Part shown: one piece after another, positions 1-64,000 of the stretch | Layout of the letters: each line of letters opens with the position of its first letter | Position numbering within the stretch: the stretch's first letter is position 1 | From: an uncultured candidatus Porisulfidus sp. | Lineage (GTDB): Bacteria > Pseudomonadota > Gammaproteobacteria > Poriferisulfidales > Poriferisulfidaceae | Direction of reading: 5' to 3' | DNA: 64,000 bases | NCBI GenBank assembly: GCA_965204575.1 | Contig: OZ241993.1 | Location: 1,408,001-1,472,000, forward strand | Program-made: the position numbers and the translations under genes | The notes under the pieces: generated by a model | Databases searched by the model: none | The model's input: only the letters and a program-made list of their open reading frames with translations | What the model was told of the DNA's origin: nothing

Positions 1-2281
1 TGTGCGCAACTACACGATCGGAGACGCCATTGCACGCTTCCGCCGGATGCGCGGCGACAACGTGTTGCAGCCGATGGGGTGGGACGCCTTCGGCCTGCCT
101 GCCGAGAATGCCGCGCTGGAACGCAAGGTCCTCCCCAGCGCCTGGACCCGGGAGAACATCCAGGCCATGCGCGAACAGTTGCAGCGTCTCGGGTTCGGCT
201 ACGACTGGGGACGCGAGCTGGCGACCTGCGACCCGGAATACTATCGGTGGGAACAGTGGTTCTTCATCTGCCTGTTCAAAAAGGGCCTGGCCTACCGGAA
301 AAAGGCGCTGGTCAACTGGGACCCGGTCGATCAGACCGTGTTGGCCAACGAACAGGTCATCGAAGGGCGCGGCTGGCGTTCCGGTGCCGTCGTCGAGCAG
401 CGGGAAATCGAACAGTGGTTCCTGCGGATCACGGACTATGCCGAGGAATTGCTGGCTGACCTGGATCAGTTGGAGGGCCGGTGGCCGCCCCAGGTGCTGC
501 AAATGCAGCGCAACTGGATCGGTCGTTCGGAAGGGGTGGAGATCCGGTTTGACCTGGAGGGGCGGGAAGAACCGCTGACGGTGTTCACCACGCGCCCGGA
601 CACCTTGATGGGAACCACCTACATGGCACTCGCCCCCGGGCATCCCATTGTTCAGGAAATATCTAGATCTAACAAAGAGTTGAAAGACTTTCTTAACCAA
701 TCTGCCCAGACTTCCGAGGAATCGCTCCGGGATCGAGAGGGACATCCGCTCGGGCTGAATGCGTTGCACCCGCTGACCGGCGAGGCGCTGCCCGTGTGGG
801 TGGCCAGTTTCGTGTTGATGGAATACGGCTCCGGGGCGGTGATGTCGGTGCCGGCCCACGACCAGCGCGATTGGGAGTTCGCGCGACATCATGGCTTGCC
901 GATCCGGCAGGTGATCGCTCCATCCGACGGCTCGGAAGCCGATCTTGATGCCGAAGCCTATGTGGACTGGGGCGTACTGGTCAATTCCGGGGAATTCGAC
1001 GGGCTGAGTTCCGGGGAAGGCTACGCCGCCATTGCTCAGCGGCTGTCCGAGCAGGGCTATGGAGAGTCCGTGGTGCGCTACCGGCTGCATGACTGGGGCG
1101 TGTCTCGGCAGCGCCGCTGGGGCTGCCCGGTGCCAATGATCCACTGCGAGGAATGCGGTGTGGTGCCGGTTCCGGAAGAAGACCTGCCGGTGGTTCTCGA
1201 CGAGGCCCTGCCGCCGGAGGCGGATCTCCCCGAGAGCTGGCGGGTCGTGAAATGTCCGAAGTGCGGCAGGCCGGCGCAGCGGGATACGGACACGTTCGAC
1301 ACGTTCGTCGAATCCAGTTGGTACCAGGCGCGATTCTGTTCGCCCGATGCCGATGACGCCATGCTGGACGATCGCGCGCGTTACTGGCTGCCGGTCGACC
1401 AGTACATCGGGGGGATCGAACATGCCATCCTGCATCTCCTGTACGCGCGGTTTTTCCACAAGCTGATGCGTGACGAGGGGCTGGTCGACGGCGACGAGCC
1501 ATTTGCGCACCTTCTGACCCAGGGCATGGTGCTCAAGGACGGGCACAAGATGTCGAAGTCGGGGAGCAACGTGGTCGACCCGGAACCGTTGATCGAGCGC
1601 TACGGCGCGGACACGGTGCGCCTGTTCATGCTGTTCGCGTCGCCGCCCGAACATACGCTGGAGTGGTCCGACAGCGGGGTCGAGGGGTGTTCGAGGTTCC
1701 TCAAGCGGTTCTGGCGATTCGCCTGCCAGCACCGGGATTGCGCGTCTGCAGAAGGCGTTGGTGCGGGCGGGCTTGATTCACAGCAGGAGGCATTACGCCG
1801 CAAACTGCATGAAACGATCCAGAAGGCGGGCCGCGTGGTCGAGCAACGGCATACGTTCAACACGGCGATTGCCGCCAACATGGAACTGCTCAACGATCTG
1901 ATGCGCCTTTCCGAGGACGGCAAGGCGGAGCCGGGCCTGGTGCGCGAGTGCCTGGAGGCGATGCTTCGCATGCTGGCGCCGGCCACCCCGCATCTGACTC
2001 ATGTGCTGTGGCATGAATTCGGGTTTGCCGGGGTGGTTTTGGATCAGCCTTGGCCGGAAGCGGATGAATCCGCCCTGCAGCGCTCGGTCGAGCAGATCGT
2101 GGTCCAGGTGAACGGCAAGGTCCGGGCGCAGCTGGAACTTTCAGTCGATATCGGCGAGGACGAGTTGCAGCAGAAAGTGTTGGATAATGCTAAAGTGCAA
2201 CGCTTCATTGAAGGAAAAACCGTGGTTCGTTTCATCCAGGTCCCGCACAAGCTCGTCAATGTCGTGGTGCGTGATGCATAG
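1..2281 (+). CDS. leuS: leucyl-tRNA synthetase (5' end outside window)
   Basis: [20 protein letters not shown] editing domain and KMSKS motifs. Confidence 0.97.
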
Positions 2282-2768
2282 GGGTCCTTTCCTGCTGGGT
2301 GCGGCTTTCTGCCTGGCTTTTAGCGGGTGCGGATTCCAGTTGGCAGATTCCAAGGGGATCGCGACCAAGATCCCACAAGCCTCGTTGCAACTGGTCGGGG
2401 GGTCTCCGGGGTTCCGCCAGGTACTCAAGCGCAGGCTGCGCGGCGGCGGCGTCAAGGTGGTGAAAGGCGACGCGGCGGCCGATCTGATCGTTTACCTGGA
2501 AGGCCCGCAGGAACGCCACCAGGTCATCGCCGTGACCACCGACATGGACGCCCGCGAATATGAAGTCGGGTTGCACTTGACCGTTCGCCTGCAGCGCCCG
2601 GGCGAAAAGCCGTCGGTGCCAGCCACCATGTCACGCTACCGGCACTGGCTGTTTGATTCGGAGGACTACCTCGCGGCTGACGAGGCTCGCGCGGTCCTGA
2701 AGAAGGAACTGAGCGGGGAATTGATCGAGGCGCTTTTGTTGCGCATCCGCGCCTATGCCGAGCAGTAG
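2274..2768 (+). CDS. lptE: LPS assembly lipoprotein LptE
   Basis: lipobox FSGCGFQL; position directly after leuS. Confidence 0.85.
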
Positions 2769-2791
2769 CAGCAGTCGCTCCTGAGGGAAGC

Positions 2792-3136
2792 ATGACCGAG
2801 CCGACCCTGTTCGAGAGAATCATCAACCGCGAGATCCCCGCGGATTTCGTGTACGAAGATGAGGTTTGCGTGGCGTTCCGGGACGTCAACCCTCAAGCGC
2901 CGACGCATGTACTGATCGTGCCGCGCAAGCCGCTGGACCGGGTGGCGAATGCCGAAGAGGAAGACCAGGCGATGTTGGGCCACTTGCTGCAGGTGGCGGG
3001 AAAGGTGGCCGAACAGTTGGGTTGCAAGGAAGCCTTCCGGCTGGTGATCAACAACGGTGCCGAAGTCGGACAGTCGGTCTTCCATTTGCATGTGCACCTG
3101 CTGGCTGGGCGCTCGTTCGGCTGGCCGCCCGGCTGA
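2792..3136 (+). CDS. HIT (histidine triad) nucleotide-binding protein
   Basis: HLHVH triad, GQSVFH motif, C-terminal WPPG. Confidence 0.93.
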   Translation: MTEPTLFERIINREIPADFVYEDEVCVAFRDVNPQAPTHVLIVPRKPLDRVANAEEEDQAMLGHLLQVAGKVAEQLGCKEAFRLVINNGAEVGQSVFHLHVHLLAGRSFGWPPG

Positions 3137-3138
3137 GT

Positions 3139-3585
3139 ATGGAACAAGCCGCGCACTGGTACGCCATCGATTGGCGGTGCCGCCATACCTGGGGGAAATC
3201 CGCCTACAACACGATGTGGTGCCTGATCGGCTGTGCCATCGGCGATTTCGGTACGATCTTTTACTTTCAGTATTACCAGATTGAAATTTCGCCATGGCTG
3301 ATTCTGGGATTGGCCATGCTCAACGGCATCCTGACCAGTATTCTCCTGGAGACGATTCTGCTGATGCGAAGCATGCCGGCCAATCTGGCCTTGCGCACGG
3401 CGGCAGGAATGAGCTTGATCAGCATGGTGTCGATGGAAATCGCGATGAACTTGACGGACTGGCTGCTGGTCGGCAGCCTGCAGCTGCGCTGGTGGTCGCT
3501 GGTGCCGGCTCTGGCGGCCGGTTTCGTGACGCCTTGGCCTTACAACTATTGGCGGCTCAAGGCGCTGGGCCAAGCCTGTCACTGA
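3139..3585 (+). CDS. small membrane protein (DUF4396-like)
   Basis: TMWCLIGCAIGD and MSLISMVSMEIAMN motifs; hydrophobic helices. Confidence 0.7.
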   Translation: MEQAAHWYAIDWRCRHTWGKSAYNTMWCLIGCAIGDFGTIFYFQYYQIEISPWLILGLAMLNGILTSILLETILLMRSMPANLALRTAAGMSLISMVSMEIAMNLTDWLLVGSLQLRWWSLVPALAAGFVTPWPYNYWRLKALGQACH

Positions 3586-3595
3586 GCCCATCTCA

Positions 3596-3618
3596 CGAAA
3601 GATCGGTTATCTTTTCGC
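3596..3618. terminator. hairpin between convergent genes, possible terminator
   Basis: CGAAAAGAT-cggtt-ATCTTTTCG perfect 9-bp inverted repeat. Confidence 0.4.
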
Positions 3619-3715
3619 TAAGAGTGGCGGAGTTTGCGGCTGGTTTAAATAGGGCAGCCTGAAAGCTTGCAGAGTGTATGGTTCAAAGGCTTGAGGGGTG
3701 TTCCTGCGGCTTCTC

Positions 3716-4021
3716 TTACTCACCAAGCGCTCGTACGACCGCATCCGGATCGTGGGCAATGACAGTCAACAGGACCCGTGCGGCTCGGTCCGGGACGCGA
3801 CGACCTTGTTCCCAATCTTGTATCGCCCGTGCGTCCAGGCCGAATCGATTAGCAAATTTCTGCCGACTTAGTTTCAACTGCTTGCGCAGAGCCAGAACCT
3901 GATCAGCAGAGGGATCATCAACGATCCGGCACACGAGATCGATTTTGCCGCGTACATGCGAAAGAACTTCGTCTAATGCCGCTTCAGTCTCCTGACCAAT
4001 CCGGGTTCGTTCCGTTGTCAT
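3716..4021 (-). CDS. XRE/HigA-like HTH antitoxin
   Basis: HTH LSRQKFA...IQDWEQGRRVP; overlaps the toxin stop codon. Confidence 0.85.
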   Translation of the reverse strand: MTTERTRIGQETEAALDEVLSHVRGKIDLVCRIVDDPSADQVLALRKQLKLSRQKFANRFGLDARAIQDWEQGRRVPDRAARVLLTVIAHDPDAVVRALGE

Positions 4022-4350
4022 TTTTTTACCTCCTCCTTCTTGATAGTGGCTACTAGCCGAGACAGTATTTTTCGGTCGGACGGAGTCATCTCTTCACGGC
4101 TTGCCTTGGCATAAGCGGTCAGCATGTAGATGGCTTTGGCTTTGGCATGATAAAAGTACAAGGTTCGAATCCCACCTCGTTTGCCTCGACCAGAGCCAGG
4201 CCACCGAAACTTGCGTATTCCGCCTGTCCCTCGGATGACTGGTGCTCCGATAGGGTCGGCGGCAATTGTCGTTTCCATTGCTTTCCGGGATTCTTCCGAG
4301 ACCAGTTTTCTGATGGCACGTTCATAGGTACGAGTGATGAAAAGTTCCAT
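4018..4350 (-). CDS. RelE/HigB-family toxin
   Basis: GTGGIRKFRW..GRGKRGGIR..Y and LTAYAK motifs; start taken at MELF (4350). Confidence 0.85.
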   Translation of the reverse strand: MELFITRTYERAIRKLVSEESRKAMETTIAADPIGAPVIRGTGGIRKFRWPGSGRGKRGGIRTLYFYHAKAKAIYMLTAYAKASREEMTPSDRKILSRLVATIKKEEVKK

Positions 4351-4359
4351 CAACCCCAT

Positions 4360-4378
4360 TATGCGGCATTGCCGCATA
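4360..4378. promoter_or_regulatory. probable antitoxin operator overlapping the TA promoter
   Basis: TATGCGGCA-T-TGCCGCATA palindrome overlapping a minus-strand CATAAT -10 box just upstream of the toxin start. Confidence 0.65.
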
Positions 4379-4470
4379 TTTATCAATCCCTCTGATCGTC
4401 ACGGTCAGGTACTGGCGAAACCGTTTCGCTACCGAAGGTCTTTCAGCCTATGCGAATGGGATATTGGCGT

Positions 4471-4743
4471 TCAATATTCAGCCGCGTCTTCAGGACCGAG
4501 CGTATCAAACTCTTCTTCAATCAGCTCCAGAATCCGCTGGTTTTCACTTGACAAATCGGAGAGGGCACCAAATCCGGCCATCCATGGTGCTTCCGCTTCA
4601 CGGGTTTGGGGTTCTTGGGTGCAACGCCGGATCTGCTCCTCCAGCGCAGTCGTGAAAAACTGTTCCATGGTGAGGCCACAACTTGCGGCAATCGCTTTAA
4701 TATGCCGAAATGTGGCGTCGGGGAGTTCGACGGTCGTCTTCAT
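4471..4743 (-). CDS. orphan ribbon-helix-helix (VapB-like) antitoxin
   Basis: MKTTVELPD N-terminus and acidic C-terminus typical of antitoxins. Confidence 0.6.
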   Translation of the reverse strand: MKTTVELPDATFRHIKAIAASCGLTMEQFFTTALEEQIRRCTQEPQTREAEAPWMAGFGALSDLSSENQRILELIEEEFDTLGPEDAAEY

Positions 4744-4835
4744 TCCCCGGTTTTCCCATAGTTCGGGTCGAAGGTCAAGTCACCCCATCGGCTATAATTC
4801 GATTCTGCCTGATTTAAGGCATTTTTATGTCCCGT

Positions 4836-4912
4836 GCGCCCGTAGCTCAGTTGGATAGAGTGTGTGGCTACGAACCACAAGGTCGGGGGTTCGAATCCCT
4901 CCGGGCGCGCCA
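4836..4912 (+). tRNA. tRNA-Arg(ACG)
   Basis: cloverleaf; anticodon arm TGTGG-CTACGAA-CCACA; GTTCGAATC T-loop; encoded CCA. Confidence 0.97.
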
Positions 4913-4943
4913 ATTACCTGCCTGAACCGGGAAAGGGGAACCG

Positions 4944-5240
4944 ATGCAACCGATCAACTTGAACCGAGAACTGGTGCAGAAACTGATGCACGTCCTGAAC
5001 GAGCATGACGCGCAGTCCCAGGACACCCTGATTTCCGCCCAATACCTGGCGGCCGTGCTCGGCCTGCTGGTTGGCAGCATTGATCGCCCGTCCGAGGAAA
5101 AAGAAGAATTACTTAGAGAAATCAATGCGTTCAGCGGACATGTTATGAATGACATCATGAATCAGGCCCAGCAGCGGCCCGCGCCGCTGGCCGCGGACCC
5201 TTCCAAGGCGTTCGGAATCTGGAAGCCGCCGAGCGCGTAG
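4944..5240 (+). CDS. hypothetical protein
   Basis: ORF with RBS directly upstream of serS. Confidence 0.7.
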
Positions 5241-5252
5241 ACGGACGCGCAG

Positions 5253-6533
5253 ATGCTGGATCCCAAAGTCTTACGCGCTGACCCGCGCGCGGTCGCGGAT
5301 AATCTTGCGCGACGGGGCTTCACCTTCGATGCGGCCGTCTACGCCGAACTTGAGGCGGAGCGCAAGGCCGCGCAGAGCGAGGCGGAATCCCTCCAGGCAC
5401 AGCGCAACACCCTGTCGAAGCGCATCGGCGAAGCCCGAAAGCAGGGCGAGGATGCGGCTGAAATGATGTCGGAGGTGACGAGCCTGGGGGAACAGCTGGA
5501 GCATCGCCAGGCGGCACTGGCGTCGATTCGGCAGCGTCTTGACGCCTGGCTGATCGGCATGCCGAACCTGCTGGACCCGGAAGTCCCGGATGGCAGGGGC
5601 CCGCAGGACAACCTCGAATTGCGCCGCTGGGGCGAGCCTGCGGAGTTTGATTTCGAGCCACTCGATCATGTACAGCTGGGCGAGCGCTGGGGACTGCTCG
5701 ACATGCAGCGGGCTGCGGCCATGTCCGGGGCACGCTTTTCGGTGCTGCAGGGCGAACTGGCACTGTTGCACCGTGCGTTGACCCAGTTCATGCTGGATCT
5801 GCATACGCGCCAGCATGGCTACGAGGAATGCTACGTGCCGTATCTGGTGAATGCGGCCAGCCTTGAAGGGACCGGGCAATTGCCCAAGTTCCGCGCGGAC
5901 TTGTTCGCGCTCGACGGCGAGGAACATTTCCTGATCCCCACGGCCGAGGTGCCGTTGACGAACCTGCTGCGGGACACGATCCTGGAGATGTCGGAACTGC
6001 CCTGGAAGACGATCGCGCACACGCCTTGCTTCCGGGCCGAGGCGGGCTCCTACGGAATGGATACCCGAGGCTTGATCCGGCAGCATCAATTCGAAAAGGT
6101 GGAACTGGTGCTGGCCGTGCATCCGGAAGAATCGGAATCGGCGCTGGAGGAACTGACGACTCATGCGGAAGCCGTCCTGCAGGCGCTGGAGCTGCCGTAT
6201 CGGGTGGTTTCTCTGTGCGGGGGCGATATCGGCTTTGCCGCTGCGCGAACCTATGACCTGGAAGTCTGGCTGCCCAGCCAGAAGGCGTATCGCGAGATTT
6301 CCTCCTGCAGCAATTTCCGGGATTTCCAGGCGCGGCGGATCAAGGCGCGGTTCCGGCCCGGCCAAGAGCAATTGCCGCAGCCGGTACATACCCTGAACGG
6401 TTCCGGTCTAGCCGTTGGCCGCACGCTGGTGGCCGTGCTGGAGAATCACCAGGGCGAGGATGGATCGGTCCGGATCCCGGATTGCCTGGCACCCTGGATG
6501 AATGGTGTGATCCGGTTGGGTGTGGCGGAATGA
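5253..6533 (+). CDS. serS: seryl-tRNA synthetase
   Basis: MLD start, [25 protein letters not shown] motifs. Confidence 0.97.
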
Positions 6534-7033
6534 ACCCGGATGAGCCGCGCGGGAGTTTTCCCGCTTCGGGCCGAGTCGAGTGGATCGGAGTGCGTACGGG
6601 ACGCGGACAGCCGGTGATGGAACTTCGGGAAGTACAAGCGATCCAGGGTCGAGGGCTGGCCGATGACCATGCGACCCGGCGCTCGGGCGGACGGCGCCAG
6701 GTAACCCTGATGCAGTCCGAACATCTCCCCGTAATCGAGTCACTGTCGGAGCACACCCCGAAACCAGATCTGCTGCGACGCAACCTGCTGGTGTCCGGTA
6801 TCAATCTCCGGGCCTTGGTTGGGCAACGGTTCCGGGTCGGCGCGGCACTGTTCGAAGGCACTGGCGACTGTCCGCCTTGCCGTGGCATGGATGCGGCACT
6901 GGGCGCCGGTGGGAAAAATGCGATGACCGGAATGGGCGGGGTGACGGCACGCGTTCTGGAAGGCGGCCTGATCCGGGTCGGCGACCCGATCGGCCCGTAT
7001 AATCAGCGCGCCGACCCGCCGCGCCTGATCTGA
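6530..7033 (+). CDS. MOSC-domain protein
   Basis: [23 protein letters not shown] motifs. Confidence 0.85.
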
Positions 7034-7035
7034 CC

Positions 7036-7362
7036 ATGCCGATCTACGAGTACCGTTGCGAAGCCTGCGGGTATGACTTGGAGGTATTGCAGAAAGTCAG
7101 CGACGCCCCCCTGACCCGGTGCCCGCAATGCGGTGAGGAACGTTTGCGCAAGCAACTGACAGCGGCCGGATTCCGCCTCAAGGGCAGCGGCTGGTACGAG
7201 ACCGACTTCAAGGGGAAGAAACCAGGCAAGGACACGAACGGAGAGCCGGCCGCGACCAAGAAGAAGGAAGCGAAACCCGGCAAGGACAAGGCCGCCTCGG
7301 GCAAGTCCGAGGCGAAGTCATCCGACGGGAAGACCTCACAGGCCGGGGCCGCCAATGGCTGA
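7036..7362 (+). CDS. FmdB-family zinc ribbon protein
   Basis: [11 protein letters not shown]...CPxC...[12 protein letters not shown]. Confidence 0.92.
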
Positions 7363-9133
7363 GGAACGCCGCTACTGCGGGGAGGTTCGGGCCGACCAGA
7401 TCGGGCAGGCGGTCCATCTGTTCGGCTGGGTCAACCGGCGTCGCGACCACGGCGGAATCATCTTCATCGACCTGCGCGACCATAGCGGGCTCGTGCAAGT
7501 CGTGGTGAACCCCGAGCAGGCCGAATTATTCGCGCTGGCCGAGCAGATACGCACTGAGTTCGTGCTGGCGGTCACGGGGCAGGTGCGGGCCCGTCCCGAA
7601 GGCACGGTCAACCCGACGCTGCCGACCGGCGAAGTGGAAGTGGTTTGCGAAGAACTGGAAATCCTGAACCCGGCCGATACCCCGCCGTACCAGCTGGACG
7701 ACGAGCAGGTGCACGAAGATCACCGCTTGCGCTACCGCTACATGGAATTGCGCCGGCCCGTGATGCAGGAGCGCCTGCGCACCCGTGCCCGGCTGGCGGC
7801 CACGGTGCGGCATTACCTGGACGAGCTGGGGTTTTTGGAAGTCGAGACGCCGATGCTGACCCGCGCGACCCCGGAGGGCGCCCGCGAGTACCTGGTGCCG
7901 AGCCGGACCCACACCGGTGCGTGCTTTGCACTTCCACAGTCCCCGCAGCTGTTCAAGCAGATGCTGATGATGGGCGGGGTGGACCGCTACTACCAGATCG
8001 TGCGTTGCTTCCGCGACGAGGACCCCCGCCAGGACCGCCAGCCGGAATTCACCCAGATCGACATCGAAACTTCGTTTCTCGAAGAGGAACACATCCTGGA
8101 ACTGATGGAGGGCCTGGCGTGCGCCATGTTCGATGCCGCGGGGATTTCCCTGCCGGATCCGTTTCCGCAATTGGCCTATGTCGAAGCCATGCGCCGGTTC
8201 GGGACCGACCGGCCGGATTTGCGGATTTCCGGCATGGAGTTCGTAGACGTGGCGGATCTCCTGACGGAGGTGGAGTTCAAGGTCTTTCGGGAGCCGGCCA
8301 ACCGCGAGGGTGCCCGGGTCGCGGCGATGCGCATCCCGGGGGCGGCAGGCATGAGCCTCGGGCAGATCGATGCCTATACCGAGGCAATCAAGCCGTACGG
8401 CGCGAAAGGGCTGGCGTACATCAAGTGCAACCAGGTCGGGCAGGGACGCGACGGCCTGCAGGCGGGATTCCTGAAGTTCCTGCATGACGAGGCGGTGGCC
8501 GGAATCCTGGAACGCACGGACGCGCAGGATGGAGACCTGATCGTGTTCGGCGCGGATCGGGCCGACATTGTCAACGCCGCGCTGTCTTTCCTGCGCGAAC
8601 GCCTGGCGGAGGACCTGGGTCTGGGAGAAGAGGGTTGGCAACCGCTCTGGGTGGTCGACTTCCCGCTGCTCGAACAAGACCCTCAGACACAGCGCTGGCT
8701 GGCGATGCATCACCCGTTCACGGCACCGGCGGTCGAGGATGTCGCGCAGTTGGAAACCGACCCGGGCGCGGTGCGGGCGCGAGCCTATGACATGGTGATC
8801 AACGGGGTGGAAGTCGGTGGGGGATCGGTTCGCATCCATCGCCCGGAGATTCAGCAGGCGGTCTTCGCGCTGCTCGGCATCGACGCCGATGAGGCGCAGG
8901 CAAAATTCGGATTCCTGCTGGATGCGCTGCGCTACGGCTGTCCGCCGCACGGCGGCATCGCATTTGGCTTCGATCGCCTGGTCATGCTCCTGACCGGTGC
9001 CGAGGCGATCCGGGACGTGATCGCATTCCCCAAGACCCAGACGGCCAATTGCCTGTTGACGGGAGCCCCCGAGATGGTGGAGATGGACCAGTTGCGCGAA
9101 CTCGGCCTCAGCCGGATCCGGAAGCGTTCATGA
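7355..9133 (+). CDS. aspS: aspartyl-tRNA synthetase
   Basis: [25 protein letters not shown] motifs. Confidence 0.97.
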
Positions 9134-9594
9134 CGGCGGAGACGCCTTCCCGCAAACGGCCGGAGTCGGTGCTGGTCGTGGTCTACAGCGAAGACTCCCA
9201 GGTGCTGATGCTGAGGCGGCACGAACCCCCGACGTTCTGGCAGTCGGTGACCGGCAGCCTGGAGTGGGGCGAACAGCCGGAACAGGCGGCGCGGCGGGAA
9301 CTGGTCGAGGAGACGGGACTGGATGCGACGGCGCTGGAAGACTGCCATGACAGCCACTTGTTCGAAATCTACGAGATCTGGCGCCACCGTTACGCCGAGG
9401 GGGTCACGGAAAACCGCGAGCATGTTTTTCGCTTGGCCGTTCCCGAAGCATGCCCGGTGACTTTGGACGCCCTGGAGCATTCGGAATACGAATGGCTGCC
9501 CCGGGTGGAGGCGGCGCAGCGTGCGTCTTCCTACACGAACCGGCAAGCAATCCTGGACCGGGTTCCGGTCGGATCGCCTCCGGGTTTATCATAG
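9130..9594 (+). CDS. nudB: dihydroneopterin triphosphate diphosphatase
   Basis: [17 protein letters not shown] and Nudix box; aspS-nudB-yebC order. Confidence 0.9.
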
Positions 9595-9622
9595 GCGGAG
9601 GTTGTGACGGGGCACATCGATC

Positions 9623-10363
9623 ATGGCGGGTCACAGCAAGTGGGCCAACATCCAGCACCGCAAGAAGCGGCAGGACGACAAGCGCGGGAAACTGTTCTCC
9701 AAGCTGATTCGGGAGGTGATGGTGGCGGCGAAGATCGGCGGGCCGGACCCCGCCGACAATTCCCGGCTGCGCCTGGCGGTGGACAAGGCGATGTCGGCGA
9801 ACATGCCGAAGGACACGGTGGAGCGCGCGATCAAGCGCGGCTGCGGTGATGCGGACAGCGCCGCGTACGAGGAAATCCGATACGAAGGCTACGGCCCGGG
9901 CGGGGTGGCGGTGCTGATCGACTGCCTCACCGACAACCGGAACCGCACGGTCTCCGAAGTCCGGCACACGCTGGGCAAGCACGGAGGCAGCCTGGGCAAC
10001 AGCGGTTCGGTGACGTACCTGTTTTCGGCGGTGGGGGTGTTGAGCTACGCGCCCGGCACGGACGCGGACAACCTGATGGAGCAGGCCGTGGAGACCGGGG
10101 CCGACGACTTGGTCGTGCTGGACGACGAGTCGGTGGAAGTGCTGACGCAGCCCCAGGACTTCGTGACGGTCCGGCAAGGCCTGACCGAAGCGGGGCAGGC
10201 GCCGGATCACGCCGAGGTGACGATGCGGGCGCAGACCCTGGTCGAGCTGGAAGGCGCTGAAGCGGTGAAGCTGCTGAAGCTGGTGGACGGGCTGGAGGAG
10301 TTGGATGACGTGCAGAATGTCTACACCAACGCGAGCATTCCAGATGCCCTGTATGCGGACTGA
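9623..10363 (+). CDS. yebC: YebC/PmpR-family protein
   Basis: MAGHSKWANI, YEGYGPGG, TDNRNRT motifs. Confidence 0.95.
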   Translation: MAGHSKWANIQHRKKRQDDKRGKLFSKLIREVMVAAKIGGPDPADNSRLRLAVDKAMSANMPKDTVERAIKRGCGDADSAAYEEIRYEGYGPGGVAVLIDCLTDNRNRTVSEVRHTLGKHGGSLGNSGSVTYLFSAVGVLSYAPGTDADNLMEQAVETGADDLVVLDDESVEVLTQPQDFVTVRQGLTEAGQAPDHAEVTMRAQTLVELEGAEAVKLLKLVDGLEELDDVQNVYTNASIPDALYAD

Positions 10364-10366
10364 ACC

Positions 10367-10858
10367 ATGAGGCGGATCATCGGCGTGGACCCCGGCTTGC
10401 GGCGCACCGGCTACGGCGTGATCGAGACCGACGGGTACCGCCATCGCTACCAGGCCAGCGGGCAGATTTGTCCGACGCAGGGCCCGATTCCCCAGCGACT
10501 GGGAGAATTGTTCCGGCAGCTCAGCGAAGTGCTCGAAGTCTACACGCCAGACTGTGCTGCGGTCGAGGCGTCATTCGTTGCCGCCAACGCGGGCACGGCG
10601 CTCAAGCTCGGCCAGGCGCGCGGGGCGCTGATCAGCGCCTGCGTGGTGAGCGAAATCGAGGTGTTCGAGTATTCTCCGCGCAGCATGAAGCAGGCGATCA
10701 CCGGGCGGGGCGGGGCCACCAAGGAGCAGGTCCAGTTCATGGTGCAGCGCCTGTTGGGGCTGGCCGAATCGCCGCAGGCGGACGAGGCGGATGCGCTGGG
10801 GCTGGCCCTGTGCCACGCCCACAGCCGGCTGCTGACCCCGGAGGGAGTCGCGACATGA
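10367..10858 (+). CDS. ruvC: Holliday junction resolvase
   Basis: IIGVDPG and DEADAL motifs. Confidence 0.95.
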   Translation: MRRIIGVDPGLRRTGYGVIETDGYRHRYQASGQICPTQGPIPQRLGELFRQLSEVLEVYTPDCAAVEASFVAANAGTALKLGQARGALISACVVSEIEVFEYSPRSMKQAITGRGGATKEQVQFMVQRLLGLAESPQADEADALGLALCHAHSRLLTPEGVAT

Positions 10859-11430
10859 TTGCGTACCTGCGCGGGCCCGTCACCTATCGCCAGCCTCCGG
10901 AACTGATCGTGGAGGCAGGTGGCGTGGGCTACCGGGTGCTGGCGTCGATGGCCACGTTCGACAACCTGCCGCAGGACGATTCGGAAGTGGTGCTTCCGAC
11001 CCTGCTGGTCGTGCGCGAGAACGCGCACACCCTGTTCGGCTTTGCCGACGAGGCGGAGCGCCAGCGGTTCAGCCAGCTGCTACGGATCTCCGGGGTTGGC
11101 GCCAAGACCGCGCTGGCGATCCTGTCGGCCTTGCCGGGTGCGACGCTGCGTCAGCACGTGGAGGCCGGGAACCTGGACGGACTGACCCAGGTGCCGGGAA
11201 TCGGCGAGAAGACCGCCCAGCGGTTGCTGGTCGAGTTGCAGCACATGGTGCTGAAGGCGGAAGACACCGGGGTTGGCGAAGCGGCTACGCCGCAATATGA
11301 AGCACAGCAGGGGCTGGTTCGTCTGGGCTGGAAACCGGCCGAGGCCCGGCGCATGATCGGGGCGATCGAGACGCAGGGGCTGGGGGCCGAGGACATCATC
11401 CGCGAGGCCTTGCGCGGGAGCGTGCGATGA
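10855..11430 (+). CDS. ruvA: Holliday junction DNA-binding subunit
   Basis: MIAYLRG, GVGY and HhH motifs. Confidence 0.93.
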
Positions 11431-12464
11431 GCGAGGACACGCTGCTGCAACGTGGCGCGGGACCGGGCGAGGCATCGTTGGAAAACAATATTCGCCCGCG
11501 CAAGCTGGAAGACTTCGTCGGCCAGGCGGAGTTGCGCGAACAGTTCGAGGTCTTCATCGAGGCGGCGCGACGCCGGGGGCAGCCGCTCGACCATGTGCTG
11601 GTGTTCGGCCCGCCGGGGCTCGGCAAGACGACCCTGTCGTACATCGTCGCCAACGAGATGGGCGGACAGCTGCGCCAGTCGGCCGGGCCGGTACTGGAGC
11701 GTGGCGGGGACCTGGCGGCGATCCTGACCAGCCTGCAGGAAGGCGACGTGCTGTTCATCGACGAGATCCACCGCCTGCAGCCGGCCGTGGAGGAGATCCT
11801 GTACCCGGCGCTGGAGGATTGCCGGATCGACCTGATGATCGGCGAGGGTGCGGCGGCGCGCTCGATCCAGCTCGACCTGCCGGCGTTCACGCTGGTCGGC
11901 GCGACCACCCGGGCCGGGTTGCTGACGCCGCCGCTGATGTCGCGCTTCGGCATCGTCGGCCGGCTTGATTTCTATTCCGCGGAGGAACTGGCCCGCATTG
12001 TCCGCCGCTCGGCAGACATCCTCGACATTCCGGTCGATGGCGATGGCGCGTTGGAGATCGGCCGTCGCTCGCGCGGCACGCCGCGTATCGCGAACCGTCT
12101 GCTGCGGCGGGTACAAGACTACGCAGAGGTCCGGGCAGACGGGAAGGTGACCGCTTCGGTGGCGGCGGAGGCGCTGGAGTTCATGCGCGTCGACCGCTGC
12201 GGCATCGACCGGTTGGACCGCGAGTACCTGCGCATCATCATCGAGAAGTTCAACGGCGGGCCGGTCGGCATCGACAGCCTGTCGGTGGCGGTCAACGAGG
12301 AGCGCGGGACGCTGGAGGACATGGTCGAGCCCTACCTGATTCAGTTGGGGTTCCTGATGCGGACCCCTCGAGGCCGGGTCGCCACGCCGCGGGCACGCGA
12401 GCACCTGGGGCTTGAGCCGCTGCCGGGGACCGACGAATTGCCGCTGACGGGATCGGAGGACTAA
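11427..12464 (+). CDS. ruvB: Holliday junction helicase
   Basis: [22 protein letters not shown] motifs. Confidence 0.97.
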
Positions 12465-12865
12465 TGGGGGAGGATATTCCGGTGCGGGTGTATTACGAAG
12501 ATACCGATGCGGGCGGCGTGCTCTACCATGCGGCGGTCATCCGCTACATGGATCGCGGACGGACCGAATGGCTTCGAAAACGCGGGTATACTTTGGCCTC
12601 GCTGGAGCAGGATCACCAGCGCGTGTTCGCGGTGCACAGCCTGTCCGCGCGTTACCTGCTGCCGGGCCGGTTGGACGACGAGCTGATGGTTCGCACCCGG
12701 TTGTCCGCGCGGGCCCGGCTCTCGCTGGATTTCAGTCAGGCGCTGTGGCGGGAGGACGAGTGTCTGGCCGAGGCGACCGTCAAGGTGGCGTGCCTGAGCA
12801 CGGACACCGGGTCGCCCGCACCATTGCCTCCCGACCTTTACGAGAAGTGTGAAAACAATGGTTGA
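12464..12865 (+). CDS. ybgC: tol-pal-associated acyl-CoA thioesterase
   Basis: RVYYEDTDAGGV motif. Confidence 0.92.
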   Translation: MGEDIPVRVYYEDTDAGGVLYHAAVIRYMDRGRTEWLRKRGYTLASLEQDHQRVFAVHSLSARYLLPGRLDDELMVRTRLSARARLSLDFSQALWREDECLAEATVKVACLSTDTGSPAPLPPDLYEKCENNG

Positions 12866-13544
12866 GTTTTCGATTCTGGAGATGTTGGGCCAGGCGTCCT
12901 TGGCCGTGCAGGGGGTCATGTTGATCCTGGTGCTGGCCTCGTTCGTCTCCTGGGTCATCATCTTCAACAAGTCGCAGATCCTGCGCCGACAGCATCAGGA
13001 AGCGATCAAGTTCGAGGACAAGTTCTGGCAGGGCATCGAGCTGGTGCAGTTCTACGACCAGATGCGACAGCGGCAGTCGCGCCCGCCGCTCGGGGACGTA
13101 TTTTGTGCCGGCTTCCGGGAATACGTGCAACTGGCCCGGAACAAGCAATTGTCGCCGGACACGATCAGCCATACGGCGGTGCGCAGCATGCGGGTGGTGC
13201 TGGCCCGGGAAGCAGAACACCTGGAGATGCATCTGCCGGTGCTGGCGACGATCGGTTCGACCAGCCCGTACATCGGATTGTTCGGGACGGTCTGGGGCAT
13301 CATCAATGCCTTCCACTCGCTGGACCCGACCCGGGGCGCCTCCATGCTGACCATGATCGCACCCGGAATTTCCGAGGCGCTGGTGGCGACCGCCCTGGGC
13401 CTGTTCGCCGCCATCCCGGCGGTCATCGCCTACAACCGGTTCACGGACCGGGTCGACAAGTTGCTGACACAGTACAGCAACTTCATTGAAGAGTTCACCA
13501 CGCTCCTGCAGCGCGAGGCTCTGGCCAACCAGGAGAAACCATGA
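12858..13544 (+). CDS. tolQ: TolQ
   Basis: SPYIGLFGTVWGI and APGISEALVATA motifs. Confidence 0.95.
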   Translation: MVEFSILEMLGQASLAVQGVMLILVLASFVSWVIIFNKSQILRRQHQEAIKFEDKFWQGIELVQFYDQMRQRQSRPPLGDVFCAGFREYVQLARNKQLSPDTISHTAVRSMRVVLAREAEHLEMHLPVLATIGSTSPYIGLFGTVWGIINAFHSLDPTRGASMLTMIAPGISEALVATALGLFAAIPAVIAYNRFTDRVDKLLTQYSNFIEEFTTLLQREALANQEKP

Positions 13545-13975
13545 ACCCGCTGCGGACTTCGCGCCGGCACATGTCGGAAATCAACATCGTGCCGTACGTG
13601 GATGTCATGCTGGTGCTCCTCCTGATCTTCATGATCGCGACGCCGCTGATGCAGCAGGGCCTGTTGATCGAATTGCCGGAAGCGCCGTCGGAGCCGGTCG
13701 ATCCGGAACCCTACCGCGAGCCGCTGGTGCTGGAAATCAACCAGCGCGGAGAACTGCGGCTGATCCGCGAAGGGGTGTTCGTCTACGCCGTGGAGGAGGT
13801 GGACCTGCCGGGTCTGGTCGAAGGAATGATGCAGGAGGGTGGAGACGATACGCTGTACGTCCGGGCCGATGCCCGGCTCTCGTACGGTACGGTGGCGGCG
13901 ACCATCGCCCGGCTTGATCAGGCGGGAGTCCCGGCCCTGAGCCTGCTCACGCAGCCGCCGCCGGAGAGCCCATGA
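13541..13975 (+). CDS. tolR: TolR
   Basis: EINIVPYVDVMLVLL motif. Confidence 0.93.
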   Translation: MNPLRTSRRHMSEINIVPYVDVMLVLLLIFMIATPLMQQGLLIELPEAPSEPVDPEPYREPLVLEINQRGELRLIREGVFVYAVEEVDLPGLVEGMMQEGGDDTLYVRADARLSYGTVAATIARLDQAGVPALSLLTQPPPESP

Positions 13976-14796
13976 ACCGGCCGGCGCGAGGAACCCGCCT
14001 CAGTCGGGTCAGTCCTCTCTCCTGGATCGGGGCCGTTGCCGTTCATGCGGTGATCGCTGGACTGTTGCTGCAATTCGGAACCGAACCGGCCCAGTCCAAC
14101 GTTCCAACCCGGCCGGATGTCGAGGCGGTGCGCGTTCAGGCGGCAGACGAGGAATTGCTGGAGCAGAGGCGTGAAGCGCACCGGCAGGCATTGCGCGAAG
14201 AGGAACTCCGCAAACAGCGGGAGCGTGAAGCGAAACGCAAGGAAGCCGAACGCAGGCAGGCGGAGAAACGCAAACGCGAGGAAGAAGCGCGCCGCAAGGC
14301 CGAAGAGAAGAAGAAAGCGAAGGCGCGGGCCGAAGCGAAACGCAAGGCAAAAGAAGAAGCCGAGCGGAAACTTGCGGAGAAGCGCGAGCGTGAGGAGGCG
14401 GCACGCCGGCAGGCCGAAGAGGAGGCGCGCAAGCTGCAGGAAGCCGAACAACGGGCGGAGGCGCGTCGGCAGGAGCAGGCGCAGCGGCGGCAGCGGGAAG
14501 CTGCCCGACGGGCCCGGCAGGCCGATATCTGGCGCATTGCGATCAAGAAAAGAATCGAACGGGTCTGGCTGCGCCCCCCGGCGGCTGGAAACATCTCGCC
14601 TTGCGAGGTGGTCGTGGAACAGGATGAAAAAGGCGTGGTGCTGTCCGCCAAGGTACGCGGCTGCCGGGCCTCGCAGGCCTGGCAGGATTCTTTGCGCAAC
14701 GCCGTGCTGAAGGCTAGCCCGTTGCCGCGGCCTCCGATCGCGGAACTGTTTGATCGCCACCTGGTGATCACCTTCCGTCCAAAAGTAGCCCGTTGA
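13972..14796 (+). CDS. tolA: TolA
   Basis: TM anchor with His, long E/A/K/R helix, C-terminal KASPLP domain. Confidence 0.9.
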   Translation: MNRPARGTRLSRVSPLSWIGAVAVHAVIAGLLLQFGTEPAQSNVPTRPDVEAVRVQAADEELLEQRREAHRQALREEELRKQREREAKRKEAERRQAEKRKREEEARRKAEEKKKAKARAEAKRKAKEEAERKLAEKREREEAARRQAEEEARKLQEAEQRAEARRQEQAQRRQREAARRARQADIWRIAIKKRIERVWLRPPAAGNISPCEVVVEQDEKGVVLSAKVRGCRASQAWQDSLRNAVLKASPLPRPPIAELFDRHLVITFRPKVAR

Positions 14797-14797
14797 A

Positions 14798-16081
14798 ATG
14801 AACGCCGCTCGCCTGCGTGCTTGTGTCCTGCTGTTGCCTCTTTGCGTGGGTGCGGCACAGGCGGAATTCCGCATTGATATCGAGCAGGGGGTCGAGCAGG
14901 GCATCCCCATCGTTTTGGTGGCATATTCGGAATCCGAGCGGAAACTGGCAGAAGTCGTTGGTGCGGACCTGGCGCGAAGCGGGTTTTTCAATGTGCTGGA
15001 CCCCGGGACGGCACCGCCGGCGGCGGTGCGCGAGGGGGACCTGAACTGGGATGCCTGGGATGGCCATTTGGCAGAGTACGCGGTGACGGCGACGGTGTCC
15101 CCGGGAGCAGGCCGGCTCCAGCTGGATATCCGGTTGTTCGACCTGCTGGCGGGCAAGGCTGTCTTGGCGCGCCGCCTGTCGGCGAAGCCGAAGCAACTGC
15201 GCCGCTTGGCGCATCAGGCCGCGGACGCGCTGCACGAACAGATCACGGGCATCCCCGGTGCGTTCGATACCCGAATCGCCTATGTCGGTCAAATTCGTGA
15301 AGCAGGCCGGGTTCGCTATCGCCTGTATGTGGCGGATGCGGACGGGCACCATCCAATCGCGATCCTCACTTCGCCGCGCCCGCTGCTGTCGCCCGTTTGG
15401 TCGCCGGATGGGATGAGCCTGGCCTACGTGTCGTTCGAAACTCGGCGGCCGCAGGTGTTCCTCCAGAACCTGCGGGACGCAAGCCGCCGGGCGCTGCCGG
15501 GTTCCGGGCGCAGTTCCAGTGCCCCGGCTTTCTCTCCCGACGGGCGGCGCCTGGCCTTGGCCATGACGGTGGACGGAGACATGGAAATTTTTATCTACGC
15601 CTTGGATACGGGCTCCCTGTCTCGCTTCACCTACAGCGCGGGAATCGATACGGAACCGGCTTGGGAAGCCGATGGGCAGGGATTGGTCTTCACGTCCGAC
15701 CGGGGTGGCAAGCCGAAGCTTTATCGCCAGGGCTTGCGCGATGCGCAGGCCCGGATGTTGCCCCTCCCGGGCAACTACACCACGGATGCGGTGGTGTCCA
15801 CCGACGGTCGCTACTTGGCTTTCGTCCAGTCGACCGAGGCGGGCGGTTACGGCGTGGCGCTGTTCGAGCCGGAGAGCGAGGGCTTGTTTCCCTTGTCTTC
15901 GGGAACCCTGGACGAGGCACCGTCGTTCGCGCCGAACGGATTCAGCCTGATTTACGCCAGCACGACCCGGAGCGGGGAACAAATCCTGATGCTGGCCAGC
16001 CATAATGGTAGAATTCGTCAGCGCCTCCCGCTTGCCCATTCGGACGTTCGGGAGCCTGCGTGGTCTCCCTACCGACGCTAG
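14798..16081 (+). CDS. tolB: TolB
   Basis: FDTRIAYV and repeated PxWSPDG propeller motifs. Confidence 0.93.
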   Translation: MNAARLRACVLLLPLCVGAAQAEFRIDIEQGVEQGIPIVLVAYSESERKLAEVVGADLARSGFFNVLDPGTAPPAAVREGDLNWDAWDGHLAEYAVTATVSPGAGRLQLDIRLFDLLAGKAVLARRLSAKPKQLRRLAHQAADALHEQITGIPGAFDTRIAYVGQIREAGRVRYRLYVADADGHHPIAILTSPRPLLSPVWSPDGMSLAYVSFETRRPQVFLQNLRDASRRALPGSGRSSSAPAFSPDGRRLALAMTVDGDMEIFIYALDTGSLSRFTYSAGIDTEPAWEADGQGLVFTSDRGGKPKLYRQGLRDAQARMLPLPGNYTTDAVVSTDGRYLAFVQSTEAGGYGVALFEPESEGLFPLSSGTLDEAPSFAPNGFSLIYASTTRSGEQILMLASHNGRIRQRLPLAHSDVREPAWSPYRR

Positions 16082-16092
16082 AAGGAATGCCA

Positions 16093-16671
16093 ATGCGACG
16101 ATTTTTTTCACGCCCCGCCCCGCCGTTGATCCTGCTGGGGTTGGGTGTTGTCCTGGGTGCCTGCGGGGTGCCGGAGGAAGACCCTCCTGCCGCCGTGGAA
16201 GATTCGAAGATCCTGCTGGAAGAGGATCCGGGTGCCGTCGAGGGCGTTGCTCTGGACGATGAAGGAAACATCATTGCGGGAGACCTGGATATCAGTTCGA
16301 AGGATGGCCCTGTGGCCGGGACGGCCGCAAATGCCGCGGGCCAGGGCATGACCGTCTACTTCGACTACGACAGCACCGAGGTGAAGCCGAGGTTCGCGGA
16401 AGTCATCCAGCGTGCGTCGGCGCATTTGCAGAACAATCCGGCAGGTCGGCTGCGCCTGGAGGGGCATACGGATGAACGGGGTACCCGGGCCTACAACTTG
16501 GCGCTGGGCGAGCGCCGGGCACAAAGCGTACGGGACATGATCCTGGAATTGGGCGCTTTGGCGGAACAGGTGGATTGGGTCAGCTACGGTGAGGAACTCC
16601 CCGCGGTGACAGGCCAGGGCGAGGGCACCTGGGGACACAACCGTAGGGTCGAAATCATCCTGGAAGAGTGA
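16093..16671 (+). CDS. pal: peptidoglycan-associated lipoprotein
   Basis: lipobox LGAC; EGHTDERGTRAYNLALGERRA. Confidence 0.93.
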   Translation: MRRFFSRPAPPLILLGLGVVLGACGVPEEDPPAAVEDSKILLEEDPGAVEGVALDDEGNIIAGDLDISSKDGPVAGTAANAAGQGMTVYFDYDSTEVKPRFAEVIQRASAHLQNNPAGRLRLEGHTDERGTRAYNLALGERRAQSVRDMILELGALAEQVDWVSYGEELPAVTGQGEGTWGHNRRVEIILEE

Positions 16672-17651
16672 CCGACTGCGTCCGTCGGGGCAGAAAAGGA
16701 CGTGTGCTCGCGTTGGCGGGCAGTCTTGTTTACAGCGTCTGCGCTTTCGCGCAGGATCCGGAACCGGACCCGCAGCCGCCATGGCTCGAACGGGTCATTC
16801 AGGCGCTGGAGCGTGTGGAAGCGGAACAGCAAGTATTGCGGCAAGAGATCGAGGCCCTTCGGGCCCGGCCGGGCGATTCCCCGGAGCCTGAGAGCGTAAG
16901 CGACCCGGCCGCCTTGTTCGAGGCCGAGCAGGAGGCCCCTCCGGAAATCCAACGAATCGTCGAGGAGCTGACCCGCCTGGAAGCGGAGCAGCAGGCGTTG
17001 CGGCAGGAAGTCGAGGCTTTGCTTGCCCGGCAGGACGAAGCTCAGGTTCAGGAGATGGAGCACTCTGCTGTCGAGAGCGAGCCTGCCGTCGAGGGCGAGG
17101 AGGACTCCACGCCGTCGGTCGAAATGGTGGAGCAGGACCCGGGCGTCCCGGTGGATGACGCGGACGCCGAGGCGGCGGCCACTTCCGAACCTGTGCCGGG
17201 TCCGGAGGAGGGCGAAGCGGCGGCGACTCCGGAGGAGAAGGCCTTTTCGCCACAGATCACCCAGCCGGCCGCGCGGTTGTACGGCTTGGGCCGGGAAGCT
17301 TTCAGGAATCTCAATTTCTATGATGCGGCCAAGGCGTTCCGGGAATTCCTGGCCAAGTACCCGGCTCACGAGGATGCCGGGGAGGCCTGGTACTGGCTCG
17401 GTGAGACCCTGTACGTGGAAGGGCGCTTCCAGGAAGCAATTGCCGCGTTCGCCGAAGTCATCGCCGACGAGGCCAACCCGCGCCGCGAAGTGGCGCGCCT
17501 GAAGACCGGCTATGCCTGGTTCGAATTGGGTGATTTCGAGAGGGCCGAGGCGATCCTGACCGAGATTCGCGACCAGAACCCCGACAGTGACCTTGCCCGG
17601 CTCGCGCAGTTGCGGCTGGACCGGTTGCAGCGTCGGGCGGGCGAAGAGTGA
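16668..17651 (+). CDS. cpoB: CpoB/YbgF-like TPR protein
   Basis: coiled coils plus C-terminal TPR (YWLGE); follows pal. Confidence 0.75.
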   Translation: MTDCVRRGRKGRVLALAGSLVYSVCAFAQDPEPDPQPPWLERVIQALERVEAEQQVLRQEIEALRARPGDSPEPESVSDPAALFEAEQEAPPEIQRIVEELTRLEAEQQALRQEVEALLARQDEAQVQEMEHSAVESEPAVEGEEDSTPSVEMVEQDPGVPVDDADAEAAATSEPVPGPEEGEAAATPEEKAFSPQITQPAARLYGLGREAFRNLNFYDAAKAFREFLAKYPAHEDAGEAWYWLGETLYVEGRFQEAIAAFAEVIADEANPRREVARLKTGYAWFELGDFERAEAILTEIRDQNPDSDLARLAQLRLDRLQRRAGEE

Positions 17652-18307
17652 TGAGCCCGGAGGGTGCACAAGACATCCGGCTGCGTGTCACCGAAATCTT
17701 CCACTCCATCCAGGGGGAGGGGTCGGCCAGCGGCCGGCCGAGCGCGTTCGTCCGCCTGACCGGCTGCCCTCTGCGCTGCGGATACTGCGATACGGCCTAC
17801 GCTTTCACTGAAGGCGAATGGATGACTCTGGAGGAGATCCTGGGGGCGGTGGCCACGCAGCCGGTCCAGGATGTCTGCGTGACCGGTGGCGAGCCGTTGG
17901 CACAGCCGGAATGCAAGCAACTACTGAGCGAGTTGTGCGACCGGGGCTATCAAGTGACCCTGGAGACCAGCGGCGCGCTGTCCGTCTCGGAAGTGGACCC
18001 GCGGGTTTTCAAGGCGCTGGACATCAAGACCCCGGGCAGTGGGGAAGAGGCGCGCAATGACTGGAGCAATTTGGAGCACCTCCAGCCTACGGACCTGGTG
18101 AAGTTCGTGATTTGCTCGCGCGAGGATTACAAGTGGGCACGCGATCAGGTTCAAGGGCGCACGTGGGATTGCGAAGTCTTCTTCTCGCCATCCTGGGAGG
18201 AACAGGACGCCGGGCAGTTGGGGGAGTGGATCGTGGCCGATGCATTGCCGGTGCGCCTGCAAGTCCAGCTCCACAAGGTGCTGTGGGGTGATGTCCGGGG
18301 GCGCTAG
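17651..18307 (+). CDS. queE: 7-carboxy-7-deazaguanine synthase
   Basis: [24 protein letters not shown] motifs. Confidence 0.93.
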
Positions 18308-18977
18308 ACCGGCCGTTGTGTTGCTGTCTGGCGGCATGGATTCGGCAACGACCCTGTACTGGGCGCGCGCCGAGGGGTTTGTGCCGACGGCCCTGAGCTT
18401 CTGCTACGGGCAGCGGCACAGCGCGGAACTGCAGGCGGCTCGGCGGTTGACTCGGGAAGTGAATTGCGAGCTGGTGGAGATGGATCTTGATTTGGCGAAA
18501 TTCGGCGCTTCGGCGCTGACCGACCCGGAAATCGCCGTGCCGGAAGGGCCGGACGACGGGATTCCGGTCACTTACGTGCCGGCCCGCAATACCGTGTTCC
18601 TGTCGGTCGCGCTTGCCTTGGCCGAGGCGCGGGACATCCACGATATCTGCATCGGCGTCAATGCGATCGACTATTCGGGTTATCCGGATTGCCGGGGTGA
18701 ATTCATTTCGGCGTTCGAAAAGACAGCCAACCTGGCGACCCGGGACAGCGTGGAAGGTCGTCCGTTCCGCATCCACACGCCGCTGATCGATTGGACCAAG
18801 GCCGAGATTATCCGAGCCGGGATGCAACTGAGGGTCGACTATGCGATGACCGTTTCGTGCTACCGGGCGGATTCTGAAGGTCGGGCCTGTGGGACTTGCG
18901 AGGCTTGCCGGTTACGCCGGGAAGGGTTCGAGGCAGCGGGAGTCGAGGACCCGACACGCTACCAGGAACGCGATTAG
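18291..18977 (+). CDS. queC: 7-cyano-7-deazaguanine synthase
   Basis: SGGMDS, YVPARN, YPDCR, CGTCEAC motifs. Confidence 0.95.
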
Positions 18978-19044
18978 CAAGTATGGGGGCTCGTTCGGGC
19001 CAGAAAATACACCATAATAGTACGCATATTTCTATTGTAAAGCT

Positions 19045-19266
19045 ATGAAAAACATTATATTCAATGCTAACGAAGTCCTGATCGAAGCGGCACGGGAGAG
19101 GGCGAGAGAAGAAAGAATCACGCTGGAAGCCCAGTTCAGGTTGTGGCTGGCCGAGTATGCGCAGAGGCAAGACCTGCTCAAGGCGTATGACGAGACGATT
19201 CGCGATCTGCGTGGACGACTTGTCGTCGGGCGGAAGCTAACCCGAGAGGAGATCAATCAGCATTGA
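19045..19266 (+). CDS. orphan antitoxin-like small protein
   Basis: resembles the MKNITxxADxxLIExAR...FRxWL antitoxins that usually precede PIN toxins; lower GC. Confidence 0.55.
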   Translation: MKNIIFNANEVLIEAARERAREERITLEAQFRLWLAEYAQRQDLLKAYDETIRDLRGRLVVGRKLTREEINQH

Positions 19267-19369
19267 GGTCGCTTGAATGCCAATGGACTCGCCCCCGTAA
19301 GATTCCAAGCGCAAGCCCCGAAACCCCGTTGTACAATTGAGCCGTTGCCACAACGACTCATGACGCCCT

Positions 19370-20599
19370 ATGGAACTTGAAATCTACCGCCAGGTTTTGC
19401 TCGCCGGGTTCATCATCACGATCGTCCTCGGCGCGGTGGCCTACAAGACCAATTTCTGCACGATGGGGGCTGTCTCGGACCTCGTGAACATGGGCGATTC
19501 CGGCCGCATGCGCGCCTGGGTGCTCGGCATGGCGGTGGCGGTGCTGGGCGTGGCCATCCTCGAATACATCGGGCTGGCGGACATGAGCCTGACCGCGAGT
19601 GCGGAGACCGGGCGGCCGCCGTACCGCGCCGCCGTGTTTCCGTGGCCGCGTTTTCTCATCGGCGGGCTCCTGTTCGGCATCGGCATGACGATCGGTTCCG
19701 GATGCGGCAACCGCACCATGGTGCGCATCGGAGGGGGCAACCTGAAGTCGATCGCGGTGCTGTTGGCGATGGGCATCGCCGGCTACCTGATGATCTTCAC
19801 CAATTTCGGCTATTACGTCTTCCTGCAGTGGATGGAGCCGGCCTTCATCGACCTGCGCAACCTCGGCATCGCGGACCAGTCGCTGGGAGCGGCGGTATCC
19901 GGCCCGCTCGGGCTGCCGGGGGCTGCGGCATCACTCGCCATCGGCCTGATCGTCGGGGTCCTGATGCTGATCTGGGTGCTGCGTTCTTCCGATTTCCTGC
20001 AGAACCGGGACAACGTGCTGGCCGGCGTCGTGCTGGGGCTGTGCGTGGCGGCGGCTTGGTACGTGACCGCCGGCCCGATGGGGCAAGGCCTGATCGAGGA
20101 AGTCGCGTTCCTGGAAGGCGATGAACAGCCGTACGGGGTCGGAGCCCAGTCGCTGACGTTCGTGCAACCTGCGGCCACCCTGATCCGTTTCTTGGAGACC
20201 GGCTTCGCCAGCCGGTTCATGAGTTTCGCTCTGGTAGCCGGGGCGGGCGTGATCGTCGGCGCGTTCCTTTACGCGCTGGTCTCGCGACGGTTGCGGGTCG
20301 AGTGGTTCCAGTCGCTCGGCGATGCCGCGCGGCACGTGCTCGGCGGGGTGCTGATGGGGTTCGGCGGGGTGCTGTCGATCGGCTGCACCATCGGACAGGC
20401 AGTCTCCGGTGTGTCCACGCTGGCGATCGGATCGTTCCTGACTTTCGTGAGCATCTGCCTGGGCAGCGCGTTGACGATGAAGGTCCAATACTACAAAATG
20501 GTCTACGAAGACGAGGCGAATTGGGCGAGTGCGCTGGTTGCCGGAATGGCGGACCTGCGCCTGATTCCCCAGAAATGGCGGCGCCACGAAGCGGTATAA
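19370..20599 (+). CDS. YeeE/YedE-family sulfur compound transporter
   Basis: FCTMGA, GSGCG and GCTIGQ cysteine motifs; polytopic membrane protein. Confidence 0.9.
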   Translation: MELEIYRQVLLAGFIITIVLGAVAYKTNFCTMGAVSDLVNMGDSGRMRAWVLGMAVAVLGVAILEYIGLADMSLTASAETGRPPYRAAVFPWPRFLIGGLLFGIGMTIGSGCGNRTMVRIGGGNLKSIAVLLAMGIAGYLMIFTNFGYYVFLQWMEPAFIDLRNLGIADQSLGAAVSGPLGLPGAAASLAIGLIVGVLMLIWVLRSSDFLQNRDNVLAGVVLGLCVAAAWYVTAGPMGQGLIEEVAFLEGDEQPYGVGAQSLTFVQPAATLIRFLETGFASRFMSFALVAGAGVIVGAFLYALVSRRLRVEWFQSLGDAARHVLGGVLMGFGGVLSIGCTIGQAVSGVSTLAIGSFLTFVSICLGSALTMKVQYYKMVYEDEANWASALVAGMADLRLIPQKWRRHEAV

Positions 20600-20609
20600 G
20601 CGGGATCTC

Positions 20610-20686
20610 GGGTCGTTAGCTCAGCTAGGTAGAGCACCGGACTTTTAATCCGTTGGTCGCAGGTTCGATCCCTGCACGACCCACCA
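20610..20686 (+). tRNA. tRNA-Lys(TTT)
   Basis: GGGTCGT/ACGACCC acceptor stem; CTTTTAA anticodon loop; CCA end. Confidence 0.97.
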
Positions 20687-20845
20687 CCCCCGATTGACGC
20701 CATGCGGGTCTGAAATGGCGGGCCGCGAAAACTGCCGCCTGCATGTTCCAAGGCGGGGGTGCGGCGGCATAAACCCTATCGGATTTGTGTATAATTCAAA
20801 GGGTTCAAGGCAGTTTGCCTGCCGCGAGATTTTCGAGGATCGGTT

Positions 20846-23137
20846 ATGACGCAAGTTTCAAAAATCAAGGTGCCTGAAGGGCACTCTTTGCACCATGTGT
20901 GCTGTCCGCACGACTGCCCGGATACCTGTTCCATGCTGGTCACCCGGGACGACAGCACGGGGCGCGCGGTCCGGGTCCAGGGCGACCCCACGCATCCGGT
21001 GACGCGCGGCTACCTGTGCAATAAAGTCAATCATTACCTGGACCTGGTCTACAACGACAACCGGGTCCTTTATCCGCACAAGCGGGTCGGCCCCAGGGGG
21101 CCTGGCGCCAAGTTCGAGCGCATCAGCTGGGATGAGGCGCTGGACATGGTCACCGACAACTTCAAGGAAGTGATCGCCGAGTACGGTTCCGAGGCGGTGC
21201 AGCCGTATTCCTATTCCGGCACCTTGGGCATGCTGGGCTACTGGGCGATGGACCAGCGCTTCTGGAACAAGATGGAAGCGGCCCGGCTGGAGCAGTCCAT
21301 CTGCATTTACGCCGCGATGTGGGCCGGCATTCACACCTATGGCGTGGCCAACGGGCCGGCCGTCCATGACGCCGTGCAGGACGCGGAGTTGATTGTCCTG
21401 TGGGGCGCGAATCTCGTCAGCACGGGGGTGCATGCCATTCCGTTCATTCGCGAGGCTCAGGAGCGGGGCGCCAAACTGATCGTTATCGACCCCCGGATCA
21501 CCCGCACGACCATGATGGCGGATTGGCACATCCAGCCGCGTCCCGGGACCGATGCGGCGCTGGCGCTGGGTGCGATGAAGGTCATCGTGGACAACGGCCT
21601 GCACGACGAAGCGTTCCTGCGCGAACAGACGGTCGGTTGGGAGCAGTTCATCAACGAGAAACTCCCCGAATACCCGCTCGACAAGGTGTCGGAGATCACC
21701 GGCGTGCCGGAGGCGGATATCGAGAAGTTCGGCCTGATGTACGGCAAGGCGAAGAAATCTTTCATCCGTGCCAACTACGGCCTCAACCGGCATCAGAATT
21801 CGGGGCAGACCTGCCGGGCCATCCTGGTCATGCCCTGCATCACCGGTTCCTGGCGCGAGCCGAACGGCGGCGCCGCATTCGGGACGCTGGAGGAAATGTG
21901 GCTGCAGTTCAACCTGGCCAAGCTGCAACGCCCGGACCTCGGCGATCGGCCCAATAAACGGGTGGTCAACATGGTGCAGATCGGGCGCGCCCTCGCCGAC
22001 AACATCGGCGTGGACGACAAGCCGCTGGACCCGCCGATCAAGTCGATCTTCGTGTACAACTCGGATCCGGCGAACTGTGCGCCGAATTCGGGCAACGTGC
22101 GGCGTGGCCTGATGCGCGACGACCTGTTCGTGGCGGTGCACGATACGTTCTGGACGGACACCTGCAACTATGCGGACGTGGTGCTGCCGGCAGACACGCA
22201 GCTCGAGCGGATGGACCTGCATGCCGCGTACGGGCACTGGCACTTCAACCTGAACAAGGCGGTCATCGAGCCGCTGGGTGAAAGCTGTGCCAACACCGAG
22301 CTGTTCCGCCGGATGGCGCAGAAGATGGGCTACGTGGAGGAAAGCGACGACGCGTTCACCCAGACCGACGAGGAAATGATCCGCGACATCCTGTTCGACG
22401 AGGAGGTTAACCCGCTGATGGAGGGGATCACCTACGAGCAACTGGAGAAGAACGGCTGGGCCCGCGCCAGCGACAAATCGAAGCGGCGCGACTTCCTGAA
22501 CATCGGTTGGCCGACCGCGAGCAAGAAGATCGAGATCTTCAGCCAGACGTTGGCGGATGAAGGGCAGGACCCATTGCCGACCTACAATCCGGAAGTCGAA
22601 GGGCAGGAGGATCCGAAGCGCAAGGATTATCCGATCCAGGTGCTGAGTTCGGCCGCTCACTACTTCATCGGCGACTCGTTCCAATCGGTGCCGAGGCTGC
22701 AGGCGATGATGTCCCGGCCCACGGTGGAGATGAGCGTCAACGACGCCAAGGAACGGGGCATCGAGGACGGCGATCTGGTTCGCCTGTACAACGACCGGGG
22801 CGAGACCTACTGCTATGCGGTCATCATCAACGGCTTGCTCGACGGCGTGTGTGCGACGCAGAAGCAGTTCAAGGGCAGCAACACGCCGGGTGGAGTGAAC
22901 GTGAATGTCCTGAACTCGGAGATGCTGACCGACTTCGGCCTGAGCCCGACCTTCTACTCGTGTCTGGCCGAAATCGAGAAGGCGGACGCGGAGACCACCA
23001 AGAAGGCGCGTCTCAAGGAGTTGGGAGGCGTCGAAGGTTATATCGCCGCGTGGCGCAACAAGAACCGGGAATCCGAGGCGACCGATGAACAAATTCTCGA
23101 ATATGCCAAGCAAGAGCATCCGGAGGTCTTCAACTGA
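20846..23137 (+). CDS. molybdopterin (bis-MGD) oxidoreductase catalytic subunit, cytoplasmic
   Basis: CPHDCPDTC...C Fe-S motif, RISWDEAL, IDPR.T.T, ADVVLPA; no Tat signal. Confidence 0.9.
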   Translation: MTQVSKIKVPEGHSLHHVCCPHDCPDTCSMLVTRDDSTGRAVRVQGDPTHPVTRGYLCNKVNHYLDLVYNDNRVLYPHKRVGPRGPGAKFERISWDEALDMVTDNFKEVIAEYGSEAVQPYSYSGTLGMLGYWAMDQRFWNKMEAARLEQSICIYAAMWAGIHTYGVANGPAVHDAVQDAELIVLWGANLVSTGVHAIPFIREAQERGAKLIVIDPRITRTTMMADWHIQPRPGTDAALALGAMKVIVDNGLHDEAFLREQTVGWEQFINEKLPEYPLDKVSEITGVPEADIEKFGLMYGKAKKSFIRANYGLNRHQNSGQTCRAILVMPCITGSWREPNGGAAFGTLEEMWLQFNLAKLQRPDLGDRPNKRVVNMVQIGRALADNIGVDDKPLDPPIKSIFVYNSDPANCAPNSGNVRRGLMRDDLFVAVHDTFWTDTCNYADVVLPADTQLERMDLHAAYGHWHFNLNKAVIEPLGESCANTELFRRMAQKMGYVEESDDAFTQTDEEMIRDILFDEEVNPLMEGITYEQLEKNGWARASDKSKRRDFLNIGWPTASKKIEIFSQTLADEGQDPLPTYNPEVEGQEDPKRKDYPIQVLSSAAHYFIGDSFQSVPRLQAMMSRPTVEMSVNDAKERGIEDGDLVRLYNDRGETYCYAVIINGLLDGVCATQKQFKGSNTPGGVNVNVLNSEMLTDFGLSPTFYSCLAEIEKADAETTKKARLKELGGVEGYIAAWRNKNRESEATDEQILEYAKQEHPEVFN

Positions 23138-24255
23138 TGGCACAGGAAATGTTTGAAAGCTGCCGGGACCCGCTGGCCCTGCCGCAGCCGAACCGCGAGA
23201 TCCAGACGCTGCGCGTCGGATACCAGGAAGGGCGGGTCAAGAGCATGCGGAACCTGACGCACGACACCTACGAGCTCGTGGTGCAGTGTGATCATGAAGG
23301 GCAGATCGGGGAGGCGGGCCAGTTCTGGACGATCCGTATCCCGGGCATCCGCAAACCGCGTCCGTATTCTTTCGCTCGTGCGCCGGAGTCGGAGAACCCG
23401 GGCGAGCATACGTTCTTCATCCGCTTGGTGCCGGGGGGCGAGTTGTCTGCCTGGCTGGCCGGGGGAGACCGTACCGGGGAGGAGGTGACCTTGTCTGGCC
23501 CGCTCGGCAAGTTCAAGTTGGATCCATCCAGCGAGGACATGGTCTGTATCGCGGGCGGTTCCGGCATGAGCGCGGTTTACGCCATCATCGAGCACGCCGC
23601 AAACCTCAAGGTTGCCCGCAACTGCTACTTTTTCTACGGGGCCCGCACGCAGCAGGACTTGTACCTGAAGGAAGAGATCGAGGCGTTGCAGAAGCGCTGG
23701 CATCCGGACTATGTGCTGAAGTTCCACCAGGTGCTCAACGAAGAGCCGGAAGATTCCGACTGGGCAGGCGGACGCGGCCTGGTGACGGACTATTTCAAGA
23801 AGCACTACCTGGCCAACGGGCAGGTGGACATCAACCGGATGAAAGCCTATTTCTGCGGTCCGCCGCCGATGATCGACGCGGGGATCGCGGTGCTGAAGAA
23901 GGCCGGGCTGTCGGATCGCGACATCTTCTATGACAAGTTCGAGGATGCGCGCTCCCCCGTGCCGATCATCGACAACACCAAGTGCGTGCTGTGCGACGAG
24001 TGCTTGATGGTCAAGCCGGTCGAACACTGCATCGTGGAAGCCGCGAGTCTGCGCCGTGGGAACGGCGGAACACCGGGAACCATGGAGTACGAGGAGGTCG
24101 AGCCGGCTGCTACTGCCGGGTTGTATTACAACACGCTCTACATCAACGAGAAGGAGTGCATCCGTTGCTACGCCTGCGTGGAGATTTGTCCGGCCAAGGC
24201 GATTTCTCCGGATTATGCGCCGATGCCCAAGACGTTGGCGAGCATCGTCGAGTGA
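23137..24255 (+). CDS. FAD/NAD(P)-binding oxidoreductase with C-terminal 4Fe-4S dicluster domain
   Basis: RPYS, AGGSG and CGPPPM FNR motifs; CVLCDEC and CIRCYACVEICP. Confidence 0.88.
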   Translation: MAQEMFESCRDPLALPQPNREIQTLRVGYQEGRVKSMRNLTHDTYELVVQCDHEGQIGEAGQFWTIRIPGIRKPRPYSFARAPESENPGEHTFFIRLVPGGELSAWLAGGDRTGEEVTLSGPLGKFKLDPSSEDMVCIAGGSGMSAVYAIIEHAANLKVARNCYFFYGARTQQDLYLKEEIEALQKRWHPDYVLKFHQVLNEEPEDSDWAGGRGLVTDYFKKHYLANGQVDINRMKAYFCGPPPMIDAGIAVLKKAGLSDRDIFYDKFEDARSPVPIIDNTKCVLCDECLMVKPVEHCIVEAASLRRGNGGTPGTMEYEEVEPAATAGLYYNTLYINEKECIRCYACVEICPAKAISPDYAPMPKTLASIVE

Positions 24256-24324
24256 TGTGATTCAGGCCGGGCGAATGGCCCGGCCTTGCACCGAAATCAG
24301 AATTTGCGCTTGCCGTGCGGGAAA

Positions 24325-24783
24325 TTACCCGCACCCGCCGGCGGTTACCGTCACTTCCCTCGCAGCCTGGAAAATTCCGTCAGGCGTATGCACCAGTGCG
24401 ATAACGCGCGAAGTCTCCCGCATCTTGACGCGCAGCGAGACGTAGGGTTCGGCCTGCCCCCGGATGTGGGAGACAGAGATCAATGGAACCGGGTTGGCTT
24501 CGATCAGGATGCTGATCTTCTCGGCACCGGGGAGTGGGGCGTAAACCTGGATCGGAACCTTGCCGCTGTCTTCGGCGATGTCTGGCACGTCCAGTTCAAT
24601 GTCGGGATGGTTTTGAATGCTCTGCCCGCCGGTGAGTTCGGCCAGCGCGTCTTCCAGGGTTTCCGCCGCGAATGATTTCGGGAGGCTGGAAAGAGCTGGC
24701 CGGGCGAAGGCCAGCACCGGCATGGCGGCGGCGGCCTGCAGCAACAGGCGGCGCGATTGCTGTGGAGGAATCGAGTATTTCAT
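24325..24783 (-). CDS. soxY: SoxY-like sulfur carrier
   Basis: Tat-like SRRLLL; PDIAE, NPVP and RVKMRETS motifs; C-terminal VTAGGCG. Confidence 0.85.
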   Translation of the reverse strand: MKYSIPPQQSRRLLLQAAAAMPVLAFARPALSSLPKSFAAETLEDALAELTGGQSIQNHPDIELDVPDIAEDSGKVPIQVYAPLPGAEKISILIEANPVPLISVSHIRGQAEPYVSLRVKMRETSRVIALVHTPDGIFQAAREVTVTAGGCG

Positions 24784-24803
24784 AGATTAATTGTACGGCA
24801 GGT

Positions 24804-26240
24804 TCAGTAGAGCCCATTCGCCATGATCAGGATTTCCTTGCGGCGGTGATCGATTCGGGCCTGGTTTGCCGAATTTGCCTTGGTGTGTTTTTCTGCGATT
24901 TCCAGTTGGTTGGCAGCCTGCCGGAGCTGCCCCTTGCTGAGATAGTGATCGGCCAGTGCGATATGCGAGATAACCGGTTGATGAGTGGCATTGGCGGCTT
25001 CGGCGAGTAGGCGATAGGTCCGGGGGCTCTGGATTCCCCGGCGGACGCGTTTGCGAATCAGCTTCAGGGCCTGATCGGCCTGCCCGGCGGTCAGGTACGC
25101 CTGCGCCAGATAGAACTCCACTGCGGTATGCGCGGGGTATTCCTGATAGAGGGATTCAAGCATTTCAAGAGCCTGGTCCAGTCGGCCCAAATGCCTTTGC
25201 GACTCGGCTTCCGCCAGATTTAGCAAAAGGCGGAGTTCTGGCACGTCCGTCTCAGTGCTGCGCAAGAGTTCGAGGGCACGGGCATGGTCACCATGTTTTT
25301 GCCAGGCCACTGCAATGCCGTATTGCTCAGGTGCCTGCGGCTTATGGCCGGCATCAAGCTTGTCCCGGAACAGGTCCAGTCTTTCATGCGTAGGAGTCTG
25401 CATGGAAATCATGCGCTCGCGGATGAAGCGGAATTCCATCGTGTCCCGAATGTAGCTGCCTTGGTATTGCCGTGCCCGGTCCCGGGCTTCCACGATTCGG
25501 GAGGGGGTGGCCGGATGGGTGCTCAGGTACTCGAAGTCCTTTCCATAGTGATGGTCAGAGTGCTTGAGCAGAACCTCGAAAAAGTTCGCGACCCCGTTCG
25601 GGTCGATCCCGGCTTTCGCCAGGAACCGGCTTGCGAATCGGTCCGCTTCCTGCTCGTTGGCGCGGGAGTAGTTGAGGAAGCGCTGCGTTTCTGCAGCCTG
25701 GCTCAATACGGCTGCGGGCAGCAGCGCGGAACTCTGAGTGACTCCGGCCAAGATGACTCCGGCCATGGCGAGAAGACTGAAGTTCGAGTTGCTCATGTAG
25801 TCCTGCATTCGGGCCAGGTGGCGCTGTGTGACATGCGCCATTTCGTGTGCGATGACGCCCGCCAACTCACTTTCATTCCGTGCTTTCGTAATCAGGCCGG
25901 TATAGAAGGCCAGCAGTCCGCCGGGCATGGCGAAGGCATTGACTTGTCGGTTATGCACGATCAGCAGGTCGAATTCCTGCTCGATTCCGGCCCGATCCAG
26001 GATGCGGTCCGCGAGGGACCGGATGTAGGCGTTGGACTCTGGATCTTCGCTGACCGGCAGGTGGCCATACAGTTGAGTCTTAAGGAAACGCTTGATCCGG
26101 GCCTCCTCCGCCTGGGTCATGACCCGGTCAGCCGGCTCGCCGACACTGGGCAGTTCGGAATCATCGATGACGTCGGTGTGGGCGTGTGCGGCACCGGCAC
26201 TGAGCAAGACCAAGACCAGGCCCAAGACTGTGGTGCGCAT
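24804..26240 (-). CDS. bepA: M48 metalloprotease with TPRs (BepA/YfgC-like)
   Basis: NAFAMPGG, HEMAH, EQEADR, LSTHP motifs. Confidence 0.88.
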   Translation of the reverse strand: MRTTVLGLVLVLLSAGAAHAHTDVIDDSELPSVGEPADRVMTQAEEARIKRFLKTQLYGHLPVSEDPESNAYIRSLADRILDRAGIEQEFDLLIVHNRQVNAFAMPGGLLAFYTGLITKARNESELAGVIAHEMAHVTQRHLARMQDYMSNSNFSLLAMAGVILAGVTQSSALLPAAVLSQAAETQRFLNYSRANEQEADRFASRFLAKAGIDPNGVANFFEVLLKHSDHHYGKDFEYLSTHPATPSRIVEARDRARQYQGSYIRDTMEFRFIRERMISMQTPTHERLDLFRDKLDAGHKPQAPEQYGIAVAWQKHGDHARALELLRSTETDVPELRLLLNLAEAESQRHLGRLDQALEMLESLYQEYPAHTAVEFYLAQAYLTAGQADQALKLIRKRVRRGIQSPRTYRLLAEAANATHQPVISHIALADHYLSKGQLRQAANQLEIAEKHTKANSANQARIDHRRKEILIMANGLY

Positions 26241-26478
26241 GGAACAAAGACTCAAGATTGGGAAGATGGCCATGGGGTAGGGATGTGAAGATCGGTTTTC
26301 GCGTTCGCCGAAAGTGCCCAAGCGCGGCCCTGCCGCGTCATATGGGCAAGACAAAGGACCTTGAGTCGAAGTTTCCGGTCTGACGCCCGCATGCCGCAGG
26401 CCAAGGCCGCGCATGAAACCACCATGCAATCATTGTACGCCTATAATGACGATACGATTATGATAGGAGCTTACGCAC

Positions 26479-26709
26479 ATGGCGGATTTTGACCAGGAGC
26501 TGGATGCCTCCGGGCTTAATTGCCCCCTTCCCATCCTGCGCGCGAAGAAATCTCTGGCCTCTATGGAGAGCGGGCAGGTCTTGCGCGTGGTTGCGACCGA
26601 TCCCGGCGCAGTCAAGGATTTCGAGGCATTTTCGAAACAGACCGGGAACCCATTGCTGGAATCTTCCGAAGAGGGCGGGAAGTTTTATTTCCGGCTGCAG
26701 AAAGCCTGA
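26479..26709 (+). CDS. tusA: TusA-family sulfurtransferase
   Basis: LDASGLNCPLPIL motif. Confidence 0.9.
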   Translation: MADFDQELDASGLNCPLPILRAKKSLASMESGQVLRVVATDPGAVKDFEAFSKQTGNPLLESSEEGGKFYFRLQKA

Positions 26710-26870
26710 CCTTTACCCGGCAGGGGTTGCTTCCTGCCCAGACGATTGTTTGCCAAAACACCCGAGCGGCATGATGTCGCCCGGTTCGTCATTAGCATGC
26801 TGGTTTTGTGATATTTTCAATCAACAATATTTTTGCAACAACAGGCTGGATTTCCGGCTATAATCCCTAC

Positions 26871-27053
26871 TACCGCAAGGCTTAGCTTGGGGTGTTAACC
26901 TGCTGATTATGCAGGGAAACTTTCTTGTCGGATGCTTCCGGATCAGTCGGCTTACAACGCCTTCGTACGAATGCCGAGCCGCAAGGATGTTGTTTTTCAG
27001 CAATACTTCGGCCCACAACGAATGAGCCGGCACCTTTGGTGACCGGCTTTTTT
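26871..27053 (+). ncRNA. candidate sRNA or terminated 5' leader
   Basis: TATAAT at 26859-26864; intrinsic terminator at 27025-27053; several GGA motifs. Confidence 0.35.
27025..27053 (+). terminator. intrinsic terminator
   Basis: AGCCGG-CACC-ttt-GGTG-a-CCGGCT stem followed by a T-run. Confidence 0.75.
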
Positions 27054-27086
27054 ATACCTTCTGTCTCAGGAGCGAGGGTAGAAATC

Positions 27087-28075
27087 ATGGGACCGACCAA
27101 ACACTCCAACGCAGGAATTTCGCTTTTTATCGCCATGGTCCTGTGTGGCACGGCGGTGGCGGAAATCGAAGAAATTACAGTTACGCACAGAAGCGCGAGG
27201 AGAACGTCCAGAACGTGCCAATCTCCGTCTCGACTTTCTCCGACGATTTCTTCACCAGATCCAATGTGAATACGCTCCGGGACATGGCGCGTTACGCGCC
27301 TAACCTGACTCTGCCTCAATCCAGCACGATTGCGAATCAACGAATTATCATGCGGGGCGTCGGTTCGGTTGGTAACAGCGCCATTGAGCCGACTGTGGCA
27401 GTGTTCATTGATGGTGTTTACTATCCGCGGCCTTCCTCGATTGTCGGCAGCATGACTGATCTGGAACGCGCGGAGGTGCTGTGCGGTCCACAAGGCACCC
27501 TGTTCGGGCGCAACGCTTCGATGGGTGCACTGAACATCGTGACCAAGAACCCAACGGACGAGCACGAAGGAAGAATTTCCTTCGGCTATGGCGATTACGA
27601 TGAAAAGCGTGTTTCCGGTTATATCAACAGCGCCATTTCGGAAATGGCGGCCGCCCGTCTCTCGTTCCAAGTGTCAAAGCGCGACGGCTATGGCGAGAAC
27701 ACCTACACCGAGGATGGCAGCCGAAGCTCGGTGGGCGACTGGGAGGACATGACCGTCCGCGGCAAGCTGCTCCTGACCCCGAGTGCCACCACCGATGTCC
27801 TGCTGACGGCGGACTACTCCCGGGTAAGGAACGAGGGCGCGGTCACTGAGCTCATCGGCGACACGGTGCCGGGTCAAACCCTCTACGGGCTCGCCCACCT
27901 TTTGCCCACCGGCGAGTTGCCGGAGGCTGGGGACGTCTACGACCACAGGCTCAATCAAATGCACCGGGATGATGCCGACGATGAACAATGGGGCTTGAGC
28001 GGGGACGTCACCTGGACAGCGAACAGGATGGCAGCCATGAACAGGTTGGCGGCAACGCCGCTGCCGGCCATGTAG
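27087..28075 (+). pseudogene. TonB-dependent receptor pseudogene (frameshifted and truncated)
   Basis: signal peptide + EEITVT in one frame, AQKREEN...GPQGTLFGRN in another (1-nt loss near 27185); barrel ends near 28020. Confidence 0.88.
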
Positions 28076-28122
28076 GCGACCGGCCCGCTTGGTTCCGCCG
28101 AATGACCGTTGTCCGGACTCAT
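28018..28122 (-). pseudogene. 5' remnant of an RND efflux permease gene
   Basis: MSPDNGHSAEPSGPVAYMAGSGVAANLFMAAILF resembles the IAWMA.NPVAANLLM N-terminus of AcrB-like permeases. Confidence 0.55.
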
Positions 28123-28344
28123 TTTCTTGGGAATGCGCCCTGAGGTTCGGGTGCCAGGATCATGACGCGCTGATTGCTCCTGGTCGAAGCTAGAACCTGC
28201 ATGGTGTTCGGATTCTGGCATTGTGGGCACAAATCGGGGCCAAAATCCGCATTTCTTCGCATTTCAATTTGAAAAATAACGGCTTTTGACGCACAATAGC
28301 GCGCGAGAGCATGGCATGCCCTCTGTGAGGCTTTTAACCTACGC

Positions 28345-30072
28345 ATGGACAATCTGAAGCAAAGCTCGAATCCCGAGACTGAAGAGCTGACCGGCGCGGA
28401 AATCTTCACCCGTTGCCTGGTCGAAGAGGGGGCCACCACCGTGTTCGGCTACCCCGGCGGTGCCGTGCTGCATATCTACGACGAATTGCACAAGCAGCAG
28501 GAAGTAGACCACATCCTGGTGCGCCATGAGCAGGGCGCGGCACATGCAGCCGAGGGTTTTGCCAAATCGACCGGAAAAGTCGGGGTGGTGCTGGTGACCT
28601 CCGGTCCGGGCGCGACCAATGCCGTGACCGGCATCGCCGACGCCTACATGGATTCGGTGCCGCTGGTGGTGTTTACCGGCCAGGTGCGCACCGCGCTGAT
28701 CGGCAATGACGCGTTTCAGGAAGTGGATACGGTCGGCATCACGCGGCCCTGCGTAAAACACAACATCCTGGTGAAGAAGGTGGAAGACCTTCCGCTTGCG
28801 ATCAAACGGGCATTCCATATCGCCGGAACCGGGCGGCCGGGGCCGGTCGTGGTGGACATTCCGAAGGACGTGACGGAGCAGAGCATGGTTTTTTCCTACC
28901 CGCAGGATCCGAACATGCGCTCCTACCAGCCGACCATGGAAGGGCATGCCGGGCAGATCAAGCGGGCGGTCAAGTTGATCGCAAAGGCCGAGCGCCCGAT
29001 CATCTACAGTGGTGGCGGGGTGATTGCCAGCAATGCCCATGAGGAGTTGACCGAATTCACGCGGCTGACCGGGTTCCCCATTACCAACACGCTGATGGGC
29101 CTCGGCGCCTATCCGGGCACCGACCCGCAGTTTATCCAGATGCTGGGCATGCACGGCTCCTACGAAGCGAACATGGCGATGCACCACAGCGATGTCCTGA
29201 TCGCCGTTGGGGCTCGTTTCGACGACCGCATCACCGGGCGGCTGGACGGTTTTTGCCCTTACGCCAAGGTGATTCACATCGATGTCGACCCGTCGTCCAT
29301 CTCGAAGAATTTCCGGGCGCACGTGCCGGTGGTGGGGGATGCCCGAAAGGTACTGCGCGCGCTGACCGACGAATTGCGCGACGGCAAGTACACGGTGCCT
29401 GACGTCTCTGCGTGGTGGGGGCAGATCGGCGAGTGGGCGAAAAAGGACTCCTTTGCGTACCAGCAGGACATGGACGGCGAGATCAAGCCGCAGTACGTGC
29501 TGGATCAACTGTACAAACAGACGGGCGGGGATGCTTTCGTGACCTCCGACGTGGGGCAGCACCAGATGTGGGTGGCGCAACTGTACAAGTTCACCCAGCC
29601 GCGGCGTTGGATCAATTCCGGTGGGCTCGGCACCATGGGGTTCGGGCTGCCGGCGGCAATGGGCGTGCAACTGGCCCATCCCGATGCACAGGTATGCTGC
29701 GTGACCGGGGAGGCGAGCATCCAGATGTGCATCCAGGAGCTGTCGACCTGCCGGCAATACGGGCTGCCGATCAAGATCATCAACCTGAACAACCGGTATA
29801 TGGGGATGGTTCGCCAGTGGCAAGACTTCTTCTATGATTCCCGTTACGCCATGTCGTACATGGATGCCTTGCCGGATTTCGTGAAACTGGCGGAGAGTTA
29901 CGGGCACGTCGGCATGAAGATCGAGAAGCCGAAGGACGTGGAGCCGGCTCTGCGCGAGATCCTGAGCCTCAAGGATCGGCTGGTTTTCGCGGATTTCATT
30001 ACCGACCCGCGCGAAAACGTGTTTCCGATGATTGCCCCGGGCGCGGCGCATAACGAAATGATCCTGTCCTGA
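28345..30072 (+). CDS. ilvI: acetolactate synthase large subunit
   Basis: FGYPGG, RHEQG, SGPGATN, DVGQHQMW motifs. Confidence 0.95.
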   Translation: MDNLKQSSNPETEELTGAEIFTRCLVEEGATTVFGYPGGAVLHIYDELHKQQEVDHILVRHEQGAAHAAEGFAKSTGKVGVVLVTSGPGATNAVTGIADAYMDSVPLVVFTGQVRTALIGNDAFQEVDTVGITRPCVKHNILVKKVEDLPLAIKRAFHIAGTGRPGPVVVDIPKDVTEQSMVFSYPQDPNMRSYQPTMEGHAGQIKRAVKLIAKAERPIIYSGGGVIASNAHEELTEFTRLTGFPITNTLMGLGAYPGTDPQFIQMLGMHGSYEANMAMHHSDVLIAVGARFDDRITGRLDGFCPYAKVIHIDVDPSSISKNFRAHVPVVGDARKVLRALTDELRDGKYTVPDVSAWWGQIGEWAKKDSFAYQQDMDGEIKPQYVLDQLYKQTGGDAFVTSDVGQHQMWVAQLYKFTQPRRWINSGGLGTMGFGLPAAMGVQLAHPDAQVCCVTGEASIQMCIQELSTCRQYGLPIKIINLNNRYMGMVRQWQDFFYDSRYAMSYMDALPDFVKLAESYGHVGMKIEKPKDVEPALREILSLKDRLVFADFITDPRENVFPMIAPGAAHNEMILS

Positions 30073-30073
30073 C

Positions 30074-30577
30074 ATGCGGCGGATCCTGGCCGTTCTTCTG
30101 GAAAACGAAGCGGGCTCGCTGTCGCGGGTCGCGAACCTGTTCTCGGCACGCGGCATCAACATCGAATCGCTGGCCGTGACGCCGACACCGGACGAAACCC
30201 TGTCCCGCATGACGCTTGTGACTTTCGGCGACGACCGGGTGCTGGAGCAGATCACCAAGCAGTTGCACAAGCTGGTCGATGTGGTGACGGTGGTGGATAT
30301 GACCGGACAGAACCATGTCGAGCGCGAGATGGCGTTGATCAAGTTGCGATTGCGCGACGAGGGCTGCGTGGATGACCTGCAACGCGTCAACAAGGTCTAC
30401 CGCGGGCGCATTGCCGACGTGAGCGCCCTGTGCTACACCAGCGAAGTGGTCGGCACCAGCGAGGAGATCGACGCCTATCTGGCTGCGATGTCGGAACACG
30501 AAGTGGTGGAAGTGGTCCGCTCCGGGCCGCTTGGCATTGCGCGTGGCGAACAAGTGCTCTCCATTCGGCAGAACTAA
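30074..30577 (+). CDS. ilvH: acetolactate synthase small subunit
   Basis: ACT domain [18 protein letters not shown]. Confidence 0.93.
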
Positions 30578-30617
30578 TTACAACCGCCGGGGTATCGCGC
30601 CGGCAAGGAAGCTGACT

Positions 30618-31634
30618 ATGAAGGTTTTTTACGACAAGGATGCGGATCTGTCCATCGTGCAGGGATGCACGGTGGCGATCATCGGCTATGGCTCCCAGGG
30701 ACATGCCCACGCCAACAATCTCAAGGACTCCGGGGTCTCGGTCGTGGTCGGGCTTCGGGCCGGTTCTGCCTCCGGGGCGAAAGCGCGCGAAGCCGGGATC
30801 AAGGTCGCCGGAATCGGAGAGGCGACGGCGGCGGCCGACATCGTGATGGTGCTGGCGCCGGATGAGCATCAGGGCGCGCTTTACGCGGAGCAGATCGAAC
30901 CCAATCTCCGCCAGGGCGCCACGCTGGCGTTCGCGCACGGGTTCAACATTCACTTCGAACAAATCCGCCCGCGCGAGGACCTGGATGTGATCATGATCGC
31001 CCCGAAGGGCCCCGGGCACCTGGTGCGCTCCACCTACAGGCAGGGTGGGGGAGTCCCGACCTTGATCGCGGTCTTCCAAGACGCCAGCGGCAAGGCCCGG
31101 GAGACGGCGTTGTCCTATGCCAGCGCCAATGGCGGGGGACGGGCCGGGATCATCGAGACCACGTTCCGCGACGAGACCGAGACCGACCTGTTCGGCGAGC
31201 AGGCCGTGTTGTGCGGCGGCGTGACGGCGCTGATCGAGGCGGGATTCGAAACCCTGATAGAAGCGGGCTACGAACCGGAGATGGCATATTTTGAGTGCCT
31301 GCACGAGCTCAAGCTGATCGTCGATCTGATCTACGAAGGCGGCATCTCCAACATGAACTACTCGGTGTCCAACACGGCCGAATACGGTGGCCTGACTCGC
31401 GGACCAAGAGTGGTCGGGGATCAGGCGCGCGAGGCGATGAAGAAAATCCTGGCGGATGTCCAGAGTGGAGAATTTGCCCGGGAATGGGTGAAGGAAAATG
31501 CGTCCGGGGCAGAGCATCTCCGTCAGTTGCGTGAAGCCAGTCAGGGCCAATCCATCGAAAAGGTCGGAGCGCAATTGCGGGATATGATGCCTTGGATCCG
31601 CGAGCAGCGCCTGGTGGACCGCAGCCGCAACTAG
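30618..31634 (+). CDS. ilvC: ketol-acid reductoisomerase
   Basis: [10 protein letters not shown] and [14 protein letters not shown] motifs. Confidence 0.96.
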
Positions 31635-31715
31635 GCACGGGTGCGTCGTGTTAGAATTGGAATACTTGGGCAGTGTGCCCGGTGACCAATACTCTGGCAA
31701 CTCTGGAGGAAAAAG

Positions 31716-31796
31716 ATGATAGGCAACCTCGTGTCGATGGTCGTGTTTTGGGCGATATACGCATTGCTCGCGTGGTGCATCGTCAACTTCGTCTAA
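31716..31796 (+). CDS. putative 26-aa hydrophobic small protein
   Basis: GGAGG RBS; MIGNLVSMVVFWAIYALLAWCIVNFV. Confidence 0.5.
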   Translation: MIGNLVSMVVFWAIYALLAWCIVNFV

Positions 31797-31863
31797 GCCA
31801 AAGCCGAATACTCGTGTCGCGGCGGTTCCACGCCGCGACGTCACTTCTTAAAAACTCCGTCCC

Positions 31864-32628
31864 GTGAAGGGCCCCCGCCGTTATCGCCGCAGCATTTACC
31901 TGCTGCCGAGCCTGTTGACCACGGTGGCGATGTTCGCCGGATTCTCGGCGGTGATCTTTGCCTTCGATCAGCGTTTTGAGTCCGCCGCGTTGGCTATCTT
32001 CGTGGCGATGGTCTTCGATGCACTGGATGGACGGGTCGCCCGCCTGACGGACACGGCCAGCGAATTCGGCCTGCATTACGACAGCCTGAGCGACATGCTC
32101 GCATTTGGCGTGGCGCCCGCACTGGTGCTGTACGAATGGAGCTTGCAGTTCATGCAGCCGGTCGGCAGTGAGTGGGCGAAGCTCGGCTGGCTGGGGGCTT
32201 TCTTCTACATGGCGGCGGTCGGCTTGCGATTGGCGCGCTTCAACACGCACGCCCACTCCCAGGACCGGGCCTTTTTCCGTGGCCTGCCGAGCCCGGCGGC
32301 GGCAGGGACCCTGATGGCGGGCATGTGGGTTGCCGACAGTTACGGCTACGCCGGCACTGAACTCAAGGAGGTGGCGTTGGCGGCGACCCTGCTGATCGCC
32401 GTTTTGCTGGTCAGCCGGTTCAGCTACTACAGCTTCAAGGAAACCCGGCCCAAGTTCCGTGTCGGCCTGATCACCTGGCTGGCCATCTTGGGAGCACTGC
32501 TGCTGTTTTCGATCCACCCGCCAAACGTATTGCTGCTGCTGTTCGGCGGCTATGCACTGTCCGGGCCAATGCTGTATCTGGTCCGATTGCGCCGCCGCGG
32601 AGGACGCCGCAGCGAACCTCAATCCTGA
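31864..32628 (+). CDS. pssA: CDP-diacylglycerol--serine O-phosphatidyltransferase
   Basis: DALDGRVAR...DSLSD CDP-alcohol motif; RLARFN. Confidence 0.92.
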   Translation: MKGPRRYRRSIYLLPSLLTTVAMFAGFSAVIFAFDQRFESAALAIFVAMVFDALDGRVARLTDTASEFGLHYDSLSDMLAFGVAPALVLYEWSLQFMQPVGSEWAKLGWLGAFFYMAAVGLRLARFNTHAHSQDRAFFRGLPSPAAAGTLMAGMWVADSYGYAGTELKEVALAATLLIAVLLVSRFSYYSFKETRPKFRVGLITWLAILGALLLFSIHPPNVLLLLFGGYALSGPMLYLVRLRRRGGRRSEPQS

Positions 32629-33128
32629 GGCTCGGGTTTTCGAGGGGTTCTGGCAAGCGCCCGGGGGGCGACCAGGATGCCGTCCGGGTCGGCGCAGACC
32701 CAATGTCCGGGGGTGAAGTCGATTCCGGCAAAATGGACCGGAACATCGCGATCCCCGATTCCCCGCTTCACGCTTTTCAAGGGATTCGTGTCCAGCGCCT
32801 TGACACCGATCTGGATGGTGGCGATGACCGCAGAGTCGCGGATACAGCCATTGACAATGACGCCGGCCCACTGGTGTTCATGCGCCATGGCGGCGAGGAT
32901 GTCGCCGAGCAATGCGCACTGCATGGAGGCGGAGCCGTCCACGACCAAGACGCGGCCGTTCCCTTCCTCTTCCAGTGCTTCCCGGACTTTCGAGTTGTCG
33001 TTCTGGCAACTGACCGTGGAAATCGGACCTGCGAATGCGGGGAGCCCCCCGTAATCGCGAAATCCCGGTTCGGCGATCCGGACTTCATCCGGGTACTGGT
33101 CGGAAATGTCGGCAGTGGCGAGCGTCAT
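32619..33128 (-). CDS. rraA: RraA-family protein
   Basis: TADISD, DNSKVR, VLVVDG, GCIRD motifs. Confidence 0.9.
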   Translation of the reverse strand: MTLATADISDQYPDEVRIAEPGFRDYGGLPAFAGPISTVSCQNDNSKVREALEEEGNGRVLVVDGSASMQCALLGDILAAMAHEHQWAGVIVNGCIRDSAVIATIQIGVKALDTNPLKSVKRGIGDRDVPVHFAGIDFTPGHWVCADPDGILVAPRALARTPRKPEPQD

Positions 33129-33254
33129 GAGAAGGCTCCTTGAATCTGAGGGATGGGGATTTATCTTCGCGAGGTTGCCATTGTAGGGCAAGGGTATTTG
33201 GCTTCTGGTTCCGTTTTGGGCATTGGGGCGACATTTCAGCGGCAATTGGGCAAT

Positions 33255-33273
33255 TGATCCCAATATGGGATCA
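33255..33273. promoter_or_regulatory. probable HigA operator
   Basis: TGATCCCA-ata-TGGGATCA perfect palindrome upstream of higB. Confidence 0.7.
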
Positions 33274-33290
33274 TGCTAACATTGCCGGGC

Positions 33291-33593
33291 ATGAGGGTTA
33301 TTGCGCTGGCAACGTTGAGAGGGTTTCTGAATGCTGCACCAGCGTATGCCGACGCACGCGAGCCGGTCATGGCATGGTATCGGGAAGTCAAGGCCGCGGA
33401 TTGGAAGAAACCATCCGAGATCAAACAGGATTTCCGCAGCGCCAGCATCCTCAAAGATGGAAGAGTGGTGTTCAATATTGCGGGAAACAAGTATCGGATC
33501 GTGGTGTGGATCAATTACCCGTACCGGGTCGTGTACATCCGGTTTATTGGAACCCACAAAATGTACGATGCCATTGACGCGCAATCGATTTGA
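33291..33593 (+). CDS. higB: HigB toxin
   Basis: MRVIA, VFNIAGNKYR, FIGTH..YD motifs. Confidence 0.9.
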   Translation: MRVIALATLRGFLNAAPAYADAREPVMAWYREVKAADWKKPSEIKQDFRSASILKDGRVVFNIAGNKYRIVVWINYPYRVVYIRFIGTHKMYDAIDAQSI

Positions 33594-33601
33594 GGCAAAA
33601 A

Positions 33602-33982
33602 ATGGAAATTGCACCGATCAAAACGAAACGCGATTACCTTCGCACGCTCAAGGAAATTGAGGGTCTAATGACGGCCAAGCGCAATACGCCGGAAGGGGAT
33701 CGCCTAGATGTCCTCGTGACACTCGTCGAAGCCTGGGAAACCAGAAATTATCCCCTCGACCTGCCCGATCCTGTTGCTGCTATCCGGCACCATATGGAGC
33801 AAAACGGGCTGGCGCCGAAAGACCTGGTTCCGTACATCGGTGGGCGCAACCGGGTTTACGAGGTATTGAACCGGAAGCGGGCATTGAGTCTCAAAATGAT
33901 TTGGCGGCTGCACAAAGGGCTTGGGATTCCTGCGGAATCGCTGATTAAGTTTGACCATGACGTGACGCAGGCCGCAGGCTGA
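33602..33982 (+). CDS. higA: HigA antitoxin
   Basis: PIKT..DY, PDPV.AI and C-terminal HTH. Confidence 0.9.
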   Translation: MEIAPIKTKRDYLRTLKEIEGLMTAKRNTPEGDRLDVLVTLVEAWETRNYPLDLPDPVAAIRHHMEQNGLAPKDLVPYIGGRNRVYEVLNRKRALSLKMIWRLHKGLGIPAESLIKFDHDVTQAAG

Positions 33983-34046
33983 CAGCGTAGTTTCAGTTGG
34001 GGAAGCTGCCCCGCCAGACTGCTAGGGCTGGAAAAACAGCACCGGT

Positions 34047-34535
34047 TTAGCGCAGCCCGATTGTCGACAACTCTTTCTGTAAATCCGATGAGTCGAGAGT
34101 CTCTAGCGGCAGGTCCAGCAGGGCCTTGACGCGAGATTCCAGATGGTCTCGAACCTCTCGGAAACAGCCAAGGGTTTCCTCTTCGCTTCCAGCGAAGGTG
34201 TAAGGATCTCGAGTCCCCCAATGCGCCCGGATGACGGAACCGGGAAACCAGGGACAGGTTTCGCCTGCTGCGGAGTCGCAAAGGGTCAGGATCGAATTAA
34301 AAGGTTGGCCGGCGAATTCGTCCCAGGACTTGCTGCGTGCATCACTTGCATCGATGCCGAGCTCAGCCAGCACTTTCAGGGCCAGGGGATGGACAACTCC
34401 GGCAGGATGACTGCCGGCGCTGCATGCGCGGACGCGATCGCTGCCATGGTGGGAGAGAAGGGCCTCCGCCATGATGCTGCGGCACATGTTTCCCGTACAA
34501 ACGAACAGGACAGAAAAAGGGGAATTCGTTTTCAA
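34047..34535 (-). CDS. arsC: arsenate reductase / LMW-PTP family protein
   Basis: CTGNMCRS P-loop; SKSWDEF; additional cysteine pair. Confidence 0.8.
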   Translation of the reverse strand: MKTNSPFSVLFVCTGNMCRSIMAEALLSHHGSDRVRACSAGSHPAGVVHPLALKVLAELGIDASDARSKSWDEFAGQPFNSILTLCDSAAGETCPWFPGSVIRAHWGTRDPYTFAGSEEETLGCFREVRDHLESRVKALLDLPLETLDSSDLQKELSTIGLR

Positions 34536-35902
34536 AACGGAAGATCCAGTTCCGAGTCCACGGCAAGCATTTGGCTCCGAAACTCGCCCTGGATCCGCTT
34601 AATGACGTCCGGGGTCGTGCCTTCGAAGCGGGTCACCACATACGGCGTTGTATTGGAGGCCCGAGCCAGTCCGAACCCGTCATCGAAATCTGCACGGACG
34701 CCATCAATCCGGGTCAAACGGGCTCCAGGGAATTCGGCGCGGGCCGAAAACTTCTCGATAAACCGGTGCTGGTCGCCGTCGATTTCAAACGGGATGTTGA
34801 TTTCCGGCGTGACGCAGGCTTGGGGCAGGGCGGCAAAGACCGTACTGGCAGGTTCTCCCTTTTCGGCCAGAATCTGCAGCAGCCGGGCAGCGGCATAAAT
34901 GCCGTCGTCGAACCCGTACCAGCGCTCTCGGAAGAACAGGTGCCCACTCATCTCGCCCGCAAGGGCGGCTTGGGTTTCGTGCATCTTCGCCTTGATGAAC
35001 GAATGACCGGTTCGAGCCATCACTGGCGCACCGCCGGACTCTTCGATGACCCGCGGCAGCAGGCTGGAGCACTTGACGTCGAACACCACGGTGGCGCCCG
35101 GTTCACGCTTGAGCACGTCGGCGGCATGAACCATCAACTGTCGGTCCGCCCACAGGACCTCTCCTTCGTCGTCGACCACACCGCAGCGGTCGCCGTCGCC
35201 ATCCAGCGCTATGCCTATCTCCAGCCCGTCTTGCAGCACGCGAGCCTTCAGGTCTTGCAGGTTCTTCGCATCGCTTGGATTGGGGTGATGGTTTGGGAAA
35301 TTGCCGTCCACGTCGCAGTACAGTTCTGTCACATCCGCTCCACAGGCGCGCAATACTTGAACGGCGATGGGGCCGGCGACGCCGTTGCCGGCATCCAGTG
35401 CGACGCGCATCGGCCGAGTCAGCTGGACATCTTCGGCGATTCGCTTGACGTAGGCTTCCGACACGTCCTTCTCGATCTGATTCCCTCCGCCTGGGCAGGG
35501 CAGGTCTTGCAGCATGCGCGCGCGCAGAGCCTGGATGTCGTTGCCCGCAAGCGTATGGCCTTGCAGAACCATCTTGAATCCGTTGTATTCGGGGGGATTG
35601 TGGCTTCCAGTCACCATGACGCCGGATCCATGACCGAGTTCGTGGGTCGCGAAATACAGGGCCGGGGTGGGCACTTGCCCGACATCGTGCACGGTGATGC
35701 CGGCATCGGACAAGCCTTTGATCAAGGCTGAGGCCAAGGCATCGCTTGAATGGCGCCCGTCACGGCCGACGGCTATTTCCCGGGCTCCCGGGTATTCGGC
35801 CGATATAGCCCGGCCGAGTTGCCGCGCGAAAGCCTCCGAAAGTTCGCTGCCGGCAATGCCCCGGATGTCGTAGGCTCGGAAAATGTGCTCAGGGATCGTC
35901 AT
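34532..35902 (-). CDS. phosphomannomutase/phosphoglucomutase
   Basis: [26 protein letters not shown] motifs. Confidence 0.94.
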
Positions 35903-36354
35903 TCTTTGCCAGTATGTCCAAACCCGCCGGCACCCCGTGCGCTTTGCGGGAATTCCTCGACAATTTTAAATTCGACTTGTTGCACGGGTACGACGACTAA
36001 TTGCGCGATACGTTCGCCGACTTCAATGGTAAAAGTGTCGCGCCCGCGATTCCAGCACGAGATCATGATTTCTCCCTGGTAGTCGGAGTCGATCAGTCCG
36101 ACCAAGTTGCCGAGCACGATGCCGTGCTTGTGGCCGAGTCCGGAACGCGGCAGGATCAGCGCGGCGTAGCCGGGGTCTGCGATGTGGACAGCGAATCCGG
36201 CCGGAACCAATTCGGACTGGCCGGGTTCGAGCGTCAGGGGTTCCTGCAGGCAGGCGCGAAGGTCCAGCCCGGCCGAGCCTTCGGTCGCGTGGGTCGGAAG
36301 CTCGATGGAATCGCCGAGCCGTCTATCGAGAATGCGTAGTTCGACGGGCAGCAT
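35899..36354 (-). CDS. dut: dUTPase
   Basis: [28 protein letters not shown] motifs. Confidence 0.96.
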
Positions 36355-37567
36355 GGGAGAAGTCGACTACCGAGGAGGCGGGGGACAGTCGCGCTGCAAT
36401 GTGATCGACCAATTGCCGCGCCAAAGTGCTCTTGGAGTCCGGGCCGAATCGCACGGCGGAATCGGCATCCACCACCTCAAGCATCGTTTCTGTTTCTCCG
36501 AACCCGTCATCCGGTCCGATCCGGTTGGCGACCATGAGGTCGGCGTTCTTGGCGCGCAGCTTGGTGCGGGCGTTCTCTTCCAGGTTTTCGGTTTCCGCTG
36601 CAAATCCCACGAGAAACGGCCGGGGCTCCTTTTGCCCGAGAGTGGCCAGGATGTCGGGAGTGGGTTCCAGTTCCAAAGTTCGCGGCTCTTGAGATTTCCG
36701 GGTTTTCCGGCCGGTGATTTCCCGGGGACGCCAGTCCGCGACCGCGGCATTCGCGACCAGCAACTGACAGTCGCCCACATGCGCCATTACTGCGTCCAGC
36801 ATTTCGGCGGCAGTCGTAACCGCCACGCAATCAGCATCCGGTGGCAACGGGATGTCGATCGGGCCATGAATCAGGGTGACCTGGGCGCCGCGCTCCAGCA
36901 AGGCGTCGACGATCGCGCAGCCCATTCGACCAGTGCTGAAGTTGCTGATGAAGCGGGCGGGATCAATCGGCTCCCGGGTCGGCCCCGCCGTGACGACGGC
37001 GTGCACGCCCTTCAGTGCTGAATCCGTACCGAGTTCTTCGATGGCGGCTCGCAAATATTCCGGATCGGGCAGGCGGCCCGGCCCGGTCTCGCCGCACGCC
37101 TGTTCGCCGACGTCCGGGCTGATGACTTGGATTCCACGCTCGGTGAGGGCATGGACATGTTCTTGGGTTGCGGGGTTTTCCCACATCGCCGCGTTCATGG
37201 CTGGCGCGACCAGGATCGGGGCGCGCGTGGCCAGGCACAGGGTCATCAGGAGATCGTCGGCCAAGCCGCCCGCAAGCTTGGCCAGGCAGTGGGCGGAGGC
37301 CGGCGCGATGACCACGGCATCCGCCCATCGGGCCAACTCGATGTGGCTCATCGACATCTCCGCCTCGCGGTCGAACAATGCGGTGCGCACGGGCCTGTGG
37401 CTGATCGCCTCGAATGTCATGGCACCGACGAACTGCTCCGCCGCCGGGCTCATGACGACCTGCACCTCGGCGCCGTCCCGGATCAGCAGGCGCACCAGTT
37501 CGCAGGCCTTGTAGGCGGCGATGCTGCCGGTGATGCCGAGCAGCACTTTCCTGTATCTAAGCGTCAT
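36323..37567 (-). CDS. coaBC: phosphopantothenoylcysteine decarboxylase/ligase
   Basis: GSIAAYK, PAMN and [11 protein letters not shown] motifs. Confidence 0.95.
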
Positions 37568-38712
37568 CCTTTCAGTTTAGCAGGGCAACAGGCGGCGAGC
37601 GCTTCGCTGAACTGCTCGATTTGCTCGCGTGTGTGGCGGGCCGACAAGGTGATGCGCAGCCGGGAAGTGCCTTCAGGCACGGTGGGAGGGCGGATGGCGC
37701 AGACGGCGAAATCCTGTTCCGATAGGGAGCGGCTGGCCGCGAGCGCGGATTCCGGGTCATTCAGGATCAGGGGTTGGATGGCGGTACGCGATGGCTGCAA
37801 TGGCAATTCGTGTTGCTCCGCACATTGAAGGAAGTATTCAATGTTGTCGCGTAAGCGTGCCCGGTGCTCCGGTTCGTTAATCAGCAGTTGCAGGGCTTGA
37901 TCCGCGGCCGCCGCGAGTGGCGGGGCCAGTGCGGTGCTGTAGCCATAACTGCGGGCGTACTGGAGGAGATGCTCGATCAGGTCGGCGGGTCCGGCGACGA
38001 AACCGCCTTGGGCGCCCAGCGCCTTGCCCAAGGTTCCCACTAGCAGTGGAACTTCTACTTGCGAAAGCCTGGTCTCTTCGAGTAACCCGCCTCCGTGGGC
38101 CCCCAGCACGCCAATGCCGTGGGCGTCGTCGCATAGCAGCAAAGCATCATGCGCGCGAGCGGCGGCGGCCAACTCGGTCACCGGCGCGGTATCGCCGTCC
38201 ATGCTGAATACGCCGTCGGTCAAAATCAGCTGGGCCTGGTGTTCCTGCAGCAGCCGGGCCGCGTCGGCGGCGTCGGCATGTCGATAACGCAGGCACCGGG
38301 CGCGTGACAGGCGAGCGGCGTCCAGCAGCGAGGCGTGGTTCAGGCGATCTTCGACAAGAGTGTCGCCGCGCTCGGCCAGCGCCTGCACGGTTCCGAGGTT
38401 GGTGAGATAGCCGGCGCTGAATACCAACGCCCGGTCGCGCCCGGTAAAGGCGGCGAGGCGTTCCTCCAGCAACTGGTGGATCTCGGTGTAGCCGGTGATC
38501 AGCGGCGAGGCGCCCGCGCCCGCACCGTAGCGCTTGGCCGCAGACGCCATTGCCTCGCAAACCCGGGGATCGCGACTCAGCCCAAGGTAATCGTTGTCGC
38601 ACCAGATTGATTGGGGGCGGCCGTCCAGGGAGACGCTATCGGCATCGGCTGCCCCGCGCAGGATTCGCTGCCGCCGCAGAATCGCCGGGCGCGGGCGGCG
38701 CCAGTCCTTCAT
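37564..38712 (-). CDS. bioF: 8-amino-7-oxononanoate synthase
   Basis: NDYLGL, DDAH, TLGKA, IRPPTVP motifs. Confidence 0.93.
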   Translation of the reverse strand: MKDWRRPRPAILRRQRILRGAADADSVSLDGRPQSIWCDNDYLGLSRDPRVCEAMASAAKRYGAGAGASPLITGYTEIHQLLEERLAAFTGRDRALVFSAGYLTNLGTVQALAERGDTLVEDRLNHASLLDAARLSRARCLRYRHADAADAARLLQEHQAQLILTDGVFSMDGDTAPVTELAAAARAHDALLLCDDAHGIGVLGAHGGGLLEETRLSQVEVPLLVGTLGKALGAQGGFVAGPADLIEHLLQYARSYGYSTALAPPLAAAADQALQLLINEPEHRARLRDNIEYFLQCAEQHELPLQPSRTAIQPLILNDPESALAASRSLSEQDFAVCAIRPPTVPEGTSRLRITLSARHTREQIEQFSEALAACCPAKLKG

Positions 38713-38719
38713 GGGAGGC

Positions 38720-39688
38720 TCAGGGGGCCGAAGAAGGGTTTTGTTGCGCCGTCAGGCCTAGGCGGGAGAACAGCGCCTGGTCGCGGGCGGTGTCGGGATT
38801 GGGCGTCGTCAGGAGAATCTCGCCGTAGAAGATAGAGTTGGCTCCGGCTACAAAGCACAATGCCTGCAACTCGTCGCTCATGTCTTCGCGCCCTGCAGAC
38901 AGGCGGACCATGGAGTGGGGCATGGTGATCCGCGCCGCCGCAATGGTACGCACGAACTCGAGCGGGTCCAGGGCTTCCGCTTCGCCCAAGGGGGTTCCCG
39001 ATACTCGTATCAGGAGATTGATCGGGACCGATTCCGGATGTGGGTCCTGAGTGGCGAGCTGGGTCAAAAGCCCGGCTCGGTCTTTCCGAGACTCACCCAT
39101 CCCGAGGATGCCGCCGCAACATACCCGGATGCCGGAGTCTCGGACATGCTGCAACGTGTCTAGGCGGTCCTGATAGGTTCGGGTGGTGATGATCTCGCCG
39201 TAGAACTCCGGCGAGGTATCCAGGTTGTGGTTGTAGTAGTCGAGGCCGCAGTCCGCGAGACGTTTTGCTTGTTCATGGCTCAGCATTCCCAGCGTCACGC
39301 AGGTCTCAAGTCCCTGTTCGCGCACCACCTCGATCATTTGCACCACACCGTCCAGATCACGGTCGGTTGGCGAACGCCAGGCTGCGCCCATGCAGAACCG
39401 GGTTGCGCCACTGTCTACCGCATGGCGGGCAGCCTCCCGGACCGTATCCAGATCCAGCAGTTTTTCCCGATCCAGCCCGGTCTGGTAATGCGCGCTCTGC
39501 GGGCAATAGGCGCAATCTTCCGGGCAGCCGCCGGTCTTGATTGACAGCAGGGTGCTGATCTGCACCTGGTTGGGATCATGGCAGGCACGATGGATGGTTT
39601 GCGCCTGATGAATCAGGTCGCTGAACGGGCGATTCAGAAGATCGCGGACTTCAGCGAGAGTCCAGTCGTGACGGGCGGCGTGGGACAT
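38720..39688 (-). CDS. bioB: biotin synthase
   Basis: [11 protein letters not shown] and YNHNLDTS motifs. Confidence 0.96.
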
Positions 39689-39720
39689 GTGCAGGGGCGC
39701 CAGTGTCTGATTCCTTCCCA

Positions 39721-40644
39721 TCAGAATGCTGTGGCAGAGGCGTGTCGAATCATTTTGCCGTGTGTGCTGCAATGCGGGTTAGCCTTCCCAATAATTGAAT
39801 AGGCTCTTTTTGCCAGTTCTGCCAAAACGTCCGATTGCGATTCAATGCTGTTTTTAGTCAAGCGTAAGCGGTAGAACGCTCCATCATGTCCGTCTGTGTC
39901 GAAATCAGCTTCACTGATAATATTGTCAACTTCTTCGGTTTGAGGCAGAAGTATAAACAGTTTGAGTCCGGATTTCTGCGGGCGGAGCCGAAAAAAATTC
40001 TGAACCGTTCCATCTTTTTCTAATCCTATATAGTGCTTGTTGTATTTTAATTTCACAGCCTCATCCATGCCGCGGATAATCTCCAGAACCTGATCAGCCA
40101 AATCCACGGTTTCTTTTGTGGCTCGCTTCTCCCAATACGGACGGTCTGTCGGTTCAGCATAGCTATCGTCGTCGGTCACATCTCGTAATAGTTCATCGAC
40201 TACTTTAGTGAAGACCAAGGTTACCTTGTCCCCGACCTTTATGGCCTGCATTTGAATTGCAATAATAGGTATTGCGCTGTTGAAAAGCGAGATAACATTT
40301 AGGAACCGGCTTGTGACATCTTCCGCGACGAGAACCGCGCAATGGTCGTATTGTGGATAACGTTTTTGCTCTATATCCCAATATTCAAGGGTTCGGATGA
40401 TGTGGGATGCGTCTGTTGCCCCAAGCTGAAGTTCGACTACGTAGCGCCGATCTGTGCTTGGATCCTGAAGCAAAAGATCGAGTCGGCCCGCACGAGGCTG
40501 CCGTTTCTCTCTGCGCCTGAGCTCAAGGTCGCCAAGTAACAGGATAGAAGGGTCTTCGGCGATATGGGTTTGCACCCAGTTCTCATCGTACTCAGGGTGA
40601 TTCTTTAACTTTACATGAACTGGTTTAACGTAAGGTTCGCTCAT
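39721..40644 (-). CDS. NucS-like PD-(D/E)xK nuclease-domain protein, low GC
   Basis: GRLDLL...VVELQ...HIIRTLEYW; AT-richer than its neighbours. Confidence 0.65.
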
Positions 40645-40717
40645 CGTTCTAGCAGAGATATATAGAGTCTACATTATAGTGAACAAGAACCATGGCGGTT
40701 GATTGAGTGAACTGGCC

Positions 40718-41605
40718 TCACGAGCCAGTCAGGGCCAGGGCAATGCCTGCCCAGATCGCCGCCCCGACCCAGACGTTATCGTTGAAAGCCCAGAAGCAGG
40801 CCTTCGGATCCCGGTCGCGGACTCGCCAAATCTGATTGGCGACCAGTGCGAGGGCTATCGCCAGCCCGCTGTAGTAGGCGGGAGGCAGGGAGAGCCGAAT
40901 TCCGAGCAGTAACATCGTCAACAGGAACAATCCTTGCAGCAACGCCACCATGAACAGGTCGGCGGAGCCGAACAAGATGGCGGTGGACCGGTTGCCGGCC
41001 GCCAGGTCTTCCTCCCGATCCGCCATGGCGTACAGCGTGTCGTAGGCGACCACCCACAGCACGGTGGCAAGGAACGCAAGCCACCCCCAGGCTTCCGGCC
41101 AGTCTCCGGTGTATGCGCTGATGGCCATCGGCACGGCCCACGCGAAGCTGAATCCGAGATGAAGTTGCGGCAGGTGATGCCACCGCTTGGCGAATGGATA
41201 AGTGGCAGCCAGAAGGACGGCCGGCACGGCCAGCGCCAGGGTCAGCGGGGGTAGCATCAGGGCTAATCCAAGCGCGCCGGCGAGTAGGGCCGCGGTCACC
41301 CCCAGCGCTTCACGAGGCGGGATCTCTCCGCGCGCCAGCGGGCGGTTGCGGGTCCGCTCGACCTGCCGGTCCAATTCCCGGTCCGCGTAGTCGTTGATGG
41401 CGCACCCGGCCGAGCGCATCAGGACCACCCCGGTGATGAAGATCAGCAGCAGCCGGGTCGCCGGGAGGCCGCCTGAGACCAGCCACAGGCTCCACAGGGT
41501 CGGCCACAGCAGCAGCCAGATTCCGACCGGGCGGTCCAGCCGGATCAGCCGGGCGTAGATTCCGAGCCGGTTTTGCAGGGCGGAAAGGGACGGGGAAGCC
41601 GACAT
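40718..41605 (-). CDS. ubiA: 4-hydroxybenzoate polyprenyltransferase
   Basis: RLDRPVG.WLL, NDYADR..D..V.RT..RP, YDTLYA motifs. Confidence 0.94.
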   Translation of the reverse strand: MSASPSLSALQNRLGIYARLIRLDRPVGIWLLLWPTLWSLWLVSGGLPATRLLLIFITGVVLMRSAGCAINDYADRELDRQVERTRNRPLARGEIPPREALGVTAALLAGALGLALMLPPLTLALAVPAVLLAATYPFAKRWHHLPQLHLGFSFAWAVPMAISAYTGDWPEAWGWLAFLATVLWVVAYDTLYAMADREEDLAAGNRSTAILFGSADLFMVALLQGLFLLTMLLLGIRLSLPPAYYSGLAIALALVANQIWRVRDRDPKACFWAFNDNVWVGAAIWAGIALALTGS

Positions 41606-41661
41606 TAATTTGGCACTTTTAAGGTCGATGCATTATGATAGTGTATGGACATTCTCAATAG

Positions 41662-43140
<1,479 letters not shown>

Positions 43141-43143
43141 TCC

Positions 43144-44703
43144 GTGGCCGCGGACATCCATTCCGAACGGATCCTGGTACTGGATTTCGGCTCGCAATAC
43201 GTACAACTGATCGCGCGCCGGGTGCGCGAGGCGGGCTGCTATTGCGAAATCTACGCCTGCGATGCGCCCGAGGAACAGATTCGGGGCTTTGACCCCCGTG
43301 GCGTGATTCTCTCGGGCGGCCCCGAGACCACAACTGAAGACGCCCACCCGCCGGTGCCGGACGCGGTGCTCGACCTCGACGTTCCAGTGCTCGGCATTTG
43401 CTACGGTATGCAGGCGCTGGCTCGCCGCTACGGCGCCGAGGTGCATGCCGGGAAGCGCAGGGAATTCGGCTTGGCGACATTGCGCCGCAATGGAGCGAAC
43501 TCCTTGATGGAAGCGCTTGGCGAAAACTCGGAGGCCGAGGTATGGATGTCGCATGGGGACCACGTGGAGACGGTCCCTGAAGGATTCCGAGTGACGGCAT
43601 CCACCGAGAGCGTGCCCATCGCGGCACTGGAACATGAGTCGCGTCCCTGGTTCGGGCTGCAGTTCCATCCGGAGGTCACTCACACCCCGGGGGGGCAACA
43701 GCTGATCGAAAGTTTCGTGCGGCAATATTGTGGCTGCCATGGGTTGTGGGAGCCCGAGGCCATCATCGAGGACCGCATCGCGACGGTGCGCGCGCAGGTG
43801 GGAAAGGATGGAGTAGTTCTTGCTTTGTCCGGAGGCGTCGATTCGTCGGTCGTGGCGGCGCTGCTGGCCCGGGCCATTGGCGAGCAGTTGACCTGCATCT
43901 TCGTGGACAACGGCCTGCTTCGCGCAGGGGAGGCGGTGCAGGTTCGCGAGACTTTTGCCGAGCATCTGGGCGTTCAGATGATCCAGGTCGATGCCCGGGA
44001 TCGATTTCTCTCCGCCTTGGCCGGGGTGACGGATCCGGAAGACAAGCGGAAGATCATTGGGCGTGAATTCATCCACGTATTCCAGGAGCAGGCGGAGCAG
44101 TTACCGAACGTGCGCTGGCTGGCCCAGGGAACGATCTATCCGGATGTGATCGAATCGGCTGCAGCCGCTACCGGCAAGGCACATCTGATCAAGTCGCACC
44201 ACAACGTCGGCGGCCTGCCGGAAACCCTGCACCTCCAGTTGGTCGAGCCGCTGCGTGAACTGTTCAAGGACGAAGTCCGCCGGGTCGGGCGGACATTGGG
44301 CCTGCCGCAGGAACTGATCGGTCGCCACCCGTTTCCGGGACCGGGGCTGGGAGTCCGCGTGCTGGGCGAAGTCCGTGCCGAATACCTCGAGTTGGCGCGC
44401 GAGGCGGACCGGATCTTCATCGAGGAGCTGCGTGCCTGGGATCTATACGACCAGGTGGCGCAGGCGTTCGTGGTGTTCCTGCCGGTTCGATCGGTGGGCG
44501 TGATGGGTGATGGACGGCGCTACGACTACGTGGTGACCCTGCGTGCGGTAGAGACACAGGATTTCATGACTGCACGATGGGCACGTCTGCCGGACGAGTT
44601 CCTCGACCGCTGCGCGCGGCGCATCATTAACGAGATTGATGGCATTGCCCGGGTGTGCTATGACATCTCCGGCAAGCCGCCCGCAACCGTGGAGTGGGAG
44701 TGA
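43144..44703 (+). CDS. guaA: GMP synthase
   Basis: [27 protein letters not shown] motifs. Confidence 0.97.
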
Positions 44704-45161
44704 CAGCGGCAGATGCATTCGACGAGGCGATGATGCGTCAGGCCTTGGGTCTGGCGGAGCAGGCGGCGAACGCCGAGGAAGTGCCGGTCGGTGCAGTCGT
44801 GACACTGGAGGGCACGGTGGTGGGCACCGGCCGCAATTGCAGCATCGAACGAAACGATCCCAGCGCGCATGCCGAGGTCGTCGCATTGCGCGAGGCCTGC
44901 CTGAAGGTCGGCAATTACCGCCTGCCGGGCGCCACCCTGTACGTCACGCTCGAGCCTTGCCTGATGTGCGTGGGCGCGACAGTCGCGGCGCGCGTGGCGC
45001 GCGTGGTCTTCGGCGCCGCGGATCCGAAAACGGGTTGTCTCGGCGGCGCGTACGATGTGCGTGAGCTGAATTTCCTGAATCATCGCTTCGCCGTGACTTC
45101 GGGCGTGTGCGCGACGGAAAGCGGAGCTTTGCTCCAGAAATTTTTCCAAGCACGCCGGTGA
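44700..45161 (+). CDS. tadA: tRNA adenosine deaminase
   Basis: [17 protein letters not shown] motifs. Confidence 0.93.
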
Positions 45162-45258
45162 AGATACGCAAACCATCCGGCTCGGCGTGCGGAGCCTATA
45201 CCAAGAATTAGGAGGCTCTTCGAGGTTTCGTGTGGAATCCGTGCTAGAGTAAATCATC

Positions 45259-46665
45259 ATGCACCGAGCCTCCCGCTATCGTCTGTATCCGAACCAGACG
45301 CAGGAGCGGCAGTTCGCGCAGTTGTGCGGGGCCGGGCGGTTCGTCCACAACGAGTTGCTGGCCGACCAGATTCGGGAATACAAGCGTTTCGAGGCCGGCG
45401 AGAGAGACAGGCCGGGGGTTTCGCAGTTTGATTTTGGCCCTCGGTTCACGCGGCTGAGGGCGAAGGAAGGCAACGAGTGGTTGCGGGAACTGTCGTTTCC
45501 CATTGTCCGCAGTTCGGGCGCATTTCCCCTAGCGTCTGCATTCGCGCATTTCTCCCGGCGGATTCGGGAAGGCAAGTGCGGCAAGCAGGCCGGGTTTCCC
45601 CGTTTCAAGGTCAAGGGCGTCAGCCGGGAGTCGTTCACGATCCCATGCGACGTAAAGGTGAAGAAAAAGCGGTTTTGGGTGCCGAAGGTGGGTTGGATCC
45701 GGATGAACCGTAAGGCGCAGTCGCGCACGCGCGGGGCCGACCCCTGGGACGGCGGCGAGGCCAAGGTCGCGGTGGTGTACCGGGAGCTGGACAAGTGGTA
45801 CATATCGGTGTTGTGGGAGGTGGAAGACCCGGACTGGCGCTGGCACGGCGGGGTCTGCGGCATCGATCGCAACTCGGAGAACCTAGCGGGCGCTTGGTGC
45901 GGAGGGCGGAAGCTCATCGAGATTCCGTACGAGCGGATCGGGAAGTACGAGGCGCGGGCCCGGCACTACCAGTGGCGGGCGAGCCACCGGGAGCGGACCG
46001 AACTGAAGGATGCCGACGGGGTGCCAGTGCGAACGAAGTCCGGCCGACCGATCAAGGTGCCCTCGAACCGGCGCCGGCGGCTGCAGTTGCGCGCGGCGAA
46101 GGCGAAGCGCAAGGCGGCGGAGATCCGCAAGGACTTCAGCCATCAGTCCTCGGCGGACCTGGCGCGGAACTTCCAGCACATCGTGCTGGAGGATCTGGAC
46201 GTGCAGGCGATGCGGCGCTCGGCGCGGGGGGCGAAGGAAAAGCCCGGGAAAAACGTCAAGGCGAAGTCCGCGCTGAACCGGAAGATGGCGCAGTCCTCCT
46301 GCATGGGAATGGTGGATCGTTTTCTGAAGTACAAGGCAACGGACCTGATTCGGGTGCCGGCGCGGAACACCAGCCGGGCGTGCGCGGAATGCGGACACGT
46401 GGAGGCGGACAACCGAAAGGAGCAGGCGCACTTCAAGTGCCAGGCCTGCGGACACACGGACCATGCGGACATCAATGCCGCACGAAACATCCTGGACCTG
46501 GGATTGAACAGGCTCCTGACCGGAGGCGCTCCGGTGACGGGACGGGGAGGGGACAACGAAGCGGAGGCATTCTTCTATGAATGCCTAGTGGAGACCGCCG
46601 ATGATCCGTCAACGATGCAGTGGAACTACCGGGGCTCGCCCCCCGACTTCCACACAAAATCGTGA
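45259..46665 (+). CDS. tnpB: TnpB RNA-guided endonuclease
   Basis: YRLYPN N-terminus, GFPRFK, RuvC GIDRN / VLEDL / ADINAARNI, CAECG..CQACG zinc finger. Confidence 0.93.
   Translation: MHRASRYRLYPNQTQERQFAQLCGAGRFVHNELLADQIREYKRFEAGERDRPGVSQFDFGPRFTRLRAKEGNEWLRELSFPIVRSSGAFPLASAFAHFSRRIREGKCGKQAGFPRFKVKGVSRESFTIPCDVKVKKKRFWVPKVGWIRMNRKAQSRTRGADPWDGGEAKVAVVYRELDKWYISVLWEVEDPDWRWHGGVCGIDRNSENLAGAWCGGRKLIEIPYERIGKYEARARHYQWRASHRERTELKDADGVPVRTKSGRPIKVPSNRRRRLQLRAAKAKRKAAEIRKDFSHQSSADLARNFQHIVLEDLDVQAMRRSARGAKEKPGKNVKAKSALNRKMAQSSCMGMVDRFLKYKATDLIRVPARNTSRACAECGHVEADNRKEQAHFKCQACGHTDHADINAARNILDLGLNRLLTGGAPVTGRGGDNEAEAFFYECLVETADDPSTMQWNYRGSPPDFHTKS
46519..46642 (+). ncRNA. putative omega-RNA (scaffold plus guide) overlapping the tnpB 3' end, copy 1
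   Basis: hairpins 46519-46535 and 46565-46586; TGACGG/CCGTCA pairing; TCAA at 46609-46612; boundaries approximate. Confidence 0.55.
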
Positions 46666-46790
46666 AGCGCCAATTAGGTATAATGCGTCGGCACCCAATT
46701 GGCTATAATGCGCCATCGAGATTTTAGGGATATTCGCGGGGAGCAGATGAGCAAAATATCCGTCTCAAACTTTCGACAAGGCTGGAATTG

Positions 46791-48647
46791 ATGGATACAT
46801 TCCTCTCGCTATTACTGGAACGAGCAAAGAAAAATCCGGACGTCCCGGCTTTTCGGACCAAGCGGATGGGCATCTGGAATCCCACTTCTTGGTCGCAAGC
46901 TCGCGACCAGGTTTCTGTCTTGGCTCAAGCGCTGAGCCAAAGCGGAGTCGGGGCGGGAACGCCAGTCGGAATCTTCGGCCCCAACGCCACCGACTTCTAC
47001 TTGGGTTACCTCGCAGTCCACAGTCTGGGAGGGATCGCGGTGCCAATCGGCTCGAACACGTTTGGCGAGGAACTGAGACAACAGATTGACGGTGCCGATG
47101 TTGAGCACGTTTTTTCGTTTGAGCAGCAGCATGTGGACGCCTTGCTGGAATGCGGGCAGACCTGTGTAAAGAAGATTTTCTACATCAATGGGCGGGGCAT
47201 GGAGAACTACGCCCAGCCCGAGTTGATGGCGCTGTCGGACGCCACGGAAGGGATTGAGGCTTCGACCGCATTTCTGGAACAAATGGAAGAGCAACGGAAT
47301 CCGGAGGAAACCGCGACCATCCTGTTCACCTCCGGCACCGGCCGCTCGGAGCGTCCGGTGGAACTGTCACATGGCGCCCTGATCGCGACGGCCCGCAGCA
47401 TCGCGCGACGTGAGACGATCACCGAGAAGGATGAACTGCTGGCATACCTGCCACTGTCGGTCTCCAGCGATTTCCTGTTCTCCTTTTCGCTGGCCCTGAC
47501 GACCGGCTGTACCCTGAACTGCCCGGAGAGCGACGACACGGTGTTGGAGAACATGCAGGAAATCGGTCCGAGCATCCTGTTCGGCCCGTCCTACGTTTAC
47601 AAGTACATCTACACCCATGCTTCCAACCGGATCGAGAGCGCCCGGTCGTTCGACACCAAGATCTATAAGGCGGCCGTGCGCGCCGTCATGACGGTCGCCT
47701 CGCACCGGGCTGCGGACCAGAAGGGCTCCTTCACTGATTGGCTGCTCTTCATGTTTGCGCGCATCACCACGTTCAGCCCGTTTTGCAATATCTACGGCTT
47801 GAGTCGCTTGCGTCTGGCGCTGACCGGCGGCGACGCGATTGCACCGGACGTGTTCAATTTCTTCCGGGCGATTGGTGTCGACTTGCGTGAGACGTACGGC
47901 CAGGTCGAGGGTTGCGCTTGCGTGACCATGCAATCCTCCGAAGATTGGAATTCGGATTCGGTCGGCTTGCCGCTCGACGGCACGGAAGTGCGTATTGAAA
48001 ATGGCGAAATATGGTTCCGTGGGCCGGGGCAGATGAAGGGGATCTACAAGAATCCGGAGGCAACGGCTGACAGCATCAAGGACGGCTGGGTGCGAACTCA
48101 TGACGCCGGCCACCTGGATGACCAGGGGCGTCTGCACGTGCATGGACAGATCGCCCGTATGGGGACATTGAACGGTGGCGGTGCGTTTGCGCCGGACATG
48201 CTGGAAACCCGTCTGCGTTCGTTCGAATACATCAAGCAGGCCATCGTCATCGGAGACGGGCGGGACTACCCGGTCGCAGTGGTGACGGTTGACGGCACGA
48301 TCACCCGGACCTGGGCGGACCGCCGCAGCCTGCGCTACACGGGTTATGCCGACCTCTCGGCTCACGCCTCGGTGCAGGAGATGGTCCGCGAATATATCCA
48401 GAAAGTCAACGAAGACCTCGCCGAAGATCCAGAAACCTCGAGCATGCAATTCCGCCGCTTCGCCATCCTGAACCGCGAATTCATGGCCTCAGCCGGCGAG
48501 GTGACGCCAACCCGGAAATTGCGTTGCCATGAAGTGGAGGAGAAGCACCGGGGGTTGATCGACGCGCTGTACAGCGACGCGTTGGAGTACACTTATACGG
48601 ACCCGGTGGACGAGGAATCCTACACCGTACCTTTGGGGAACGTTTGA
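46791..48647 (+). CDS. long-chain acyl-CoA synthetase-like AMP-binding protein (degenerate motifs)
   Basis: FTSGT, YLPLS, YGQVE, GEVTPTRKL motifs; heads an ABC operon. Confidence 0.85.
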   Translation: MDTFLSLLLERAKKNPDVPAFRTKRMGIWNPTSWSQARDQVSVLAQALSQSGVGAGTPVGIFGPNATDFYLGYLAVHSLGGIAVPIGSNTFGEELRQQIDGADVEHVFSFEQQHVDALLECGQTCVKKIFYINGRGMENYAQPELMALSDATEGIEASTAFLEQMEEQRNPEETATILFTSGTGRSERPVELSHGALIATARSIARRETITEKDELLAYLPLSVSSDFLFSFSLALTTGCTLNCPESDDTVLENMQEIGPSILFGPSYVYKYIYTHASNRIESARSFDTKIYKAAVRAVMTVASHRAADQKGSFTDWLLFMFARITTFSPFCNIYGLSRLRLALTGGDAIAPDVFNFFRAIGVDLRETYGQVEGCACVTMQSSEDWNSDSVGLPLDGTEVRIENGEIWFRGPGQMKGIYKNPEATADSIKDGWVRTHDAGHLDDQGRLHVHGQIARMGTLNGGGAFAPDMLETRLRSFEYIKQAIVIGDGRDYPVAVVTVDGTITRTWADRRSLRYTGYADLSAHASVQEMVREYIQKVNEDLAEDPETSSMQFRRFAILNREFMASAGEVTPTRKLRCHEVEEKHRGLIDALYSDALEYTYTDPVDEESYTVPLGNV

Positions 48648-48648
48648 G

Positions 48649-49425
48649 ATGGCCGCTGGAAACCCGATCCTGCAAATTGACAACATCACTCTGGCGTTCG
48701 GCGGCGTGACCGCGCTGAACGGCATCAGTTTCGATGTGGCGGAGGGCGAGATCTGTGCCGTCATCGGACCCAACGGCGCCGGCAAGAGTTCCATGCTGAA
48801 CGTCATCAACGGGGTCTATGTCCCACAGGAAGGCCGAGTCGTCTTCAAGGGGCAGGACTGTACCAAGATGCGCCCGCGGCAGATCGCCCAGTTGGGCATG
48901 GCCCGGACGTTCCAGAACATCGGGCTTTTCCAGGGCATGACCGTGCTGGAGAACATCCTGACCGGCCGCTGCATGAAGATCCGCTCCACCTGGATCGAGC
49001 AGGGTCTGAACATTGGCCGGGCCCGCCGCGAAGAGGTGGAAAATCGCAAGGCGGTCGAGGAAGTCATCGAATTCCTGCACCTGCAGGGCATCCGCAAGAC
49101 ACCGGTCGGCAAGTTGCCGTACGGCCTGCAGAAGCGTGTCGAGCTGGCCCGGGCACTGGTAGCCGAACCGACCATGCTGCTGCAGGACGAGCCGATGACT
49201 GGCATGAACCTGGAAGAGAAGAAGGACATGTCTTGCTTCGCGCTTGAGATCAACCGCGAGTACGGGACCACCATCGTTCTGATCGAGCATGACATGAGCG
49301 TGGTGATGGACATTTCCGACCACGTGGTGGTGCTGGACTATGGCGCGAAAATCGGGGATGGCTCTCCGGACGAAGTCAAGAACAACCAAGATGTAATTGA
49401 TGCCTATCTGGGCGTGACGCACTGA
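48649..49425 (+). CDS. ABC transporter ATP-binding protein (LivG-like)
   Basis: GPNGAGKS, RTFQN, LPYG..KRVE motifs. Confidence 0.92.
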   Translation: MAAGNPILQIDNITLAFGGVTALNGISFDVAEGEICAVIGPNGAGKSSMLNVINGVYVPQEGRVVFKGQDCTKMRPRQIAQLGMARTFQNIGLFQGMTVLENILTGRCMKIRSTWIEQGLNIGRARREEVENRKAVEEVIEFLHLQGIRKTPVGKLPYGLQKRVELARALVAEPTMLLQDEPMTGMNLEEKKDMSCFALEINREYGTTIVLIEHDMSVVMDISDHVVVLDYGAKIGDGSPDEVKNNQDVIDAYLGVTH

Positions 49426-49436
49426 GGGAAACGAGC

Positions 49437-50378
49437 ATGGGTTTCGACTGGGTCTTTTTCACTGAGTTGATCGTCGGCGGATTGATGTCCGGCGTCATGT
49501 ACTCGTTGGTGGCGATCGGCTTCGTATTGATCTACAAGTCCTCCGGGATTTTCAATTTCGCGCAGGGCACCATGCTGCTGTTCGCGGCGCTGACTTTCGT
49601 CAAGCTAACCGAGGGCAGCGTGAATTTCTGGGTGGCACTGTCCGTCTCGACGGGCACCATGGTGGTGTTCGGGATTCTCGTGGAGCGATTCATGATGCGC
49701 CCGCTGGCCAACCAGTCGCTGCTGTCGCTGTTCATGGCAACGGTCGGTCTGGCGATCTTGATCGAAGGCTTGGCCCAATACATGTGGGACTCCGCAATCC
49801 ACGGCCTGCAGTTGGCCGACTTCCTGGACCTGGCGCTGCTGGATCCGGTCAACATGACGATTTTCGTCGTTGATTACATTGAATGGCTGGACATTCTGAT
49901 ATCCAAGTTCGACATCTTTGCCACGATCGTGGCGGGCACCATGATTTTGATCTTGGCCGTCTTCTTCCAGAAGACCCGGACCGGAATGTCGCTGCGCGCT
50001 GTCTCCGACGACCACTTGGCCGCCATGGCGGTGGGCATCCCATTGTCCCGGGTGTGGGCCTTGGTCTGGGCCGTGACCGGCATCATCGCACTGATCGCGG
50101 GCCTGCTGTGGGCTGAACGGGTCAGTGTGTCGTTCACGCTGGTGGAAGCGGTACTCAAGGCGTTGCCGGTGATTCTGATTGGCGGCCTGACTTCGATTCC
50201 CGGCGCTATCGTCGGCGGCCTGATCATCGGGGTTGGTGAAAAACTGGGCGAGATTTATCTGGGCGACTTGATAGGCGTGCAGGGCATTGAAACCTGGTTC
50301 TCTTATTTCATCGCGCTGGTCTTCCTACTGTTTAGGCCATCTGGATTGTTTGGCCTGAAAACCATCGAGCGAGTCTAG
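49437..50378 (+). CDS. ABC permease (LivH-like)
   Basis: Y.LVAIGF.LIYK...FNFAQG motif. Confidence 0.9.
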   Translation: MGFDWVFFTELIVGGLMSGVMYSLVAIGFVLIYKSSGIFNFAQGTMLLFAALTFVKLTEGSVNFWVALSVSTGTMVVFGILVERFMMRPLANQSLLSLFMATVGLAILIEGLAQYMWDSAIHGLQLADFLDLALLDPVNMTIFVVDYIEWLDILISKFDIFATIVAGTMILILAVFFQKTRTGMSLRAVSDDHLAAMAVGIPLSRVWALVWAVTGIIALIAGLLWAERVSVSFTLVEAVLKALPVILIGGLTSIPGAIVGGLIIGVGEKLGEIYLGDLIGVQGIETWFSYFIALVFLLFRPSGLFGLKTIERV

Positions 50379-50380
50379 CC

Positions 50381-51472
50381 ATGATTTATCGCGAAACCGG
50401 CACGTTCATTACCAGTTATATCGAGGATCGGAAGCTCTTTCCGATTCCTTTCGACAAATGGGCGATGGCCGTGTTCATGCTGTTCATGGTCTTCGTCGTG
50501 CCCTTTATCGCCAGCGACTATTGGCTGGCAGCCCACTTGATTCCGATCCTGGCCTACGGCACCGCCGCACTCGGCCTGAACCTTCTCACCGGCATGACCG
50601 GGCAGTTGTCGCTCGGCACGGCCGGCTTCATGTGCTTTGGCGCATTCTTCACATTCAACATCATGTTGCGCAGCCCGGAGTGGATGAATCTGCCACTGGC
50701 GATGATCCTGGCAGGTTCGGTGACCGGCGTGATCGGCATCATCTTCGGCCTGCCCAGCATCCGAATCAAAGGCTTCTACCTGCTGGTATCGACATTGGCG
50801 GCGCAGTACTTCGCGCTGTGGTTCTTCCGCTCCTATCCGTACTTCCTGAACTATGCGACTGCCACGGTCACCCTGCCGGACCATCACTTCAACTTGTTCG
50901 GGATCGGGGAGACCTTCAACGTGGACATGGCCAGCTTCGAGGCCAAGTACCTGCTGTCACTTGGCATTGTCACTGCGCTTGCGCTATTTGCCAAAAACCT
51001 GATGCGAAGTGCGACCGGACGGAACTTCATGGCGATCCGCGACATGGACATCGCGGCCAGCGTGATTGGCATCCCGGTGATACGCACCAAGATGCTGGCG
51101 TTCTTTGTCAGTTGTTTCTATTGCGGCGTGGGTGGGGCACTATTCTGCTATGCCTATCTGCAGGTGTTGGGAATCCGCACCTTCGAGATGAACCGCTCGT
51201 TCGAGATCCTGTTCATGGCGATCATCGGCGGGCTCGGCTCGATTGCGGGATCGTTCTACGGCACCGTCCTGGTGTACGAATTTCCGATCCTCTTTTCCTG
51301 GGCGGGCGACTACCTGTTCAAAGGGGCCTTTGATACCGCAGTGGTGGACAATGTCGCCAAGATCACGTATGGCATCCTGATTATCGCGTTGCTGATTCGC
51401 GAGCCGGGTGGACTGGCCGCATTGTGGGCAACGGCGAAGCAGAAATTGCGAACTTGGCCATTTCCGCACTGA
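50381..51472 (+). CDS. ABC permease (LivM-like)
   Basis: GLNLLTG.TGQLSLG and IIGGLGSI motifs. Confidence 0.9.
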   Translation: MIYRETGTFITSYIEDRKLFPIPFDKWAMAVFMLFMVFVVPFIASDYWLAAHLIPILAYGTAALGLNLLTGMTGQLSLGTAGFMCFGAFFTFNIMLRSPEWMNLPLAMILAGSVTGVIGIIFGLPSIRIKGFYLLVSTLAAQYFALWFFRSYPYFLNYATATVTLPDHHFNLFGIGETFNVDMASFEAKYLLSLGIVTALALFAKNLMRSATGRNFMAIRDMDIAASVIGIPVIRTKMLAFFVSCFYCGVGGALFCYAYLQVLGIRTFEMNRSFEILFMAIIGGLGSIAGSFYGTVLVYEFPILFSWAGDYLFKGAFDTAVVDNVAKITYGILIIALLIREPGGLAALWATAKQKLRTWPFPH

Positions 51473-51646
51473 CGTGCGCCGGGGCCGCAAAGACAAAATC
51501 TAACCTATTGATTTTCAAGAACTACTCCCAAATCTCTCTCAGAGCACTTGCTAAAAGGGAAGTTTGGGTGTACAAAGGGGCTTGCTGAAAAGCAGTTAAC
51601 TGCAAGCCATAACTAAAAAGCCTCTTATAGGAGGGCAAAAGAAATT

Positions 51647-52993
51647 ATGAAAACCAAAATTTGGATAACGGGTCTCGCTATGGCCACCGCCATGTCTGCG
51701 ACCGCTCCAGTGATGGCCGAAGGGGACGTCTACATCCCCATGCCGGTCTATCGAGTGGGGCCGTACGCAACGGGTGGCACCGGCTACTTCGGTGGAATCA
51801 TCGATTACTACACATTGATGAACATGACCGAAGGCGGTGTTGGTGGCATGAATATCATCTGGAATGAGTGTGAGACCAACTACAACGACCAAAAGGGCGT
51901 GGAGTGCTATCACCGGCAGAAAGAATTCCAGGGCAAGCAAGCTCTGTTCTTCGATCCTCTGTCCGTGGGTATCTCCACTTCTCTAGTCGCGCAGGGCCGT
52001 AAGGATAAGATTGCCATCATCGCAGTCAACCACGGCCGTACCGAAGGTCAGCGTGGTGACGTCTTCCCGTACTACTTCATGCCAGGTATTAACACCTATG
52101 ACGAGCATTCCATCATCACCGCCTACATCGGCGAGTTGGAAGGCGGCATGGAGAATCTGGCGGGCAAGAAGATCGTCCTACTGTTCCACGGTTCCACTTA
52201 TGGCCGTGAGGCAGTTGAGTTCACGCACATGCTTTGCGAGAAGCACAATTGCTCATCTGAAGCGATCGAAGTTCCCCATCCGGGCAACGAGCAGACTTCA
52301 CAGTGGCTGAAAATCCGCCGCTCGAAGCCTGACTACGTGGTGCTGCGTGGCTGGGGTGTGATGAATCCGGTTGCCATGCAGACTGGTGTCCGCATGGGCT
52401 TCCCGATTTCCAACCTGATCGGCAACATCTGGAGCAACGACGACGGTGACGTCAAGCCGGCTGGCTCTTCCGCCAACGGTTACCAGGCCATTACCACGCA
52501 CCCGACGGGTCGTGTGGCTAAGGTGATTGACGAGATCGTGGCAAAGCTGTATGACCAAGGCAAGGGTGACCTCGAAGATAAATCCCGTATTGGTTCCAAC
52601 TACTGGAACCTCGGCGTGATGGCTGGTGTCATCCACCTAGAGGCGGTTCGCGTTGCACAGGCTCGTTTCGGGGCTGATGTCAACTCCGCTCAGGTGCGCT
52701 GGGGCTTTGAGAACCTGAACCTGGATACTGCACGCCTGACCGAGTTGGGCGCTAACGGTCTGGTTCCGGAAATCATCACCAACTGCATGGACCATGTAGG
52801 CGGCCACCAGGCCAAGTTCATGCGTTGGGTATATGCCGAGACGAAGTGGGAAGTCGCAAGTGACTGGATTGATGGTGACGTTGAGCTTTCTCAAGCCATC
52901 ATCGATGCCAAGGCAGAAAATGCAATCGAGAACGAGGGGATTACCCCGCGTGATTGCAACGATCCTGCACAGCGCGACGACTTCGACGTCTAA
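51647..52993 (+). CDS. ABC substrate-binding protein (LivJ-like family)
   Basis: signal peptide; YRVGPYA, ECET.Y..GVECY, WGVMN motifs; AGGAGG RBS. Confidence 0.88.
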   Translation: MKTKIWITGLAMATAMSATAPVMAEGDVYIPMPVYRVGPYATGGTGYFGGIIDYYTLMNMTEGGVGGMNIIWNECETNYNDQKGVECYHRQKEFQGKQALFFDPLSVGISTSLVAQGRKDKIAIIAVNHGRTEGQRGDVFPYYFMPGINTYDEHSIITAYIGELEGGMENLAGKKIVLLFHGSTYGREAVEFTHMLCEKHNCSSEAIEVPHPGNEQTSQWLKIRRSKPDYVVLRGWGVMNPVAMQTGVRMGFPISNLIGNIWSNDDGDVKPAGSSANGYQAITTHPTGRVAKVIDEIVAKLYDQGKGDLEDKSRIGSNYWNLGVMAGVIHLEAVRVAQARFGADVNSAQVRWGFENLNLDTARLTELGANGLVPEIITNCMDHVGGHQAKFMRWVYAETKWEVASDWIDGDVELSQAIIDAKAENAIENEGITPRDCNDPAQRDDFDV

Positions 52994-53144
52994 TCGAAGC
53001 GGTATGCATTCAGAGGAACGGCGGGGGGCAACCCCCGCCCGACCTCTTCCCTCTAGAGGGGCGATTTGTAGAAAAGGTTGCCTCTGACGCCAAGCGTGTT
53101 CCGCTTCGCCTCAGACCCAGCCCCACACAACTGGAGCTAGAATC

Positions 53145-53951
53145 ATGACTGATGTCTTGCTTTCCATCAACAATATTGAAGTTACTTACGCCCGCGTGAT
53201 TCTGGCCTTGCGCGGCATCAGCCTGCAGGTAAAGAAGGGCGCCATCGTTTCGTTGCTGGGCGCCAACGGAGCCGGCAAGACGACAACCCTCAAGGCATGC
53301 TCCAACTTGTTGCCGGCTGAACGCGGCGAGATCAGCAAGGGTTCGATTGAGCTTCTCGGTGAAGATACCGCGGGAATGAGTGCATATGATCTGGTGAAAA
53401 GCGGCGTTTCACAGGTGTTGGAGGGGCGGCACTGCTTCTCGCATCTAACGGTGGAAGAGAACCTGATGACCGGCTCATTCATCCACGAAGACCGTGCGCA
53501 GGCGAAAAAGGATCTGGAACTGGTCTACGAATACTTCCCTCGCATCAAAGTGCGCAGGAAAAGTGAAGCCGGTTTCACCTCCGGCGGCGAGCAGCAGATG
53601 GTCGCCATTGGCCGGGCCTTGATGTCGCGACCGAAACTTATTCTGCTTGACGAACCGTCGATGGGTATTGCTCCTCAGTTGGTTGAAGAAGTGTTCGAAA
53701 TCGTACAAAACCTCAACAAGAACGAAGGGGTGAGCTTCCTGGTTGCCGAGCAGAATGCCCGGATCGCGCTCAAGTACGCAACTGAAGCCTATGTGGTTGA
53801 AAACGGGCGCGTCATGCTGCGTGGGCCTTCCGAGGAACTGATGGGGCGGGCCGACGTGCAGGAGTTGTATTTGGGATCTGGTGCCGACGAAGGCGGCGAA
53901 AGTTTCCGCGACGTCAAGCACTACCACCGCCGGCGGCCCTCGTTCGCCTGA
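53145..53951 (+). CDS. ABC transporter ATP-binding protein (LivF-like)
   Basis: GANGAGKTT, SGGEQQM, LLDEPSMG motifs. Confidence 0.92.
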   Translation: MTDVLLSINNIEVTYARVILALRGISLQVKKGAIVSLLGANGAGKTTTLKACSNLLPAERGEISKGSIELLGEDTAGMSAYDLVKSGVSQVLEGRHCFSHLTVEENLMTGSFIHEDRAQAKKDLELVYEYFPRIKVRRKSEAGFTSGGEQQMVAIGRALMSRPKLILLDEPSMGIAPQLVEEVFEIVQNLNKNEGVSFLVAEQNARIALKYATEAYVVENGRVMLRGPSEELMGRADVQELYLGSGADEGGESFRDVKHYHRRRPSFA

Positions 53952-54049
53952 TTTGGAGTCTCCTGCGACCCTGCGAGCAGGTATTTGCCGATTCTCATTG
54001 GCGGAAAAATCGAAAATGGGTTATTCTAGAGGCCGTACCGACTGACACC

Positions 54050-54139
54050 ATGATTAAAAGTTCGTACGATTTCCATTACCCCGACACGGTTTCGCACCGT
54101 GTTGCTTTGCTTCGGTCTGCTTTCCTGCTGCCGCGATAG
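54050..54139 (+). promoter_or_regulatory. candidate leucine leader peptide (29 aa)
   Basis: MIKSSYDFHYPDTVSHRVALLRSAFLLPR with two Leu-Leu pairs; hairpin over the stop codon; upstream of leuA. Confidence 0.45.
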
Positions 54140-54245
54140 CGGCAGAACCACACGACTCTACAACCGATTCGGCGCGTAAAACGCCTAAACCAGTTGACCC
54201 AATGCCCCCGCAATAGTGGGGCCAAAGCCAAGGGAAGATCCAGAA

Positions 54246-55784
54246 ATGGACAAGTTGATCATTTTCGACACCACACTCCGGGACGGTGAGCAGAGCCCCG
54301 GGGCTTCCATGACAAGGGACGAGAAGTTGAATATCGCCCGTGCCTTGGGAAAAATGCGTATTGATGTCATTGAAGCGGGGTTCCCGATTGCCAGCCCGGA
54401 CGAATTCGAATCCGTTAAGCAGATCGGAAAAGCGGTCACCAGCAGTACGGTCTGCGGGCTGGCGCGTGCCTTGGACAAGGACATCGACCGGGCGGGGGAA
54501 GCACTGAGGACGGCCGCACGCCCTCGCATTCATACATTCATCGCGACCTCTCCAATTCATATGGAGCAAAAGCTCCATATGCAACCGGAACAGGTGATCG
54601 AGCATGCCGTGGCGGCGGTAAAACGGGCTCGAAAATATACCGACGATGTGGAATTCTCTCCGGAGGATGCCGGGCGTTCGGAACGGGATTTCCTGTGCCG
54701 AATCGTCGAGGCGGTAATAGCGGCAGGGGCCGGGACTATCAATATTCCAGACACGGTGGGATACAGCCTGCCATTCCAGTTTGGCGAATTGGTGGGAGAA
54801 TTGATCGAACGCATCCCGAATTCGGATCAGGCCGTGTTTTCGGTTCACTGCCACAACGACCTGGGCTTGGCTGTTGCCAACTCTCTGTTGGCTGTGCGTC
54901 ACGGCGCCCGCCAGGTCGAATGCACGATCAACGGTTTGGGAGAGCGGGCAGGGAATGCCTCACTTGAAGAGATCGTCATGGCCGTGCGTACGCGCCAAGA
55001 CGTGTTTGATTGCGATACTGAGATCGACACGACCCAGATCGTGCCGACTTCACGCCTTGTTTCCAGTGTGACGGGTTTTCCAGTACAACCGAATAAAGCA
55101 ATCGTGGGAGCCAATGCATTTGCGCATGAATCCGGTATTCACCAGGACGGCGTGCTCAAATACCGGGAAACCTATGAAATCATGCGTGCTCAGGATGTGG
55201 GTTGGTCCGACAATCGAATCGTCTTGGGGAAACATTCCGGACGGCGCGCCATCATGGATCGTATCCAGAAGCTCGGCATCCTGATCGAGGGTGACGAGAT
55301 GGATTCCTTCTTCGCCCGTTTCAAGGAATTGGCAGACCGCAAGCATGAAATCTATGACGATGATCTGCGGAGATTGGCGCTGGTGGACACCGACTCATCG
55401 GATCAAGGGGTTTATCAACTGGTTGACCTTGAAGTCACTTCGAAAGTCGGAACAACGCCTGTGGCGCGTGTCACCTTGGCACGGGACAGTGAGCAATTCG
55501 AGGGGGAGGCCTCCGGGGGAGGACCTGTCGACGCATCCTTCAGAGCGATTGAGGATATCGTCAATTCAGAGTCCGAGTTGCAGCTGTATTCGGTCAATAA
55601 CATCACGACCGGGACGGATGCCCAGGGCGAGGTGACCGTGCGCCTGAGAAAAAATGGCGTGGTGGTCAATGGACAAGGCGCGCACACGGATATTGTCATT
55701 GCTTCTGCACATGCGTACCTGAATGCACTTGGGAAGCTGATCCGGGAACCTGGCCGAATGCATCCGCAGCTGGATCACATATAA
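54246..55784 (+). CDS. leuA: 2-isopropylmalate synthase
   Basis: [32 protein letters not shown] motifs. Confidence 0.96.
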
Positions 55785-55814
55785 GGTGAGAGCCTGATCT
55801 CCGACAGCAAAATC

Positions 55815-56615
55815 ATGCCGAGTGACCCACACCTCGAAGAGTTAGGCCTGAGCCGATGGAGCCATCGAGATCAGAATGCAGCAGATGGAGCAGCGAAAGA
55901 ATCGCAGGGAGACGATGAATTGACGGCACTTGAGGCCGCTGAAGAGATAGAAGAGGAGAAGTCCACCACGACCCTGACGCTCGACGCCAATGCACAGCAT
56001 CTTCGCAAATGGCGTGTGGTGCGCAAGGAGGTTTCGGGGTGTGTGCTGTGTGAATTGCACCGGACCCGGAAGAATACGGTCTTCGGCGTGGGGAATGAAA
56101 ACGCAGACCTGATGTTAATTGGTGAGGCTCCCGGAGCAGATGAAGATGCCCAGGGAGAACCATTCGTTGGTCGAGCCGGGAAACTACTGGACAGCATGCT
56201 GGAAGCAATCGGATTGAGCCGGGATCGGGTGTTCATTGCGAATATCCTGAAATGTCGTCCGCCGAACAATGAAAACCCGACACCGGAGCAGGCGGAGACA
56301 TGCCGACCCTACCTGGATCGCCAAATTGAGCTGATTCAGCCAAAAGTCATATTGGCGCTGGGTGCCGTGGCAGCACATAATCTCCTAGAAGTAGAGACGC
56401 CCATCGGTCGGATGCGTGGTACCGTGTTCGAAATGTCAAAATCGGGAATCCCCGTTATTCCCACCTACCACCCGGCCTACCTGCTCCGCCGGCCACAGGG
56501 AAAAGCTCAGTCGCTGGAAGATCTTCTTCTGCTATGCAAGACGCTCGAAGAGTTGGGCGTAAAAACTAATTCTTTCGGATCAGGAACCGCGGCGGACCGA
56601 GAGGCGGCATCTTAA
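55815..56615 (+). CDS. family-4 uracil-DNA glycosylase
   Basis: C..C.L Fe-S motif, [19 protein letters not shown]. Confidence 0.92.
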
Positions 56616-56652
56616 AACCTATCGCCGCCGGTTGACAGCCGGAAAGGATCCG

Positions 56653-59469
56653 CTACACGGAATTCCCGATTTCCACATCTTTGCGGCACACTCCCTGTGC
56701 GTAACAATAAGCACAGGTCGCTTCGTCGCCATGAGCCGGCATTTCATGGCTTGCACGCAAATCCTGGAACATTTCACGTAACCGGCCGTGCACTTTTTGG
56801 CTGAGCGCTTCCAGAGATTCTCCTTCCACGGACGTCAGAGGTTTCCCTTTCTTTGGATCTTGGTTCAACCACCAGTACTCTGCTCGTTCGATGGGTTCTG
56901 CCATCAGCGCGTAGCTGGTCAGTTGAACCTGCTCGCCACTTTGCACTTCATCTTCGGAAACCTTTCTAGAGCCCGTCTTATAGTCGATCACGATGCGATT
57001 CTCGTCCTTGTCCTTATCCATTCGGTCAATGCGGCCGCAAAGCATTAGGCTGTCATCAACCCTATTCTCCATCTTTTCTTCGATTTCAATAATAACCTGA
57101 TGGTTTTCAATAGATTTCTGAAGATTGATGTAGTGACGAACAATGGATCTCCAGCGCTCCAGGAAAACGACGTTCGAAAGGCTGGGGGTCAGTCGCTCCA
57201 TGAAATGTGTGCCGATTTCCTGCAACAGTTCGAACGCAGCGGCCTCATGTCCGCTGATCGAGCCTCGCCAGGGTCCCGGGGTGCCGGGAATACCGGAATG
57301 AAAAGCTTCCAGGCACCGGTGGACATAGCGGCCAAACTCCATGTTGTCCATTTCCTCGCGGATCATGTCGGTTTCCCGTATGCGGAGCATGTCGCGGACA
57401 TAGAAGCTGTACGGACAATCGACCAAGGCTTGATGCCCACTGGCCGAGATATTTTTTGGCAGCAGGTCTGGGCTGGCGGGAGGATGCGGCATGATTTCGG
57501 AAGCAGTTTCGCGAATCTGAAGCCCGAGAGGCCGTACCCAGGCATCTGGATGCAGGCTGAGCATAGGCAAGGACAGGTCTTTGAGTGAGTCCTTGTATGC
57601 CAGGCGCTTGTATGCCAGGCGATGGAACACGTCGATCTGGGTCCACCAGATGCTTGGCAGGAGCGGCTCATCCTGATCAGTTTTCTGGTAAGCCAGGAGA
57701 ACCAGTTCGGCGGACAGAATCAGGGACAGGAATCGCTGTAAATCCAGTTTCTTGAGTTCGGTGCGGGTGGGCAGCCCCAGATCGCCACGAACCGAGTCAT
57801 TGAATACGAGGAAAGAGGAATCCGTGCCCGGATAGTGACGGGAGTCCATGCCGGCGACGATCAGGCGATCAAATTGGGCGAGATGGGCATGGTTGAGGTT
57901 AATCAGGGAAACCAAATCTTGGGAGGACCTGTGCCGGAAGTTCTGTTGTTCCAGCGTCCAGCGCAAAAGGGCATCCCATTGGGATTTCGGTAGCCGGACT
58001 TCGTTCTGCGATAACTGAAAACACATGCGGTCCAGTTCCGATAAAACCTGTTTCCCGACTTCGTCGCTCGCCAGACAAGGCCGGCAGCCCAGAAGGTCTA
58101 GGCTTTCCAGCAGGGCTTCCATATACTCTCCGCCGGTAGATTCGCGCAGCGCCTGTAAGGGGCGGGCGGCTTGCTCGACTTGATCCAGCATGTCCAGCCA
58201 GTCGGGCTCTCCATCCGCGATCCGGCGGTAGTTTTCCAAGTCATTGTGAATATTGCTGCGATGCAGAAGTTGTTCGAAATCCCCGATTTGTTCTGGCTCG
58301 CCGGAGGTTCCCTTCAGGCGCACGAACGGAGACTTGAGAATGTCCAGAAGCGCCAGGTAGTGAAAATCCTCGTTCAGACATTCGAGCCATCGCGCGACCA
58401 TGCTGGCTGCGCTCGTGGTGGAAAGCGCCCAACCGGCGTAGTCCCGGATCTGAATGCCGGCACGCTCCAACAGGGCGCGAACCCGGCGTGCCAGCTTCCG
58501 GTCCTCTGTGACCAAACCAATATTCCGGTGCCCTTCCTTGAGCCAGCGCCGGATCTGGATATCGATTCCACGAGCGTGGGGCTCCGCCTGCTCTGCGACG
58601 AACGTGGAAAGTCTGCCCTTTAGCGGATCTTGCGGGCAATCCAGCAGACAGGCTTGCGCGCGTTCGACCATGGTGGATTTTTCCTGCGCGAAAGCCTTTT
58701 GAAGAACGGTAGCATAGGGAGAGGGCGGGTTGCTGGCAGCAGGCGCTTCCGCATCCAGGGCAATGAGGGACTGCGATCGGGTGAAGATGGAGACGGGAAT
58801 TTCCTGGTCCAATTGCTTGAGCGCCTCGATTTCTGCTGCCGCAAGCCGGTCATGGCCGCAGACATAGATGGCTTCCGTTTCCAGAGGGGGAGCCAGATGT
58901 CGCAAAGCCTCGCGGTAGTATTTCCCCGAACTGAGGAAATTCCCTGAACCTTTGCTCCAGGCGGTCCACAGCAGATGAATGATGCGAGCTTCGTTGCCCA
59001 ATTGCTCAGGAGGTTCGTCGGCAATACGGTAGGAATCCTGAAGTCGTGAAGTCAACTCTTCCTGATCTGATGGCAGTGAAACCTCGTTGAGCCAAAGCTG
59101 ATCGAACAATTCCATCATCTCGCGGGCAAGCGACCAGGAGTTCGCTTGCTCTAGCGACCGCAAGGTCTCGCTTTTTTGCAGGACGGCCACGAGGTCCAGC
59201 AGTTCGGATAGATGGTTCTCCGTGCCATTGAAGCGGCTGTGCTGCCGTGCCCATGCCTGGAAAGTCAGGATAGGAGGCAGCAGTAAGCCATGGTGGTTAG
59301 GTTCGGCGCCGTTGAGCAACGCCGACCGTAAGGCTCGGCCCGATGTGACATTCGGCACCAGGATCGCAAGGCGAGTCAGGTCCGGCAGGGCTGCCGCATG
59401 GTGTTCCAGGATGGCTTGGGCGCAATAGCCCCCAAGCGGCATATGCAAAGGGCAGGCGATTCGCCTCAT
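56653..59469 (-). CDS. AddB-like protein with C-terminal PD-(D/E)xK nuclease and Fe-S cysteines
   Basis: CPYSF, GRIDRMD..IDYKTG, QL..Y, CAYC.AQGVCR motifs. Confidence 0.8.
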   Translation of the reverse strand: MRRIACPLHMPLGGYCAQAILEHHAAALPDLTRLAILVPNVTSGRALRSALLNGAEPNHHGLLLPPILTFQAWARQHSRFNGTENHLSELLDLVAVLQKSETLRSLEQANSWSLAREMMELFDQLWLNEVSLPSDQEELTSRLQDSYRIADEPPEQLGNEARIIHLLWTAWSKGSGNFLSSGKYYREALRHLAPPLETEAIYVCGHDRLAAAEIEALKQLDQEIPVSIFTRSQSLIALDAEAPAASNPPSPYATVLQKAFAQEKSTMVERAQACLLDCPQDPLKGRLSTFVAEQAEPHARGIDIQIRRWLKEGHRNIGLVTEDRKLARRVRALLERAGIQIRDYAGWALSTTSAASMVARWLECLNEDFHYLALLDILKSPFVRLKGTSGEPEQIGDFEQLLHRSNIHNDLENYRRIADGEPDWLDMLDQVEQAARPLQALRESTGGEYMEALLESLDLLGCRPCLASDEVGKQVLSELDRMCFQLSQNEVRLPKSQWDALLRWTLEQQNFRHRSSQDLVSLINLNHAHLAQFDRLIVAGMDSRHYPGTDSSFLVFNDSVRGDLGLPTRTELKKLDLQRFLSLILSAELVLLAYQKTDQDEPLLPSIWWTQIDVFHRLAYKRLAYKDSLKDLSLPMLSLHPDAWVRPLGLQIRETASEIMPHPPASPDLLPKNISASGHQALVDCPYSFYVRDMLRIRETDMIREEMDNMEFGRYVHRCLEAFHSGIPGTPGPWRGSISGHEAAAFELLQEIGTHFMERLTPSLSNVVFLERWRSIVRHYINLQKSIENHQVIIEIEEKMENRVDDSLMLCGRIDRMDKDKDENRIVIDYKTGSRKVSEDEVQSGEQVQLTSYALMAEPIERAEYWWLNQDPKKGKPLTSVEGESLEALSQKVHGRLREMFQDLRASHEMPAHGDEATCAYCYAQGVCRKDVEIGNSV

Positions 59470-59793
59470 TCAGAGTTCGAGCAACGCTCTTTTTCCGGGC
59501 TTGCCACGCCACTCGTCCGCATCAGGTGGAGGAGGTTTCTGGCGGCTGATTTCCGGCCATTCGCTGGCCAGGTCGGCATTAATCTGGAGGAACTCTTGCT
59601 GATCCTCGGGAATGTCTTTTTCTGGCACGATGGCATCAATCGGGCATTCCGGCACGCATAGGGCGCAGTCGATGCACTCTTCGGGGTCGATTACCAGGAA
59701 ATTCGGGCCTTCGTGGAAACATTCGACCGGGCAGACTTCCACGCAATCGGTGTATTTACATTTAATGCAGTCTTCAAGAACGACGAACGTCAT
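59470..59793 (-). CDS. fdxA: 7Fe ferredoxin
   Basis: [15 protein letters not shown] and [12 protein letters not shown] motifs. Confidence 0.95.
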
Positions 59794-59876
59794 GGGTCGA
59801 CCGAGGCTATACAGGGAGATCAGCGTGGCGCACAGTATATCGAATTACCGAGCGCAACCTTGCAAAGAATCTGGAG

Positions 59877-60234
59877 TGGTGGAGGTGGCGGGAATCGAAC
59901 CCGCGTCCGGCAGTTCCTCCTCTTCGGCCCTACATGCTTAGCACCGTCTTTTGTCTCGCGATCAACACCCGACGGACAGGGCCCGATGATCACCAGCCTG
60001 CATGTTGACTTTAACCTTTCGGCTCCAGACAGACCGAACGGCGATCTTGTGTAGTCGACATCCATATCGGGGTCCACAAGCATCTCCCGAAAGGATGACT
60101 AGCCGGGATTAAGCGGCTAGTGCGTAGTTGTCGTCGTTGGCAACTAATTTTTTCGCAACCGTTTTTTACGAGGTCGTTGCCGCCTCGGCATGCGCCTTGG
60201 ATTTAGTAACCGCCGTCGAAGCCAGGTCACCCCC
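59877..60234 (-). ncRNA. ssrA: tmRNA
   Basis: 5' GGGGGTGAC; 3' GGTTCGATTCCC..CACCTCCACCA; tag ORF ANDDNYALAA* at 60141-60109. Confidence 0.96.
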
Positions 60235-60267
60235 AAGTCATCTGGAACCATTATACGAGATAATAGG

Positions 60268-61726
60268 GGGGCTTCGAGGTTTTGTGTGGAAAGTCGTGAT
60301 AGAGTACACGATCATGCACCGAGCCTCCCGCTACCGTCTGTATCCGAACCAGGCGCAGGAGCGGCAGTTCACGCGGCTGTGCGGAGCCGGGCGGTTCGTC
60401 TACAACGAACTGCTGGCCAACCAGATCCGGGAATACAAGCGTTTCGAGGCCGGCGAGAGGGAAAGACCGGGGGTTTCGCAGTTTGATTTTGGCCCTCGGT
60501 TCACGCGGCTGAGAACGAAGGAAGGCCACGAGTGGTTGCGGGAACTGTCGTTTCCCATTGCCCGCAGTTCGGGCGCGTTTCCCCTAGCATCTGCGTTCGC
60601 GCATTTCTCCCGGCGGATTCGGGAAGGCAAGTGCGGCAAACAGGCCGGATTCCCCCGTTTTAAGGTCAAGGGCGTCAGCCGGGAGTCATTTACGATCCCG
60701 TACAACGTGAAGGTGAAGAAAAAGCGGCTTTGGGTGCCGAAGGTCGGCTGGATTCGGATGAACCGCAAGGCGCAATCGCGCACGCGGGGGGCGGACCCCT
60801 GGGACGGCGGCGAGGCCAAGGTTGCGGTGGTGTACCGGGAACTGGACAAGTGGTACGTGTCGGTGCTGTGGGAGGTGGAAGATCCGGACTGGCGCTGGCA
60901 CGGTGGGGTCTGCGGGATTGACCGCAACTCGGAGAACATCGCGGGAGCCTGGAGCGGCGGGCGGAGGCTGATCGAGATTCCGTACAAGCGGATCGGGAAG
61001 TACGAGGCGCGGGCGCGGCACTACCAGTGGCGGGCGAGCCGCCGGGAACGAATCGAACTGAAGGACTCTGACGGGGAGCCGGTGCGCACGAAGTCTGGGC
61101 GGGTGGTCAAGATAGCCTCGAACCGGCGCCGACGGTTGCAGTTGCGCGCGGCGAAGGCGAAGCGCAAGGCGGCGGAAATCCGCAGGGACTTCAGCCATCA
61201 GGCCTCGGCGGACCTGGCTCGGAACTTCCAGCACATCGTGCTGGAGGACCTGGACGTGCAGGCGATGCGGCGCTCGGCGCGGGGGACGAGGGAGAAGCCC
61301 GGAAAAAACGTCAAGGCGAAGTCCGCGCTGAACCGGAAGATGGCGCAGTCCTCCTGCATGGGGATGGTGGACCGTTTCCTTCAGTACAAGGCAGCGGACC
61401 TGATCCGGGTGCCGGCGCGGAACACCAGCCGGGCGTGCGCGGAATGCGGGCACGTGGAGGCGGACAACCGGAAGGAGCAGGCGCACTTCAAGTGCCAAGC
61501 CTGCGGACACACGGACAATGCGGACATCAACGCCACACGAAACATCCTGGACCTGGGATTGAACAGGCTCCTGGCCGGAGGCGCTCCGGTGACGGGACGG
61601 GGAGGGGACAACGAAGCGGGGGCATTCTTCTATGAGTGTCTAGTGGACACCGCCGATGATCCGTCAACGATGCAGTGGAACTACCGGGGCTCGCCCCCTG
61701 ATTTCCACACAAATTCGTGAAGCGCC
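60268..61726 (+). mobile_element. non-autonomous TnpB-only element with ISL3-like TIRs (copy 2)
   Basis: 24-bp imperfect TIRs (60268-60291 / 61703-61726, 19/24 match); perfect 8-bp duplication ATAATAGG (60260-60267 / 61727-61734). Confidence 0.88.
60314..61720 (+). CDS. tnpB: TnpB RNA-guided endonuclease (copy 2)
   Basis: same 468-codon length as copy 1; RuvC D/E/D residues and zinc finger retained. Confidence 0.93.
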   Translation: MHRASRYRLYPNQAQERQFTRLCGAGRFVYNELLANQIREYKRFEAGERERPGVSQFDFGPRFTRLRTKEGHEWLRELSFPIARSSGAFPLASAFAHFSRRIREGKCGKQAGFPRFKVKGVSRESFTIPYNVKVKKKRLWVPKVGWIRMNRKAQSRTRGADPWDGGEAKVAVVYRELDKWYVSVLWEVEDPDWRWHGGVCGIDRNSENIAGAWSGGRRLIEIPYKRIGKYEARARHYQWRASRRERIELKDSDGEPVRTKSGRVVKIASNRRRRLQLRAAKAKRKAAEIRRDFSHQASADLARNFQHIVLEDLDVQAMRRSARGTREKPGKNVKAKSALNRKMAQSSCMGMVDRFLQYKAADLIRVPARNTSRACAECGHVEADNRKEQAHFKCQACGHTDNADINATRNILDLGLNRLLAGGAPVTGRGGDNEAGAFFYECLVDTADDPSTMQWNYRGSPPDFHTNS

Positions 61727-61786
61727 ATAATAGGCATGGAGTTCGCCTGCCTATCCGTACGAACCGATCCTCCGGCCGTCATTTTC

Positions 61787-64000
61787 ATGCCTGTATGCTC
61801 TTACCCCGGCGGCAAGGCGCTGACCGATCATTCCCGGCACAGGCTCAATGTCCGCCTCCAGGCACATGGCCACGGGCAGGTTTCCAGTGCACGTTTCCTG
61901 CATTTTGTGGACTGTGAGCGGGCTCTCGACCCAACTGAGGAGGGAATCCTCGCAGGGCTCCTGGACTACGCGCCGGCCGTAGACGAGCCGACCTCAGGTC
62001 CCTCAGTCCTTGTTGTCCCGCGGCTTGGCACGATCTCGCCATGGTCTAGTAAGGCCACTGAAATTGTCCGGAATTGCGGACTGACCGCTGTTCTAAGAGT
62101 GGAGAGAGGGGTGGAATACCGCCTGCAAGGCGTGGATCATGCCTCACCGGAACAAGTTGCCTTGCTGCATGATCGGATGACCGAATCGATCTTGGCTCAC
62201 CGAGAACAGTGCGAGAAGCTTTTTGAGCATCCGGAGCCAGCCCCGCTTGAGCGGATCTCCCTAGGCTCTCAGCCCGCCGAAGCACTGCACGAGGCCAACC
62301 AAGCCTATGGTCTGGCCCTTTCCGAGGCAGATATCGAATATCTGACCCAGGCTTATAACCAGCTTGGGCGGGATCCCACGGATGCCGAATTGATGATGTT
62401 CGCCCAAGTTAATTCTGAACATTGCCGACACAAGATTTTCAATGCACGCTGGACGATTGATGGGAAACCGATGCCGAAGAGCCTGTTCGAAATGATCCAG
62501 CATACGCATGCCGTGTCGCCGGACGGGACTCTGTCGGCCTACCGCGACAATGCCGCAGTACTTGACCTAGGCCGTAGCCGCCGTTCTGCAGTTGATCCGA
62601 AGACTCGCGCATGGGAGGCCATCGACGATGACTACGGAATGGTCATCAAAGTGGAGACGCACAACCACCCGACGGGCATTTCTCCATTCCCAGGTGCTGC
62701 GACGGGCAGCGGGGGAGAGATTCGCGATGAAACCGCCTGCGGCCGGGGAGGGCGCCCGAAGGCGGGCCTATGCGGGTTCACGGTATCGAACCTCAATCTC
62801 GACACATGGCCGCGGCCTTGGGAGGATTTGTCCCGGGAGCATCCGCCCCGCATGGCCCAACCGCTGGACATCATGATCGAAGGCCCAATCGGAGCAGCCT
62901 CCTTCAACAACGAGTTTGGCCGGCCATGCTTGGCTGGGTACTTTCGTACCTTGGAAGGTGAAGCACCTGCACCTGCGGGGCGCAAGGTATTCGGCTACCA
63001 CAAACCAATCATGATCGCGGGAGGCGTTGGCAGCATCCGCAAGGATCATGTGCAGAAACAGCCGATTCCCGAAGGGGCTTTGATCGTGGTTCTGGGAGGT
63101 CCGGCGATGTTGATTGGTTTGGGGGGTGGGGCCGCATCATCGCAGCATACGGGAGCAGGAGACGAAGAACTGGATTACGCTTCGGTACAGCGCAGCAATC
63201 CTGAAATGCAGCGTCGCGCCCAAGAAGTCATTGAGCAGTGCACGGCATGGGGAACAGACAATCCGATTCTGGCTTTGCACGATGTGGGTGCAGGCGGGCT
63301 CTCCAATGCCATTCCGGAACTGATTGACGGAGAACTGGGTGGCGCAGAGTTGGATTTGCGCGAGATCCCATGTGCAGACAGCGGGATGTCGCCACGGGAA
63401 ATTTGGTGCAATGAGTCGCAGGAGCGCTATGTGCTCACGATCCGGGCCGAAGCGATCGAGAACTTTTCCGAACTGTGCCGTAGGGAACGATGCCCATTCT
63501 CGATAGTTGGCCAAGCTGCTGCTGACGGCCAATTGCGCTTGAAAGACCCGCATTTCGGAGAAACTGCAGCAGACGTGCCCTTGACGCTCTTGTTCGGGGA
63601 ATCCTCCAAGATGGATATAGCCGTGCCTTCGGTGGATTGCCCGGATGTGCCGCTGGACCTGAAGGACATTGAGCTCTCGGAGGCGATAGAGCGTGTACTG
63701 ACATTGCCTTGCGTGGGCTCCAAGTCTTTCCTGATTACGATTGGAGATCGCTCGGTAGGAGGCTTGACGGTTCGGGATCAGATGGTCGGGCCCTGGCAGG
63801 TTCCGGTTGCGGATGCGGCAGTGACGGCCTGTGATTTCGAGGGAGTCAAGGGAGAAGCCATGGCAATGGGGGAGAGGCCGACCTTGGCCGTCCATCGCCC
63901 AGCGGCTTCCGCGCGCATGGCGGTGGCAGAAGCCCTCACTAATCTAGCCAGCGTGAAGGTGCTAGACCGAGCCCGGATCCGCCTGTCTGCGAATTGGATG
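61787..64000 (+). CDS. purL: phosphoribosylformylglycinamidine synthase (runs off the window)
   Basis: manual translation gives VVPRLGTISPWSSKAT, MMFAQVNSEHCRHKIFNA and KVETHNHPT; absent from the ORF track because no stop falls in the window. Confidence 0.95.
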   Translation, partial: MPVCSYPGGKALTDHSRHRLNVRLQAHGHGQVSSARFLHFVDCERALDPTEEGILAGLLDYAPAVDEPTSGPSVLVVPRLGTISPWSSKATEIVRNCGLTAVLRVERGVEYRLQGVDHASPEQVALLHDRMTESILAHREQCEKLFEHPEPAPLERISLGSQPAEALHEANQAYGLALSEADIEYLTQAYNQLGRDPTDAELMMFAQVNSEHCRHKIFNARWTIDGKPMPKSLFEMIQHTHAVSPDGTLSAYRDNAAVLDLGRSRRSAVDPKTRAWEAIDDDYGMVIKVETHNHPTGISPFPGAATGSGGEIRDETACGRGGRPKAGLCGFTVSNLNLDTWPRPWEDLSREHPPRMAQPLDIMIEGPIGAASFNNEFGRPCLAGYFRTLEGEAPAPAGRKVFGYHKPIMIAGGVGSIRKDHVQKQPIPEGALIVVLGGPAMLIGLGGGAASSQHTGAGDEELDYASVQRSNPEMQRRAQEVIEQCTAWGTDNPILALHDVGAGGLSNAIPELIDGELGGAELDLREIPCADSGMSPREIWCNESQERYVLTIRAEAIENFSELCRRERCPFSIVGQAAADGQLRLKDPHFGETAADVPLTLLFGESSKMDIAVPSVDCPDVPLDLKDIELSEAIERVLTLPCVGSKSFLITIGDRSVGGLTVRDQMVGPWQVPVADAAVTACDFEGVKGEAMAMGERPTLAVHRPAASARMAVAEALTNLASVKVLDRARIRLSANWM

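What the first reader, a model, noticed from the sequence alone, without database searches (positions are those of the whole stretch)
45206..46679. TnpB carried by an ISL3-like element with terminal inverted repeats and 8-bp target duplications (two copies; second at 60260-61734)
Seen: two elements of 1458 and 1459 bp whose only gene is tnpB. Similarity between the copies spans one imperfect 24-bp inverted repeat to the other. Copy 1: left GGCTCTTCGAGGTTTCGTGTGGAA vs reverse-complemented right GGCGCTTCACGATTTTGTGTGGAA. Copy 2: GGGGCTTCGAGGTTTTGTGTGGAA vs GGCGCTTCACGAATTTGTGTGGAA. Both pairs match 19/24. Each copy has its own AT-rich direct repeat: ATAATAGG (8/8, copy 2) and AATTAGGA/AATTAGGT (7/8, copy 1). 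Only ~21 bp separate the left TIR from the ATG, so there is no room for an IS200/IS605 left-end hairpin. Known: the usual bacterial TnpB hosts (IS200/IS605 with Y1 TnpA, IS607 with a serine recombinase) lack TIRs and target duplications. GG-initiated TIRs such as GGCTCTTC with 8-bp AT-rich duplications are typical of ISL3 DDE elements. Inference: an RNA-guided nuclease has been captured by a non-autonomous ISL3 derivative and is moved in trans by a DDE transposase, a prokaryotic parallel to Fanzor capture by DDE transposons. I cannot confirm that this is unreported.
Basis: partly seen in the sequence, partly recalled or inferred. Interest (0 to 1): 0.92.

Follow-up and report, generated by a model that had tools for sequence, protein, structure and literature searches.

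The report
TnpB nuclease riding an ISL3-derived transposon
Two copies in this window (six in the genome) of a 1.46-kb mobile element carry only an RNA-guided nuclease gene (tnpB) but have the end sequences and 8-bp insertion footprint of an ISL3 transposon that lives in the same genome, so the nuclease appears to hitch-hike on a cut/copy-and-paste transposase rather than on its usual partners.

Summary
Both window elements (45214-46671 and 60268-61726) end in 24-bp inverted repeats, are flanked by 8-bp duplications, and hold one intact 468-aa tnpB.

The genome has six such copies. Same-genus genomes hold at least 27 further insertion sites.

Orthologous empty sites in relatives carry a single copy of the 8-mer for both window copies, which fixes the boundaries.

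The predicted partner exists. Three identical 1348-bp ISL3 elements in the same genome have a full ISL3 transposase, 8/8 duplications and near-identical inverted repeats (22/24). An ISL3 end in a related genome matches a TnpB-element end 24/24. The genome has no Y1 TnpA and no serine recombinase.

New here: the base just 5' of the left duplication is G in 31 of 33 TnpB-element sites (TG in 19), against 3 of 17 ISL3 end-flanks. This looks like a TAM for a guide made of the duplication plus the right flank. Synonymous change collapses in the tnpB 3' tail, which folds together with the right repeat, as an omega-RNA scaffold would.

TnpB linked to DDE transposons with inverted ends was reported in general in 2023. 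I did not find ISL3 in print. I rate this a new variant of a known kind.

The parts
45202..45205 (+). Candidate TAM position of copy 1 (CAAG; the G at 45205 is position -1 relative to the left duplication)
   Evidence: G at -1 in 31 of 33 distinct TnpB-element sites, binomial p = 2e-14 against 30% G. Its role as a TAM is inferred.
45206..45213 (.). Left target-site duplication of copy 1 (AATTAGGA)
   Evidence: Empty sites in 6 relatives' loci carry a single AATTAGGT or AATTGGGT.
45214..45237 (+). Left 24-bp terminal inverted repeat of copy 1
45259..46665 (+). tnpB, 468 aa plus stop. RuvC motifs GIDRN (D203), LEDL (E311) and HADINAARN (D404), and two CxxC pairs
   Evidence: Pfam. NCBIfam guided_TnpB 181 bits, cut-off 100. 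PDB TnpB homologues. Invariant residues. dN/dS 0.14-0.18.
46498..46671 (+). Putative omega-RNA scaffold, 3' part (its 5' limit is unknown). It overlaps tnpB codons about 414-468 and the right TIR
   Evidence: Highest nucleotide conservation, 0.93. No third-position excess in codons 414-440. dS falls from 0.27-0.50 to 0.03-0.17. Consensus structure is 95.8% paired with 7 compensatory pairs. No Rfam match. No RNA ends were mapped.
46648..46671 (-). Right 24-bp terminal inverted repeat of copy 1. It matches the tnp-upstream TIR of the genome's ISL3 22/24
46672..46679 (.). Right target-site duplication of copy 1 (AATTAGGT). Predicted to be the first 8 nt of the guide
   Evidence: The guide role is inferred.
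60256..60259 (+). Candidate TAM position of copy 2 (CGAG)
60260..60267 (.). Left target-site duplication of copy 2 (ATAATAGG)
   Evidence: Single copy in 9 empty-site loci; 5 read ATAATAGG and 4 read a variant.
60268..60291 (+). Left TIR of copy 2
60314..61720 (+). tnpB of copy 2 (468 aa plus stop), 92% identical to copy 1
61703..61726 (-). Right TIR of copy 2
61727..61734 (.). Right target-site duplication of copy 2 (ATAATAGG)

Best explanation
Each element is a non-autonomous derivative of an ISL3-family insertion sequence. It keeps only the two 24-bp ISL3 ends, and its single gene is an intact TnpB RNA-guided nuclease.

Shown:
- It inserts like a DDE element, with inverted ends and an 8-bp AT-rich target duplication.
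- Relatives carry exact empty sites.
- An autonomous ISL3 with a full transposase and near-identical ends is in the same genome.

Inferred:
- That ISL3 transposase moves the TnpB element in trans.
- TnpB is not idle cargo. Its 3' tail and the right repeat would form the omega-RNA scaffold.
- Transcription would run out over the right end, so the guide is the 8-bp duplication plus the next roughly 8-12 nt of flank.
- That guide matches only the empty (or excised) site. There it is preceded by the left flank, which ends in G (mostly TG) in nearly all surviving insertions. This would be a minimal TAM.
- The occupied site is protected because the right repeat ends in CC.
- Cutting empty alleles and repairing them from an occupied copy would keep or spread those insertions that landed 3' of a TAM.
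For: Ends and footprint:
- Four TIR hits in the window against 0 in shuffles.
- Of 22 full-length TnpB elements with both ends found (6 in this genome, 16 in relatives), the 8-bp duplications match 8/8 in 10, 7/8 in 7, 6/8 in 2 and 4/8 or fewer in 3.
- Empty sites with one 8-mer: 6 loci for copy 1 and 9 for copy 2. A contig of run X1 joins 45205 to 46672, skipping 1466 = 1458 + 8.

Partner:
- Three 100% identical 1348-bp ISL3 copies.
- Transposase: NCBIfam ISL3 equivalog 283 bits, cut-off 180; Pfam DDE_Tnp_ISL3, Zn_ribbon_ISL3 and HTH_Tnp_ISL3.
- TIRs GGCGCATCACGGTTTTGTGTGGAA and GGGTCTTCACGGAATTGTGTGGAA.
- 8/8 duplications in 8 of 8 ISL3 copies that have both flanks.
- The ISL3 end in L066 is 24/24 identical to the left end of the G009 TnpB elements.
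- ISL3 and the TnpB element share nothing but the TIRs.
- No Y1_Tnp and no Resolvase hit in a one-contig genome that is 98.75% complete.

TnpB is functional:
- All 6 ORFs are intact at 466-468 aa.
- dN/dS is 0.14-0.18.
- D203, E311, D404 and 4 Cys are invariant in 8 sequences down to 58% identity.

Omega-RNA and TAM:
- dS collapses in the tail.
- Structure with compensatory pairs that includes the right TIR.
- No terminator-like site in 45150-46760.
- G at -1 in 31/33 sites, p = 2e-14; TG in 19/33. ISL3 end-flanks show G in 3/17, Fisher p = 7e-8.
- There is no matching C after the right duplication (by eye). The bias is therefore tied to the orientation of tnpB.
Against: - No transposition, RNA or cleavage data exist. 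The RNA run is kept as contigs only, and it may hold DNA.
- The G bias could be a target preference of the transposase acting on asymmetric ends. The ISL3 control has only 17 end-flanks from 9 copies of about 4 element types.
- A one- or two-base TAM would be unusually short for a TnpB.
- A second TnpB family with other TIRs also has G at -1 in 6/6 sites, so the G is not specific to this family.
- Folding energies of the terminal 70-82 nt are only weakly below shuffles (z from -0.2 to -1.5; one at -3.0).
- Compensatory pairs come mostly from one divergent clade, that is, from few events.
- G009 has four copies 98-99% identical to each other, but only an internally deleted ISL3.
- G001, G002, G003, G005 and G011 have TnpB elements but no full ISL3 hit. 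Some of these are draft assemblies.
- If ISL3 transposes by copy-out-paste-in (recalled from work on circle formation in this family, not checked here), excision is rare and a retention role is less needed.
Confidence: 0.82

Rival explanations
1. ISL3 moves the element in trans, but TnpB is only a passenger or serves something unrelated to the transposon. The G before the left duplication is a target or orientation preference of the transposase.
For: The G is also seen in a second TnpB family with different TIRs (6/6). The ISL3 control set is small (17 end-flanks). No RNA ends or cleavage data exist.
Against: tnpB is under purifying selection in copies 8-20% diverged, with catalytic residues intact. 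Synonymous sites are frozen in the 3' tail, which pairs with the right TIR. The bias is one-sided and follows the orientation of tnpB. Autonomous ISL3 copies lack it, with G in 3/17 end-flanks.
Confidence: 0.25
2. The guide is not the flank. The omega-RNA scaffold would end at the internal, family-wide GTCAA (46607-46611) or at the TTCCAC stem. The guide would then be a fixed internal sequence or the outer 16-18 nt of the right TIR, and TnpB would act on transposon ends.
For: GTCAA is conserved in all three TnpB families of the genome, 43-59 nt from the right end. TCAA is a common right-end cleavage motif of IS605 elements (PMC9956272, passage seen). In the predicted fold the last ~18 nt of the TIR are only weakly paired: a 5-bp helix (80% of cells paired) and a 3-bp helix.
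Against: It does not explain the G at -1 of the left flank. The stretch between GTCAA and the TIR is structured and covaries like scaffold. A guide that matches the element's own end would target the element itself.
Confidence: 0.08
3. A canonical IS200/IS605 (IS1341-type) or IS607 element moved by a Y1 or serine TnpA. The inverted ends and duplications would be coincidental.
For: TnpB is normally found in such elements. There is a fossil-like GTCAA near the 3' end.
Against: No Y1_Tnp or Resolvase hit in the genome. TIRs sit at the exact limits of similarity. 17 of 22 elements have 7-8/8 duplications. Empty sites hold one 8-mer. Only 21 bp lie between the left end and the ATG.
Confidence: 0.02
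4. An enzyme other than the ISL3 transposase moves these elements: an unseen transposase, or TnpB itself.
For: Other TnpB families in this genome and order also have GGG-initiated ~25-bp TIRs and 8-bp duplications, yet no partner transposase was found. G009 has young copies but only a deleted ISL3.
Against: For this family, TIR identity with ISL3 is 22/24 to 24/24 and the footprint is the same 8 bp. RuvC nucleases are not known to make such duplications (established knowledge, recalled).
Confidence: 0.06

Closest known systems
DDE-transposase-associated TnpB branches (DDE-1 to DDE-6) of Altae-Tran et al. 2023, PNAS (PMC10691335; section 9 read)
   Same: Prokaryotic TnpB sits inside elements with inverted terminal repeats. 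The tnpB 3' end lies within 250 bp of the transposon end. Solo TnpB has the same ends as transposase-bearing elements, which the authors read as mobilisation in trans.
   Different: The only DDE family named in the main text is IS630. A 2026 review (PMC13565253; passages seen) lists ISL2, IS630 and IS1031. 'ISL' occurs 0 times in the main text. Here no element of the 22 full and 11 partial ones examined holds both genes. Target duplications, empty sites and a TAM-like flank bias are shown here. The supplements could not be seen, so membership in a DDE branch is unknown.
IS1341-group (TnpB-only) members of IS200/IS605
   Same: An element of about 1.4 kb whose only gene is tnpB. The gene is a TnpB by NCBIfam guided_TnpB. 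A GTCAA lies near the 3' end.
   Different: IS200/IS605 elements have no TIRs and no target duplications, and they insert 3' of a fixed 4-5-mer (PMC13565253, passage seen). These elements have both TIRs and duplications, and the genome has no Y1 TnpA. The protein scores below the IS200_TnpB and IS607_TnpB cut-offs.
Fanzor (eukaryotic TnpB) in TIR/TSD DDE transposons (Bao and Jurka 2013, PMC3627910, listing only; PMC10711439, passages seen)
   Same: An RNA-guided nuclease captured by cut-and-paste type transposons. The TIR is predicted to be part of the guide-RNA scaffold. The RNA reads out past the end.
   Different: In Fanzor elements the duplication is short and fixed, and it is predicted to be part of the scaffold. 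Here the 8-mer differs at every site, so it would have to be guide. The host is bacterial.
ISL3-family insertion sequences and their non-autonomous derivatives
   Same: TIRs that start with GG, 8-bp AT-rich duplications, and a transposase ORF that ends inside the right TIR. The family definition is recalled from ISfinder descriptions, not from a call.
   Different: The transposase gene is replaced by tnpB, in the opposite orientation relative to the two end types: the GGCGC-type end is upstream of tnp but downstream of tnpB.

Membership tests
TnpB (OMEGA RNA-guided nuclease) | Sequence membership in the TnpB family | tested here: met
   NCBIfam guided_TnpB 181.3 bits, cut-off 100. Pfam HTH_OrfB_IS605 and Cas12f1-like_TNB are above cut-off; OrfB_IS605 scores 28.6-30.0 against a cut-off of 30.5. 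PDB TnpB chains match at E = 1e-24 to 1e-16.
TnpB (OMEGA RNA-guided nuclease) | RuvC D-E-D triad and zinc ribbon | tested here: met
   D203, E311, D404, C375, C378, C394 and C397 are invariant in 8 sequences. Which residues are catalytic is assigned from recalled motifs.
TnpB (OMEGA RNA-guided nuclease) | Omega-RNA encoded at the 3' end, with the guide taken from the flank | tested here: inconclusive
   Nucleotide-level constraint and a covarying structure. No Rfam hit. No RNA ends could be mapped.
TnpB (OMEGA RNA-guided nuclease) | TAM-dependent DNA cleavage | not testable with these tools
   Only the flank bias is available: G at -1 in 31/33 sites.
IS200/IS605 transposon (including the IS1341 group) | No TIRs and no target duplication | tested here: not met
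   24-bp TIRs and 8-bp duplications.
IS200/IS605 transposon (including the IS1341 group) | Y1 (HUH) TnpA in cis or in the genome | tested here: not met
   0 hits to PF01797 in the complete genome.
IS607 | Serine-recombinase TnpA | tested here: not met
   0 hits to PF00239.
ISL3 family (as a non-autonomous derivative) | TIRs starting with GG, shared with an ISL3 transposase-bearing element | tested here: met
   22/24 to the ISL3 in the same genome. 24/24 between the L066 ISL3 end and the G009 TnpB elements.
ISL3 family (as a non-autonomous derivative) | 8-bp AT-rich target duplication | tested here: met
   17 of 22 elements match 7-8/8. Empty sites found. A or T is the commonest base at duplication positions 1-8.
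ISL3 family (as a non-autonomous derivative) | Own DDE_Tnp_ISL3 transposase | tested here: not met
   No such gene is in the element. It is present in trans in 3 copies.
ISL3 family (as a non-autonomous derivative) | Mobilised by the ISL3 transposase | not testable with these tools
   Inferred from the shared ends and footprint.
DDE-associated TnpB branches (Altae-Tran 2023) | Placement in one of the branches DDE-1 to DDE-6 | not testable with these tools
DDE-associated TnpB branches (Altae-Tran 2023) | DDE transposase encoded beside tnpB within the same ends | tested here: not met
   None of the 22 full elements has room for it, at 1457-1596 bp.

The most novel reading that the evidence does not exclude
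TnpB has adapted to a DDE host that inserts almost anywhere.

- It uses a minimal TAM (G, preferably TG).
- It takes the variable 8-bp target duplication as the first part of its guide.
- Only insertions that happened to land 3' of a G are kept or driven.

The 31/33 bias would then be a natural-population footprint of TnpB-dependent retention of a DDE transposon.

Beyond this family, TnpB-only elements with GGG-initiated TIRs and 8-bp duplications are the rule in this bacterial order. At least three TIR types occur in at least four genera, and most have no transposase partner in the genome. This points to a wider, largely unrecognised way of life for 'IS1341-like' elements.
Probability: 0.4. 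Interest if true: 0.8.

Novelty: new variant of a known kind. Interest (0 to 1): 0.64.

Why it matters
What TnpB does for a transposon that excises with a double-strand break, or copies itself out, is an open question. The 2026 review (PMC13565253; passages seen) calls the link between OMEGA systems and DDE transposases rare, and offers inflexible target recognition as a reason.

This family gives a clean natural system to test that:
- a compact autonomous ISL3;
- a TnpB-only derivative with the same ends;
- many dated insertions with empty-site controls;
- a concrete, checkable prediction for TAM and guide.

A TnpB with a one- or two-base TAM would also interest genome-editing work.

Tried and rejected
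- Rfam on 45100-46800 at E up to 5 gave only chance-level miRNA/snoRNA hits.
- The sigma-70 and terminator scan of 45150-46760 found no sites of either kind. I give no promoter for tnpB or for the RNA.
- Sequencing runs: one RNA library (X1, share 0.07) and three runs of unrecorded kind, all kept as contigs. They cannot show starts, ends, strand or level. Parts of the element without X1 cover are no finding. A 190-nt X1 contig covers 46498-46672 and runs on for 15 unlike letters. At most this is a weak hint that some copy is represented across its right end.
- The metagenome scan gave only 5 loci. Three repeat known sites and one adds a new left end.
- The plasmid collection holds only relatives at 34% identity or less.
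- The weak PF01610 hit present once in nearly every genome (L004 and others) is the C-terminal tail of a desaturase-like membrane protein (NCBIfam 'DesA/ISL3 alpha bundle tail'). It is not a transposase.
- The other multi-copy transposons of the genome have unrelated ends: one DDE_Tnp_1_4 element with CCCCGAT... ends, and two IS110 types.
- Literature. TnpB + ISL3: 14 papers, none on this. TnpB + TIR + TSD + DDE. TnpB + IS630 + IS1031. ISL3 family + circular intermediate + excision: 4 papers, none useful; PMC12056078 passages seen. IS1341 + inverted + direct repeats. TnpB + DDE transposase + in trans. I found no description of TnpB in ISL3-type elements. The supplements of PMC10691335 may hold one.
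- How ISL3 elements excise or copy out was not found in the library. What I say on it is recalled.
- The -10-like TAGAGT between the left TIR and the ATG, and a possible leaderless mRNA, were considered but not tested.
Full report
**Observation**

The two stretches are as described. Copy 1 runs from 45214 to 46671 (1458 bp) and copy 2 from 60268 to 61726 (1459 bp). A degenerate form of the 24-bp end sequence hits the window four times, exactly at the four ends and in inverted pairs. It hit none of 100 shuffles. Within each copy the two ends match 19/24.

The copies are 91.9% identical, and the flanks do not align. Copy 1 is flanked by AATTAGGA and AATTAGGT; copy 2 by ATAATAGG on both sides. 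The only long ORF is a 468-aa TnpB:
- Pfam HTH_OrfB_IS605, OrfB_IS605 and Cas12f1-like_TNB;
- NCBIfam guided_TnpB at 181 bits, cut-off 100;
- homologues among solved TnpB structures.

The ATG lies 21-22 bp inside the left end, and the stop codon lies inside the right end.

**More copies, and proof of the boundaries**

The genome is one contig of 1.82 Mb with 60% G+C, and the window is C1:1408001-1472000. It holds six full copies, 80-92% identical to each other. All have intact ORFs of 466-468 aa.

Same-genus genomes hold many more. The record titles of the matching loci name Candidatus Porisulfidus and uncultured Chromatiales or Gammaproteobacteria MAGs from sponges. One subclade there is only 58-60% identical in protein.

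Of 22 full-length elements with both ends found, the 8-bp flanking repeats match as follows:
- 8/8 in 10 elements;
- 7/8 in 7;
- 6/8 in 2;
- 4/8 or fewer in 3.

One of the three failures is explained. The right 8-mer of L094 equals the left 8-mer of a copy at a contig end, L116. This points to recombination between copies or to an assembly join.

For both window copies, the orthologous sites in relatives are empty and carry one copy of the 8-mer. Six loci read ...CCAAG AATTAGGT ATAATG... or a close variant. Nine loci read ...TACGAG ATAATAGG CATGG... or a variant. A contig of run X1 also joins 45205 to 46672, skipping 1466 bases, which is the element plus one 8-mer.

The element therefore ends exactly at the inverted repeats and makes an 8-bp target duplication. 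That is the mark of a DDE transposase and is foreign to IS200/IS605 and IS607.

**The partner**

A search with the ISL3 transposase family finds three full hits in the genome. They lie in three 100% identical 1348-bp elements.

These elements are bounded by GGCGCATCACGGTTTTGTGTGGAA (upstream of the transposase gene) and GGGTCTTCACGGAATTGTGTGGAA. Each has a perfect 8-bp duplication: GAACATTT, CCTAAAGT and AATCTATT.

The 433-aa product is an ISL3-family transposase by NCBIfam equivalog (283 bits, cut-off 180). Pfam finds its three domains.

The right end of the TnpB element matches the ISL3 end 22/24. The two elements share nothing else. In a related genome, an ISL3 end (L066) is 24/24 identical to the left end of the TnpB elements of another genome. 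The ends of the two kinds of element therefore evolve together.

All 8 ISL3 copies with both flanks have 8/8 duplications.

The genome has no Y1 TnpA and no serine recombinase. Its other multi-copy transposons have unrelated ends.

ISL3 and TnpB elements are distributed independently:
- G006 has four ISL3 copies and no TnpB element.
- Several genomes have TnpB elements and no full ISL3 hit.

This fits mobilisation in trans, but it also means the helper is often missing.

**Is TnpB doing anything?**

The copies have diverged to dS 0.27-0.50, yet dN/dS is 0.14-0.18 over codons 1-413. The RuvC residues D203, E311 and D404 and four zinc-ribbon cysteines are invariant down to 58% identity.

After the RuvC-III motif the pattern changes:
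- Nucleotide conservation peaks at 0.93 at element positions 1291-1335.
- The third-position excess disappears in codons 414-440.
- dS falls to 0.03-0.17.

The constraint there is on the nucleic acid.

A consensus fold of the last 200 nt of 20 copies gives a set of hairpins. The extended structure I tested has 95.8% of cells paired, against 35-49% when partners are slid. It has 7 pairs with compensatory changes, a number reached by 3 of 500 shuffles.

Two of its helices pair upstream sequence with the right inverted repeat: GUGGAA with UUCCAC, and ACGAU with AUCGU.

Caveats:
- The structure was derived from copy 1.
- Most compensatory changes come from the one divergent clade.
- Folding energies are only weakly better than shuffles.

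No Rfam family matches. I read this region as the omega-RNA scaffold with the transposase-binding end built into it, as has been predicted for Fanzor elements (PMC10711439; passages seen). No RNA has been seen.

**A TAM-like signal**

I read every distinct insertion site in the orientation of tnpB. There are 33 sites after removing one duplicate.
- The base just before the left duplication is G in 31 of them (p = 2e-14 against 30% G).
- The two bases are TG in 19.
- The third base back is C in 15.

The two exceptions are L099, which abuts another element's end, and L119, whose end is ambiguous.

There is no matching C after the right duplication (by eye). The bias is therefore one-sided and follows the gene.

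ISL3 copies show G in 3 of 17 end-flanks (Fisher p = 7e-8).

This position is where a TAM must lie if three things hold:
- the guide is transcribed outward from the right end;
- the guide therefore begins with the duplication;
- the target is the empty site, that is, left flank, one 8-mer, right flank.

The occupied site has ...GCGCC in that place, which never ends in G. The left copy of the 8-mer is followed by the repeat and so matches only 8 nt of the guide.

The simplest reading is this: the transposase inserts with little regard for this base, and only insertions next to a TAM benefit from TnpB and persist. The ages fit. ISL3 copies are identical to each other, while TnpB elements are old.

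I hold this at about even odds. The alternative is a preference of the transposase for asymmetric ends. A second TnpB family with different ends also shows G in 6 of 6 sites.

**Comparison with what is known**

Altae-Tran et al. 2023 (section 9 read) reported:
- six TnpB branches associated with DDE transposases;
- inverted terminal repeats around all six;
- solo TnpB with the same ends, suggesting mobilisation in trans.

IS630 is the only family named in the main text. A 2026 review lists ISL2, IS630 and IS1031 and calls the association rare.

Six literature searches found nothing on ISL3. The supplements were closed.

The present case is therefore a new variant of a known kind. The gene is a TnpB. 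The transposon is not an IS200/IS605 or IS607 member, because the defining features were tested and not met. It behaves as a non-autonomous ISL3 derivative.

New points are:
- the ISL3 family as host;
- the strict separation of nuclease and transposase into two elements;
- the proof by empty sites;
- the variable 8-mer that would have to serve as guide rather than scaffold;
- the flank bias.

**Verdict**

- Confidence in an ISL3-derived, trans-mobilised TnpB element: about 0.8.
- Confidence in the TAM and retention reading: about 0.4-0.5.

Noticed in passing
G000:C1:226531-227949, 266612-268030 and about 362141-363560 (family A); 443465-444772, 834207-835524, 1618196-1619511 and others (family B). 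All lie outside the window.: The genome's other two TnpB families also end in ~25-bp inverted repeats that start with GGG (GGGAATTGTATACGATAATCCGCAA; GGGAATTATGTATGAAAGTTGACA). They have 8-bp duplications, for example CTATAAAT and TGGATATA. No transposase with these ends was found. Family A in relatives has G before the left duplication in 6/6 sites.
   Followed up: partly
L146, L148 (G020); L151-L154 (G024, G030); L155-L157 (G009): TnpB-only elements of other genera of the same order have TIRs such as GGGAATTATATAGTTAACTTGACA and 8-bp AT-rich duplications (AAACATAA, AATAGTAG, ATTTTTCT). These genomes have no full ISL3 hit. TIR-type TnpB elements seem to be the rule in this order.
   Followed up: partly
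window 59877-60234 (-) and 60260-60267: Copy 2 sits 26 bp upstream of the tmRNA gene (Rfam 228 bits). On the tmRNA strand it lies just upstream of a TATAAT. The element's left end therefore replaces whatever lay at the -35 position. Copy 1's right duplication also overlaps a TATAAT (46678-46683).
   Followed up: no
G000:C1:624981-625020 (L125) and 965327: A 40-bp stretch made of two facing TIR halves (a minimal end-to-end remnant with no duplication) and a solo TIR. Short fragments of the element lie at 1295708, 1479682 and 1563883.
   Followed up: no
L010 positions 54 and 64 (the same site as L099): Two element ends lie back to back, 9 bp apart. Either two insertions hit one spot or this is a tandem arrangement. 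It is one of the two sites without G at -1.
   Followed up: no
L094 right flank and L116 left flank: The 8-mer ACATGGCT flanks the right end of one copy and the left end of another on a different scaffold. This suggests recombination between copies or an assembly join, and it explains one of the 'missing' duplications.
   Followed up: no
L068 (G009:C1:75163-76201): An internally deleted ISL3 of 1039 bp, with TIR GGCTCTTCGTCCATTGGTGTGGG and duplication TGTAAAGA. It is the only ISL3 in a genome whose four TnpB elements differ by only 17-35 of 1596 bases.
   Followed up: partly
L114 versus L110: A contig titled as a Nitrospira MAG carries the same left flank and element as a contig of a gammaproteobacterial MAG. 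This is mis-binning or very recent transfer.
   Followed up: no
L004 (G000:C1:793171-794421, - strand) and single-copy counterparts in nearly all genomes of the order: A 416-aa membrane desaturase-like protein has a C-terminal tail that scores 31-48 bits on the ISL3 transposase model. NCBIfam has a 'DesA/ISL3 alpha bundle tail' model.
   Followed up: yes
ISL3 (L002:985-2286) and tnpB (window 45259-46665): Both ORFs run into the right-hand inverted repeat in the frame that reads TTCCACAC as Phe-His-Thr (...PPFHTIP* and ...PPDFHTKS*).
   Followed up: no
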